Part shown: positions 1-43,161 of the stretch, piece after piece
How the letters are laid out: the number at the start of each line of letters is the position of its first letter
How positions within the stretch are numbered: the stretch's first letter is position 1
Origin: Chloroflexota bacterium
Lineage (GTDB): Bacteria > Chloroflexota > Limnocylindria > Limnocylindrales > CSP1-4
Assembly: GCA_043739665.1 (NCBI GenBank)
Contig: JAYUDR010000022.1
Location: 1 to 43,161, forward strand
Length of the DNA stretch: 43,161 nucleotides
Direction of reading: 5' to 3'
Made by a program: the position numbers and the translations under genes
Notes under the pieces: model-generated
What the model saw: only the letters and a program-made list of their open reading frames with translations
Told to the model about the DNA's origin: nothing
Databases searched by the model: none

Positions 1-87
1 CCCCCGCGCCCCGCCCCGCGCCCGCGCCCGCCGTTGAGGGATTTCCCGCCGTTTCAGGCGAGCCGGTCGGTGCTACCGTTCGGCGCC

Positions 88-2043
88 ATGAGGTGGCTAC
101 AAGGCATATCCGCTCGAACCTTCGCCCTGGCTTTCGTCACCCTTGCGGTGGCCTTGATCGCCATCGCCGCGGCGATCGTCGTCGAGCTGAGCCCGGCGCC
201 CGATCAGGGTCTCCGGCTGGCCTACCAGAACGGCCAGGTCGTTGTGGCGTCGGTGGACTATGGGACGACCGCTCAGCGATCGGGGATTACTCCCGGCGCC
301 ATCGTAGTGCGGCTGGATAGCGTGACCGCGGAATCTAACTGGAGCATGCTCAGTCAGCCGGTTCTGGAGGCCTCGGACGCTGACAAGAGGCTGATCGCGC
401 AATCGCGTGGGCCTTGGGCGCAAGTGCTGACCGCTCCTCCCCAAGCACAGGAACTCACCGGTCCGCCCCAAGATGAGCCGCCGGCTCCGCCGAGGCCTGA
501 TCTGCCAGGTGGTGGACCTGCAATTCCGCTCAATGCCACCCCGCAAGCCGAATGGCATTTCCTCGACGTGTTCTATCCGTTCAATCCCGCGCCTCTTGCC
601 GTCGGGCTGTCCATCCTGATCCTGGGCTGGTGGTGGCTTGGGAGCGGCAGGGCCGGAACCACGCTTCGGAGCTACGCTCTGACTCTCCCGGTCGCAACGG
701 CGGTTCCGCTGCTCGTCCTGCCGCTGGGCCAATACCCGTCCCCGTTGGCGACGATCGTCGGCTCGCTGCTGGTGCCACTGGGGATGCTGCCTCTTGCGAT
801 CGACTTCTTGGGGCACGTCGATGGCAGGCGTCGGCGCAGGCTGGTCGCCCCCAGCGCAGTCGGCCTTGCCATCGGGTCGGCGGCGGCTGGCATCCTCTAC
901 CCGGTTTCGACGGGAATGGCCTTCTGGAACTCAATCGTGCAGGCCGGGCTGATCGCGGCCCTTCTGGCCGCCTTGCTTCTGGCCGCGCTGATGGCCCTTC
1001 CGGTTGTTCCGGTTCGGGGACTCAACAGGCGCCAGCGATGGCTCATCGCCGGCCTGGCAGGCGGCCTGGTGTTCTGGTTCGCGACGGCTTCCGTCGCCGC
1101 GTTCTCCGATCTGCACGTGTGGCGAGCGTTTCTAGCGGGCGGCGTGGCGTTCGTGCCGGGGCTGTTTGCCGGTCGGCCGTTCCAGCCGCTGAAGTCGGGC
1201 GCGACCGTGGAGTCGGGGGCGACGCCGCGAGCGCTCATCGAATCCGCCGACGTGGCGCTGGCGGCAGCCACTCCAGGAATGGCTGCCCTTGGCCTCGTGG
1301 TCGCCTACTCCGCGTCCGTGTTGCCGATACTGGTGTGGCTGGCGGCGCTGGTGATTTGGACCAGATTGGCCTGGCGGCCGCTCGCTCGGCTGGCGATCGC
1401 CTCCGTGCGTCAACGTGACTTGACGGCCGCCGCTACCGAGGCGGAACGTGCTCGGATAGCGGCTGATATCCACGACGATGCCCTTCAGGATCTCACCATG
1501 CTCGTTCGCCGACTTGATTCGGCCGGTGACACGGCGAACGCCCAGGCAGCGAGGGAGATAGCCGAGCGGCTGCGGGCGATCTGCGGTGATCTTCGCCTGC
1601 CGGTCCTCGATGATCTGGGTGTTGGTCCCGCGCTTGAATGGCTATGCGGTCGCCTGAACCAAGCGACCGATTCGATCACCCTCGACCGCCTGGCCGAAGA
1701 GAGCAGATTGCCGACCGCCGTCGAACTTGCCGTCTTCCGGGTCGCCCAAGAGGCTCTCTCGAACGCCATCCGGCACGGAGCGTCTCCGATGGTGGTGCGC
1801 TATCGGTCGCGCGAGAGCTGGGTCGAACTTGAGGTTGACGATTCGGGCGCCGGGCTCGCCGAGGGTGCGGCGGAAACGGCGGAGCAAACCGGCCACCTGG
1901 GGCTGCTCAACATGACTCAACGTGCAGAAGCCGTTGGGGCCAGGCTCGCGATCCGCCGCCGGCCGGGGGGCGGGACGCGCGTGTCGTTGATCTGGGAGCG
2001 GGCTGCCGCCCCCATTCGTGCCGCAGCGCCGGCCCCCGGATGA
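88..2043 (+). CDS. Membrane sensor histidine kinase (N-terminal PDZ-like domain, Pro-rich linker, multiple TM helices, HisKA_3 + HATPase_c)
   Basis: ERARIAADIHDDALQDL H-box (HisKA_3), FRVAQEALSNAIRH N-box, VDDSGAG and GHLGLLNM G-boxes; VVASVDYGTTAQRSGITPGAIVVRLD is PDZ-like. ATG 88 preferred over TTG 34; start uncertain. Confidence 0.9.
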   Translation: MRWLQGISARTFALAFVTLAVALIAIAAAIVVELSPAPDQGLRLAYQNGQVVVASVDYGTTAQRSGITPGAIVVRLDSVTAESNWSMLSQPVLEASDADKRLIAQSRGPWAQVLTAPPQAQELTGPPQDEPPAPPRPDLPGGGPAIPLNATPQAEWHFLDVFYPFNPAPLAVGLSILILGWWWLGSGRAGTTLRSYALTLPVATAVPLLVLPLGQYPSPLATIVGSLLVPLGMLPLAIDFLGHVDGRRRRRLVAPSAVGLAIGSAAAGILYPVSTGMAFWNSIVQAGLIAALLAALLLAALMALPVVPVRGLNRRQRWLIAGLAGGLVFWFATASVAAFSDLHVWRAFLAGGVAFVPGLFAGRPFQPLKSGATVESGATPRALIESADVALAAATPGMAALGLVVAYSASVLPILVWLAALVIWTRLAWRPLARLAIASVRQRDLTAAATEAERARIAADIHDDALQDLTMLVRRLDSAGDTANAQAAREIAERLRAICGDLRLPVLDDLGVGPALEWLCGRLNQATDSITLDRLAEESRLPTAVELAVFRVAQEALSNAIRHGASPMVVRYRSRESWVELEVDDSGAGLAEGAAETAEQTGHLGLLNMTQRAEAVGARLAIRRRPGGGTRVSLIWERAAAPIRAAAPAPG

Positions 2044-2651
2044 GAGATTCGGACCGGCCCATACGAGTTGCAATCGTGGACGACCACCCGGTCGTTCGAC
2101 AGGGCACGGCTGCGTTGCTCAGCGTTCAGCCGGGGCTTGTGGTCGTGGGAACGGCGGCGTCTCTTGAGGGGGCGGTGCCGTTCTTGGATCCCGCACGGGT
2201 CGATGTCCTGCTGCTCGACATTCGCCTCGGCACGGGCAGCGGGCTATCCCTGTTGGACGGCGGCGCGCCCCGACCGGCGGTAATCGTTCTCACCGCGTAC
2301 GACTACCCGCAATACGCGGCCGCGGCGCGGCGTCTCGGTGCGTCCGGTTTCGTGGTCAAGACGGCGCCGGTCGCGCAGTTGGTGGACGCGATTCGGTGTG
2401 CGGCTGCCGGCGGCCTGGCCTTCGGCTGCGGGCCCGACCAGTCGGCTTCGACGCGGCTGACAGCGCGTGAGCTGGAGGTCGTCCGGCTGGTGGCCGATGG
2501 CCACAGCAACGACGAGATCGGCGCGGCGCTCGGCATCACGACCAAGACGGTGGAGGGGCACCTGCGCCGGCTGTTCGAGCGGCTGAGTGTGCAGTCGCGG
2601 ACGGAGCTGGCGACGCGAGCGGTGCGCGAGGGCTGGCTCGAGGTTCCCTAG
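2040..2651 (+). CDS. NarL/LuxR-family DNA-binding response regulator
   Basis: IVDDHPVVR, LLDIRL phospho-Asp, C-terminal LTARELEVVRLVADGHSNDEIG HTH; ATGA overlap with the kinase stop. Confidence 0.95.
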   Translation: MRDSDRPIRVAIVDDHPVVRQGTAALLSVQPGLVVVGTAASLEGAVPFLDPARVDVLLLDIRLGTGSGLSLLDGGAPRPAVIVLTAYDYPQYAAAARRLGASGFVVKTAPVAQLVDAIRCAAAGGLAFGCGPDQSASTRLTARELEVVRLVADGHSNDEIGAALGITTKTVEGHLRRLFERLSVQSRTELATRAVREGWLEVP

Positions 2652-2773
2652 CCAGAGGCACGCCTCGTCGCTTTCGGTCGACCCGCTGCGGCCGGTCAGG
2701 ACGAGCTAGTTCGGGGGACGTTCCGCGGACGTGTCAACGGCGCAACCACTGAGCACGTCACCGTTCTCGAGGC

Positions 2774-4225
2774 TCATCGCCTGCTCCTCGCACCCTGTAC
2801 CGCTTCGAGCGCGAGTTGGCGGACGGCGCGATGGTGCGAAATCGTCTCCATATCGCGCGGCATCGGCTCGAGCAACGTGCCGCCGCTCGTGTGCCAGTGC
2901 GAGGCCACTTCCCGCGGGTCCAGGCCGCCCAAGGTGGCGGCCGCCTGGACGGCGGCTCCAATGGCCACGAACTCGGTGGACTCCGGCACGGAAATGGCTC
3001 GGCCGGATAGACGCTGGACTACGCGCCGCCAGATTTCGCTCCGGGCCCCACCGCCGATGAGGACCAGAGCTGCGTTGGGATCGATGCCCGACGAGCATCG
3101 ATCGATTGTGTCCAGCGCGTCCAGGAGCCCGATCACCGCGCCCTCGTATGTGGCCATCAGGATTGACCGTGGGTCGGTGTCGTGGCGCAGTCCCAGGATC
3201 GCGGCGGAGGCGTTTGGAAAGTTCGGCGTGCGTTCGCCGTCGAAGTAGGGGACGGTCACGACGCCACCGCTCGGGACGACATCGTCTCGGTTGAGCCCGA
3301 GCCACTCCGCCATCCGATCGACTGCCAGAGTGCAATTGAGGGTGGCGGCCAGGGGCAGAAATCGGCCGGACGCGTCTGCAAATCCTGCGACGTCGCCCGA
3401 CGGATCCGCAATCCTCGTCGCAGAAACCATGTATACCGCGCCAGACGTACCCAAGCTGATGACAGGCGTTCCGGGGTCGAGCCCGAGCCCCAGGGCCGCG
3501 CCCATATTGTCTCCGGTGCCGGGGCCGACAAGCGCGCCGACCCGCAGCCCGGTGGCCGCCGCGGCCGCCGAGGTGACCACGCCCGCGGCTTCGGTCGGCT
3601 TGTGCACGCGAGGCAGGAGTTCCATCGGGAGTTGCATGCCCGGGAGCCCGAGCACGTCGGTCGCGTAACTCTCGGTTTCGGTGGACCACCAGCCCGTGCC
3701 CGATGCGTCGCCGCGATCGGTCACGCCCATTCCCGCGAGCCTCTCCGTCATGTAGTCGTGCGGCAGGCGGATCGCCGCCGTTCTGGATGCGATCTCCGGC
3801 TCACACCGGCGAACCCAGGCCCACTTCGACGCGGTGAACGAAGCAACCGGCACGACACCGATCCGGGCTGCCCACGCCGTGGCGCCGCCCAGTGCCTCGA
3901 TCAGACCGACCGCATCGCTGGCGGAGCGAGTGTCGTTCCAGAGCATCGCCGGCCGCAGCGGCCGGCCCGAGGCATCCAGGCAGACCATGCCGTGTTGCTG
4001 TCCCGCGACCGAAAGCGCAGCTATCTGGTCGGCCAGGCCGGTCTGGGCGAGAGCATCGCAGAGCGCCCTCCACCAGACGTCGGGATGAGTTTCGCGTGCT
4101 CCTCCGGTTCCGGTCACGGCGTGTTCGGCGCGGCCGGTCGCGACGATCTCGCCGTTGTCCGAGTCGACCACGACAACCTTGGTCGACTGGGTCGAACAGT
4201 CGACGCCGGCGATGAGAGTCTTCAT
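2774..4225 (-). CDS. xylB: Xylulokinase (FGGY family)
   Basis: GVDCSTQSTK, GQQHG, LWNDTR, GTGDN, GERTP and GGGARS motifs; directly downstream of xylA; GGAGG-like RBS. Confidence 0.93.
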   Translation of the reverse strand: MKTLIAGVDCSTQSTKVVVVDSDNGEIVATGRAEHAVTGTGGARETHPDVWWRALCDALAQTGLADQIAALSVAGQQHGMVCLDASGRPLRPAMLWNDTRSASDAVGLIEALGGATAWAARIGVVPVASFTASKWAWVRRCEPEIASRTAAIRLPHDYMTERLAGMGVTDRGDASGTGWWSTETESYATDVLGLPGMQLPMELLPRVHKPTEAAGVVTSAAAAATGLRVGALVGPGTGDNMGAALGLGLDPGTPVISLGTSGAVYMVSATRIADPSGDVAGFADASGRFLPLAATLNCTLAVDRMAEWLGLNRDDVVPSGGVVTVPYFDGERTPNFPNASAAILGLRHDTDPRSILMATYEGAVIGLLDALDTIDRCSSGIDPNAALVLIGGGARSEIWRRVVQRLSGRAISVPESTEFVAIGAAVQAAATLGGLDPREVASHWHTSGGTLLEPMPRDMETISHHRAVRQLALEAVQGARSRR

Positions 4226-4277
4226 CCTCGCCTCCGAACCGATCGTGGCCGCCCCGTAGGCCCTACGCGCTCCCGCC

Positions 4278-5471
4278 CTACCTGGTTCCCATCAGCAGAT
4301 CCATCACGAGCTGGTCCAAGTGCTCATTGCGGTAGCCGCGTTGGGCCAGGGCGTTTGGGTCACCCGGGTTTGCAGTGAGTTCGGCGGCGACTGTGGCCGA
4401 ATAGCGCCCGACGGTCGGTTGGGCCAGCTCCGCCACCGAAGCGTCGGCCAAGGCGGCCGCAATCTCGGGGTCCGCGGCGAACAGGCGGGCCTTCTCGCGC
4501 AGGATCAGGTACGTCCGCATGCAGCCCGCCGCGAAGTCCCACACCCCGTCGGCGTCCTCGCTGCGGTAGGCGTGGGCATCGAAGTGCTTGGGGCCGCTGT
4601 AGCCGGACTCCTCGAGCAGCTTGACGAGGAAGAAGGCGTCCTTGATGCCCTCCGAACCGAAGCGCAGATCCTGGTCGAAACGGCCGATCTTCTGGCCGTT
4701 TAGATCGATGTGGAAGAGCTTGCCGTGCCATAACGTCTGAGCCACGGCGTGGAAGAAGCTCAGACCGGACATCGTCTCGTGGGCGGTCTCCGGATTGAGT
4801 CCGACCATCTCGGGGTGTTCGAGCGCGCCTATGAAGGCCAGAGCATGGCCGACCGTCGGCAGAAACGCGTCACCGCGCGGCTCGTTCGGCTTGGGTTCCA
4901 TCGCGAACCGCATGGGGTACTTGTGGTCGAGGACGTAGCCGCACAGGAAATCGATCGCCTCGCGGTATCGATCGAGTGCGTCCGCGGGCCGCTTGGAGGC
5001 CATCGCCTCGACGCCTTCGCGTCCGCCCCAGAAGACGTACACAGGCGCGCCGAGTTCGGCTCCAAGGTCGATCGCCCGCATCGTCTTGGCAATTGCGTAG
5101 CGTCGTACGGCTCGGTCGTTGCTGGTGAAGGCCCCATCCTTGAAGACGGGGTGGCCGAAAAGGTTGGTCGTGGCCATCGACACGACCATGCCGGTCTCGT
5201 CAAGTGCGCTCTTGAAGCTGCCGACAATCTGGTCGCGTTTGGCCGGGGAGGCGTCCGGCGGGACGAGGTCGTCGTCGTGCATCGAGACGCCGAAGGCGCC
5301 CAGCTGAGATAGGCGGCGAACCATCTCGTTGGGGTCCAGCTGTGCCCGCGTCGCCTGGCCGAACTGATCGCGGCCGGGGTTGCCGACCGTCCACAGCCCA
5401 AAGCTGAACTTGTCCGCGCGGGTTGGCGTCGCGACGCTATCGCCGTGCGCGCCGCTCTCGATCTGGACCAT
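4278..5471 (-). CDS. xylA: Xylose isomerase (class I, Streptomyces/Actinoplanes type)
   Basis: [43 protein letters not shown] and HFDAH motifs. Start moved to ATG 5471 behind an AGGGAGG RBS. Confidence 0.96.
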
Positions 5472-5649
5472 TACCACGACCTCCCTTTGAGCAAACCAAC
5501 CCATTCTGGTTACTTGGCCGCGGCCCCGGGTCGCGCCATCCGCAAGAAATTGATAGCTGCCATGCCCGGACCTTGTCGTCTGCGACGGGCAGGCAGCCGC
5601 CCGATTGTTCGACCGCCGCGAGCCGGCGCGCACCTCGATCGCGTGTCAG

Positions 5650-5732
5650 CGCAATCGTATGCCGCACATCCTACGTCATCAAGGCCTGAGCGACACTTGA
5701 CGGTGCAGCATGCGTATGCTACATAGGTATGC
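5650..5732. promoter_or_regulatory. Divergent promoter cassette with three LacI-type palindromic operators (consensus GCATACGTATGC)
   Basis: GCAATCGTATGC 5651-5662, GCATGCGTATGC 5708-5719, ACATAGGTATGC 5721-5732; + strand TTGACG(5697-5702)-N17-TACATA(5720-5725) with TG extension. Blocks recur at 16739-16822 and 23187-23211. Confidence 0.7.
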
Positions 5733-5942
5733 AGCCTAACGCCGGTCGCTGCAATGAGGCGAAGAGACCCTGTCGGACAGGACGGCGACGGCGAAAGTGC
5801 CCGAAAGTTTGAGGTCAGGCAGCGGAGGAGAGGCCAGTCATCTAACCCGTTCTCGGGGTGTCTCGTGTTTGGGGCGGTTCTTCTATTTCGCGCTTCGCGC
5901 GACCGCCCGACATATCGAATTGACAATGCAGGAGGCTCGATC

Positions 5943-7328
5943 GTGAACCTAGTCCCGAAGCGGCTCTTGGGTGGAGTCGCCATTCTCGCGCTGGTGGCCA
6001 GCGCGTGTTCATCGAATGCCGCAACGACCACTCCGGTTGCTCCGGGTACGTCGGTCGCACCGGCGTCTCAGGCGCCGGCAACCACGACGGGCCCGACCGA
6101 CGCCCCCAAGGCCGTCACCGTAGAGTGGTGGCACATCACCACCGGTGAACCGGGCAAGTCAGTCTTCCAGGGGATCGCGGACACCTACATGGCCGCGCAT
6201 CCTAACGTCACCATCAAAATCACAATCCTTGAGAACGAAGCCTTCAAGACCAAGCTGGCGACGACGATGCAGTCGGGCCAGGGTGTGCCTGACCTCTTCC
6301 AGTCGTGGGGCGGCGGCATAATGGCCCAGCAGGCCTCTGCCGGCATGCTCAAGGACATTTCGACGGACATCGCTTCCTGGAAGGCCACGGTCAACCCGGG
6401 CGCCCTGAGTATCTATTCGATCAAGGGCACCGACGGCACCACAAAGGTGTACGGCGTCCCGTGGGACATGGGAATGATCGGCGTCTGGTACAACAAAGCC
6501 CTCTTCGCCAAGGCCGGTATTTCTGCCCCGCCGGCGACGTGGGATGATTTCCTTGCCGACGTCACCAAGCTCAAGACCGCCAACATCGTTCCGCTCGCCA
6601 TCGCGGGCAAGGACGAATGGCCGGCCATGCACCTCTGGACGTACCTCGCCCTCCGCATCGGCGGTGGCGACAACCTCAAGACGATGGTTGACTCCGGCAA
6701 TTGGAACACCGACGCCTGCACGGCGGCCGGCGACCAGGTCGTCAAGCTCAACGCTCTGAACCCTTACCAGCCCGGCTACAAGGCGGCCGTGTACGACAAG
6801 GGCGAAGCTGCTGCCATGGGTAATGCCAAGGCCGCCATGGAAGTGATGGGCCAGTGGGCCCCGGGCGTCCAGGCTACGAATAGCACATCCGGCAAGGGCA
6901 TCGGCGCCGACCTCGGTTGGTTCCCATTCCCGACCGTCGCTGGCGGCAAGGGCGCCGCGACTGACGGAGTCGGCGGCGGCAACGGCATCGCTGTCGGCAA
7001 GAACGCCTCGCCGGAAGCCATCGACTTCCTCAAGTTCATCAACAGCGTCTACAACGCCCAGAAGATCGAGACCCCGACCAATGCGACCAAAGACAACAGC
7101 ATGGGCCTGTCGCCGATCGCTGGCGTCGACAACAAGGTCTTGAGCGATCCCCTCCAGCTCGTTCTGGCGGGCGCGAGCAAGGCCACCTTCATGCAGCTCT
7201 ATCTCGACCAGGCGACCAACGCGGCCATGGGCCAAGCGATCAACGACGCCACGGGCGCCCTGTTCGCCGGCGTATCAACCCCCGCCAAGGTCTGCCAGGC
7301 AATCACCGACGCAGCCAAGAAGAAGTAA
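5943..7328 (+). CDS. Carbohydrate ABC transporter (CUT1) substrate-binding lipoprotein, probably xylo-oligosaccharide binding
   Basis: GTG 5943 behind GGAGG; lipobox LVASAC; PDLFQSWGG, YGVP, YNKALF and GGNG SBP_bac_1 features; precedes two permeases and a GH3. Confidence 0.9.
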   Translation: MNLVPKRLLGGVAILALVASACSSNAATTTPVAPGTSVAPASQAPATTTGPTDAPKAVTVEWWHITTGEPGKSVFQGIADTYMAAHPNVTIKITILENEAFKTKLATTMQSGQGVPDLFQSWGGGIMAQQASAGMLKDISTDIASWKATVNPGALSIYSIKGTDGTTKVYGVPWDMGMIGVWYNKALFAKAGISAPPATWDDFLADVTKLKTANIVPLAIAGKDEWPAMHLWTYLALRIGGGDNLKTMVDSGNWNTDACTAAGDQVVKLNALNPYQPGYKAAVYDKGEAAAMGNAKAAMEVMGQWAPGVQATNSTSGKGIGADLGWFPFPTVAGGKGAATDGVGGGNGIAVGKNASPEAIDFLKFINSVYNAQKIETPTNATKDNSMGLSPIAGVDNKVLSDPLQLVLAGASKATFMQLYLDQATNAAMGQAINDATGALFAGVSTPAKVCQAITDAAKKK

Positions 7329-7363
7329 TCAGCAGGCGATCCTCGATAGGACCACCAAGTGAA

Positions 7364-7391
7364 GAGCGGGCCGGCCTAAGCCGGCCCGCTC
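7364..7391 (+). other. Perfect 12-bp stem-loop after the SBP gene (mRNA-stabilising or partial terminator)
   Basis: GAGCGGGCCGGC-CTAA-GCCGGCCCGCTC, no U tract. Confidence 0.7.
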
Positions 7392-7418
7392 AATCTCTCG
7401 GCGAAGGTGAGGACGGCA

Positions 7419-8357
7419 ATGAGCGCAACGAGCGCCAGGCCACGCGTCGGAAGGAAACCTCCGACGAGGTGGATGACGATCATCCTGTTTCTGCTTCCGG
7501 GCCTGGCTCTGTATCTGTTATTCGTGCTGTTCCCGGTCATTCAGGCCGCACATTACAGCCTGTTCTCCTGGGACGGCCTGCGGCCGCTCACTGACTTCGT
7601 CGGGCTCGACAACTACACACGCGCGCTCAACAGCGATGTCTTTACGGGCGCGGTGTCGCACAACGTGTTCCTCATAGTGCTCTCGTTGGCCATTCAGATC
7701 CCGTTCTCGCTCTTCCTCGCAGTCCTTCTGAACCGGCGCTTCCGCGGCCGGGCGGTGTTCAGGTTGATCTTCTTTCTTCCTTACGTCCTCTCGGAAGCCA
7801 TTACCGGTGTCATCTTCTTGCTCATACTGCAGCCCGGTGCACTCTTGGATTCCAGCCTGACGGGCGCAGGCTTGGGAGGCCTCATACCGGTCGACGGTTG
7901 GCTGGGCGACATGAACCTCGTGCTGATCGTTATGTTCGTGATCATTTCCTGGAAGTACTTCGGTTTCCACATGATCCTGCTGCTAGCCGGACTACAGGGC
8001 ATCCCCCGCGAGATCGAGGAGGCCGCCCTCATCGATGGAGCAGGTCGCTGGCAAGCGTTCCGCCACATCACGCTGCCGCTTCTTGGTCCAACCTTGCGGG
8101 TCTCCATCTTTCTCTCGATCATTGGAGCCCTTCAGCTGTTTGACATGGTCTGGGTCATGACCGGGGGCGGCCCGGTCAACGCCTCAGATACGATGGCGAC
8201 GACGATGTTCAAGGCCGGACTTAAGGGGCAAGAGATGGGTTACGGAAGCGCTCTCGCAGTGATCCTTTTCATGTTCGCCCTCGTCTTGGCCCTCGCCTAT
8301 CAACGTCTTGTGCTGCGGCGAGACGTTGAGGGCGCAGTCACGGCATTCAACGGGTAG
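7419..8357 (+). CDS. Carbohydrate ABC transporter permease (MalF-like)
   Basis: FVGLDNY, EAA loop EEAALIDGAGRWQAFRHITLP, six TM segments; ATG 7419 behind GAGG (GTG 7407 alternative). Confidence 0.93.
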   Translation: MSATSARPRVGRKPPTRWMTIILFLLPGLALYLLFVLFPVIQAAHYSLFSWDGLRPLTDFVGLDNYTRALNSDVFTGAVSHNVFLIVLSLAIQIPFSLFLAVLLNRRFRGRAVFRLIFFLPYVLSEAITGVIFLLILQPGALLDSSLTGAGLGGLIPVDGWLGDMNLVLIVMFVIISWKYFGFHMILLLAGLQGIPREIEEAALIDGAGRWQAFRHITLPLLGPTLRVSIFLSIIGALQLFDMVWVMTGGGPVNASDTMATTMFKAGLKGQEMGYGSALAVILFMFALVLALAYQRLVLRRDVEGAVTAFNG

Positions 8358-8361
8358 TGTG

Positions 8362-9264
8362 ATGACGACGATAGCTTCCCCAAGAACGGACTTCGAAACC
8401 AGTCCAGTCAAGCGCCGGACGGCCAGGCTAGGTCGTGTACGAGCCTTCGATATCGTCCGCTACGCGGTCGTGGTGTTTGTGGCGGCCGCGATCCTGGTAC
8501 CGATCGCGTACGCTGTCCTGGGCGGCTTCATGACCAACGGCCAGCTCATCGGTAACCCTGTCTCGCTGCCAAGTCCGTGGGTCTTCTCCAACTACACGGA
8601 CGTCCTGTTCGGCGGCAACGCGGGGCTCTTCTGGGGTGAGCTCTTAAACAGCCTGATAATCGCGGCCGTGGCCGTAACTTTGACCGTGACCCTGGCCTCC
8701 CTCGCGGCGTTCGTGTTTGCACGCATGGTGTTCCGCGGTCGCGAGGCCATGTTCATGCTCTTTACACTCGGGCTGCTATTCCCGTCGGCCGTGGCGATCC
8801 TGCCCCTGTACATCCTGATCACCCAGATAGGCCTGCAGGGGAACCTGCTCGGCGTGGCGCTTCCGCAGGCCGCCTTCGGGCTGCCGTTGACGATCATCAT
8901 CCTGCGCCCCTTCTTCAAGAGCATTCCGGTGGAGCTCGAGGACGCAGCCAAAATCGATGGTTGCGGCGCCTTCGGATTCTTCTGGCGGGTCCTTCTGCCA
9001 CTGGCGCGGCCCGCACTCGCAACGGTCAGCGTGCTCTCGATCGTGGGCACGTGGAATGCCTTCATGCTGCCTCTAATCATCCTCAATGGTCAGGATCAGG
9101 CGACCCTTCCGCTCGGCGTCATGAACTTCTCAACCCAATACAGCTCCGACGCCGCCCGCATCCTGGCCTTCACGGTCGTGGCAATGATTCCTGCGATCCT
9201 GTTCTACGCCGTCGCCGAACGGCAGATCGTCTCCGGCCTCACCGCCGGTGGGGTCAAGGGCTGA
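8362..9264 (+). CDS. Carbohydrate ABC transporter permease (MalG-like)
   Basis: EDAAKIDGCG EAA loop and C-terminal GLTAGGVKG; start just after the upstream stop. Confidence 0.93.
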   Translation: MTTIASPRTDFETSPVKRRTARLGRVRAFDIVRYAVVVFVAAAILVPIAYAVLGGFMTNGQLIGNPVSLPSPWVFSNYTDVLFGGNAGLFWGELLNSLIIAAVAVTLTVTLASLAAFVFARMVFRGREAMFMLFTLGLLFPSAVAILPLYILITQIGLQGNLLGVALPQAAFGLPLTIIILRPFFKSIPVELEDAAKIDGCGAFGFFWRVLLPLARPALATVSVLSIVGTWNAFMLPLIILNGQDQATLPLGVMNFSTQYSSDAARILAFTVVAMIPAILFYAVAERQIVSGLTAGGVKG

Positions 9265-11603
9265 CGACCACGGAAGTCCTGTACCGCGAGGCGAGCCGAC
9301 CGATTGACGAACGAGTGAGCGATCTCCTCGGGCGGATGACGCTCGAGGAGAAGCTCGCCCAGCTGGGTTCGTTCTGGTCTCACGAGATCCTGACTCATGA
9401 GGCATTCGACCCGGCGAAAGCCGTGACGCGTATCGGTAAGGGAGTCGGCCAGATCACTCGCCTGGCCGGCGCCACCAACCTGGCTCAGCGCGCCGTGGCT
9501 GAACTCGCCAACGAGATCCAGCGCTTCCTGGTAGAGAAGACGCGGCTCGGCATCCCGGCCGTGGTCCACGAGGAATGCCTCCACGGGCTGCTGGCCCTCG
9601 ATTCGGTCTGCTTCCCGCAGTCGATAGGCCAGGCCGCAACCTGGCAGCCTGAGCTGGTCCAGGCTATGGCCTCTCGTCTCGGGCGAGAGCTTCGTGCCGC
9701 GGGCGCTCAGCAGGCGCTCGCCCCCATACTTGATATCGCCCGCGATCCACGCTGGGGCCGGATCGAGGAGACGTACGGCGAGGATTCCTACCTGGTTGCG
9801 GAGCTGGGCGCGGCCTACGTCCGCGGACTCCAGGGTGACGGCGCTCCCCAGGAACGCGTTATCGCGACCGGCAAGCACATGGTCGGCCACGGGTTGCCCG
9901 AGGGCGGTCTCAACCACGCCCCGTCGCACATCGGTGCGCGCGAGTTGGAAGATGCGTTCCTCTTTCCGTTCGAGGCCGCCGTCCGTGACGCAGGCCTGCG
10001 GTCAATGATGCACGCCTACGATGACGTGGACGGCATGCCATGCGTCGCCTCGAGGGCACTGCTGACCGACACGCTTCGGGGTCGATGGGGCTTCGACGGG
10101 ACCGTCGTCTCGGACTATTTCGGCATCGACGAACTGATAACTTCTCACGCGATGACCAGCGACCGTTCGGTCGCGGCCGCCCTGGCGCTCGAGGCCGGCG
10201 TGGATATCGAACTGCCAACCACGCAGCAATACGGAATCCACCTGGCGCAGGCCGTCGCGGCGGGCCGGGTCGAACTGGCCACAGTCGATCTGGCCGTGGG
10301 CCGCGTGTTGCGGTCCAAATTCGACCTTGGGCTGTTCGAGAATCCGTACGTCGTTCCGGCGGCGGCCGAGATTCCATTCGGCGAGGATCGTGTGTTGGCC
10401 CGTGAGATCGCCCGCCGTTCCATGGTTCTTCTGGCCAACAACGGGACGCTGCCGCTTCGAACCGACCTGCGCACAATCGCGGTCATCGGACCGAATGCCG
10501 ACAGCGCCAGGAACCTGCTGGGCGACTACGCGCACGTGGCCCACATGGAGGCGCTGATCGAGATGGGCGGGTTCGGATCGGAGTTGCCGGAAGGGCTCAC
10601 CGTAGCCGATGAACTCGCCGGCCACAGCACGATTCTGGACGCGATCCGGGGCCGCATGGACGCAGCAACGGAAGTCCGTTTCGCGGCCGGTTGCGGCATT
10701 CTCGACGGCGGCGACGCGGGCATAAGCACGGCCGTGGCAGCGGTCAATGGCGCCGACGTGGCCATCGTCGTGGTCGGCGAGCGATCTGGCTTGACCGAGG
10801 ATTGCACCTGCGGCGAGTCGCGCGACCGAATGGAGATCAACCTGCCTGGACGCCAGGGCGAACTCGTGGCGGCCGTAGCGGCCACAGGGACGCCCATCGT
10901 CCTGGTGCTGGTCGCAGGGAGGCCGCTGGCGATCGAATCGGAAGCGGCGGCTTCAGCGGCCGTCGTTCATGCGTGGGTTCCGGGCGAAGAAGGCCCAGAG
11001 GCCCTCGCCGACGTGCTGTTTGGTGTCTCGAACCCGGGCGGCAAGCTGCCGGTCACCGTTCCGCGCCGCGTCGGCCAGATCCCGATCTACTACGGCCACA
11101 AGCCGTCCGGTGGCAAGTCCAACTGGAAGGGACCGTACGTCGACGGCTCGAATCTGCCGCTCTGGCCCTTCGGCTTCGGGATGTCGTACACGCAATTTGA
11201 AGTGCGAGACCTGCGCCTGGACAGGCGGACGGTCGACATCGACGGCGAGTTCGCGGCGAGTGTCGAGGTCCGCAACGTCGGTGACCGTGCCGGCGACGAG
11301 GTCGTTCAGCTGTATGTCCGCGACGAAGAAGCCAGCGTGACCCGGCCGGTGAAGGAGCTGCGTGGCTTCAGGCGGATTGGGCTGGCGGCCGGCGAAAGCC
11401 GCAGGATCACCTTCCAGGTGGCGGTCGAGCAGCTGGCCTTCTCCGGCGTCGACGGCCGTCTCCGCGTCGAACCCGGCCGGGTAACGGTGATGGCCGGGAC
11501 ATCGTCGGAAGATCTGCCTTGCACGGCGGAGATCGAGATCGTCGGAGAGGCCGTCTCGGTCGATGCGCGGACCCGCTACTTCACGAGGGTCGCCGTCGAG
11601 TAG
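9261..11603 (+). CDS. GH3 beta-xylosidase/beta-glucosidase with Fn3-like C-terminal domain
   Basis: RMTLEEK, EECLHG, RDPRWGR, KHM, VSDY nucleophile, CGESRDR, PGGKLP, EVVQLY. Start uncertain: CTG 9261 (CTGA overlap), GTG 9315 or ATG 9336. Confidence 0.93.
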   Translation: MTTTEVLYREASRPIDERVSDLLGRMTLEEKLAQLGSFWSHEILTHEAFDPAKAVTRIGKGVGQITRLAGATNLAQRAVAELANEIQRFLVEKTRLGIPAVVHEECLHGLLALDSVCFPQSIGQAATWQPELVQAMASRLGRELRAAGAQQALAPILDIARDPRWGRIEETYGEDSYLVAELGAAYVRGLQGDGAPQERVIATGKHMVGHGLPEGGLNHAPSHIGARELEDAFLFPFEAAVRDAGLRSMMHAYDDVDGMPCVASRALLTDTLRGRWGFDGTVVSDYFGIDELITSHAMTSDRSVAAALALEAGVDIELPTTQQYGIHLAQAVAAGRVELATVDLAVGRVLRSKFDLGLFENPYVVPAAAEIPFGEDRVLAREIARRSMVLLANNGTLPLRTDLRTIAVIGPNADSARNLLGDYAHVAHMEALIEMGGFGSELPEGLTVADELAGHSTILDAIRGRMDAATEVRFAAGCGILDGGDAGISTAVAAVNGADVAIVVVGERSGLTEDCTCGESRDRMEINLPGRQGELVAAVAATGTPIVLVLVAGRPLAIESEAAASAAVVHAWVPGEEGPEALADVLFGVSNPGGKLPVTVPRRVGQIPIYYGHKPSGGKSNWKGPYVDGSNLPLWPFGFGMSYTQFEVRDLRLDRRTVDIDGEFAASVEVRNVGDRAGDEVVQLYVRDEEASVTRPVKELRGFRRIGLAAGESRRITFQVAVEQLAFSGVDGRLRVEPGRVTVMAGTSSEDLPCTAEIEIVGEAVSVDARTRYFTRVAVE

Positions 11604-11617
11604 GTTCGACCGGACCC

Positions 11618-12994
11618 CTAGACGGCCCGACTCATGGCCAGGTCCGGACGGAGCAGGAACGGCGGCAGATACGCCGGGATGTTTGAGAACGGAAGAACGT
11701 CCGGGTGGAGGGCGATCCCGAGCACGTCGCTCATGAACTGCCGCCGGGCCTGGATTCTCTGCCAGGCTGACGGATAGCTGGCCGCGAATAGCGCGCGCAA
11801 CGATTCGTCGGCGAGCGCCAGGCCGTCCTCAATGTTCGTCGTGAAATAGTCGGTCCCCGTGCCCGGGATTACGTCCACTTGAAGCGCCATGCCGGAGCGC
11901 AGTTCAACACGAGAGTCCCTGGCGATCGGTGAGTTGACCCATTCGTCGAGGTGTATCTGGTGGCCCGGGTTGAGCGAAACGCCGAAGAACGGGTCGCCAA
12001 GGTGGCGTCGGACGATCTCGTAAAGCGCGCCCCCCGTCTGGCCGACGTGGAGCGCGCCATACCACTCGGCGATGGCCGCGAAGTATGGCTGAACCAGCCT
12101 GTCGACGTAGTCCGCGATCCCGCCGGGCAGCTCGTCGGCGCCAGAAACCACAAACCCCGCCCGGCAGTTGAGGGCGCCCCACACGCCGAACGCGACGGTG
12201 AAGGGGTCGCCCCGTTCTATCTTGCGGTCGCCCGGGCTCAGCATACCGAGTGAGGCGCGCGGGCCGGCCGACAGCATCAGGTGGCACGAAAGCGGCATGC
12301 CGTTCCAGCTCAGGAGCCGCGCCGCCTCGCTCTCGCTGATGCCGGGCTGGAGCCCGAACAGCACGCGCTTGACCCCGTCCGAAGTCTGGCAGGCGGCGTA
12401 TTCGAACGCGGCAAGCTGGTCGACTTCGTTGATCACCCGCAGCCCGTCGGCGGCGTTGATGAGCAGGTCGGTCGCGTTCTCGACAAGGCCGGCCGGTCCG
12501 GTCAGGCGCCTCAGCTCGTCCACGATGAACGCCGGCGCCTCGATCGTGTCGCGGCTCGCGTAGGCCTTCCAGCCGACCACGCCGATTCGGCTGCCCTTCC
12601 CGATGCCTTCCGCGGCGAAGATCTCAGCAAGCGACAGGGACCGATCGCGGGGCTGGCCCGGCAAGCTGAACTCCTGGAACAGGACCGTCCGCATCGGCAG
12701 AGGAGCCGCGGCCGCCATGCCACGACACTCGTTGCCGGCCAGAATTGCAGGCCTGTCTGTCGGCCCGAGGACCAGGAGCGCCTCCTCGAAGCGTGGGTCG
12801 AAGCCGGTCAGGTAAGAAAGGCTGGCGCTGTGCTCACGGTCCGCATAGACCACGATCCGGTCGTACCGGCGTGCTTCAGCCCGTTCTCTCAAGTGGCCAA
12901 TTCGGGTCGCGTACAGCTGCGTTGGAATCTCCGGACGCACCTCCGGCATGCCGAAATCCGGCAGGTTGATCTCGACCAGCCGCGCCATGACCAT
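11618..12994 (-). CDS. Divergent creatinase/aminopeptidase-P (M24 pita-bread fold) family protein
   Basis: N-terminal VYADREH...YLTGF creatinase-N pattern; LNPGHQIHLDEW, ALQVDVIP and TNIEDG correspond to M24 motifs; ATG 12994 behind GAAGGA. Confidence 0.7.
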   Translation of the reverse strand: MVMARLVEINLPDFGMPEVRPEIPTQLYATRIGHLRERAEARRYDRIVVYADREHSASLSYLTGFDPRFEEALLVLGPTDRPAILAGNECRGMAAAAPLPMRTVLFQEFSLPGQPRDRSLSLAEIFAAEGIGKGSRIGVVGWKAYASRDTIEAPAFIVDELRRLTGPAGLVENATDLLINAADGLRVINEVDQLAAFEYAACQTSDGVKRVLFGLQPGISESEAARLLSWNGMPLSCHLMLSAGPRASLGMLSPGDRKIERGDPFTVAFGVWGALNCRAGFVVSGADELPGGIADYVDRLVQPYFAAIAEWYGALHVGQTGGALYEIVRRHLGDPFFGVSLNPGHQIHLDEWVNSPIARDSRVELRSGMALQVDVIPGTGTDYFTTNIEDGLALADESLRALFAASYPSAWQRIQARRQFMSDVLGIALHPDVLPFSNIPAYLPPFLLRPDLAMSRAV

Positions 12995-13011
12995 ACGTGC
13001 AGTCCTTCCGT

Positions 13012-14691
13012 TCAGCCCTGAGGAGGTGACCAGGAGCGCGCCTGGGTGGCACTCCGTTCGATCACAACGAACTGGTTCGCCGTCACGCTTAGCCATGGCC
13101 CGGCCACCCCGTCCGGCCACAGGACGCGAACCTGTGCCTCGCCAGCCGGTCCGAGCCCGAAGTGCGTTGGGCCGAGTTGGCCTCCGGCATGGCCACCGCC
13201 CACGGTCAGCTCGCGTGTCATCGTCGTGTCCCCGACCTTGATCTCGATCCAAGCCCCGATCGCGTCACGATTTGGTCCGGGCTGGGTGGGCCGGATCCCG
13301 AGCCAGTTGCCCATCTGGGCCGGCTTGGAGGCGTCGCCCGAGCCCACGTTGCGCCAAACCTTCACGCCCGTGCCGTAGTTGACTTCGACGAGGTCGAGCA
13401 TGCCGTCCAGGTTGAAGTCGGCCAAAGCGGCCCCGCGTCCGCGGGCGTAGTTGAGGATCCCGGCCTTGTCGGCGGCCTCTTTGAAGGTTCCGTCGGGCTG
13501 GCCGAGCAGGAGGTTGTTCGGATCCTTCTGGGCGAAGTCGGGCTGGGCGTTGACGTTGCCTTTGGAGACAAACAAGTCCACGAAACCGTCGTTGTTGACG
13601 TCCTGGAACTCAGGGTGCCATGCGGTGGAGGGCCGCACGTCGCCGCCGATGAAGGGCTGGGCCGCAGTCACGCCGCGCTTGAGGGCGATGTCGCGGTAAG
13701 TCGGGTGCGACGGCCCGGTTGTCAGAGTCTGGAGCTTGTTGTCGTTCTGGCTCGTCGTGAAGATTTCCGGATAGCCGTCACCTGTGAGGTCGTAGCTGGC
13801 GAGGCCCATACCGAAAACCTGCATTGCCACCCAGCCGTCTGCGTCGGTGTATAGGAGCGGAGGCTCGCCACTCGCCATGCGCCATAGCTGATCCTGTCCG
13901 TTGATGTAGTAGTTGCGGTCGTTGGTCATCCTGAGGTCGCGCCGCCCCGAGCGGTCCCAATCGCTGAACAGCATTGACAGCGTGCAGTAGCCGGGGGCGA
14001 GGACGATCGGCGGGCCATAGCCGCCACCGCCCGGGCTTGGCCTGTAGAGCGCACTGTTCGCGCAGTCGAATGTAGGTGCTCCCGAGGCGTCGAGTTGGAG
14101 GTAGTGGCCGACAGCCAGCGTCGGCAACTGGGCCGTTCCTTCCCAGGTCGCGCTGAAGGCACTCGCCCAAGCGTTGGTGTCGGTGAACGACCACGCCGCA
14201 CTCGCCGGTTCGAAACGGCAGTCGCCCAGCCCGCGAAGAAGTTGCGCCCCGCCAACTCGTAGCACCACAAGGTCCACGTTGCCGTCGCCGTTGATGTCGA
14301 TCGGGTAGGCGCCGGCAACGTTCGTGAGATCGGTGGCGGTGGCGTGCAGTCGGGTGAACTTCAGAGCGCCGCCGGTCGCGCTGTCGTTGCGATAGACCGC
14401 CGCGGGGTTGCTGCCGCCGCCGACATACATGTCGGGCCTGCCATCGCCGTTGCAGTCGAAAACCGCGACGCCTCCTCCAGTCGCGAACTTCGCGCCATCA
14501 CCGTCGTAGACCTGGTCGACCCCTGCGGTGGCCGTCTCATCAATGAAATGGGGCGGGCCCGCGGCGGTCGTGGGCGTCGCTCCCGCCTGGTGGCTGACGA
14601 AGTAACCGACCGCGGCCACACCGATGATGGACACCGTTACGACGACGGCGACGAGACCGAGCAGCCGGCGTCTCAAAGGACCGGGGCTCAT
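13012..14691 (-). CDS. CRTAC1-family protein: FG-GAP/VCBS repeats + C-terminal ASPIC/UnbV domain, N-terminal membrane anchor
   Basis: Repeated DxN/DGDGxxD loops (DCNGDGRPD, DINGDGNVD, DLTGDGYPE, DVNNDGFVD, DFNLDGMLD); NRDAIGAWIEI...HFGLG ASPIC/UnbV; ATG 14691 behind GAGG. Confidence 0.88.
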   Translation of the reverse strand: MSPGPLRRRLLGLVAVVVTVSIIGVAAVGYFVSHQAGATPTTAAGPPHFIDETATAGVDQVYDGDGAKFATGGGVAVFDCNGDGRPDMYVGGGSNPAAVYRNDSATGGALKFTRLHATATDLTNVAGAYPIDINGDGNVDLVVLRVGGAQLLRGLGDCRFEPASAAWSFTDTNAWASAFSATWEGTAQLPTLAVGHYLQLDASGAPTFDCANSALYRPSPGGGGYGPPIVLAPGYCTLSMLFSDWDRSGRRDLRMTNDRNYYINGQDQLWRMASGEPPLLYTDADGWVAMQVFGMGLASYDLTGDGYPEIFTTSQNDNKLQTLTTGPSHPTYRDIALKRGVTAAQPFIGGDVRPSTAWHPEFQDVNNDGFVDLFVSKGNVNAQPDFAQKDPNNLLLGQPDGTFKEAADKAGILNYARGRGAALADFNLDGMLDLVEVNYGTGVKVWRNVGSGDASKPAQMGNWLGIRPTQPGPNRDAIGAWIEIKVGDTTMTRELTVGGGHAGGQLGPTHFGLGPAGEAQVRVLWPDGVAGPWLSVTANQFVVIERSATQARSWSPPQG

Positions 14692-14719
14692 GGCCTCGTT
14701 CGAGCCGGGCGATCCCACG

Positions 14720-16600
14720 TCACGACCCAACCACTCCGCTGAAGTAGCGCTGAGCGAGCGTCCAGGCGGCCTTGCCGCAGACAGACCCGATTTGCCGACC
14801 GGTGAAGTCGTCCGCCTGGATGTGGATGCCGCCCCACAGGCGCGACTGGCCGGCCTGATCCGCGGCATCGTAGTACGTCGCCCATTCGAGGTGTATGTCC
14901 GTGGTCGGCCCGGCCTCGAACTTGAGTGAGCCGGCCTTGATCGTGTAGCTCGCTACGCCACCGGGGAAGTATTCGCTGCCGGTGAAGCCGACCAACACTT
15001 CCGCAGCCGCCCGACTAAATGTGCTGTGTCCCGATACGAACGCGGAGAACGACGGCGTCACGAAGGTAGGCAGCTGATACGGGACCCAGTTGGCAGCCAG
15101 GATCCACTTGACGCCGCCCACCTGAGTCTTGGGGTCATCAGGAGTCCCGGCCCAGGCCCGGATTGCAATCGAGCCGACGTGGCCGGCGAGCGCGGCATGT
15201 CGCTGGCCGGGCGTGCTCGACTCTGCGGTGATGACCTCGATCAGCCCGGGGACCAGAGGCAGGCCTTCCTTGTTATACGAGGGCCCATTGGGGTCGGTCG
15301 ACTGGCCCAGCCCGCCCATGTATCGAATCGTGGAAATGGGTCGAGAGGAGTCGTAGTCGCCCTTTAGCCCCCAGGCCGCAATGGCGGCATCGTGTACGGC
15401 GCCGTTGAGTGCCAGGTAGAGCTTGACGTCCCATTGGAGGCGATCGACGGCCGCACCAGTACCACCGATCCGGAGGTTGGGAGAGAGTTCGTCGGAGGCG
15501 AGATTCGCGAGGACGTTCCAATGCCCCGGGGGCGTCTCGGAGTTGGGGCCGTCGGCCCAGAACTCCGCCATTACCCGCCCGAAATCACCCTCGTTGACGA
15601 CGTCCGCCGGGTACGGCTGACCCGTGATGGGATTGACCGAGCGCCCCTTGCCATCGTTAGACCCGAGGCTGTTGTTGCCACGAGCCGCCGGCGAGATGTC
15701 GATGGTGGCTGCGGCGGTTGGATCCAGCAGGCTGCTGTCGCGGATTACCTCGACCGCCTGGTCCTTGAGAGCCTGGTCCGTCGCGGGGTCGCCGAGTCGA
15801 GGCGGCGGACCCGGGTCGATCGGCACGCCGTTGGCGCCACTCTCAGGCAGGCCGAAGCTCTTGACATAACCCCACTGGGGAGCCACGTTCGACTGGACGC
15901 CGTTCACGACCGGGATGCCGTTCTGGGAAATCATGTGGAGGATCCGGAGCGGCTGCCAGCGGTTGGGATCCGCCATTGTCGTACCCGGCTCCGCTACCAC
16001 GAGCGGCGGGTTCACCGGCTTGTAGGAGGGGTCGGCGTAGCCGCCGGCCTGGTTCGAACCGTCTGTCAGTCCATAGTCGAGCACGGCCTTGGCGATCCGG
16101 TTCCCGAGGGCCGCGGGCGAGCTGCCTACGGTGGTCGTTACGTTGAGCGGATGGCAGAGCGAATCCATGACGTCGTCGAACTCGGAGAGCGACTGATCGG
16201 CTCCCACCGCTTTGATGAAGCGGGCGGTGAGGACGCGATAGGCCGCATAGCTGATGGCCTCGTCGCGGGCTCCGGCCACGTCCGACGCAGAGGCCTTCTC
16301 CTTCACCAGGTAGCCGGAAGCCCCTGGATCGTAAGCCGCCCACGCGTCCCACATCGCCACGGACGTATGGAACAAGTTCCGAGCGTGTAGGGGTGGGTTC
16401 GGGAGCGCCCGCCGGATCGCATCCAACAGAGCCTCGTCCCAGCGTCGGGCGACAGACCACTCGGGATGACTCCGGGTCGCCGAACAAGTTTGCGTCTGGT
16501 CCCACGGGTGAACCGCGAGGGCACCCGCGCCGCCCGCGACCAGCACGAAGAATGCCACCGCTGCCAGGGCAAACTTGCGCCGTGCTCGGCTCGCCAGCAT
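14720..16600 (-). CDS. Exported vanadium-dependent haloperoxidase-family (PAP2 superfamily) protein
   Basis: Vanadate-binding motifs KGDYDSSRP, FVSGHS and SRLWGGIHIQAD; N-terminal signal/TM; SVARRWDEALLDAIR...HARNLFH N-terminal helical bundle; AAGGA RBS. Confidence 0.85.
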   Translation of the reverse strand: MLASRARRKFALAAVAFFVLVAGGAGALAVHPWDQTQTCSATRSHPEWSVARRWDEALLDAIRRALPNPPLHARNLFHTSVAMWDAWAAYDPGASGYLVKEKASASDVAGARDEAISYAAYRVLTARFIKAVGADQSLSEFDDVMDSLCHPLNVTTTVGSSPAALGNRIAKAVLDYGLTDGSNQAGGYADPSYKPVNPPLVVAEPGTTMADPNRWQPLRILHMISQNGIPVVNGVQSNVAPQWGYVKSFGLPESGANGVPIDPGPPPRLGDPATDQALKDQAVEVIRDSSLLDPTAAATIDISPAARGNNSLGSNDGKGRSVNPITGQPYPADVVNEGDFGRVMAEFWADGPNSETPPGHWNVLANLASDELSPNLRIGGTGAAVDRLQWDVKLYLALNGAVHDAAIAAWGLKGDYDSSRPISTIRYMGGLGQSTDPNGPSYNKEGLPLVPGLIEVITAESSTPGQRHAALAGHVGSIAIRAWAGTPDDPKTQVGGVKWILAANWVPYQLPTFVTPSFSAFVSGHSTFSRAAAEVLVGFTGSEYFPGGVASYTIKAGSLKFEAGPTTDIHLEWATYYDAADQAGQSRLWGGIHIQADDFTGRQIGSVCGKAAWTLAQRYFSGVVGS

Positions 16601-16738
16601 TTCCTTTACCCCGCTGACTACGTCGGCGCCCGTCGGCGCCCGTCGATTCTGAACGGCCGGCCTGCCGGCTCCGCGCTTATGTCAGCGGCCGGCCCAGGCG
16701 GTGGCCCCCATCAGCCCGAAACGCAGCCGACCACGCTC

Positions 16739-16822
16739 GCATACGTATGTAGCATACGTTAGCTCGGCGGTCAACTCAGTGGTTTGCTATTGCAGATATT
16801 CGATGTGCGGCATACGATTGCG
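16739..16822. promoter_or_regulatory. Second copy (inverted) of the divergent promoter/operator cassette
   Basis: GCATACGTATGT 16739-16750, GCATACGTTAGC 16752-16763, GCATACGATTGC 16810-16821; minus strand TTGACC(16774-16769)-N17-TACATA(16751-16746). Confidence 0.7.
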
Positions 16823-16996
16823 GCAGAGACATACCGCGGGAACCCTCGAGCACGAGAGCCAAGTATCCGATCCCGACCACCATCCGGTCATCGCTGGCAA
16901 AGGGCGAGCAGGAGGATAACAGCCCGGCGCAAAGGTCCCGAGGCGGTCGGTCGAACCGGAGACATTCCGCGGACTCTTAGGGAGGTAAGGATTTCG

Positions 16997-18085
16997 ATGA
17001 TGTTTAGTCGCAAAGCAGTGGCGCTTGTTTCAGTTGCTGCGATCCTCGCGTCGGCCTGTTCGGGCGCCGGAGCGACCCAGAGTGCTGCGGTCGTTCCTGC
17101 CAGCGCGCCCGCCGCGTCAGGCTGCACCGTCGGCGTTTCATGGAACAACTACCAGGAAGAGCGCTGGGCCAAGTGGGACGAGCCCGCCATCAAGCAAGCG
17201 CTGACCGATGGCGGCGCCAAGTACATCTCAAACGATGCCAAGTCCTCTCCTGAAACTCAGGCCTCGAACGTCGAGAACCTCATTTCGCAGGGCGCCAAGG
17301 TCGTGATCATCCTGGCCCAGGACGGGACAGCCATCAAGCCGGCCGTCGCGGCCGCCCTCGCCGCTAAGGTCCAGGTCATCGCTTATGACCGCCTGATCGA
17401 GGATCCCAAGGCGCTCTACATCACGTTCGACAACGTCGAAGTTGGGCGCATGCAGGCTCGAGCCGTATTCGCGGCCCAGCCCAAGGGCAACTACGTAGTC
17501 ATCAAGGGCAACAAGGCCGACGCCAATGCCGACTTCCTACGGTCCGGCATGGACGAGATCATCAAGGCCGCGGTCACGTCGAAAGACATCAAGATCGTCG
17601 GCGAGACCTACACCGACAACTGGCTGCCGGCCAACGCCCAGACGGAGATGGAGCAGTTCCTGACCGCCAATAGCAACAAGGTCGACGCCGTTCTCTCCGA
17701 GAACGACGGCATGGCCGGTGGTGTTGTGGCTGCCCTCAAGGCACAGGGCCTCGCGGGTAAGGTTCCGGTCTCCGGTCAGGACGGCGATCTCGCCGCGCTG
17801 AACCGGGTTGCACTTGGCACCCAGACAGTTGACGTCTGGAAGGACGCTCGCGAACTTGGCAAGACTGCCGGCCAAGCTGCCGTCGCGATGTGCGGCGGCA
17901 CGACGATCGACAAGGTCACAGGGGCCAAGTCGTTCACGTCCCCGGGCGGGAACACCCTTAACTCCATCCTTCTTACGCCGATCGCCATCACCAAGAGCAA
18001 CCTCTCGGTCGTTCTTGATGCGAAGTGGATCGAGAAGGCCGCGCTCTGCAAGGACGTGACGGCCGGCGCGGTTCCAGGCTGCTAG
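16997..18085 (+). CDS. xylF: D-xylose ABC transporter (CUT2) substrate-binding lipoprotein
   Basis: Lipobox ILASAC; EERWAKD, IAYDRLI, FDNVEVG, ENDGMA, VSGQD and VDVWKD are XylF/ChvE motifs; GGAGG RBS; xylose context. Confidence 0.88.
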   Translation: MMFSRKAVALVSVAAILASACSGAGATQSAAVVPASAPAASGCTVGVSWNNYQEERWAKWDEPAIKQALTDGGAKYISNDAKSSPETQASNVENLISQGAKVVIILAQDGTAIKPAVAAALAAKVQVIAYDRLIEDPKALYITFDNVEVGRMQARAVFAAQPKGNYVVIKGNKADANADFLRSGMDEIIKAAVTSKDIKIVGETYTDNWLPANAQTEMEQFLTANSNKVDAVLSENDGMAGGVVAALKAQGLAGKVPVSGQDGDLAALNRVALGTQTVDVWKDARELGKTAGQAAVAMCGGTTIDKVTGAKSFTSPGGNTLNSILLTPIAITKSNLSVVLDAKWIEKAALCKDVTAGAVPGC

Positions 18086-18111
18086 CAGCAAATCCGCAAC
18101 CCTGAACACGC

Positions 18112-18158
18112 TAAGCGCCCTGCGCGAGCGGACTACAATCCGCGGCGCAGGGCGCTTA
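18112..18158 (+). other. Long stem-loop after xylF (stabiliser or leaky terminator)
   Basis: TAAGCGCCCTGCGC..GCGGA-CTACAA-TCCGC.GCGCAGGGCGCTTA followed by TTATC. Confidence 0.7.
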
Positions 18159-18186
18159 TTATCAAATCGGCGAGAGAGGCGTCAGG

Positions 18187-19503
18187 ATGACCCAGGCTAC
18201 GATCGTCATAAAACCACCCGTCGACAAGCCGTCGCGCTCCATTCAATCGCTTCTGCGCGCGATGGAGATCGACACGCGTTTGCTCGGCATGGTCGGTGCG
18301 CTGGCCATTATCTGGATCGGCTTCAACGTAATGTCCGGCGGCCTGTTCCTGACGCCGCGGAATCTCTGGAACCTGTCAGTTCAGAGTTCGGCCGTCGCCA
18401 TCATGGCGACTGGCATGGTACTGATCATCGTGTCGCGCAACATCGACTTGTCGGTCGGTGCGATCCTCGGATTCACCGGCTACGTGATGGCGATGGCGCA
18501 GGCCGTGTGGATCCCGACAACACTCGGCCTCGGCTACGACCAGTGGTACACGTGGATCGTGGCGCTGGCTATCGGCATTGCGCTGGGAGCCGCAGTCGGT
18601 TGTATCCAGGGAGTCATCGTCGCGTACGGCCGTGTCCCATCGTTCATAGTGACGCTGGGCGGGATGCTGGTCTGGCGTGGCCTCATCTTTGAGATCCAGC
18701 AGGGGCAGACCATCGCCCCCATGGACAGAACCTTCAGCATCCTCGGCGGCGGCCTGCCGCACGGCGCCATTGGGCCGGTTCCGAGCTGGATCATCGGCAT
18801 CCTCGGCTGTGTGGGCATCGTCTATGCCGTAGTAAGCAGCCGAAGGAAGCGTCGCGGATACGGATTCCCAGTCCGTCCCATGTTGGCCCTCGTGGCAATC
18901 ACCGCCACGTGCTGTGCTGCCGTTCTGGCCGCAGTGATGGTGACTGATCTGTACTCCTGGCCTCCTGCGCTGGCCAGCCAGTACGCCGTCGATCACGGTA
19001 TTACGGAGCCGCCCGGCGGCCTGGTGCTCCCTGTCGGTATTGCCGTTCCGGTCCTCATCATGCTCGGCGTCGCCCTGGTCATGGCCTATATCACCATGCG
19101 CCGGCGCTTCGGACGATACGTCTTCGCCATCGGCGGCAACCCGGAAGCAGCCGAACTCGGCGGCATCAATACGCGCCGAACGGTGATGCTTACCTTTGTG
19201 TTGATGGGCGTCCTGGCCGCTATCAGCGGCGCCATCCAGACCGCCCGTCTCGACTCGGGCGTGACGAGCCTCGGCACTGGGGACGAGCTTGCCGTGATCG
19301 CGGCGGCTGTGATCGGAGGCACCTCGCTCGCCGGGGGCACCGGCACGATCCCGGGTGCCGTTCTGGGCGCCGTGGTCATGCAGTCGTTGCGGTCGGGCAT
19401 GGTCATGGTGAAGGTGGACTCACCGGTCCAGGACATCGTCGTCGGCACCGTACTGGTTGCGGCGGTGGGCCTCGACATTTTCCTCCACCGGCGCGCCAAG
19501 TAG
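18187..19503 (+). CDS. xylH: Xylose ABC transporter permease
   Basis: [31 protein letters not shown] and [11 protein letters not shown]_transp_2 motifs. Confidence 0.88.
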
Positions 19504-19519
19504 TTCCAGGAGCAAATTG

Positions 19520-20335
19520 ATGAATGAGGCAGTGACGGATCCCCAGTCGCCCGCGACGGATCAGCCGCCGCTCGTGGAGATGCGCCATATGCGCGTTTCC
19601 TTCGGTGGCGTACATGCGGTGGATAATGTGACCGTGGATCTTCGCCCCGGCGAAGTGGTGGGACTGGTCGGCGGCAACGGCGCGGGGAAGACCACGTTGA
19701 TGCGGGTTCTCTCGGGCGCCCACCCGGCGGACGAGGGAGAGGTGCTGATCGACGGTCAGCCGATAGCTATCGCGAACCCGCGCGCGGCTAAGGCGCTGGG
19801 GATCGAGACGATCTATCAGACGCTGGCGCTGGCCGAAAACATAGACGCGGCCGGGAACATGTTTCTCGGTCGTGAGCTGATGACTCGCTTTCAGTCACTC
19901 GATGACGCTGCGATGGAGTCCGCGACCCGAAAGGTGATCGGTCGGCTGAATCCCAACTTCAAGAACTTCAAGACTGCCGTGATGTCTCTCTCAGGCGGAC
20001 AACGGCAATCGGTCGCCATAGCGCGCGCCATTCATTTCAACGCGCGAATTCTCATCATGGACGAGCCGACTGCTGCCCTTGGCCCGGCCGAGACCAACCA
20101 GGTGCGTGATCTGATCAAGCAGCTGAAGAGCGAGGGCATCGGCATCTTCCTGATCAGCCACGACATCCACGATGTCTTCGATCTCGCGGACCGCATCAGC
20201 GTGATGCTTCACGGGAGGCTGGTTGGTACGGTCAACAAGGCCGATGTCACGACCGACGAAGTTCTGGGCATGATCATCATGGGCAAGCTGCCCAGCGAGG
20301 TCACGCAGAGGGAACTTGCCCAGCTCCACGGCTGA
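19520..20335 (+). CDS. xylG: Xylose ABC transporter ATP-binding protein (single NBD)
   Basis: Walker [14 protein letters not shown] signature, ILIMDEPT Walker B; AGGAG RBS. Confidence 0.88.
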
Positions 20336-20418
20336 CGAGCGAAATCGCTTCGTTCAGGCCTGGGAAGGCAACCAGTAGCGCCCATGGTCGACGCCGTCAG
20401 GGCCTCGAAGGTCCGGGC

Positions 20419-21615
20419 TCATGAGTCCCGATCCGGCGCGCGTCCGGACGAATCGCGAAGGACGATCGTCGGTTGGAGTATCTGGAGAGCCGTCGCTTCG
20501 AGGTCTTGGCCCTCATCGATGGCCGCCTTGACGCCGGCCGCCGCCATCTCCGCTATGGGCATGCAGACCGTAGTCAAGGGGGGCGTCGTGTACTCGGCCA
20601 TCGGCAGGTCGTCAAAGCCAACTATCGAGATCTCGCCGGGAACGTTAAGACCCATGTGGGCGGCTGCATGCAGCGCGCCTATGGCGAGTAGGTCTGTGGA
20701 GGCAATGATCGCGGTGGGGCGGTCCGGAAGGGCCATCAGTTCCCGAAACGCTCCAGCTCCGCCGCCCAGGCTGTTCCGCGCGTCGCGAACGAAGCCATCG
20801 GGTGTTTCCAGGCCCTCGGCCGCCGCCCGCTCCAGGAATGCCACCCGCCGCTCGCCGATGTCGCCGATCAGGCGGCCTTCGACGAAGGCGCCGCCGACGA
20901 ACGCAATCTTGCGGTGGCCGAGCCCGATCAGGTGGTCCATCAGGCCGCCCAGGCCAAACTTATTGTCCACGCCGACAACCGACATGCCGGGCATCCGGGC
21001 CGTGCCCTGCCACAGGCCCACGACCGGGACGTTTGTATTTCGCAGATCCTCCATCAGGCGCGGTTGATCGCTCGTGTCTCCGAGGAGCAGGATGGCATCG
21101 CAATGGCGCGTCTCGAGCACAGTGCGCAGGGCGATGGCCTCGTCGGTGTGGCCGTGGGCGTCGCCCAGGACCACGTTGTAGCCGCGTCGGTTGGCCTCGG
21201 TGGATATGGCGTCGACGGCGCCCGCGAAGAATGGGTCCGTGATTTCGCGCACGATCACGCCCAGGAGCATGGTGCGGGCGCCGCGCAGGCCGCGGGCCAA
21301 CGGGTTGGGGCGGTAGCGCATCTGCCGTGCAACTTCGAGGATCCGCTCTCTCGTCGCTGGGTTGATCGGGATTGCATTCGGGGCGCCGGTGAGGACCCGC
21401 GACACGGTGCTCTGGGAAACGCCGGCGGCGTCGGCGATGTCTTGCATCGTTGGGATGCGCGCCGGACGCACTGGTGCGGCCGAACCCCGCACGCTGCCGC
21501 CTTGTGAAGTCACACCGGGGGCGTTGGGCGGCACAAATTCGGTCGTCCTCGTATCTCGGGCGACGGCATGCCGGCGAGGTTCGCCGGAAACGCGTTTCGG
21601 GATCCTGGCTGTCAT
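20419..21615 (-). CDS. LacI-family transcriptional regulator
   Basis: TMQDIADAAGVSQSTVSRVL HTH, YRPNPLARGL hinge, SIVGFDD, PPLTTV. Start uncertain: ATG 21615 (ATGA overlap with abfA stop) or GTG 21492. Confidence 0.93.
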   Translation of the reverse strand: MTARIPKRVSGEPRRHAVARDTRTTEFVPPNAPGVTSQGGSVRGSAAPVRPARIPTMQDIADAAGVSQSTVSRVLTGAPNAIPINPATRERILEVARQMRYRPNPLARGLRGARTMLLGVIVREITDPFFAGAVDAISTEANRRGYNVVLGDAHGHTDEAIALRTVLETRHCDAILLLGDTSDQPRLMEDLRNTNVPVVGLWQGTARMPGMSVVGVDNKFGLGGLMDHLIGLGHRKIAFVGGAFVEGRLIGDIGERRVAFLERAAAEGLETPDGFVRDARNSLGGGAGAFRELMALPDRPTAIIASTDLLAIGALHAAAHMGLNVPGEISIVGFDDLPMAEYTTPPLTTVCMPIAEMAAAGVKAAIDEGQDLEATALQILQPTIVLRDSSGRAPDRDS

Positions 21616-23144
21616 GAGTTTCGGCTTGCTCCGTTTGTGGCGAACTCGATTGCTGCCATCGAGTGTGGCGGCAATGTGACGGTGCACCGCCCGACTCGAG
21701 AGTCGTCGACGACCAGACGCCGCGGCGACACTCGATCGGGGTTGGCTGGATCGTTGCCGGCAGCGGGCGCCGCCGCCGTCAGCAGCCAGCTCGACGTGGC
21801 TGCACCTGCTGCCCGGATGTTTACGGTGACGGAACCTCGGTAATCCCGGTTGATGAGAGTGACTGCCGTCTTGCCTGGTCGACCAGAAGCCGTCGCGCTC
21901 AGAGCAGGCCCGCCGAACGGGCCTGCCGAGTCGGTCGCGACCTCCACCTGCAACGCCTCGGCGCCCATGTGCGGTCGATGCATGGACAGAGCGTGATAGG
22001 TGGGAGTCTTAACGCACGCTGCGCCGTCGGTCATGACCACGGCCTGGAGAACATTGACCACCTGGGCGAGGTTGGCCATGGTGAGAACGCGGCACTGCCG
22101 ATGGAAGCCCTCGAAGGCGATCCCGGCGGCCAGGGCGTCCCTTAGGGTGTTGGCCTGCTCGAATGTCGCGGGCATCCGGCGGTCGACCCGTCCCGGCCCC
22201 CAGTCCCGCGCTTCGGGATGCCAGACGCCCCACTCGTCCAGGGCGATGCCGATCTTGTGCGACGGTTTCGCTGCGTCGGCAAGCGTCCGAGCCGTTCGCT
22301 CGATCAAGCGCTCTGTTCCGTCGGCCTCGTCGAAAAGTGCGTAGTAGTCGTCCTCGTCGAAGTTGGCCTCCGGCCCGCCGCGAACCCAATACCGGTGGAT
22401 GGACAGATGGTCGACGAGATCGACGGTCGGCCCTAGCGCAGCCAGGAATCGGGCATTCCATTCCCGATCGAGACCCATCTCCGGCAAGCCGTCGTCCTCA
22501 AGCCCGACCGCCACCAACTCCGCCCGGGGATCCACGTGGCGAATCATGGTCGCGTAGCGCCGATACTCGTGGGCGTATGCCACCGGGTCGAACCGACCGC
22601 CGCAGTCCCAGCTCTCATTGCCTATGCCCCACAGCCGAACGCTCCAGGGCTCGGGCCTGCCGTTAGCGGCTCGCTCCTGGGTCAGGCTTGTATCGATGGT
22701 CCCGTTCACGTACTCAACCCAGTCGCACAGCTCCTGGACCGAGCCGGTGCCGACGTTGCCCGCGAGATAGGCCTCGGCGCCCAGCAACTCGCACAGTCCC
22801 AGAAACTCGTGAGTTCCGAGAGCGTTGCTGTCGGGCACACGGAGCCCACACGACATGCCGAGAGTCGTCGGCCGCGAAGAGGGCGTCCCGATGCCGTCTC
22901 GCCAGTGATAGTGATCTGCGTGGCATCCGCCCGGCCAGCGAATGAGAGGCACTGGCAGATCGCGTAGTGCCGCCACGACGTCCGCTCGAAACCCGTCGAT
23001 GTCGGCAACGGCGCCGGCGCCGACCCACAGCCCGCCGTAGCAGCACCGACCGAGATGCTCGGCGAAGTGGCCGTACAGCCGACGAGAAATCGTACCGATC
23101 GGCTGGTCCTCGACTATGACCGAGGCTTCCGTCACAGACGCCAT
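21612..23144 (-). CDS. abfA: GH51 alpha-L-arabinofuranosidase
   Basis: YGHFAEHLGRC, RWPGGC, WGIGNE acid/base, LDEWGVW nucleophile, MANLAQVVN. Confidence 0.92.
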   Translation of the reverse strand: MASVTEASVIVEDQPIGTISRRLYGHFAEHLGRCCYGGLWVGAGAVADIDGFRADVVAALRDLPVPLIRWPGGCHADHYHWRDGIGTPSSRPTTLGMSCGLRVPDSNALGTHEFLGLCELLGAEAYLAGNVGTGSVQELCDWVEYVNGTIDTSLTQERAANGRPEPWSVRLWGIGNESWDCGGRFDPVAYAHEYRRYATMIRHVDPRAELVAVGLEDDGLPEMGLDREWNARFLAALGPTVDLVDHLSIHRYWVRGGPEANFDEDDYYALFDEADGTERLIERTARTLADAAKPSHKIGIALDEWGVWHPEARDWGPGRVDRRMPATFEQANTLRDALAAGIAFEGFHRQCRVLTMANLAQVVNVLQAVVMTDGAACVKTPTYHALSMHRPHMGAEALQVEVATDSAGPFGGPALSATASGRPGKTAVTLINRDYRGSVTVNIRAAGAATSSWLLTAAAPAAGNDPANPDRVSPRRLVVDDSRVGRCTVTLPPHSMAAIEFATNGASRNS

Positions 23145-23186
23145 CCCTTAGGCAAGCCAGCTCGACAGCCCGAACGCGACAAGCTT

Positions 23187-23211
23187 GCAATCGAATGTAG
23201 CATACCATTTC
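23187..23211 (-). promoter_or_regulatory. Third operator/extended -10 copy upstream of abfA-lacI
   Basis: GCAATCGAATGT-A-GCATACCATTTC; minus strand TGc-TACATT (-10 at 23199-23194); 16/20 identity to 16739-16758. Confidence 0.6.
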
Positions 23212-23292
23212 CGGCATGACATCCAAGCCATTGGAGGCGACCGGATTGGTCTTCTGAAGGCCGTTTTGGCCCAGCCGCCCACGCGGCAACCC

Positions 23293-24600
23293 CTACTTCA
23301 GGGCCTCAGCGAGGATCGCCTTGAGCTGGTCCCACTCGACCAAAAAGGCGTCATGGCCCTTTGTTGAGTGGATCTCGCGGTAGGCGGCGTCCATGCCGGC
23401 CGTCGAGGCCGCTTCGACCATATCGCAAACCTGGGTCGTACCGTACAGAATGTCGCCCTCGATGCCGACTCCCGTAAGGCGCGTACCGTAGGCCGCAAGC
23501 CGCTGCAGAGCGGCCACCGCACCGCCGCGATCTCGGCCGATGTCGTGCGTGTCCATGGCCCGGACCAGAGTGCAGTACGTGTCGTCGTCGAACCGCTCCA
23601 GGAGCTTGCGGCCCTGGTGGCGCAGATAGTTGACGATGGACGGCGTGCCGTCGGACTCGGTTCGGCCGGTGAAGCGCTGTTCGAAGTCGATCTCGCTTCG
23701 ATATGTGGTGATTGCCAGCTGGCGGGCCAGGTCCAGCCCATCGAGACCGAGACGGTCGATGATTTCGAGCTGGATGTGGTTCCAGCCGACGGCGAGCTGG
23801 CCGATGCGAGCCGGCGCGGCTATCGGCACAACCCGGCTGATCTCGCCGGGCCGCTCCAGGGCCACCTCCAGGGCGACCATGCCGCCCAGTGATCCGCCCA
23901 CGGCCAGGGCAACCTTGCCGATCCCCAGCGCGTCGAGAAGACGCCACTGGGCCCGGGCTTGGTCCCGGACGGTGATGTGTGGAAATGTTCGCCCGTACGG
24001 CTTGCCCGTCACCGCGTTGCGCGAGATCGGGCCGCTGGTGCCGTAGCGGCTGCCCAGCAGGTTGATGCAGATGACGCCGAACTTCTCGGTGTCGAGGACC
24101 TGGCCCGGGCCGATGAGAGGCGCCCACCAGTCGCCCGCGGCGTCGGCCGAGCCGGTCAGTGCGTGAACCACCAGAATCTGGCGACCCTCGCCGATCGGAA
24201 CTCCGTCGTGACGGTAGGCTCCGACCAGGTCGGGCAGCACGGCGCCAGACTCGAGCATGAAGCGCCCGAGCCAGCGAGAGACGATCTTTCCGGCTTGCGG
24301 ATCCAAGGTGTTATCCACGTTGTTCAGGCTACGAAAACCTGAGTCACCGCGTGCGGTCGAAACGCCAGGGTCGGCCGGGACGAAAACGGAGCTTGCGGCC
24401 GACCGCGCCGCCGCGGAGCTTGCCGCGGAGTGCGCCGCGGCTGAAGCGCCGGCTAGGGCCGAAAATGGCTGCGCGCCGAGCCCTGTGAGGGACCCGGCGC
24501 GCGATGTTGCGGCTGGAGTGGACTCGGCGGCGCGGGCCTCGGAGAGCGCGCTACTACCGCGCCGCCCCGAAGCCTTCAGTTCCACCGATGTCCAGTGCAT
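23293..24600 (-). CDS. metX: Homoserine O-acyl(acetyl)transferase, MetX family
   Basis: HALTGS, GGSLGGM nucleophile, DILY Asp, GHDAFL His; directly after metY. N-terminal ~90 aa is Ala/Ser-rich, so the start is uncertain (GTG 24318 alternative). Confidence 0.9.
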   Translation of the reverse strand: MHWTSVELKASGRRGSSALSEARAAESTPAATSRAGSLTGLGAQPFSALAGASAAAHSAASSAAARSAASSVFVPADPGVSTARGDSGFRSLNNVDNTLDPQAGKIVSRWLGRFMLESGAVLPDLVGAYRHDGVPIGEGRQILVVHALTGSADAAGDWWAPLIGPGQVLDTEKFGVICINLLGSRYGTSGPISRNAVTGKPYGRTFPHITVRDQARAQWRLLDALGIGKVALAVGGSLGGMVALEVALERPGEISRVVPIAAPARIGQLAVGWNHIQLEIIDRLGLDGLDLARQLAITTYRSEIDFEQRFTGRTESDGTPSIVNYLRHQGRKLLERFDDDTYCTLVRAMDTHDIGRDRGGAVAALQRLAAYGTRLTGVGIEGDILYGTTQVCDMVEAASTAGMDAAYREIHSTKGHDAFLVEWDQLKAILAEALK

Positions 24601-24615
24601 GGTTGGGTCGCCGTC

Positions 24616-26177
<1,562 letters not shown>

Positions 26178-26225
26178 CCCGGGACTGATCTTTGGTCCGG
26201 CTACGCTGCTAGGTGAGCCAGAACC

Positions 26226-26336
26226 TCAGACCCCATCCTCCGCACTTCGGGGCCGCCAGGGCATACACAACATCGAACAGCGCAGGCACGAGGCCATGCG
26301 CGAGTTCTCCCGGCGGCTGAAGGCGTGGCTATTCAT
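26226..26336 (-). CDS. Met/Cys-rich leader peptide (36 aa, MNSHAFSRRENSRMASCLRCSMLCMPWRPRSAEDGV)
   Basis: Hand translation; 3 Met + 3 Cys within 12 codons; ATG 9 nt after a TAGACT -10; overlaps the antiterminator arm. Below the ORF-track cutoff. Confidence 0.75.
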   Translation of the reverse strand: MNSHAFSRRENSRMASCLRCSMLCMPWRPRSAEDGV

Positions 26337-26345
26337 TGCCCGCGC

Positions 26346-26375
26346 AGTCTAGGCGAGTAGCTGCGCATTGTGCAA
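26346..26375 (-). promoter_or_regulatory. Sigma70-type promoter for leader-metY-metX
   Basis: TTGCAC (26375-26370) - 18 nt - TAGACT (26351-26346). Confidence 0.6.
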
Positions 26376-26434
26376 GTCCAGGTGCTCGCGCCGCAACACC
26401 GCAGGTCGGGCGGGCCCGCGGCCTGGGGCAAAAC

Positions 26435-27637
26435 CTACGCATGGTCGAGGGCCTGACGGAGGTCGGCGACCAGGTCCGCGGCCGACTCAATGCCGACCGA
26501 GAGGCGCACGAACGCCTCGGGCACGGCCAGCGCCGAATCCGCGACCGAGGCGTGCGTCATCACGGCCGGCAGCTCGATCAACGACTCCACGCCGCCGAGC
26601 GATTCGGCCAGGATGAAGATGCGGGTGCCTTCGCAGACGGCTACGGCCCTCTCGCGGGCGGAGCGGCCGCCCAGCGCTGCCGGAATGAAGCCGACCATGC
26701 CACCGCCGGAGCCACTCATCTGGCGGACGGCCAGGGCTGCCTGCGGATGGGCATGTGGGCCGTCGACCAGGCCCGGATAGCGGACTTCGGCCACGTCGTC
26801 GCGGGCGGCCAGAAAGCGGGCGACGGTCTCCGCGTTCTCGCCGTGGCGCTCCATCCGAAGGACCAGCGTCCTGAGGCCGCGCAGGATCAGGAAGCAATCC
26901 TGGGGTCCCGGAATGGCACCGTTGGCGTTCTGCAGGAAGTGGAGCTGGTCGGCGACCTCGTCGTCGCTGGTGACGGCGACACCGGCGATCGTGTCGGAGT
27001 GCCCGCCGAGGTACTTGGTCGCGGAGTGGTAGACGATGTCCGCGCCCAACTCCAGCGGGCGCTGCAACGCGGGTGAGGCAAAGGTGTTGTCGACGACGAT
27101 GAGCGGTCGGCGGCCGCGGGATCCGCGATGCCCGGCCACGGCAGCCGCGACGGCACCTATGTCCACGAGTCGAAGTAGGGGATTGGTGGGCGTCTCGAAC
27201 CAGACCAGCCGGGTACGCTCCGTGAGGTTTGCGTCGAGCACCGCCGCGGGATCCGCCGCCAGGTCAACGAAGCGGGCCTGAACTCCACGCGGCCGTGCGA
27301 CCTTGTCGAACCACCGGAATGTGCCGCCATAGACGTCGTTGCCGACGATCACTTCGTCGCCCGGGAGGGCCAACTCGCCGATGGTCGACGTGACGGCGCT
27401 GCCGGAGGCAAAGGCGATGCCGTGCGCGCCGCCCTCCAGGTCCGCCACAGCGCGCTCCAGCCGTGACCGCGTGGGGTTGCCGGTTCGAGCGTATTCCCAG
27501 CCGCCGCGAGGACGGCCGACGCCGTCCTGGGCGAAGGTGCTGGTTTGGTAGATGGGCGGCGAGACGGCGCCGGTTAGCTCGTCGGGCTCGCCGCCGGCAT
27601 GGACAACACGCGTCTCGAATTCGAACTTGTCAGCCAC
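26435..27637 (-). CDS. Cystathionine gamma-lyase / gamma-synthase family PLP enzyme (likely gamma-lyase of reverse transsulfuration)
   Basis: YARTGNPTR, ETPTNP, VDNTF, HSATKYLGGHSD, AESLGGVESL; overlaps the CBS stop. Confidence 0.9.
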   Translation of the reverse strand: MADKFEFETRVVHAGGEPDELTGAVSPPIYQTSTFAQDGVGRPRGGWEYARTGNPTRSRLERAVADLEGGAHGIAFASGSAVTSTIGELALPGDEVIVGNDVYGGTFRWFDKVARPRGVQARFVDLAADPAAVLDANLTERTRLVWFETPTNPLLRLVDIGAVAAAVAGHRGSRGRRPLIVVDNTFASPALQRPLELGADIVYHSATKYLGGHSDTIAGVAVTSDDEVADQLHFLQNANGAIPGPQDCFLILRGLRTLVLRMERHGENAETVARFLAARDDVAEVRYPGLVDGPHAHPQAALAVRQMSGSGGGMVGFIPAALGGRSARERAVAVCEGTRIFILAESLGGVESLIELPAVMTHASVADSALAVPEAFVRLSVGIESAADLVADLRQALDHA

Positions 27638-29117
27638 GTCGGCCTCCGGCAGCGGTAGTGTGGTTTAGGAACTCCAGCAGATCGAGCCGGGTCGCGATGC
27701 CGGTCGGCGATCCGTCGCGGATCAAGACGACCGCCTGCGCGCCGCCGGACAGTAGCCCGTACGACTCCTCGACCGCGGCGTTCTCGTCCACGAGCGGCAG
27801 CGGCCTGTCCATAACCTCACCGACCGTCCGGCCGATGATGGCGGGGTCGCGGAAGGCACGGTCCAGCAGACCGCGGTCCGAGACGGAGCCGACGATCGAA
27901 GCCGCGTTTACGGGTGCGCCCACTGCCGCCTCCGAAACCGGCATCTGGCTGATGCCGTATTCCTGAAGCCGCGTGATTGCCGCGCCCACCGTCTCTGTCG
28001 TGTGGATGACGACGAGGGGTGGAAGCGCCGTGCCGTGGTGGTGGTCGGACAGAAGATCACCGATGCGGGCGATCGATGCCGGCCGTGTGAGGAGCCCATG
28101 CTCGCGCAGCCATTCGTCGTTGTAGAGCTTCGAGAGGTAGTTCCGGCCGGTGTCCGGCAACAGCACCACGATGACCGCGTCAGCGCCCACGCCGCGCTCG
28201 GTCAGCTCACGGGCAACGACAAGAGCCGCCACGAGCGCAGTCCCCGACGACTCGCCGGCGAGGATGCCTTCCTCCCGAGTCAGCCGTCGCGCGGCCGCGA
28301 AGGCATCGGCATCCGGCACTCGCACCCACCGATCGACGAGATTGGGGTCGAGCGTATCAGGCCAGAAGTCCTCACCCACGCCTTCGGTAAGGTACGGCCG
28401 CGGAACGTCGCCCGAGAACACGCTGCCCTCAGTGTCGCCGCCGACCACGACAACGTCCGGCCGCTGCGACCGCAGATAGCGGGCCACTCCGGTGATCGTT
28501 CCGCCCGTGCCGGCGCCGGCTACGAAGTGAGTCACCTTGCCGGCCGTCTGGCGCCAGATTTCGGGCCCGGTGGTTCGTTCGTGGGCCGCCGGGTTCTCCT
28601 CGTTCCAATATTGGCCGGGCATGAACGCGCCCGGAATGTCGCGGGCCAGTCGCGCCGCCACCGAGTAGTAGCTCTCGGGCGACTCAGGTGGCACGGCCGT
28701 GGGGCATACGACAACCTCGGCGCCATAGGCGCGGAGGAGGGCTTGCTTCTCGGACGACTGCTTGTCGGCCATAACGAAGATGCAGCGATAGCCCCTGAGC
28801 GCAGCGGCGATGGCCAGGCCGTGGCCGGTGTTGCCGCTCGTTGGCTCGATGATCGTCCCACCCGGCCTCAACAGGCCGGCACGTTCGGCCGCCTCGATCA
28901 TGGGCAGGCCGATCCGGTCCTTGACCGAGCCTCCCGGGTTGAGCATTTCGAGCTTGGCCAAGACGAGAGGTTGGCGATCGATCGGACCGAGGTCGCGGGT
29001 GGTGCGGCTGAGCCGGACGAGGGGCGTATTGCCTACGAGGTCCAGGATCGAGTCGGCGAACTCGATGGCGTTGCCAGGGGCTGCGGCGACGGAGAGGCGA
29101 GATGCCGCGAGTGTCAT
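27630..29117 (-). CDS. cbs: Cystathionine beta-synthase with C-terminal CBS-domain pair
   Basis: NPGGSVKDRI PLP lysine, EPTSGNTG, GAGTGGT, EGVGEDFWP, PDTGRNYLSKLYND, C-terminal GISQMPV CBS domains; ATG 29117 behind GGAG. Confidence 0.92.
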   Translation of the reverse strand: MTLAASRLSVAAAPGNAIEFADSILDLVGNTPLVRLSRTTRDLGPIDRQPLVLAKLEMLNPGGSVKDRIGLPMIEAAERAGLLRPGGTIIEPTSGNTGHGLAIAAALRGYRCIFVMADKQSSEKQALLRAYGAEVVVCPTAVPPESPESYYSVAARLARDIPGAFMPGQYWNEENPAAHERTTGPEIWRQTAGKVTHFVAGAGTGGTITGVARYLRSQRPDVVVVGGDTEGSVFSGDVPRPYLTEGVGEDFWPDTLDPNLVDRWVRVPDADAFAAARRLTREEGILAGESSGTALVAALVVARELTERGVGADAVIVVLLPDTGRNYLSKLYNDEWLREHGLLTRPASIARIGDLLSDHHHGTALPPLVVIHTTETVGAAITRLQEYGISQMPVSEAAVGAPVNAASIVGSVSDRGLLDRAFRDPAIIGRTVGEVMDRPLPLVDENAAVEESYGLLSGGAQAVVLIRDGSPTGIATRLDLLEFLNHTTAAGGRRG

Positions 29118-29200
29118 TAGTGACTCCGGGTGACGATGAGGTGGTGCCGAGGACATGAGCAGGGCGGAAGGGCTGCGACCCCGCCGACCGGTTCGAGCGG

Positions 29201-29235
29201 AATCAAAAGGCCGCAACTCCGATGAAGCTGCGGCC
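29201..29235 (-). terminator. Intrinsic terminator (attenuator) in the cbs leader
   Basis: Minus strand GGCCGCAGCTTC-ATC-GGAGTTGCGGCC (12 bp, 2 G-U) followed by TTTTGATT. Confidence 0.85.
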
Positions 29236-29258
29236 CCGCATGGTCTGTGCCCGGCTCG

Positions 29259-29345
29259 TCAGGTCGCGACGTGCTCGGTGCCAGACCCCATCCCTCGATG
29301 GCGGGGCCGCCTCGAACACGTACAGAGAATGCGCACTGATTTCAC
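29259..29345 (-). CDS. Leaderless Cys-containing leader peptide (28 aa, MKSVRILCTCSRRPRHRGMGSGTEHVAT)
   Basis: Hand translation from GTG 29345, 6 nt after extended -10 TG-G-TCTAAT (29360-29352); TGT-ACG-TGT Cys pair just ahead of the antiterminator arm. Confidence 0.7.
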   Translation of the reverse strand: MKSVRILCTCSRRPRHRGMGSGTEHVAT

Positions 29346-29413
29346 GAGGAAATTAGACCACAGAATGGCCACGGCGTGCGGCTGTCTCCGATGAGCGCGG
29401 GCTGAGGCCGCAC

Positions 29414-31432
29414 CTAGAACGTTGGGCGCGGGCGTTTGCCGGGTGTCATCGCGTCGAAGCGAGCCTGCGCGCGGCGCGTCAGCGGGTTCTCCTCGCCCAG
29501 GGTGCGGCGGTAGCCGTCGACAACGGTCCGAGCCTGATTGCGGGCGGCGATCTTCTTGCCGAGCATCAACAGCGCGTTGGCGTCGCGGCTGGCCATGGCG
29601 AGTGTGTCCGGATCCTCCGGACCGGGCGACTTGCGCAGGATCGCCACCGCCTCACTGTAGAGGACGTGGGCCTCCGTTGGGTTGCCGAGCTTGAGCGCAA
29701 TGTCGCCGAGATGGCCGCGCAAGTCGGCCACGGCCCGGCCGCGCCGGCCCTCGATCTGCAAGTAGCCATCGAGCGTGCGCTGATATGTGGCGCGGGCGGC
29801 TTCGCACTGGCCCAGGCGCTCCAGAGTTAGGCCCAGCCCGAGGCCCAGCTCGAGCGTCCGCGGGTCGTCGGCGCCGACGGCCCCGGCACTGCCCGCATAG
29901 ATCCGGCCCAGAGGGCCGGCCACTCGTTCGGAGATCGTGCGGGCCTGCTCGCTTTCGTCAATGTCGTCGAGGGCCTCCGCCAGCCAGACCAGACTGTCGA
30001 GGGTGCGTTCGCCTTTGGGCCCGTAGAGCTGCTCGTGCGTCTCCACCAGCTGGGCCCAATAGCGGCGGGCAGACTCCAGCTCACCGACCTTGCGTAGTTC
30101 CCACGCCAGCCCCCGGAGAGCGTTGAGCGTTTCGTCCGCCTCGGCACCCAGGCGCCGGTCCTGCGTTTCGTATAACCGTGCGTAGGCTCGTCGGGCGTCG
30201 GCGTGAGCGCCCAGCTTGCCCAGGACCCGGGTCAAGCCCTGGAGCGTCCAGACCGTGTCAGGTTCGTCGGGGCCGATGGTTCGAGTGCGAGCCTCCGCCA
30301 GTTCACTCAGGCGCGCCGCGGCCCCACTCAAGTCGCCCAGTTGCTCCATGTTCCAGGCCAGGTCACCAATTGCCCATTGTGTGGCCGCGTGGTCCGGCCC
30401 GAGGATCTTCTGGCGCCTGTCGAGCAACTGCAGGTCCAGGTCGTGGGCGCGCTTGTGATCGCCGGTCCGGCCCACCGAATCGGCCAAGCCGGCGAGCGCG
30501 TCGAGTGTGGCGATGTCCTCGGGGCCGTTGAGACGCGTCCGCTTGTCGAATAGATTTCGGTAGGCTGTGACTGCGGCTTTGGCCTCGCCGAGTCCCAGGA
30601 TCAGGCGGCTGTGTTGGGTCATGGCCGAGATCGTTTCTGGCGCATCGGGCCCGAATGTCGTGATCGTTGAGGACAGGGCCTGCTCCGAAAGGGCGCGCCC
30701 GGAGGCCTTGTCGCCGGCGCCGACCAGTGCCCGAGCCAGGCTGAGCATTGCGTCGATGGTATCGGCGTGGGTAGCACCGAGGACGCGACGGCTGCGATCG
30801 ACCCGCTCGGCCAGAACCTCGCACGCACGCGGGTATTCCTCCATGGCGATCAGCACGCTGCCGAGGTTCGTCATGGTCCGAAGCGTGAGGGCGTTCTCCG
30901 GCCCGAAAACGCGCCGCTGTGCCTCCAGTAGCTGCTCGAACGTGGCCCGGGCTGCGGCATTGTCACCGAGGGCTCGATGGGTCAGGCCGAGGTTGTGCAG
31001 GGCGCTCAGGGTCGCGGGATCGTCCGCTCCGAGGGAGTTGCGGCGGCCGGCGTAGACACGTTCGTACATGGCTCGGGCGATCGCGGGCTCGTCCATGAAG
31101 GAGAGGGCAACTGCCAGGCCATGCACCGCGGACAGAGTGTCGAGGTTGCGCGGCCCAAAGACGCGCTCCGAACGTTCCATGAGGACGGTATAGGCGTCGC
31201 GTGCGGACTGGTATTCCTCAAGCTCGATGGTGATGGCGGCCAGACGGGCCTCCACCTCGATCGTGGTCGGATGATCCGGCCCGAGGAGCTTCCGGCGAGC
31301 CTCCAACACCTGCCGGAGGACCGGCCGCTGGGACCTGGGATCTTCGATTCCTTCGAGGAGGACGCTGAGGTCCTGGAGTGCGGCGAGGCCGGCAATTACT
31401 CGAGCCGGGCCGCCGGCTGACACGCGATCCAT
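29414..31432 (-). CDS. Tetratricopeptide repeat protein (42-aa kinesin-light-chain / TPR_12-type repeats)
   Basis: Recurrent (L/F)GPDHPxT(L/I) units about every 42 aa along the whole protein; start uncertain (ATG 31432). Confidence 0.85.
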   Translation of the reverse strand: MDRVSAGGPARVIAGLAALQDLSVLLEGIEDPRSQRPVLRQVLEARRKLLGPDHPTTIEVEARLAAITIELEEYQSARDAYTVLMERSERVFGPRNLDTLSAVHGLAVALSFMDEPAIARAMYERVYAGRRNSLGADDPATLSALHNLGLTHRALGDNAAARATFEQLLEAQRRVFGPENALTLRTMTNLGSVLIAMEEYPRACEVLAERVDRSRRVLGATHADTIDAMLSLARALVGAGDKASGRALSEQALSSTITTFGPDAPETISAMTQHSRLILGLGEAKAAVTAYRNLFDKRTRLNGPEDIATLDALAGLADSVGRTGDHKRAHDLDLQLLDRRQKILGPDHAATQWAIGDLAWNMEQLGDLSGAAARLSELAEARTRTIGPDEPDTVWTLQGLTRVLGKLGAHADARRAYARLYETQDRRLGAEADETLNALRGLAWELRKVGELESARRYWAQLVETHEQLYGPKGERTLDSLVWLAEALDDIDESEQARTISERVAGPLGRIYAGSAGAVGADDPRTLELGLGLGLTLERLGQCEAARATYQRTLDGYLQIEGRRGRAVADLRGHLGDIALKLGNPTEAHVLYSEAVAILRKSPGPEDPDTLAMASRDANALLMLGKKIAARNQARTVVDGYRRTLGEENPLTRRAQARFDAMTPGKRPRPTF

Positions 31433-31568
31433 CGACAGAACGAGACTCCTACTAGGCCCCTGAGACACAATGATGCCAGAGTCGACACGGGACGGTCCGA
31501 TCGGGTGGGCGCGGGTACGATTAACTGCGATGTCCGCCCGGAGCGGAGAGGCCAACCGGAGGAATGCG

Positions 31569-33593
31569 GTGCGATCGATCGAGCTCGAGGTTCGAACGCA
31601 GGCGGGTCTGCACGCCCGGCCGGCGGCGGCCTTTGTTCGGGCGGTGGCCGCGTTCCGATCGACGGTTCAGCTGCAGAACGTCACCCTCGGGCGGCCTGCC
31701 GTAGATGCCCGAAGTGTCGTCGGCATCCTGTCGGCCGGCGTCGAGATGGGACACCTGGTGCGGATCGTTGCCGTAGGCGCCGATGAAAAGCGGGCGGTCG
31801 AAGTCCTTAGCGAGTTGCTGGCCTCTCCGGACCAGGCCGTGGGCAAGCAAGCCGCGTCGGGCCGGGTTGCCGGTCGACCTGCCGCGCCGGGGATCGCCGT
31901 CGGGCCGCCGTGGTGGTACGCGCCCGGGCCGGTTTCGGCGGCTCCCCGCGAGGCGGCCGAGGCGGTGGTTTCGGGCGACGAAGACGATGCCGAGTCCCTC
32001 ATTCGTGGCGCGGCCGAGACGGCTGCCGCGCAACTGAACGCTCTGGCTGCGCGCCTGTGCGCGGCCGACCGGCCGGGCGACGCTGAGATACTCGAGGCCC
32101 AGGCGCTCATGGCCGTGGACCCGGCGATCATCGATGAGGCCGTGCGGCGATCCCACGCGGGAGTTGCTCCGGCAATAGCCGTGATCGATGCCGCGGAAGC
32201 GTCGGCGGTCCTTCTGGCGGGCCTTGACGACGCGCTGCTGGCGGCTCGCGCGGCGGACGTGCGGGACGTGGCCGCGCGCGTGGTCCGGGTTCTTGACGGC
32301 ACTCATCTCAACCTGCCCGACGCGCCGTCGATCCTCATCGCCGATGACCTGCCGCCGTCATTGCTCGCGGAGATGTCGCCCGGCATGCTTCTGGGCGTGG
32401 CCCTGTCCGGCGGATCGCCGACGGCCCACGTCGCCATCCTGGCACGCAGCCTGGGCGTGCCCGCGGTCGTGGCCGCGGCGGGGCTGCTGGCGGTGGTCCG
32501 CGGGGCGGCCGCAGTGGCCATCGATGGTGACACCGGCGAAGTCATCGCCGACCCGGACGAGGCCGAGTTGCGGGTTCTGGCCGATCGTCGGGCCGTTCGG
32601 GCCGCCCGCGCGCGTGCCGACGCCGCGCTCCGAGGCCGACCTGCCGCCACCTGCGACGGAAAGCGCATCGCCCTGTTCGCCAACATCCGCAGCCCGGACG
32701 AAGCCGCTCGCGCGATCGCCTCCGGGGCTGAGGGCGTCGGCCTCTTCCGCACTGAGTACCTCTTCCTGCGCCGTCAATCGGCCCCGAGCGAGCAGGAACA
32801 GGTGGCCGCGTATCGCCAGGCCATGGAGGCGTTCGGGGCTGAGCGACCGGTGGTAATTCGCCTGGCCGATATCGGCGGCGACAAGTCGATCCCGTACCTC
32901 GGCCGACCCGAGGAACCGAATCCGTTCCTGGGCGTGCGGGCGATTCGCCTGGCGGGCGATTCGCGCGACCTGCTGCTGACTCAGCTTCGGGCGATCTGGC
33001 GAGCGGCCGGTATGGCCGGTGTCACGCCCCACGTCATGGCCGCGATGGTGGCGACGCTCGCCGACGCCCGTATGCTGCTCGATCTGCGCGACGAGGCCCG
33101 CGCCCAGGTTGACGCGGCCGACGAGCCGTGCCCGGAGCGGATGGTCACGGGCGTCATGATCGAGGTTCCGTCGGCCGCGATGATGGCACCGGAACTGGCC
33201 CGAATGGTGGACTTCTTCAGCATCGGGACTAACGATCTGACTCAATACGTGCTGGCCGCGGATCGGGGCAATCCGTCGCTCGCCAGGTTCCAGGACGCGC
33301 TCCACCCAGCGGTCCTCCGCACCGTTGCCGCGGTCATAGCCGGCGCCCGCACGGCCGGAATTCCGGTAGCTGTCTGCGGCGAGCTGGCCGGCGACCCGGC
33401 CGGAGCAGTGGTGCTGGTCGGCCTGGGCGTGGACGAGCTATCGGCAGATGTGGGCAGCCTCGACGGCGTTAGAGCTGCGCTCGCGAAGGTGACTTCCGCC
33501 GAGCTACGCGTTCTCGCAGTCAAATCGCTGGCGGCCACGGACGCCGAGACGGTCAGAGCGGCCGCGAACGAACTGCTGCGGGCGCGGGTCTAG
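31569..33593 (+). CDS. Fused HPr - Enzyme I phosphoenolpyruvate-protein phosphotransferase
   Basis: GLHARPAA (HPr His15) and DARSVVGIL (Ser46 region); EI PTAHVAILAR phospho-His, GVGLFRTE, DIGGDK, EPNPFLGVR, FSIGTNDLTQY, VCGE; GTG 31569 behind GGAGG. Confidence 0.92.
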   Translation: MRSIELEVRTQAGLHARPAAAFVRAVAAFRSTVQLQNVTLGRPAVDARSVVGILSAGVEMGHLVRIVAVGADEKRAVEVLSELLASPDQAVGKQAASGRVAGRPAAPGIAVGPPWWYAPGPVSAAPREAAEAVVSGDEDDAESLIRGAAETAAAQLNALAARLCAADRPGDAEILEAQALMAVDPAIIDEAVRRSHAGVAPAIAVIDAAEASAVLLAGLDDALLAARAADVRDVAARVVRVLDGTHLNLPDAPSILIADDLPPSLLAEMSPGMLLGVALSGGSPTAHVAILARSLGVPAVVAAAGLLAVVRGAAAVAIDGDTGEVIADPDEAELRVLADRRAVRAARARADAALRGRPAATCDGKRIALFANIRSPDEAARAIASGAEGVGLFRTEYLFLRRQSAPSEQEQVAAYRQAMEAFGAERPVVIRLADIGGDKSIPYLGRPEEPNPFLGVRAIRLAGDSRDLLLTQLRAIWRAAGMAGVTPHVMAAMVATLADARMLLDLRDEARAQVDAADEPCPERMVTGVMIEVPSAAMMAPELARMVDFFSIGTNDLTQYVLAADRGNPSLARFQDALHPAVLRTVAAVIAGARTAGIPVAVCGELAGDPAGAVVLVGLGVDELSADVGSLDGVRAALAKVTSAELRVLAVKSLAATDAETVRAAANELLRARV

Positions 33594-33600
33594 CTCCGAG

Positions 33601-34104
33601 CTACGCGGCGCCGGGCTGTCGGCCGCTTGGGCTCGCGACAGTTCGCAGCGAGAGGGCCAGGTCGCGGTTGACCAGAATCGCGTGGAACCACTGGCTGACT
33701 GGCTCGTCGCAGAACTGATATTCGAGGACTGCGTTCGTGATGGCGACCATTGCCGGTAGATGGCTGATGCCGCGGACCGGGTTGGCCGTCGGCGGTGCGT
33801 GCATGTAACCCTCGGCGCAATATGGGCCGAGCTTCATGCTGACGCCGTTCGGCTTGGTGGCGAGCCGTCGCTTCGGGTCGCCCCGAGGGCCGCTGGCCAC
33901 CACGATGTCCAACTCGTCGAGGCCGATCTCGAGCTGCTCAAGTGCCCTCGTGTGGCCGTCGGCTGTGCTGAAGAGCGTGACCTCGCGCACCAGGATCGTG
34001 CGGCTCCCGTTGAGCAGATCGGCCAGGCGCGAGTCAGCCAGGTCAATCTTGCCTTCGACGCGACAATCGTCCGAGAAGCCGACGAATTCGATCTCTGTTG
34101 CCAT
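33601..34104 (-). CDS. Hypothetical protein, two internally repeated small beta domains (DUF6812-like)
   Basis: RVEGKIDL..RLADLLN and AEGYMHAPP..VAITNA..ILVNRD halves resemble each other; family recalled, not searched. Confidence 0.6.
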   Translation of the reverse strand: MATEIEFVGFSDDCRVEGKIDLADSRLADLLNGSRTILVREVTLFSTADGHTRALEQLEIGLDELDIVVASGPRGDPKRRLATKPNGVSMKLGPYCAEGYMHAPPTANPVRGISHLPAMVAITNAVLEYQFCDEPVSQWFHAILVNRDLALSLRTVASPSGRQPGAA

Positions 34105-34169
34105 AGTGTCGAGAAGATACGCCGAATGGGGTAACAAGCCGGCCGTAACTCGCCCTACGGAACGACTTT

Positions 34170-34832
34170 CTACGGCCCCGCGGGACCGCTTGCCGTGTCG
34201 TTCTCGGCTGGAGCGCGGCGGCCGCCGATGCGCCGCTCTTCGCCCCGCAAGAGCCGCCCGATGTTGTCCAGATGGAAGAGCCAGATCAAGCCGGCTCCCC
34301 CCACGCCATAGACGTAGTAGATCGGCGCCAGCGGCGTGACGGCGGTGATTACGATCATGGCGATGCCGCCCATCAAGCTGGCGGTCAGAGATCCCAGCGA
34401 TGAGATACGAGTTAGGAGGATCGTAAGGACGAAGACGGGGAAGATCGCAGCGAGGATGATCGGGGCGATGACAAGTGCGCCGCCGGTTGCGGGTGCCACG
34501 CCGCGGCCGCCACGCAGGCCGATGAAGGGCGAGCGGCTATGACCGACGATCGCGGCGAGGGCAGCCGCGACCTGCGGAACGGCACCGCCGCCGATGGCCA
34601 CCACCAGAAGAACCGCCGCCGACGCCTTGGCCACGTCCAATAGTCCGGAAACCGCGGCCCAGCGGAACCCCACCGCTCGAGAGACGTTGGCTCCCCCTGT
34701 TCGGCCGCTTCCGATGGTGCGGGGATCGGTTCCTCCGATCAGGCGGGTAACGAGAATCCCAAAGGGTATGCCGCCGATTAGATAGCCGGCGACTATTGCG
34801 AAGGCGACGCGGACGACGTCAAGGGTTTGCAT
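34170..34832 (-). CDS. plsY: Glycerol-3-phosphate acyltransferase
   Basis: YLIGGIPFG, GSGRTGGANVSR, LDVAK, GHS..F...RGGRGVA, HLDNIGRLLRGEE. Confidence 0.93.
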   Translation of the reverse strand: MQTLDVVRVAFAIVAGYLIGGIPFGILVTRLIGGTDPRTIGSGRTGGANVSRAVGFRWAAVSGLLDVAKASAAVLLVVAIGGGAVPQVAAALAAIVGHSRSPFIGLRGGRGVAPATGGALVIAPIILAAIFPVFVLTILLTRISSLGSLTASLMGGIAMIVITAVTPLAPIYYVYGVGGAGLIWLFHLDNIGRLLRGEERRIGGRRAPAENDTASGPAGP

Positions 34833-34875
34833 CGCCCGGAATTATAGGCCCGAGTCTGCATCCGGGAGCACTGTC

Positions 34876-36003
34876 CTACGGCTTGCCACCGAGCTCGGCC
34901 AGCAGTCGTTCCGGGTGGCCCCGGAACCAGGCCCGCCTTTGCGGATCGGCAGCCACCTCATCGACGAGGGCGGCCAGGCGGGCATTGACAGGCGTTGCCA
35001 CGCCCATTTGTCCGCCCGCATGGGCGACCGCGCCGTTCATCCAGGCCACTTCCGTCTGCTCGGCTGCGGACGCGGCCGGCGGCGTTGACGACACCTGGAG
35101 TCGCAGTGACGGCCATTTGCCGGCTCGGGCCCCGCCGACGGCACGGGCCATGATCGGCCGGCCGAGCCAGGCCGGTAACCGGATGCCGCGGACGAGCCAC
35201 GGGACAGGCGCGCCGGGAAGGGCCACGGGCCGGAGCCCCTGACCTGCCATAACGGCGATGGTCTCGAGGAGCTGGCGGCGCTCCACTTCGTATAGACCGG
35301 CGTGGCGGTAGATGGCAGCGGCATCCATGTCGAGAATAGCGCCCGTGGCGTTGGCGATGAGGTTGGCGAGCAACTTGGACCATTTCATTGGCGGCGCGGC
35401 GGGCTCGTGGGCGACTCGCAATCCGGCCCGGCCGAAGTCGTCGAGCAAATTGCCTACGAGGGGCCGGGCTGCGTCGTTCGCGGCTGCCAATGCCAGTCCG
35501 CCTCTGCCCATCTGATGGACCTCGTCCTCAGAGACGAGCCGGGCGGGCGCGGTTAAGGAGCCCGCAAGTTGGGGCGCTGCCGGCCTGATCTCGGCCGCGA
35601 TCTCCTCCGCGCCGATGCCGTTCTCGACGGTTAAGGTGGGAACGGTGGGCCAGAGCAGCGTCGGCGCCAGGGCCTCGCGGAGGGCCGGCATCTTGACCGC
35701 GACGAGGATAAGGTCCGGTGTGGGCGCGTCGGTTGTGCGGGTGAGTCGGTGGACCGGGATCGTGGTCCGCGTGCCGTCCGGGCGGATCAGGACAAGAGGC
35801 CGTTCGGAGTCCGGCTCAAAGATCCGGACGAGGGTCACGTCGTACCCGACGGTCCCGAGCAGGGCGCCCAGCAACGAACCCACGGCTCCCGCGCCGACGA
35901 CGAGGAGCCGCTTCGTGGAGCGCGCGGGCTCACTGGCCGCGCCGGCAGGCTTCGGGCCGCTCGAGTCTGGCGTTTCGGAGACTGGCATGGGCGGGCTGAC
36001 CAT
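34876..36003 (-). CDS. Ketopantoate reductase (PanE/ApbA) family NAD(P)-dependent oxidoreductase
   Basis: VVGAGAVG Rossmann motif, AVK, ENG, KWSKLLAN, PSL..., TEVAWMNGAV, TPVN. Confidence 0.85.
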   Translation of the reverse strand: MVSPPMPVSETPDSSGPKPAGAASEPARSTKRLLVVGAGAVGSLLGALLGTVGYDVTLVRIFEPDSERPLVLIRPDGTRTTIPVHRLTRTTDAPTPDLILVAVKMPALREALAPTLLWPTVPTLTVENGIGAEEIAAEIRPAAPQLAGSLTAPARLVSEDEVHQMGRGGLALAAANDAARPLVGNLLDDFGRAGLRVAHEPAAPPMKWSKLLANLIANATGAILDMDAAAIYRHAGLYEVERRQLLETIAVMAGQGLRPVALPGAPVPWLVRGIRLPAWLGRPIMARAVGGARAGKWPSLRLQVSSTPPAASAAEQTEVAWMNGAVAHAGGQMGVATPVNARLAALVDEVAADPQRRAWFRGHPERLLAELGGKP

Positions 36004-36149
36004 ATTCTTGATGCTGAGCCGAAATCGGTCCGGGCCTCGCCGGGTGACATCGGCGCGCCTAGACTAGTCGGTGGAGGGACTGTGCGTCACGGCCCTGATC
36101 ACGCGGCTCGCAATCGCCCCACTACGTCGGCAGAATCGGGAGGCTTTCG

Positions 36150-37394
36150 ATGAGGGGTCCTGGCCGGAACAGCGGTCCGCTTCGGCGGATGCGTGGCCGG
36201 GGCATCGCCGGCCTGGGCATTTTGGTTGCGGTCGCCATCGCGGGCGTGGGATGCTCCGGCAGCCAGGCCACGCCCCAGCCGAGCGCCACTCGGACGGCGG
36301 CTACTCCATCGCCGAGCGCTGCCTCCACGGCTACGGCGTCCTTGCCGGCCGCACCTACGCCCACTCTGGCCGGTGCAGGCCTATTCGCGCCGGCGGGCTC
36401 GATGGACGCGGCGAGTGTCAACGCCACTCTCCTGCGGGACGGGCGCGTCCTCATGGTCGGCGGCCACGACGACTCGGGCGATGCGGTTGCCTCGGCCCAG
36501 CTATTCGATCCCGGCTCGGGCGCCTACACCGCGGTGGCTGGCGCTCTGACTGAAGCCCGGTTTGATCCGGCGGTTGCCGAGCTTCAAGATGGCCGCGTGC
36601 TCGTAGCCGGTGGCGAGGGCGGCACTCAGGCCCCGCTGGCCACGGCCGAGATCTTCGACCCGAGTTCCGGCACATTCAAGGCTACGGGCTCCATGAAGAC
36701 GGCTCGCTCAGGCGCTTCGGCGTTCCGTCTGACGAACGGCAACGTTCTGGTGTTCGGCGGACGTGACGCGGGCGGTGAGGCTCTCGCCTCGGCGGAGGTC
36801 TTCGACTTCAAGTCGAGCGAATTTAGTTCGACGGGCTCGATGACGGCGGCTCGCGACGCCTTTGGGGCGGCCCAGCTATCCGATGGCCGCGTCCTCGTGG
36901 TGGGTGGTTGCTGCAACGTCGCCAACCCGTACGCCTCGGCCGAGCTTTACGACCCGGGCACGGGCGCCTTTACGGTTACCGGATCGATGGGCGTTGGCAG
37001 AATGTTCCCGGCACTTGCCGTTCTGGCCGATGGCCGTGTCCTCGTAGCGGGCGGCAACAGCAGCGCGGTTTACGAAAAGCCCCTCGCCTCAGTCGAGCTA
37101 TTCGACCCCAATACGGCAACCTTCACCGCCACCGGGTCAATGAAGGTGCCGCGCGACGGCCTCGATGCGACCCGGTTGCTCGATGGCCGAGTCCTGCTTT
37201 CCGGCGGTGCCGGTGGGCCGGACGTGGCCGCGGAGCTATTTGACCCCGCATCGCGTACGTTCACGCTGACCGGCAAGATGACAACGTACCGGGCCGGCCA
37301 GACTTCTACCGCGCTCCTTCAAGATGGGCGGGTATACATAGTCGGCGGTGGTTCCGGAGCCGACGCCCGAAGCGCAGAGGTCTACCAGCCTTAG
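36150..37394 (+). CDS. Kelch-repeat (galactose-oxidase-type propeller) lipoprotein
   Basis: Lipobox AGVGC + Ser/Thr/Pro linker; about seven LxDGRVLxxGG...SAE(L/I)FDP..G.F..TGSM repeats; GGGAGG RBS. Confidence 0.9.
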   Translation: MRGPGRNSGPLRRMRGRGIAGLGILVAVAIAGVGCSGSQATPQPSATRTAATPSPSAASTATASLPAAPTPTLAGAGLFAPAGSMDAASVNATLLRDGRVLMVGGHDDSGDAVASAQLFDPGSGAYTAVAGALTEARFDPAVAELQDGRVLVAGGEGGTQAPLATAEIFDPSSGTFKATGSMKTARSGASAFRLTNGNVLVFGGRDAGGEALASAEVFDFKSSEFSSTGSMTAARDAFGAAQLSDGRVLVVGGCCNVANPYASAELYDPGTGAFTVTGSMGVGRMFPALAVLADGRVLVAGGNSSAVYEKPLASVELFDPNTATFTATGSMKVPRDGLDATRLLDGRVLLSGGAGGPDVAAELFDPASRTFTLTGKMTTYRAGQTSTALLQDGRVYIVGGGSGADARSAEVYQP

Positions 37395-37432
37395 GTGCTG
37401 CTCGGCCGTCGGCCGGAGGCAGTCGAAGACCA

Positions 37433-38287
37433 CTAGCTCTTGCGGCTGAAGAGGCGCCTGATGCCGTTGGCTGCGATGTGGCGGCGCAGCGTCAACAGGG
37501 CCAGTGCCGGCTCCACGGCCGAGGGGCAAACGACGCTGCACTCCAGCGCGGCGCGGCAGCGCCATACCGAATCGGGTTCAGCCGCGAGGTCCAGCACCGG
37601 CCCAAGCTCGCGGCCGCGTGGCTCCTCGACGACGCGTGCGGTGGCCGCCAGCGCAGCCGGGCCGATGTAATCGTGGTTCGTCCGTGCAATCGGGCAAGCG
37701 GAAAGGCAGAGCCCGCATTCGATGCAGTTCTCGAACCGTCCGAACGTCTTGATACCGTCGGGTGGCTCCGCTCCGGGAGCCACCTCAGAGCTCCGAACGA
37801 GCGGCAAGCCGGCCGCCTCGAAGCGGGCGTAGAAGTCGACCATGTCGGTCGCGAGGTCGGCTACCGGGCGCTGGTTGGCCAGTGGCTCCACTTTGATCGG
37901 CGGGGCAGGCTTGGCCGGCTTGGCCGGCAGCGCGTCCACCTTCGTGTCGCAGGCGAGCGCCTCCCGGCCGTTGATTCGCACGCCGCACGTCCCGCAGGAA
38001 GCGTGCATGCAGGAATGCCGGACCACGAGCCTGGGTTCCTTGGTGCGTCGAATACGGAGGAGGGCGTCGAGGACGGTATCGCCCGGCTCCATCTCGATCT
38101 CGAAGTCGTCGAAGTGCGGCTTTCGATCGCCCGACCGACGTCGCGAAATACGGAAGACACGGGTGGGCGGCGGAGGCGGTCCCGGGTCGACCATTTCCGC
38201 TTGCGCAAGCTCGACCGGCTGGCCAAGCTCGACTTCGGCCGGACTCGGCTCCGTCGGCCTGGTCGATCTTGACTTCTTGGCGCTCAT
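37433..38287 (-). CDS. SdhB/FrdB-like iron-sulfur protein
   Basis: SCMHASCGTC...LAC [2Fe-2S], CIECGLCLSACP [4Fe-4S], CRAALECSVVCP [3Fe-4S]-type; ATGA overlap with the upstream gene. Confidence 0.9.
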   Translation of the reverse strand: MSAKKSRSTRPTEPSPAEVELGQPVELAQAEMVDPGPPPPPTRVFRISRRRSGDRKPHFDDFEIEMEPGDTVLDALLRIRRTKEPRLVVRHSCMHASCGTCGVRINGREALACDTKVDALPAKPAKPAPPIKVEPLANQRPVADLATDMVDFYARFEAAGLPLVRSSEVAPGAEPPDGIKTFGRFENCIECGLCLSACPIARTNHDYIGPAALAATARVVEEPRGRELGPVLDLAAEPDSVWRCRAALECSVVCPSAVEPALALLTLRRHIAANGIRRLFSRKS

Positions 38288-39591
38288 GCGACGTACCAGG
38301 CCGTGTGCGGCAGAAGCACCGTCTGGCCGGTCCGGCAGGGCTCGTTGATGCCGAGTTTGGCACAGACGATATCGGCCGTGACTTCTGCCATGGCCCGCAG
38401 CGTGGTGGCTTTGCCGCCGGCGATCGTTACGAAGCCCTCGGTGGGAGTGGCGTCTGCCGCGTGGTCAAGACAGTGCTGTTCGCGGGTCATGTCACGGCCC
38501 GCTCCGCCCGCTACGCCCGCTACGCCGACCAGCGGCCGCACCGCCGACCACCGGGCCCGGATCTCCGCACCGGCCAGGGCCGGCAGCAGCGCCGCGCCCT
38601 CTCGCATGATCGTCTCAATGTGCCCGGGCGGGATCGTCAGATTGTCCGGATCGTCCGCTGTCCAGAAGCTCGTGCCGACCACGGTCAGCCCTCGCTGGGG
38701 CAGGACGATGTCACCGTCGCCCGGCGCGTGAAGCCGGTTCACGACCATGTTGCAGTGGCGGCCGCGCACGGCGACCATCGCGCCCGGCGACGGAGTAACC
38801 GCCACTTCGACGCCTGCCAGCGCCGCAATCTGGCCCACCCACGGCCCGGCGGCGTTGATCACCAGGTCGGCGCCGATCTCATAATCGCGGCCCGCGGCGT
38901 GGTCGCGGACCTTGACGCCCGTGACGGACCGGCCGGCGGTGGTCACGCCCACAACCTCCGTGAAGGGCCGGATGTCCGCCCCGTTGTGCCGGGCGGTGGC
39001 GAAGAAGCGGAGTGGGACGCGCATCGCGTCCATGGTCGCGTCTGGAACCTGGATCGCGAACCGCAGCTCCGGGTTGAGGCCGGGCTCCATGCGCAGGGCC
39101 GCGTCGCGCTCGAGCCGCCTGGTGGGGACTGCGCACTGCCAGCAACCTTCGAGGAAAGACGTCGCGAAATCGGCGTCCTCGTCGGTCAGGGCAACGAAGA
39201 GACCGTCGTTCTCCTCGAAGGAGCCTGGCGCGATGCGCCGCAGGATCTTGTTCTCGGCGATGCACTCAATGGCCGCCGCACGGTCCGTGGTGGCGTATCG
39301 GGCGCCGCTGTGGAGCAGCCCGTGGTGGCGACCGGTGGTGCCGGATGTGACCTCGCCCCGCTCGACGAGGGTCACGCGCAGGCCGCGCAAGGTGAGGTCG
39401 TGGGCCAGCGCGCCGCCTGTGGCGCCGCCGCCGATGATCAGGATGTGGGGCTTCGCCGGCTGGGGCGCCGGCTGGGGGGCCGGCTTGGGCGCCGGCTTGG
39501 GCGCCGGCTTGGGGGCCGGCTTGGGCGCCGGCTTGGGGGCCGGCTGGGGCGGAATCGAATCACCGCCAAACGCCCGAACTTTCGGGCTCAT
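38284..39591 (-). CDS. GlpA-like FAD-dependent oxidoreductase (anaerobic glycerol-3-phosphate dehydrogenase subunit A family), C-terminally short
   Basis: IIGGGATG, SGTTGRHHGLLHSGARY, ECIAENKIL, INAAGPW, VRPL, GGKATTLRAMAE, PCRT. Confidence 0.85.
   Translation of the reverse strand: MSPKVRAFGGDSIPPQPAPKPAPKPAPKPAPKPAPKPAPQPAPQPAKPHILIIGGGATGGALAHDLTLRGLRVTLVERGEVTSGTTGRHHGLLHSGARYATTDRAAAIECIAENKILRRIAPGSFEENDGLFVALTDEDADFATSFLEGCWQCAVPTRRLERDAALRMEPGLNPELRFAIQVPDATMDAMRVPLRFFATARHNGADIRPFTEVVGVTTAGRSVTGVKVRDHAAGRDYEIGADLVINAAGPWVGQIAALAGVEVAVTPSPGAMVAVRGRHCNMVVNRLHAPGDGDIVLPQRGLTVVGTSFWTADDPDNLTIPPGHIETIMREGAALLPALAGAEIRARWSAVRPLVGVAGVAGGAGRDMTREQHCLDHAADATPTEGFVTIAGGKATTLRAMAEVTADIVCAKLGINEPCRTGQTVLLPHTAWYVA
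39455..39550 (-). repeat. Coding tandem repeat, 8 x 12 nt, encoding (PAP[K/Q])n at the GlpA N-terminus
   Basis: Units GCCGGC-T(T/G)GGG(C/G) start at 39455, 39467 ... 39539. Confidence 0.9.
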
Positions 39592-39827
39592 CCCAGGCGA
39601 TTGAAGGTTCTTACCCCGGCCCGTCTTCAGAGTCCCGTTCTCCTGCTGTGAACGCTTGTGGCGTCCGATCCGTGGTTTGGGTTCCCAAGACTAGCCGCTG
39701 AGGAGACGTTCGTCGCGGCCACGCATCGGGGCGACGCCGACAGAATGGTCGGCTCGCCGAATCGCTGTAGATCTGTGGGTCGCGAAGCTGGATGATGCGG
39801 ATCGACGCTGCGTCGACGCCGACCTTG

Positions 39828-39872
39828 CGGCCCAGACTCAATCGGCCCAGACTCAATCGGCCCAGATTCAAC
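39828..39872 (+). repeat. 3 x 15 nt tandem repeat immediately upstream of the dinB-family RBS
   Basis: CGGCCCAGACTCAAT x2 + CGGCCCAGATTCAAC, then GAAAGGAG. Confidence 0.9.
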
Positions 39873-39887
39873 GAAAGGAGAACAGTG

Positions 39888-40436
39888 ATGACGCACATGT
39901 CGGCCGAGGAGGCTGAGGCTTACCGCCGGCCGGTGCTCGATGCACTGGGCCCCGACGATCCGTTCGAGGTCCAAGCCGGGGAGGTGGACCTTTGGCGCCG
40001 CCTGTTGGAGGCTGCCGGCGCCAGCCTTCGCACCCGCCCTGCCGAGGGCGAGTGGTCGGTCATCGAATGTCTCGGCCACATGGTTGACTCGGAAATTGTC
40101 ACCTCGGCCCGCTACCGCTGGATCCTGGCCGAGGACCAACCGCCACTCCAGGGCTACGACCAAGAGGCCTGGACGGCCCATTTCGACCACGCCCATGACG
40201 ACCCGGCCCTGTTATTGGATCTCCTGTGCGCCTTGCGGAACGTCAATCTGGCGCTGTGGAATCACGCCACGCCCGTCGATCGCACCCGGACCGGCATTCA
40301 TGCCGAGCGCGGGCCCGAATCCTTCGAGCTCCTCTTCCGCCTCCAAGCCGGTCACGGCCGCGTGCATCGCAGCCAGGCCGAGCGGGCCATCGCCGACGTT
40401 CGCCGTGCCAGGTGGCTCAGTCAACCCTACGGCTGA
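39888..40436 (+). CDS. DinB/YfiT-family putative metalloenzyme (thiol transferase-like)
   Basis: RPAEGEWSVIECLGHMVDSE, LQGYDQEAW, HAERG, GHGRVH His triad; AAAGGAG RBS. Confidence 0.88.
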   Translation: MTHMSAEEAEAYRRPVLDALGPDDPFEVQAGEVDLWRRLLEAAGASLRTRPAEGEWSVIECLGHMVDSEIVTSARYRWILAEDQPPLQGYDQEAWTAHFDHAHDDPALLLDLLCALRNVNLALWNHATPVDRTRTGIHAERGPESFELLFRLQAGHGRVHRSQAERAIADVRRARWLSQPYG

Positions 40437-40493
40437 ACGGCGTCGGCGGTGGCGATTTCGGCCGAGCCGGAGTTCCCCACAGGAACAGTGGGT

Positions 40494-41702
40494 TTACCGC
40501 CAGGGGATCGGAATGATGCCATCCGTGCGGGCCTGGGCGACGTCTACCCAGCCGTAATCTGGATCACCGGCCGCCACGTGGGGCTGGGCTTCGGTCCACT
40601 CCGTGTTGCCTTCGTGAGCGGCATCCGTGAACGTTGCCGAACCGATCATCGTCGTCTCGACGAAGTAGTAGGAGTCGTTCTTGCTGTCCAGGCGGATTGC
40701 CACATAGGCGTGGCCGGGAATCATGACGATCGCGGACTCCAGCCCGAGCGCCTCAGCCGTCGAGGCGTACAGCAGGGTCAACTCGATGCAGTTGCCGCTC
40801 GCTTGGTCGAGAACCTCGCCCGGCAGACGGATCCGTTGCGAGGAGCCCGAGGCGAATGAGTCGGTCGTGCTGATGTAGGCCACGTGGTAGTCGGTGGCCT
40901 CCGCTTGCCAGATATCCGACAGGCGCTGCCACACGGTCCCGCTGGTGTCGTTCGTGCTGTCGTAGTGGCTGGTAATGGCGCCGCTGGGGTCGTGGCTGGC
41001 AGCGGCTCGGATGAGCGCCTCCACTCCCGGGTCGGTCGGGGTCATCATGGCCACCACGAGGTTCCAGTCCTCCTGCTGGGTGAAGCCCTGGATCGTCCAT
41101 GGGAAGTCGCGACGCGAGGTGATGAGCGTGGGGCTGGTCTGGTCTAGCACGGTCCGCTGCTGGCCGGATTCGAGGTACGAAACGGTGATGTGCAGGTCGG
41201 CCTGGTGCTGGCTGTTCAGCCCGTCGATTGCGGCCGTCGTTAGGCGCGGGTTCTGGCGGATTTCCGCCGTGGCGCCGGGTGACACTGTGATGGTATCGCT
41301 GGCCTTCCCGGTGTAGCCGGCGACCTCGCTCGCCACCAAAACCTTGACCGGCGATGTGTTCCCGTTGGTGACCGTGACGATGACGAAGTCATCGAGGAAC
41401 TTGCCATAGAGATGGGCGATCGGCGTGATCAGCTCGGATTTGTAGGTGTAGTCGGCCGTGATCTGATCAACGGTGACGGCACCGGCCGTTGCGCGCGGGG
41501 CACCCGAGGCGACCGCCTGCGACGCCTTGGCGCCAGATTCGACCGGGATGGCGACATGAACCCCTGTGGCGGCGGGAGCGGCGGGGGCGGCCGAGGATCT
41601 AGCCGGCGGCCAGGTAGCGCTCGAGGTGCCGCACGCGGCCAGCATGATGGCGACCAGAGCGAGGGCCCCGACGTGCCCGTACGTCTTGCGCCGCGAACCC
41701 AT
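40494..41702 (-). CDS. Lipoprotein with C-terminal transglutaminase-like (papain-fold, Cys-His-Glu) domain
   Basis: Lipobox MLAAC; QRIRLPGEVL..SGNCIELTLLYAS..PGHAYVAI..FVETT; ATG 41702 behind CAGGAGG. Confidence 0.75.
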   Translation of the reverse strand: MGSRRKTYGHVGALALVAIMLAACGTSSATWPPARSSAAPAAPAATGVHVAIPVESGAKASQAVASGAPRATAGAVTVDQITADYTYKSELITPIAHLYGKFLDDFVIVTVTNGNTSPVKVLVASEVAGYTGKASDTITVSPGATAEIRQNPRLTTAAIDGLNSQHQADLHITVSYLESGQQRTVLDQTSPTLITSRRDFPWTIQGFTQQEDWNLVVAMMTPTDPGVEALIRAAASHDPSGAITSHYDSTNDTSGTVWQRLSDIWQAEATDYHVAYISTTDSFASGSSQRIRLPGEVLDQASGNCIELTLLYASTAEALGLESAIVMIPGHAYVAIRLDSKNDSYYFVETTMIGSATFTDAAHEGNTEWTEAQPHVAAGDPDYGWVDVAQARTDGIIPIPWR

Positions 41703-41853
41703 CCGAACCTCCTGGCCCGCGCTGGGCGGGTTTGACCATGGCCGAGATCGACCGGCCGATCGTAGCGTCAGCCCGGCCCGACTAATAGTGACCAATTCGG
41801 GGGAGCTCCGCGCGTCGGCGGACCACTCGCAGGCGGCCCCGCGGCGGGCGAAC

Positions 41854-43062
41854 TTAGCCGCGTACTACGCGCAGGTCCAGGCTCGACTCGTTCAGGACCT
41901 CAGCGCCACCCAGGCCACATATGACGATGTTCTCCAGGCGCACGCCCCAGCGGCCCGGCACGTAGATGCCCGGCTCCACGCTGAAGGCCATACCTGCGCG
42001 GAGCGGAGTGGCGTTGCCGGCCACTATGTACGGATCCTCGTGGACCTCCAGACCGATGCCGTGGCCCAGTCGATGCGTGAAGTACTCGCCGTAGCCCGCG
42101 GCCGCGATGACGGCACGCGCCGTGGCGTCGATCCGTTCAGCCGGAATGCCGGGGCGGACGGCCGCCGTCGCCTGGGCCTGCGCCTCCCGGACCAACTCGT
42201 AGACGCGTCGGAACTCGGGCCCGGGCTCGATGCCCGCCTCGCCCGCGATCCAGATGGTTCGGGTGGTGTCGCTCAGGTAGCCGGCCAGCGTGCCACCCAA
42301 GTCCAGGACCACAGGTTCGCCGGCCGCGATTCTGCGGTCGCCCGCGTCGTGATGGGGTGAGGCGCCGTTGGGCCCCGAGCCGACGATCGCGAAATCGGCC
42401 AGGTCGTGACCTTCGTCGATGAGCCGACCGCGAATCTCGCGGCTTACTTCGGCCTCGGAGCGGCCGACCAGACTGCCCGCCGCAATCGCGTCAACAGTAC
42501 GGTCGGCTGCCTGGGCGGCAAGTCGGAGGAGGCGTGCCTCGTCCGGGTCCTTGACCTGACGCAGGTCGCGCATGACTGGGCCGGCCGATTCGAAACGGCT
42601 GTCCGAAGCGGCGTGCTGAAGGCCCAGGACATGCATTGCCCAGAGGCGGTCCGACAGGCCGATAGGCCCGCCGGTCGAACCGGCGGCCGTGCCGGCATCT
42701 GCAAGGAGTCCGGCCACGAGCGCGAAGGCATCGTCCGTCTCTTCGAAAGGCACGACGTTCGCGGCACCCGCCGCGGAAAGGGGCGTGGCTCCGGCCTTGG
42801 TCGCTTCGAGGCGCGGCACCACGAACGAAACGGGGCCCTCGCGCGGCACGACCAGAAGCGTCAGCCGCTCCATCGGTTCGCCGACGAAGCCGGTGAGATA
42901 CCGCAGGTCCGGCCCGACGCCGATCAGTAGCGCTCCGAACCCGTGCTCCGAGACGGCCTCGCGGCAAGCGGCCAGGCGGGCCGCAAATCGATCGGCCGGG
43001 ATGGCGCGGTTGCTGTCGGTCACCGGTGGAGGGTAACTCGCGAGAGCCGCGTGCGCAGGCAC
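41854..43062 (-). CDS. Xaa-Pro peptidase (M24B, PepQ/PepP-like)
   Basis: DLRYLTG, SPHH, DLGG..GYLSDTTRT, HRLGHGIGLEVHE, FSVEPGIY, VRLEN; start uncertain. Confidence 0.93.
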   Translation of the reverse strand: MPAHAALASYPPPVTDSNRAIPADRFAARLAACREAVSEHGFGALLIGVGPDLRYLTGFVGEPMERLTLLVVPREGPVSFVVPRLEATKAGATPLSAAGAANVVPFEETDDAFALVAGLLADAGTAAGSTGGPIGLSDRLWAMHVLGLQHAASDSRFESAGPVMRDLRQVKDPDEARLLRLAAQAADRTVDAIAAGSLVGRSEAEVSREIRGRLIDEGHDLADFAIVGSGPNGASPHHDAGDRRIAAGEPVVLDLGGTLAGYLSDTTRTIWIAGEAGIEPGPEFRRVYELVREAQAQATAAVRPGIPAERIDATARAVIAAAGYGEYFTHRLGHGIGLEVHEDPYIVAGNATPLRAGMAFSVEPGIYVPGRWGVRLENIVICGLGGAEVLNESSLDLRVVRG

Positions 43063-43161
43063 CGTCGTTGCTCAGCGAATCTGTCAGTGCCTGCCGGCTT
43101 GGGGCCTTGGGGCTGGGTCGTCTCCAGGGATGTCGGGAACCAGGAGGGTAGCCCGGCCGCT

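Follow-up and report, generated by a model that had tools for sequence, protein, structure and literature searches.

Two leaders in an uncultured Chloroflexota genome probably form part of one family of related, ribosome-mediated (leader-peptide) transcription attenuators, as read from their sequences. They lie within the window, the whole 43,161-nt stretch of DNA analysed, and precede the gene pairs metY-metX and CBS-CGL. NCBIfam confirms the downstream genes named in a first-pass annotation of this DNA, i.e. CBS, a cystathionine gamma-lyase/synthase-family gene, metY and metX. That annotation had also pointed to a repeated GGCGGCCCCG-8/9 nt-GGATGGGGTCTG motif. The pattern GGCGGCCCCG-N(6-12)-GGATGGGGTCTG indeed has two exact matches in the 2.27 Mb assembly (26227-26257 and 29282-29311, both minus strand), upstream of these two operons and with spacings of 8 or 9 nt; a reversed control pattern has 0 matches in the same assembly. 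The shared core consists of a short open reading frame (ORF) that starts ~6-10 nt 3' of a -10-like box, control codons at -5 and -3 relative to an in-frame CGG-CCC, and the CGG-CCC segment itself, GCGGCCCCG, which is complementary to CGGGGCCGC ~70 nt downstream (26181-26173 in the metY leader, 29238-29230 in the CBS leader). CGGGGCCGC doubles as the 5' arm of a hairpin that is followed by a T-tract. As first described, the last control codon stands two codons before the in-frame CGG-CCC-CG in both leaders (ATG 26264-26262, TGT 29318-29316), and the terminators are otherwise unrelated, only the GGGGCCGC arm being common to both. The features are as follows.

26346..26351, minus strand: -10-like box TAGACT of the putative metY leader promoter (sequence reading)
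26226..26336, minus strand: metY leader ORF, 36 codons plus TGA, MNSHAFSRRENSRMASCLRCSMLCMPWRPRSAEDGV then stop (sequence reading)
ATG 26296, minus strand: alternative start of the metY leader ORF (sequence reading)
26262..26273, minus strand: metY leader control codons ATG(-6) TTG TGT(-4) ATG(-3) (sequence reading)
26288-26286 and 26279-26277, minus strand: further Cys codons of the metY leader (sequence reading)
26248..26256, minus strand: metY segment 1, GCGGCCCCG, predicted 5' arm of antiterminator P1, within the ORF (CGG-CCC-CG)
26227..26238, minus strand: metY segment 2, GGATGGGGTCTG, predicted 5' strands of P2a (GGAT 26238-26235) and P2b (GTCT 26231-26228)
26228-26226, minus strand: metY leader stop TGA
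26194..26225, minus strand: metY variable inner hairpin P3, with CGGACC in its 3' arm (RNAalifold)
26182..26191, minus strand: metY 3' strands of P2b (AGAT 26191-26188) and P2a (GTCC 26185-26182) (RNAalifold)
26173..26181, minus strand: metY segment 4, CGGGGCCGC, predicted P1 3' arm and terminator 5' arm
26121..26180, minus strand: predicted terminator hairpin of the metY leader, with loop insert GAGCGAAAGTAAGCTTTCGC and T-tract TTCTTTATTTCT (26132-26121) (MFE fold)
23293..26010, minus strand: metY (24616-26010) and metX (23293-24600), putative regulated genes (NCBIfam)
29352..29357, minus strand: -10-like box TCTAAT, 6 nt upstream of the CBS leader's GTG start codon (sequence reading)
29259..29345, minus strand: CBS leader ORF, 28 codons plus TGA, MKSVRILCTCSRRPRHRGMGSGTEHVAT then stop (sequence reading)
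29316..29324, minus strand: CBS leader control codons TGT(-5) ACG TGT(-3) (sequence reading)
29302..29310, minus strand: CBS segment 1, GCGGCCCCG, predicted P1 5' arm
29282..29293, minus strand: CBS segment 2, GGATGGGGTCTG; its GGTCTG (29287-29282) is predicted to pair with CAGACC (29247-29242)
29230..29238, minus strand: CBS segment 4, CGGGGCCGC
29201..29235, minus strand: predicted terminator of the CBS leader, GGCCGCAGCTTC-ATC-GGAGTTGCGGCC, then TTTTGATT (MFE fold, z = -2.7)
26435..29117, minus strand: CBS (27630-29117) and the cystathionine gamma-lyase/synthase-family gene (26435-27637) (NCBIfam)

How might such leaders work? Beside the observed anatomy, conservation, terminator covariation and match of codons to operons, we infer a response to starvation and its timing. 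The promoter would make transcription begin at the start codon of an ORF of 28-36 codons, or a few nucleotides upstream of it, and in this ORF putative end-product codons stand at -6 to -3 before CGG-CCC, Met and Cys for metY-metX and Cys for CBS-CGL. Segment 1 (GCGGCCCCG) would pair with segment 4 (CGGGGCCGC) and thereby close a stacked domain, P1-P2a-P2b-P3; segment 4 is also the predicted 5' arm of the intrinsic terminator. Under shortage of the cognate aminoacyl-tRNA, the ribosome would pause on the control codons, just short of the domain; P1 would form once segment 4 is made, the terminator would be blocked and the operon transcribed. With charged tRNA, the ribosome would enter segment 1 and then P2/P3, to stop 6-16 codons on; long-range closure of P1 would fail, and segment 4 would pair with the terminator 3' arm. 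The control codons are only two or three in number and lie directly before the predicted antiterminator arm in a fixed register.

Do the control codons match the operon? Among 151 unique leaders, from a set of loci that is not unbiased, collection having been by motif or gene, those of metY carry Met at -3 in 90/90 and at -5 in 86/90, the source genome's own metY leader having Leu at -5. Those of dapB/dapA carry Lys at -3 in 27/27 and at -5 in 26/27. Lys stands at -5 or -3 in none of the 90 unique metY leaders, and Met in one dap leader only (at -5). C-x-C is present in the three CBS leaders counted (3/3) and in five of the six CBS-like loci viewed, and cysE leaders have two Cys codons in 8/8. 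The earlier proposal of one scaffold with swappable codons holds, and it extends to cysE-cysK (Cys) and dapB-dapA-dapD (Lys). The related proposal that the metY leader reads Met plus Cys fits the class, with M-C-M in 69/106 unique Met-type leaders, but in the source genome's own genus the majority of metY leaders lack Cys and read M-M-S-M.

The reading frame appears to matter in these leaders. A TTGNNN-N16-19-NANNNT box followed 4-10 nt on by a start codon in frame is present in 113 of 145 unique leaders, and the same test in the other two frames gives 0 and 1 of 145. In the genus relatives printed the metY leader ORF is kept, indels in L022, L028 and L029 being multiples of three; orthologous Cys leaders are found in L033, L035, L036 and L042. 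The placement of the box 6 nt before the GTG of the CBS leader suggests a leaderless mRNA; this arrangement of box and start recurs in L033, L035, L036 and L184, and the leader transcripts as a group appear leaderless or nearly so. A simple sigma-70 promoter scan with stricter criteria flagged neither leader's box. Could the nascent peptide, W-R-P-R-R/S-x-E-D-G-V, itself be the active part (arrest peptide or small protein), with the RNA complementarity secondary? Almost every type conserves R-P, the stop lies at +9 in 106/151 leaders, and changes in the conserved block fall at third codon positions; Arg-x-Arg motifs are known in drug-dependent arrest peptides, according to the available part of PMC8632094. 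These third-position changes, however, fall on a wobble pair and a bulge, and in one leader (L050) the same stretch of RNA is translated in a different frame, giving A-A-P. The frame of GGATGGGGTCTG also differs between the two window leaders, with a segment 1-2 spacer of 8 versus 9 nt, and the C-terminal tails differ by type (RRRR-stop, CREARA-stop, HRGMGSG...). An active peptide is thus a scarcely credible explanation.

Covariation, which the first-pass annotation had proposed to look for, is found in the terminator stem, where 96.9% of cells are paired and 16 are double-change cells, with 0/500 shuffles as high. The leaders might instead exert their main effect on translation or on the stability of the mRNA, through sequestration of the ribosome-binding site and not through intrinsic termination. 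Mycobacterial Cys short ORFs work in this way, as set out in the available part of 10.1101/834739, and CCUCC-N4-GGAGG surrounds the ribosome-binding site of many dapB genes. A simple terminator scan flagged neither leader's hairpin, and two divergent Cys-Cys leaders elsewhere in the source genome (C289:4884-5018, C199:513-647) are without a clear T-tract. Against this, 40 aligned leaders, of all types, have a GC-rich hairpin and then a T-rich tract, the stem covaries, and the partner of P1 is precisely the 5' arm of this stem, in keeping with an antiterminator/terminator switch; a mainly translational role seems distinctly unlikely.

The antiterminator stem P1 is complementary but unproven. 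Its core of 7 bp is paired in 40/40 aligned leaders of all types, with the 5' arm inside the ORF, and CCCUG of segment 1 is often matched by CAGGG or GAGGG in segment 4. Both arms are invariant apart from weak covariation (U-A for C-G) at one end; covariation therefore cannot support P1, and its conservation could also reflect the role as terminator arm together with coding constraint. The inner helices vary more between types. RNAalifold gives P2a as GGAU:GUCC in metY relatives; the second pair of P2b is U-A in 48 sequences and C-G in 5, and base pairs of P3 covary (UA 39, CG 12; CG 34, UG 11, UA 7). The first-pass annotation had GGTCTG pair with CAGACC (29247-29242) in the CBS leader and with CGGACC (26199-26194) in the metY leader. 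Both elements were located, but the metY partner had been misassigned: in the metY leader, CGGACC belongs to the 3' arm of the variable inner hairpin, and RNAalifold on 55 relatives gives AGAT (26191-26188) as the conserved partner of GGGGTCT. The GGTCTG:CGGACC pairing is physically possible, yet it is not the one kept by relatives. A crude search of 100 cores for a GGTCTG partner, with at least 5/6 pairs in 83 versus 72 for the reversed control, was uninformative, and RNAalifold on the 55 relatives was used instead. Nor is GGATGGGGTCTG the universal element it had been taken for, being absent from 4/6 CBS-type leaders seen. Other CBS leaders have GAAGC..GCTTC at the segment-2 stem, where 4/6 pairs are kept and both sides changed at 3. 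Three elements of the design are universal: both arms of P1, the register of the codons, and the terminator.

Might the conserved P1-P2a-P2b-P3 domain be a riboswitch-like element that binds a protein or a ligand such as SAM, homocysteine or lysine, with the ORF incidental or secondary? The metY-type domain has a highly conserved unpaired (A/C)(A/C)GUGCGGA, a GG bulge and a GA loop, and a P1 that closes a multi-helix domain beside a terminator is the usual riboswitch layout. Several observations make such a switch highly improbable. The inner domain differs among Met, Cys and Lys types and the codon register is constant; the conserved unpaired nucleotides fall within the ORF, varying sites being the wobble pair and the bulge; and promoter and start are in frame in the large majority of leaders, with almost none in the alternative frames. 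No Rfam family is at or near threshold: the whole window has none at the gathering threshold, and positions 25900-29500, searched at E up to 10, gave three chance-level matches only (E >= 3.2). The Rfam identities considered (Trp, His, Leu, Thr or Phe leader, SAM, Lysine, T-box) were rejected on scores below gathering.

Folding energies bear on how attenuation would be decided. P1-enforced versus terminator folds come to -61.4 vs -61.4, -61.7 vs -59.7 and -46.5 vs -47.0 kcal/mol, i.e. nearly isoenergetic in the model. With a ribosome mask at -5 on the nascent transcript, the full P1 domain forms; a mask at -3 covers about half of segment 1 and leaves 3-4 bp of P1. The earlier caveat that a ribosome stalled at the last control codon would partly cover the arm thus stands, and the effective control codon is probably -5/-6. 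On the complete transcript, the MFE structure is the terminator even with the ribosome stalled at -5, and therefore the decision must be kinetic. With the mask at the stop codon, P1 persists in the CBS leader. The attenuation model leaves the replete state not yet cleanly explained.

How widespread is the design? The exact pattern is present in 102/401 genomes of the class Ca. Limnocylindria (uncultured Chloroflexota), and in a sample of the phylum the covariance model matches this class only. The source genome has at least five covariance-model matches (E <= 2.7e-7) and five near-complete relatives have at least 1-4 each, copy numbers being lower bounds, as model searches scored 22-150 first-look candidates per genome. 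A third copy in the source genome, with Cys codons, precedes cysE-cysK (C5:268-388), and dapB-dapA-dapD is preceded by the same design with Lys codons. Leaders with cognate codons in the same register upstream of other amino-acid operons, which had been named earlier as support, are found before cysE-cysK and dap operons. A dispersed repeat unrelated to amino-acid genes, which had been named as the finding that would overturn the proposal, is not what is seen: leader copies number 1 to 5 per genome and all those inspected precede amino-acid or sulfur-related genes, which excludes a REP or MITE-like element. Two loci with the exact P1-pair pattern (L053 and L197) are without a short ORF or terminator and were set aside as chance matches. 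The motif AGCGGCCCCGCATCGGCGCGGATGCGGTCTG, in four genomes, was a candidate third leader type; it failed the segment-4 filter and was left out of the leader counts. CBS in one genome (G001) has no such leader within 400 nt upstream. Five motif-less genomes of a second family are also without a MetY match at E <= 1e-80, and the absence of the motif there is therefore uninformative on leader loss.

In metatranscriptomes, 24 runs contain small shares of a 401-nt query. Contigs of at least 85% similarity, from four runs in four studies, span 26159-26347 as well as the metY body, but not 26051-26104. The latter stretch is poorly conserved, and contigs cannot show transcript ends.

Where did the family come from? 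It is fairly probable that an ancestral leaderless attenuator was duplicated and retargeted by swaps of two or three codons, giving class-wide control of Met, Cys and Lys synthesis and of sulfur-scavenging genes. If true, leader-peptide attenuators would be described here for the first time for Met and for Lys. One design, recognisable from its sequence, for at least three amino acids in many genera would constitute a natural codon-swap experiment on attenuator specificity, and the fixed codon register could help to gauge the length of downstream RNA that a stalled ribosome covers. For the class, which is uncultured and abundant in soil and freshwater, the family provides regulatory annotation, and it points to genes with a likely link to sulfur supply, namely one like beta-carbonic anhydrase, one like OsmC, and one for a PLP enzyme adjoining a ThiS-family gene.

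Several of the nearest known systems concern cysteine. Mycobacterial polycysteine leaderless short ORFs upstream of cysteine operons sense charged tRNA-Cys; in the available part of that paper, which also sets out the classical attenuator logic, they have consecutive Cys codons and act translationally by Shine-Dalgarno sequestration, without a terminator (Canestrari et al., 10.1101/834739). The CBS leader shares with them a leaderless(-like) short ORF with Cys codons. The Limnocylindria leaders differ from what that part describes in having C-x-C and not consecutive codons, a covarying hairpin with T-tract and a separate predicted antiterminator stem, and the mycobacterial type was ruled out on the codon spacing and the presence of a terminator. 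Predicted Cys leader peptides upstream of cys/cbs, without terminators, are described for Actinobacteria in the available part of Seliverstov et al. (2005; PMC1262725). In Rhodobacterales, uORFC-8-2 before cysS is a Cys-codon short ORF with a terminator-like stem and U run (PMC8632094, likewise in part). These concern other taxa and sequences, and the portions available have no Met or Lys versions or cross-operon design. The kind of mechanism is thus already known; the Met/Lys specificity, the phylum and the cross-operon design were not found in searches of an open-access library.

Leader-peptide attenuation is otherwise exemplified mostly by Trp, His, Leu, Thr, Phe and Ile/Val, in scattered cases that are not visibly related, and Met and Lys pathways elsewhere are under SAM and lysine riboswitches, T-boxes or repressors. 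The trp, his, leu, thr and pheA attenuators of Proteobacteria combine an end-product-rich short ORF with mutually exclusive antiterminator and terminator, the ribosome being the sensor. The Limnocylindria leaders also have a short ORF and a terminator, with a predicted antiterminator, but these leaders use Met, Cys and Lys, with only two or three control codons in fixed register, where his or leu leaders carry more; their transcripts are seemingly leaderless or nearly so, one design serves several amino acids, and the host is a member of the Chloroflexota. In the breadth of its targets the design resembles the T-box, where one RNA design precedes many amino-acid genes and a few exchangeable nucleotides set the specificity. 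T-boxes choose between antiterminator and terminator, as the leaders would, but they do so by direct binding of uncharged tRNA and independently of translation, whereas the Limnocylindria leaders, which have no T-box match, would carry their specificity in translated codons.

Two leaders on the minus strand of the window, one before metY and one before the gene for cystathionine beta-synthase (CBS), carry the paired blocks GGCGGCCCCG-N8/9-GGATGGGGTCTG. The motif, reported in the first-pass annotation, is real, as two exact copies were read from the sequence, no third is present in the assembly (2.27 Mb, 82.5% complete) and a reversed control pattern has 0 matches. The features are:

23293-24600, minus strand: metX, with metY
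24616-26010, minus strand: metY, downstream of the metY leader
26181-26173: CGGGGCCGC, metY leader
26257-26227, minus strand: paired blocks, metY leader
26336 (ATG) to 26226 (TGA), minus strand: metY leader ORF, product MNSHAFSRRENSRMASCLRCSMLCMPWRPRSAEDGV
26435-27637, minus strand: cystathionine gamma-lyase/synthase-family gene, with CBS
27630-29117, minus strand: CBS, downstream of the CBS leader
29238-29230: CGGGGCCGC, CBS leader
29311-29282, minus strand: paired blocks, CBS leader
29345 (GTG) to 29259 (TGA), minus strand: CBS leader ORF, product MKSVRILCTCSRRPRHRGMGSGTEHVAT

Folding places a GC-rich hairpin, then a T-tract, at each CGGGGCCGC copy in the window. CGG-CCC-CG is in frame in both ORFs and follows the last control codon at a distance of two codons, as annotated and now confirmed by reading the sequence. 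The spacer between GGCGGCCCCG and GGATGGGGTCTG differs by one base between the two leaders, so that GGATGGGGTCTG falls in different frames; the block is therefore kept as RNA, not as peptide. Rfam gives 0 matches at gathering and chance-level ones only below it. The gene upstream of the CBS leader (29414-31555, minus strand) scores E 8.8e-86 against the model for an FxSxx-COOH-system tetratricopeptide-repeat protein, short of the curated cut-off.

Do control codons follow the downstream operon? Leader loci were collected in relatives by fetching non-metY motif sites and naming the downstream genes, with protein searches for CBS and DapB added; entry was via RNA motif or gene, never via control codons, and the sample is still non-random. 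Cognate codons precede other amino-acid operons, as anticipated for a modular scaffold (M, Met; C, Cys):

before cysE-cysK: Cys codons, e.g. MNSHRFACFCPRRPRRRR then stop, at C5:268-388 of this genome
before CBS: C-x-C in five of six CBS-like loci
before dapB-dapA-dapD: Lys codons, e.g. peptides ending AKKKLWRPFREERALGL or LKSKLWRPCREARA then stop
before a PLP-enzyme gene followed by a ThiS-family gene: M-A-M
before beta-carbonic-anhydrase-like and OsmC-like genes: M-C-M

No such leader is present in the 400 nt viewed upstream of the CBS-like gene of one relative (G001). The dapB search gave 30 loci; one in an unpublished genome (G476) and one with 48 nt upstream only were left out, and Lys leaders stand at 28/28 of the remainder. 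An automated pass of all stored loci gave 151 unique leaders. Counting from the in-frame CGG as codon 0, Met is at -3 in 90/90 unique leaders before metY and at -5 in 86/90; before dapB or dapA, Lys is at -3 in 27/27 and at -5 in 26/27. C-x-C precedes CBS in 3/3 and M-C-M the OsmC-like genes in 5/5; all eight cysE leaders have two Cys codons, three at -5/-3 and five shifted by one codon. Among 106 unique Met-type leaders, 69 have M-C-M and 73 a Cys somewhere in -6 to -3; most metY leaders of the window's genus read M-M-S-M, and that of this genome reads M-L-C-M. The scaffold with swappable sensor codons proposed from the sequence is thus largely right, codons matching operon across the 151 unique leaders.

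Met/Cys-type leaders are also found before beta-carbonic-anhydrase-like (Pro_CA-family) genes (loci L050, L058, L120, L101), OsmC-like genes (L241, L119, L122, L127, L138) and the gene for an unknown 420-aa protein, none with an obvious part in Met or Cys synthesis. Because of these leaders, one may speculate that these genes function in sulfur acquisition, e.g. carbonyl sulfide or carbon disulfide hydrolysis.

Translation of the ORFs is indicated by a TTGNNN-N16-19-NANNNT box with ATG or GTG 4-10 nt on and an open frame to codon 0: of 145 unique leaders, 113 have this arrangement in frame, against 0 and 1 in the two remaining frames. The gap from -10 box to start is 6-10 nt, commonest 9 (in the CBS leader, GTG lies 6 nt beyond the end of TCTAAT), and a gap this short suggests mRNAs that are leaderless or almost so. 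A stricter scan of the window leaders flagged no promoter. In dapB leaders of the window's genus (L047, L048, L049, L198-L200), three or four repeats of TGCATAAT / TGCATAG / TGCGCATA begin a little ahead of the Lys-leader promoter and extend across it, a putative transcription factor site additional to attenuation. CCUCC-N4 precedes the dapB ribosome-binding site GGAGG in L203, L208, L210, L212, L215 and others, and the hairpin could sequester this site, adding a translational layer.

The predicted long-range helix P1 would pair segment 1, inside the ORF, with segment 4, which also supplies the 5' arm of the terminator; GGGCCGC is common to both stems. The seven-pair P1 core (GCGGCCC with GGGCCGC) is formed in 40/40 leaders in an alignment of all types. 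Covariation is silent here because core pairs vary by G-U alone, and the case for P1, as drawn from alignment, is built on invariance. A segment 1 CCCUG (e.g. Lys type) often goes with CAGGG or GAGGG in segment 4, U-A replacing C-G. In the terminator stem 96.9% of cells are paired, 16 with both sides changed (e.g. G-C 28, A-U 11), and 0/500 shuffles pair as highly. RNAalifold of 55 metY-type cores gives P1, then P2a (GGAU:GUCC), P2b (GUCU:AGAY; U-A 48, C-G 5) and P3, a variable hairpin whose basal pairs show compensatory changes. By this consensus GGATGGGGTCTG supplies the 5' side of both P2a and P2b; it occurs in the metY type and two of six CBS-type leaders viewed, and GAAGC..GCTTC replaces it in the other CBS leaders. 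The earlier suggested GGCCCC:GGGGUC pairing is possible.

The metY terminator loop holds a palindromic insert, GAGCGAAAGTAAGCTTTCGC (26151-26170, minus strand), occurring once in this genome. Similar inserts are in terminator loops of L004, L007, L017 and L022 and within the metY leader ORFs of L022, L028 and L029, where they preserve frame; the type looks like a tiny mobile hairpin. About 24 nt past the T-tract is a conserved GGGCAGCCGCC-like element (26075-26088, minus strand), similarly placed in relatives; its RCCGCC, complementary to GGCGGC of segment 1, is present in 83/105 Met-type leaders vs 0/28 Lys-type.

We infer that ribosome position chooses between P1 and terminator. When the cognate amino acid runs short, the ribosome would wait on the codons from -6 to -3, immediately ahead of the domain, and P1, formed as segment 4 emerges, would pre-empt the terminator. 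When charged tRNA is available, the ribosome would occupy segment 1, then P2/P3, until release at the stop codon (6-16 codons on; +9 in 106/151 leaders); P1 closure would fail and the terminator form. In folding, a mask for a stall at -5 lets the whole P1 domain form when the transcript is ended just past segment 4. A stall at -3 leaves 3-4 P1 pairs, which bears out the annotation's caveat that stalling at the last control codon would partly mask the arm. With the full transcript and a stall at -5 the terminator is still the MFE, and in the CBS leader a mask at the stop codon alone does not abolish P1. In the three leaders of this genome, folds with P1 enforced vs segment 1 unpaired (-61.4 vs -61.4, -61.7 vs -59.7 and -46.5 vs -47.0 kcal/mol) are predicted to be nearly equal in energy. 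From masking and energies, the switch would be bistable and the decision kinetic; the model accounts least well for the replete state.

By record title, almost all motif carriers among the matches listed (at least 120 stretches) are MAGs labelled Candidatus Limnocylindria, Limnocylindrales, Chloroflexi or Chloroflexota. L102, titled Candidatus Binatia bacterium, is an 8 kb stretch with Lys-type and Met-type leaders typical of Limnocylindria, and it may have been misbinned or mislabelled. The exact arm pair GCGGCCCCG-N50-80-CGGGGCCGC is in 46/51 genomes of the window's genus (reversed control, 4 genomes). GGCGGCCCCG-N50-80-CGGGGCCGC is in 102/401 genomes of the class, by family 58/137, 40/153, 2/92, 1/16 and 0/2; without the unpublished G347, G184, G362 and G217, all matching, the class has 98/397 and the second family 36/149. 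The single match in the 16-genome family resembles a tRNA gene. The covariance search envisaged earlier, run with a model of 40 leaders, matched 6 of 151 genomes in a phylum sample, all in the window's class, and 0/136 from families outside it; weak matches can escape, as just 22 candidates were scored per genome. All genomes examined are MAGs of uncultured organisms, and leader copy numbers are lower bounds.

Outside the window, this genome has two near-identical divergent relatives, C289:4884-5018 (minus strand) and C199:513-647 (plus strand), with covariance model E of 1.4e-7 and 2.7e-7. They have Cys-Cys codons (..RPCCVSRRPCRPEEGV..), but neither a segment 4 nor a T-tract can be made out clearly; downstream of the C199 copy are ORFs of 197 aa and 423 aa, the second membrane-protein-like. 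They may be decayed copies or act on translation. In a third family of the class, a metY homologue (L251, G081:C80; 63% identity) lies behind a leaderless-looking short ORF, MTHRRCACRMAMPQRGRSVSPP then stop, with Cys/Met codons, a hairpin and T-tract, and stems without GCGGCCCCG; the other three metY loci viewed there directly follow metX. Because its stem sequence differs, leader-peptide control may be older than the GCGGCCCCG-type design.

How do these leaders compare with known systems? Mycobacterial polycysteine short ORFs are likewise leaderless and Cys-sensing, but act translationally and without a terminator (10.1101/834739). An actinobacterial study predicted Cys leaders without terminators, and for operons of Met or Lys it found no RNA element (PMC1262725). 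Rhodobacterales cysS has an upstream Cys-codon uORF with a terminator (PMC8632094), and a 2010 survey places leader peptides in Proteobacteria, Actinobacteria and, newly, Firmicutes, with none beyond (PMC2965389). Nothing relevant on Met or Lys leader peptides, or on any such element in this class, was found in searches of the open literature. The Limnocylindria leaders probably belong to a known type of regulator, to which they add new amino-acid specificities and, unusually, a design shared between operons.

Follow-up and report, generated by a model that had tools for sequence, protein, structure and literature searches.

A candidate cysteine-sensing leader-peptide attenuator upstream of cystathionine beta-synthase in Limnocylindria, and its family of Met- and Cys-codon leaders

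What does a 28-codon open reading frame (ORF) with two Cys codons do in front of the cystathionine beta-synthase gene (cbs) of an uncultured member of the Chloroflexota? Genes of cysteine and methionine metabolism are usually described as being under the control of CysB, CymR, McbR, SAM riboswitches or T-boxes, and the classical leader-peptide attenuators are those of the trp, his, leu and ilv operons of proteobacteria. Leader-peptide attenuation in response to cysteine has, to our knowledge, been shown only as a translational effect, in mycobacteria, and predicted for alpha-proteobacterial cysS. The window analysed here (the whole stretch of DNA, 43,161 nt, on contig 22 of a 2.27-Mb, 82.5% complete MAG of the Limnocylindria, Chloroflexota) carries cbs and a cystathionine gamma-lyase/synthase family gene, and an initial annotation of its sequence had read the region ahead of them as a leaderless, cysteine-sensing attenuator. 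We put the probability of this reading at roughly three in four: comparison of homologous leaders suggests that the element is a ribosome-mediated transcription attenuator which senses cysteine upstream of cbs and the gamma-lyase gene.

Anatomy of the cbs leader

All features described here lie on the minus strand (Table 1). The extended -10-like box, the GTG six nucleotides beyond it with no ribosome-binding site, and the 28-codon ORF containing C-T-C are present as the initial annotation had them, accurate to the base. The six intervening nucleotides are TTCCTC, the GTG occupies 29345–29343, and GGAG, GAGG and AGGA are all absent upstream of it, i.e. there is no Shine-Dalgarno box; the two Cys residues are codons 8 and 10 and the stop codon TGA lies at 29261–29259. 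Across the cbs leaders the -10-like hexamer has C or T at position 2 instead of the canonical A, and a simple consensus scan of positions 28500–30000 flagged neither promoter nor terminator. The strands of the predicted terminator hairpin, GGCCGCAGCTTC-ATC-GGAGTTGCGGCC, lie at 29235–29209 and are followed by TTTTGATT at 29208–29201, giving a U tract of only UUUU-G-A-UU. Past the terminator, a UUCCUCC box is complementary to the Shine-Dalgarno boxes of the downstream genes. Of these, cbs begins with ATG at 29117, six nucleotides after a GGAG (29127–29124), and the second gene overlaps its end by 8 nt; the annotation of the pair as cbs and cystathionine gamma-lyase was borne out by the TIGR01137 match of the former, the latter being a gamma-synthase/lyase family enzyme.

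Table 1. Features of the cbs and metY regions of the window
Feature	Position	Strand	Basis or remark
TPR gene, 713 aa	ends 29414	-	Pfam TPR families
Predicted leader promoter, extended -10-like box TGG-TCTAAT	29352..29360	-	seen in sequence
Leader ORF, 28 codons + TGA, MKSVRILCTCSRRPRHRGMGSGTEHVAT, probably leaderless (GTG = predicted +1)	29259..29345	-	
First sensor codon, Cys 8, TGT	29322..29324	-	TGT or TGC among homologues
Region 1, ACGUGUUC, contains second Cys codon, partner region 1'	29313..29320	-	RNAalifold, MFE
Second sensor codon, Cys 10, TGT	29315..29317	-	
Arm A, GCGGCCCCGC, antiterminator 5' strand, doubling as R-R-P-R codons	29301..29310	-	
Strand B (partner of arm A) + region 1', GAGCACGU	29269..29293	-	free-leader MFE
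T5 arm, GCGGGGCCGC, partner of arm A, final 6 nt = terminator base	29230..29239	-	
Predicted terminator hairpin, 12 bp, GC-rich, loop AUC, + UUUUGAUU tail	29201..29235	-	
cbs, cystathionine beta-synthase	27630..29117	-	TIGR01137, 516.7 bits (cutoff 510.25)
Cystathionine gamma-lyase/synthase family gene	26435..27637	-	NF005871, 490 bits (below cutoff 513)
Second family leader	26116..26376 (approx.)	-	model R2, filters off, 16.6 bits, E 0.0027
O-acetylhomoserine sulfhydrylase / homocysteine synthase gene (metY)	24616..26010	-	TIGR01326, 687.7 bits (cutoff 495.1)

The 10 nt of arm A are perfectly complementary to T5 and six of the paired T5 nucleotides also belong to the 5' strand of the terminator, so that the two pairings are mutually exclusive, as the initial annotation had it for its predicted 10-bp antiterminator. 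Such a match to the 5' strand of the terminator is rare by chance: when the upstream 103 nt were shuffled 5000 times with dinucleotides preserved, a perfect complement of at least 10 nt turned up five times. Arm A has a second potential partner in a predicted 5' hairpin, in which region 1 pairs with GAGCRCGU near the end of the ORF and arm A with the G-rich strand B, strand B and region 1' together making up the 3' half of this presumptive anti-antiterminator; the region 1:1' helix keeps 6–8 of its 8 pairs in seven cbs-type leaders (read by eye). The whole-leader fold of the window is no more stable than that of shuffled sequences (z = -1.55), and when the MFE fold is extended to take in the start of cbs, the Cys codons find their partners inside the leader and not in the GGAG of cbs.

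A family of leaders with Met or Cys codons

A blastn-type DNA search with the 321-nt leader against 40 relatives returned nothing, because the leaders are too diverged for blastn, and covariance models were therefore used. Model R1, from five cbs leaders, was too narrow (1/80 CBS loci). Model R2, built from 13 leaders, matches in 79 of 151 family genomes at E <= 0.01 (a tally that includes the unpublished G468); sampled across the class, with E <= 1e-5 required, it matches 19/44 in family f1 and 6/50 in f4 (one of them the unpublished G176), and 0/6, 0/49 and 0/1 in f2, f3 and f5. A degenerate pattern allowing two mismatches, scanned across 401 genomes, matched about as often as its reversed control, and only sites with 0–1 mismatch or covariance-model confirmation were kept. 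From 76 arm-A sites with a downstream GGGGYYG we dropped three that lie inside unrelated coding sequences, leaving 73 leaders, and classed the genes that follow them by tblastn with Pfam and NCBIfam checks. The initial annotation needs amending here, as the element is one member of a large Met/Cys leader family. It comprises at least 73 homologous leaders, in all of which the arm GGCGGCCCCGC and its partner GGGGCCGC recur together with a terminator that covaries. In the genome of the window, copies precede cbs and metY (both in the window) and cysE (contig 5, G000:C5), and here as elsewhere the leaders of cysE-PALP genes have their parts in the same order; contigs 199 and 289 each hold a diverged copy ahead of OsmC-related genes.

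The metY copy, missed by R2 at default filters, consists of TTGCAC-18-TAGACT, a 36-codon ORF (ATG at 26336) ending in ...SMLCMPWRPRSAEDGV, the arm GGCGGCCCCG, GGGGCCGCGG, a long-loop terminator and a U-rich tail. The O-acetylhomoserine sulfhydrylase gene behind it would be controlled by this second leader.

Close CBS orthologues (E <= 1e-165) are found in 5 of the 51 genus genomes searched, G000 counted, and homologous leaders with the same order of parts precede cbs at six other loci (L003, L005, L006, L012, L106 and L090), including one from another genus (L106) and one with a methyltransferase gene between leader and cbs (L090); L099 is a cbs-type leader with a weak match. The cbs genes of G053 (two copies), G054 and G058 are preceded by a TGn-TyWAnT box with a start codon 6–8 nt on, C-x-C at codons 8 and 10 followed by GGCGGCCCCGCC, a conserved GAGCGCGUCGUGAUCUGA and CGGGGCCGC, and finally a U-rich tail behind a hairpin whose strands have changed in compensation; U tracts are poor in L090, L106 and L012. 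The 80 closest CBS loci, from species-representative genomes, carry the titles of Chloroflexota, Chloroflexia or Candidatus Limnocylindria/Limnocylindrales MAGs, along with a single mislabelled Verrucomicrobiia. R2 found a leader at only one of these 80 loci carrying CBS relatives from other genomes, and the cbs-type leader is therefore restricted to a small clade. When 78 other CBS loci were scanned crudely for short, Cys-rich upstream ORFs, eight came up that look unrelated, with no sign of diverged leaders.

TGn followed by T[CT][TA]A[ACG]T lies 6–7 nt before the start codon in five of the six cbs-first leaders; L012 keeps the -10-like box and has lost the aligned start codon. At L004 (G001) cbs directly follows a -10-like box, TGG-TCTACT, with neither leader ORF nor hairpin, and this deletion, which keeps the box and loses the leader, suggests that the box is a promoter and not part of the leader RNA. 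Every leader type keeps the first 16 codons of the ORF in frame; the second half is frameshifted in L005 and L012 with its nucleotides unchanged, and the C-terminal peptide is therefore not what is conserved.

The sensor codons were counted over the six codons ahead of arm A in all 73 leaders, which are related by descent, so that counts of codons and operons are not independent events. All 17 leaders before cbs (6), methyltransferase-cbs (1) and cysE (10) have at least two Cys codons and no Met codon, with Cys-x-Cys at the same two codons in 7/7 cbs-type and 10/10 cysE-type leaders; conservation of the Cys codons in orthologous leaders, which the initial annotation had set as a test of its reading, is thus complete. 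All 47 metY leaders have at least two Met codons (Met-x-Met), with Cys in between in 36. The remaining leaders precede a sulfite/nitrite reductase gene (n = 1, CVCMC), threonine-synthase-like genes (n = 2, MTMAM and LTMAM), OsmC-related genes (n = 4, MCM twice and CC twice) and unknown genes (n = 2). Most leaders carry their sensors at the same two positions, in the form [C/M]-x-[C/M]-x-[R/W/G]-R-P-R. The first Cys codon may be TGT or TGC, a synonymous variation, whereas 69 of the 70 leaders aligned have the very same motif GGCGGCCCCG, with no synonymous change in arm A; Cys therefore appears to be kept as codons and the arm as RNA. The main reason for favouring amino-acid sensing by a translating ribosome is this swap of codons, which follows the function of the operon on a constant scaffold and argues for ribosome-mediated sensing of the amino acid; neither an RNA that binds a ligand nor an ORF present by chance would lead one to expect it.

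Terminator and antiterminator fare differently under covariation. In the 70 aligned leaders 94.5% of terminator cells are paired and 7 of the 12 pairs show compensatory changes (81 cells), with a covariation score unmatched by any shuffle, the alignment having been fitted to the helix, which somewhat favours it. The eight core pairs of A:T5 form in 559 of 560 cells, with ten single changes, all G.U-compatible, and one mismatch; compensatory pairs number zero and there is no double change, since arm A hardly varies. The predicted antiterminator pairing thus agrees with the data and is not proven by covariation, and the conservation of arm A could equally reflect the peptide RRPR or the A:B hairpin, which, with a spacer hairpin and the terminator, makes up the RNAalifold consensus of 43 Met-type leaders. 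Substitutions in T5 are C to U, either tolerated as G.U or offset by A on the T3 side (L135, L183, L184), and such tolerance or compensation on both sides is the pattern expected of a strand with two partners.

We cautiously favour the wider proposition that a modular, leaderless attenuator scaffold exists in Limnocylindria, whose sensors would have been rewritten between Met and Cys when it was copied before sulfur-amino-acid operons, forming one regulon read by ribosomes. Such a scaffold would run from the promoter through a start codon at +1 and a pair of sensor codons to the invariant arm GGCGGCCCCGCC and the terminator; the operons would be metY, the ThrC-like gene, cysE-cysK, cbs-cgl and sulfite reductase. 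Were this so, the cbs leader of the window would be a recent Cys-retargeted derivative, and with the family leader-peptide attenuators would be described for the first time in Chloroflexota, and ones that use methionine codons for the first time anywhere; title and abstract searches of a limited literature collection returned nothing pertinent on Met-codon leader peptides or Chloroflexi attenuators.

Folding with ribosomes, proposed mechanism and alternatives

Ribosome protection was taken to reach about 11 nt past the first base in the A site. An excerpt of the M. tuberculosis ilvB1 paper gives a 26-nt occlusion centred on the codon, with nearly the same edge (PMC13236596). Transcripts of 66 of the 73 leaders were folded at equilibrium up to T5, i.e. 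before the 3' strand of the terminator exists (the other seven were dropped as the script did not place their start codon or terminator). A ribosome stalled at the first sensor codon gives a probability of A:T5 of at least 0.9 in 63 of the 66 leaders, the window included, and below 0.5 in two; for a stall at the last sensor codon the corresponding numbers are 4 and 58, for free RNA 21 and 41, and for a ribosome at the stop codon 25 and 28. In 53 of 71 leaders exactly 13 nt separate the first base of the first sensor codon from the start of the arm motif GGCGG, a spacing at which the arm would start at the leading edge of the ribosome.

The cysE-type leaders behave in this model as a clean classical switch: stalling gives A:T5 in 10/10, and their ORF stops 10 nt past the arm, so close that a terminating ribosome hides the arm, with loss of A:T5 in 10/10. 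Among the cbs-type leaders A:T5 persists with a ribosome at the stop codon in 3/6, including that of the window, whose ORF continues to nt 85. At equilibrium the window leader has P(A:T5) = 1.0 as free RNA, with a ribosome at the stop codon and with a stall at Cys 8, and 0.66 with a stall at Cys 10, which covers half of arm A; its full-length fold is mixed when free (terminator 0.65, A:T5 0.45) and gives A:T5 at 0.98 with a stall at Cys 8. The codon conservation and the Met/Cys swap support the initial reading of a cysteine attenuator; the window leader does not switch cleanly in equilibrium folding. As these folds fail to separate the stalled from the finished ribosome, the off state must be kinetic, the 5' hairpin closing before T5 is made; for the window it rests on this assumed kinetic trap, and the direction of the switch would follow from analogy with the relatives of the cysE type and from the fact that the genes serve biosynthesis.

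On the observed anatomy, conservation, terminator covariation and match of sensor codon to operon we place the following model, in which we infer where transcription starts, that it terminates in vivo, that the ribosome stalls, and which way and how fast the switch works. Transcription would start at or next to the GTG, yielding a probably leaderless message whose 28-codon ORF is read by a ribosome as RNA polymerase proceeds. When Cys-tRNA is scarce, the ribosome would stall with Cys codon 8 in its A site and cover region 1, so that the 5' hairpin (region 1 and arm A against B and region 1') stays open; arm A, free at the leading edge, could then pair with GCGGGGCCGC once that strand emerges, removing the base of the terminator and allowing the polymerase to read into cbs and the gamma-lyase gene, whose products would convert homocysteine to cysteine. 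With cysteine in good supply, the ribosome would reach the stop codon and leave, the 5' hairpin would sequester arm A, and the terminator would form, ending transcription near 29203.

The same ORF and hairpins could be real and yet obey another logic or act at another level, with a Cys stall occluding arm A and causing termination, with control exerted on translation of cbs, or with Rho. In favour of such variants are the loss of A:T5 on stalling at the second sensor, its persistence in the window leader with the ribosome at the stop codon, the weak U tracts of some family members, the UUCCUCC box past the terminator and the characterised mycobacterial Cys sORFs, which act on translation according to the portions of the literature at hand. 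We nevertheless think these variants unlikely, as the genes are biosynthetic for the sensed amino acid and it is induction by starvation that makes coherent sense for them, the position of the first sensor codon leaves arm A just exposed, the cysE-type leaders switch classically, and the Cys codons of the window are not paired with the cbs ribosome-binding site in the MFE fold.

It is decidedly improbable that the leader is a structured RNA which binds a metabolite or protein, with an incidental ORF. The nucleotides of arm A, GGAGGAUGGGGUCUGA and GGGGCCGC are very strongly conserved across genera, and the C-terminal half of the ORF is kept as nucleotides and not as peptide, both of which speak for this reading; it would leave unexplained the operon-dependent exchange of Cys and Met (17/17 and 47/47) and the TGT/TGC variation, and sits poorly with a frame maintained through the sensor codons in all leader types and with the start codon's fixed distance from the -10-like hexamer (5–9 nt in 60 of 66 leaders; TTGACG-18-CATGAT-6-ATG in the cysE type). 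Rfam 15 gave no gathering-score match in the window, leader region included, or at three homologous loci, and chance-level matches only when E-value thresholds were used.

That the hairpin is merely the constitutive terminator of the TPR gene, the small ORF being a chance occurrence and cbs having its own, conceivable promoter between hairpin and gene, would accord with a position about 180 nt past the TPR stop codon on the same strand, but this reading, which the initial annotation had named as one that would refute it, is rejected as very improbable: the hairpin travels with cbs and not with the TPR gene, a TPR homologue lying upstream at only one of eight other cbs loci (L003), the unit of ORF, arm and hairpin preceding cbs at six other loci and cysE and metY elsewhere, and the -10-like box standing directly before cbs at L004, where the leader is missing.

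If the cysteine-attenuator reading holds, the use of Cys or Met codons on one scaffold would amount to a natural 'codon swap experiment', in which the specificity of the sensor can be read from sequence. It would offer a first view of gene regulation in an abundant, uncultured class of soil and freshwater bacteria and a compact two-codon sensor for synthetic biology, and would suggest candidate roles in sulfur amino-acid metabolism for the ThrC-like enzyme and the OsmC-related proteins whose genes are preceded by leaders.

Comparison with known attenuators

As in classical leader-peptide attenuators, including M. tuberculosis ilvB1 as an excerpt of the source describes it (PMC13236596), a terminator is opposed by an exclusive antiterminator, the position of a ribosome would decide between them, and the genes are biosynthetic. 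The ORF is enriched in codons specifying the amino acid that is produced (2 Cys in 28 codons), a predicted intrinsic terminator lies between it and the first structural gene, and the antiterminator shares a strand of that terminator. Unlike the classical systems, the element would sense Cys (Met in sister leaders) with only two sensor codons, in the form C-x-C, on a message that is probably leaderless, and its host belongs to an uncultured class of Chloroflexota; moreover the shared strand, arm A, follows immediately on the sensors and supplies the 5' half of the first hairpin instead of its 3' strand.

The initial annotation had likened the element to the poly-Cys leaderless sORFs of mycobacteria. 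In the portion of Canestrari et al. available to us (10.1101/834739) these regulate by unmasking a Shine-Dalgarno site, uORF-mediated attenuation for cysteine is stated to be previously undescribed, and cbs and cystathionine go unmentioned. As far as that portion describes them, the two would share a short ORF, here probably leaderless, a Cys-codon sensor, cysteine-related operons and several loci per genome that respond together (a 'ribulon'). The mycobacterial sORFs, however, are actinobacterial, have consecutive Cys codons near the 3' end and act on translation with no terminator, whereas the leader described here has a predicted intrinsic terminator and its C-x-C half-way along the ORF, and its Cys codons do not pair with the ribosome-binding site of cbs in the MFE fold. 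With neither a Cys run that pairs with a ribosome-binding site nor an actinobacterial host or common descent, the likeness holds as that of an analogue and not of a relative, the host being a member of the Limnocylindria.

Two sets of predictions come closer in part. In the excerpt considered here, Brewer et al. 2021 (PMC8632094) predict a transcription attenuator with two Cys codons, uORFC-8-2 before cysS in Rhodobacterales, which resembles the present element as a predicted ribosome-mediated attenuator with two conserved Cys codons, an intrinsic terminator and UGC/UGU variation; on the same partial basis it differs in its tandem Cys codons (14–15), a uORF with a ribosome-binding site, a tRNA synthetase gene and an alpha-proteobacterial host, and no sequence relation is evident. 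Seliverstov et al. 2005 (PMC1262725), again as excerpted, predicted that leader peptides rich in Cys precede the cys operons of Mycobacterium and P. acnes as well as Bifidobacterium longum cbs, found no conserved terminator hairpin and suggested Rho. In these actinobacterial candidates, so far as that excerpt goes, cys operons and a cbs gene likewise follow a short ORF containing Cys codons, but their Cys codons form runs near the stop codon without a conserved terminator. The element upstream of cbs thus appears to be a leader-peptide attenuator of cysteine biosynthesis in a phylum new to such systems, probably leaderless, and built on a scaffold whose family would also sense methionine.

Additional leaders in the window and its genome

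In addition to the leader preceding cbs, the window contains a second predicted attenuator of the same family, which contains a promoter-like TTGCAC-18-TAGACT and encodes a 36-codon ORF in which ...C.RCSMLCM precedes WRPR. Its predicted antiterminator strand (the arm) is GGCGGCCCCG, it also carries GGGGCCGCGG, and its terminator includes a long structured loop; the covariance model built from 13 leaders gave no match to it at default filters. The same genome (G000) also carries a cysE-type leader on contig 5, with TTGACG-18-CATGAT-6-ATG and an 18-codon ORF (MNSHRFACFCPRRPRRRR) whose stop lies 10 nt downstream of the arm. It is followed by a serine acetyltransferase gene truncated by the contig end.

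Two diverged paralogous leaders in this genome share the arm GGCGGCCCUGCC and have a hairpin without a U tract. A GTG and an ATG lie 4 nt apart, which leaves the reading frame ambiguous; one of the frames gives Cys-Cys.

Locations of further leaders and an intervening gene
Feature	Location	Strand	Context
Second family leader	window 26116-26376	-	upstream of O-acetylhomoserine sulfhydrylase gene (24616-26010)
cysE-type leader	G000 contig 5, L094:259-426	-	in window's own genome
Diverged paralogous leader	G000 contig 199, L156:474-656	+	before OsmC-related (seleno)protein-like gene
Diverged paralogous leader	G000 contig 289, L157:1912-2053	-	before OsmC-related (seleno)protein-like gene
SAM-methyltransferase-like gene	L090:1671-2462		between cbs-type leader and cbs

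Divergent cbs loci

At locus L004 (genome G001), where the cbs orthologue displays 83% identity, a TGG-TCTACT box is kept ~70 nt upstream of the start, while the leader ORF and terminator have been lost or were never present. The L090 leader, separated from cbs by another gene, has a hairpin with a 13-bp stem and no U tract. In the second copy in genome G053 (L012), AGG replaces ATG at the aligned start codon, and an in-frame GTG three codons upstream overlaps the -10-like box. The leader reads CRCSC, with three Cys codons, and is followed by a CBS-like gene without C-terminal CBS domains.

Conserved boxes beyond the terminators

Just 3' of the U tract, a UUUCCUCC box is kept across leader types (e.g. 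the 29196-29203 region of the window, and loci L137, L142 and L152), and is complementary to GGAGGA in two settings: within the leader, and as the ribosome-binding site of genes located downstream. A further sequence, CGACGGGUAGCCGCC, is common to Met-type leaders ~15 nt beyond this box. This arrangement may provide a second, translational layer of control.

Genes following Met-type leaders

At six loci (L133, L135, L183, L193, L165 and L158) a Met-type leader is followed directly by an OsmC-related gene, in some cases lying upstream of a sulfhydrylase gene, and this arrangement suggests a role for the OsmC-like protein in sulfur amino-acid metabolism. Met-sensor leaders were also observed upstream of threonine-synthase-like genes at L150 and L185 (MTMAM and LTMAM, respectively). 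Their position hints that the encoded enzyme acts in the synthesis of methionine or homocysteine and not in that of threonine; in Streptomyces, ThrC-like enzymes have been linked to a homocysteine route.
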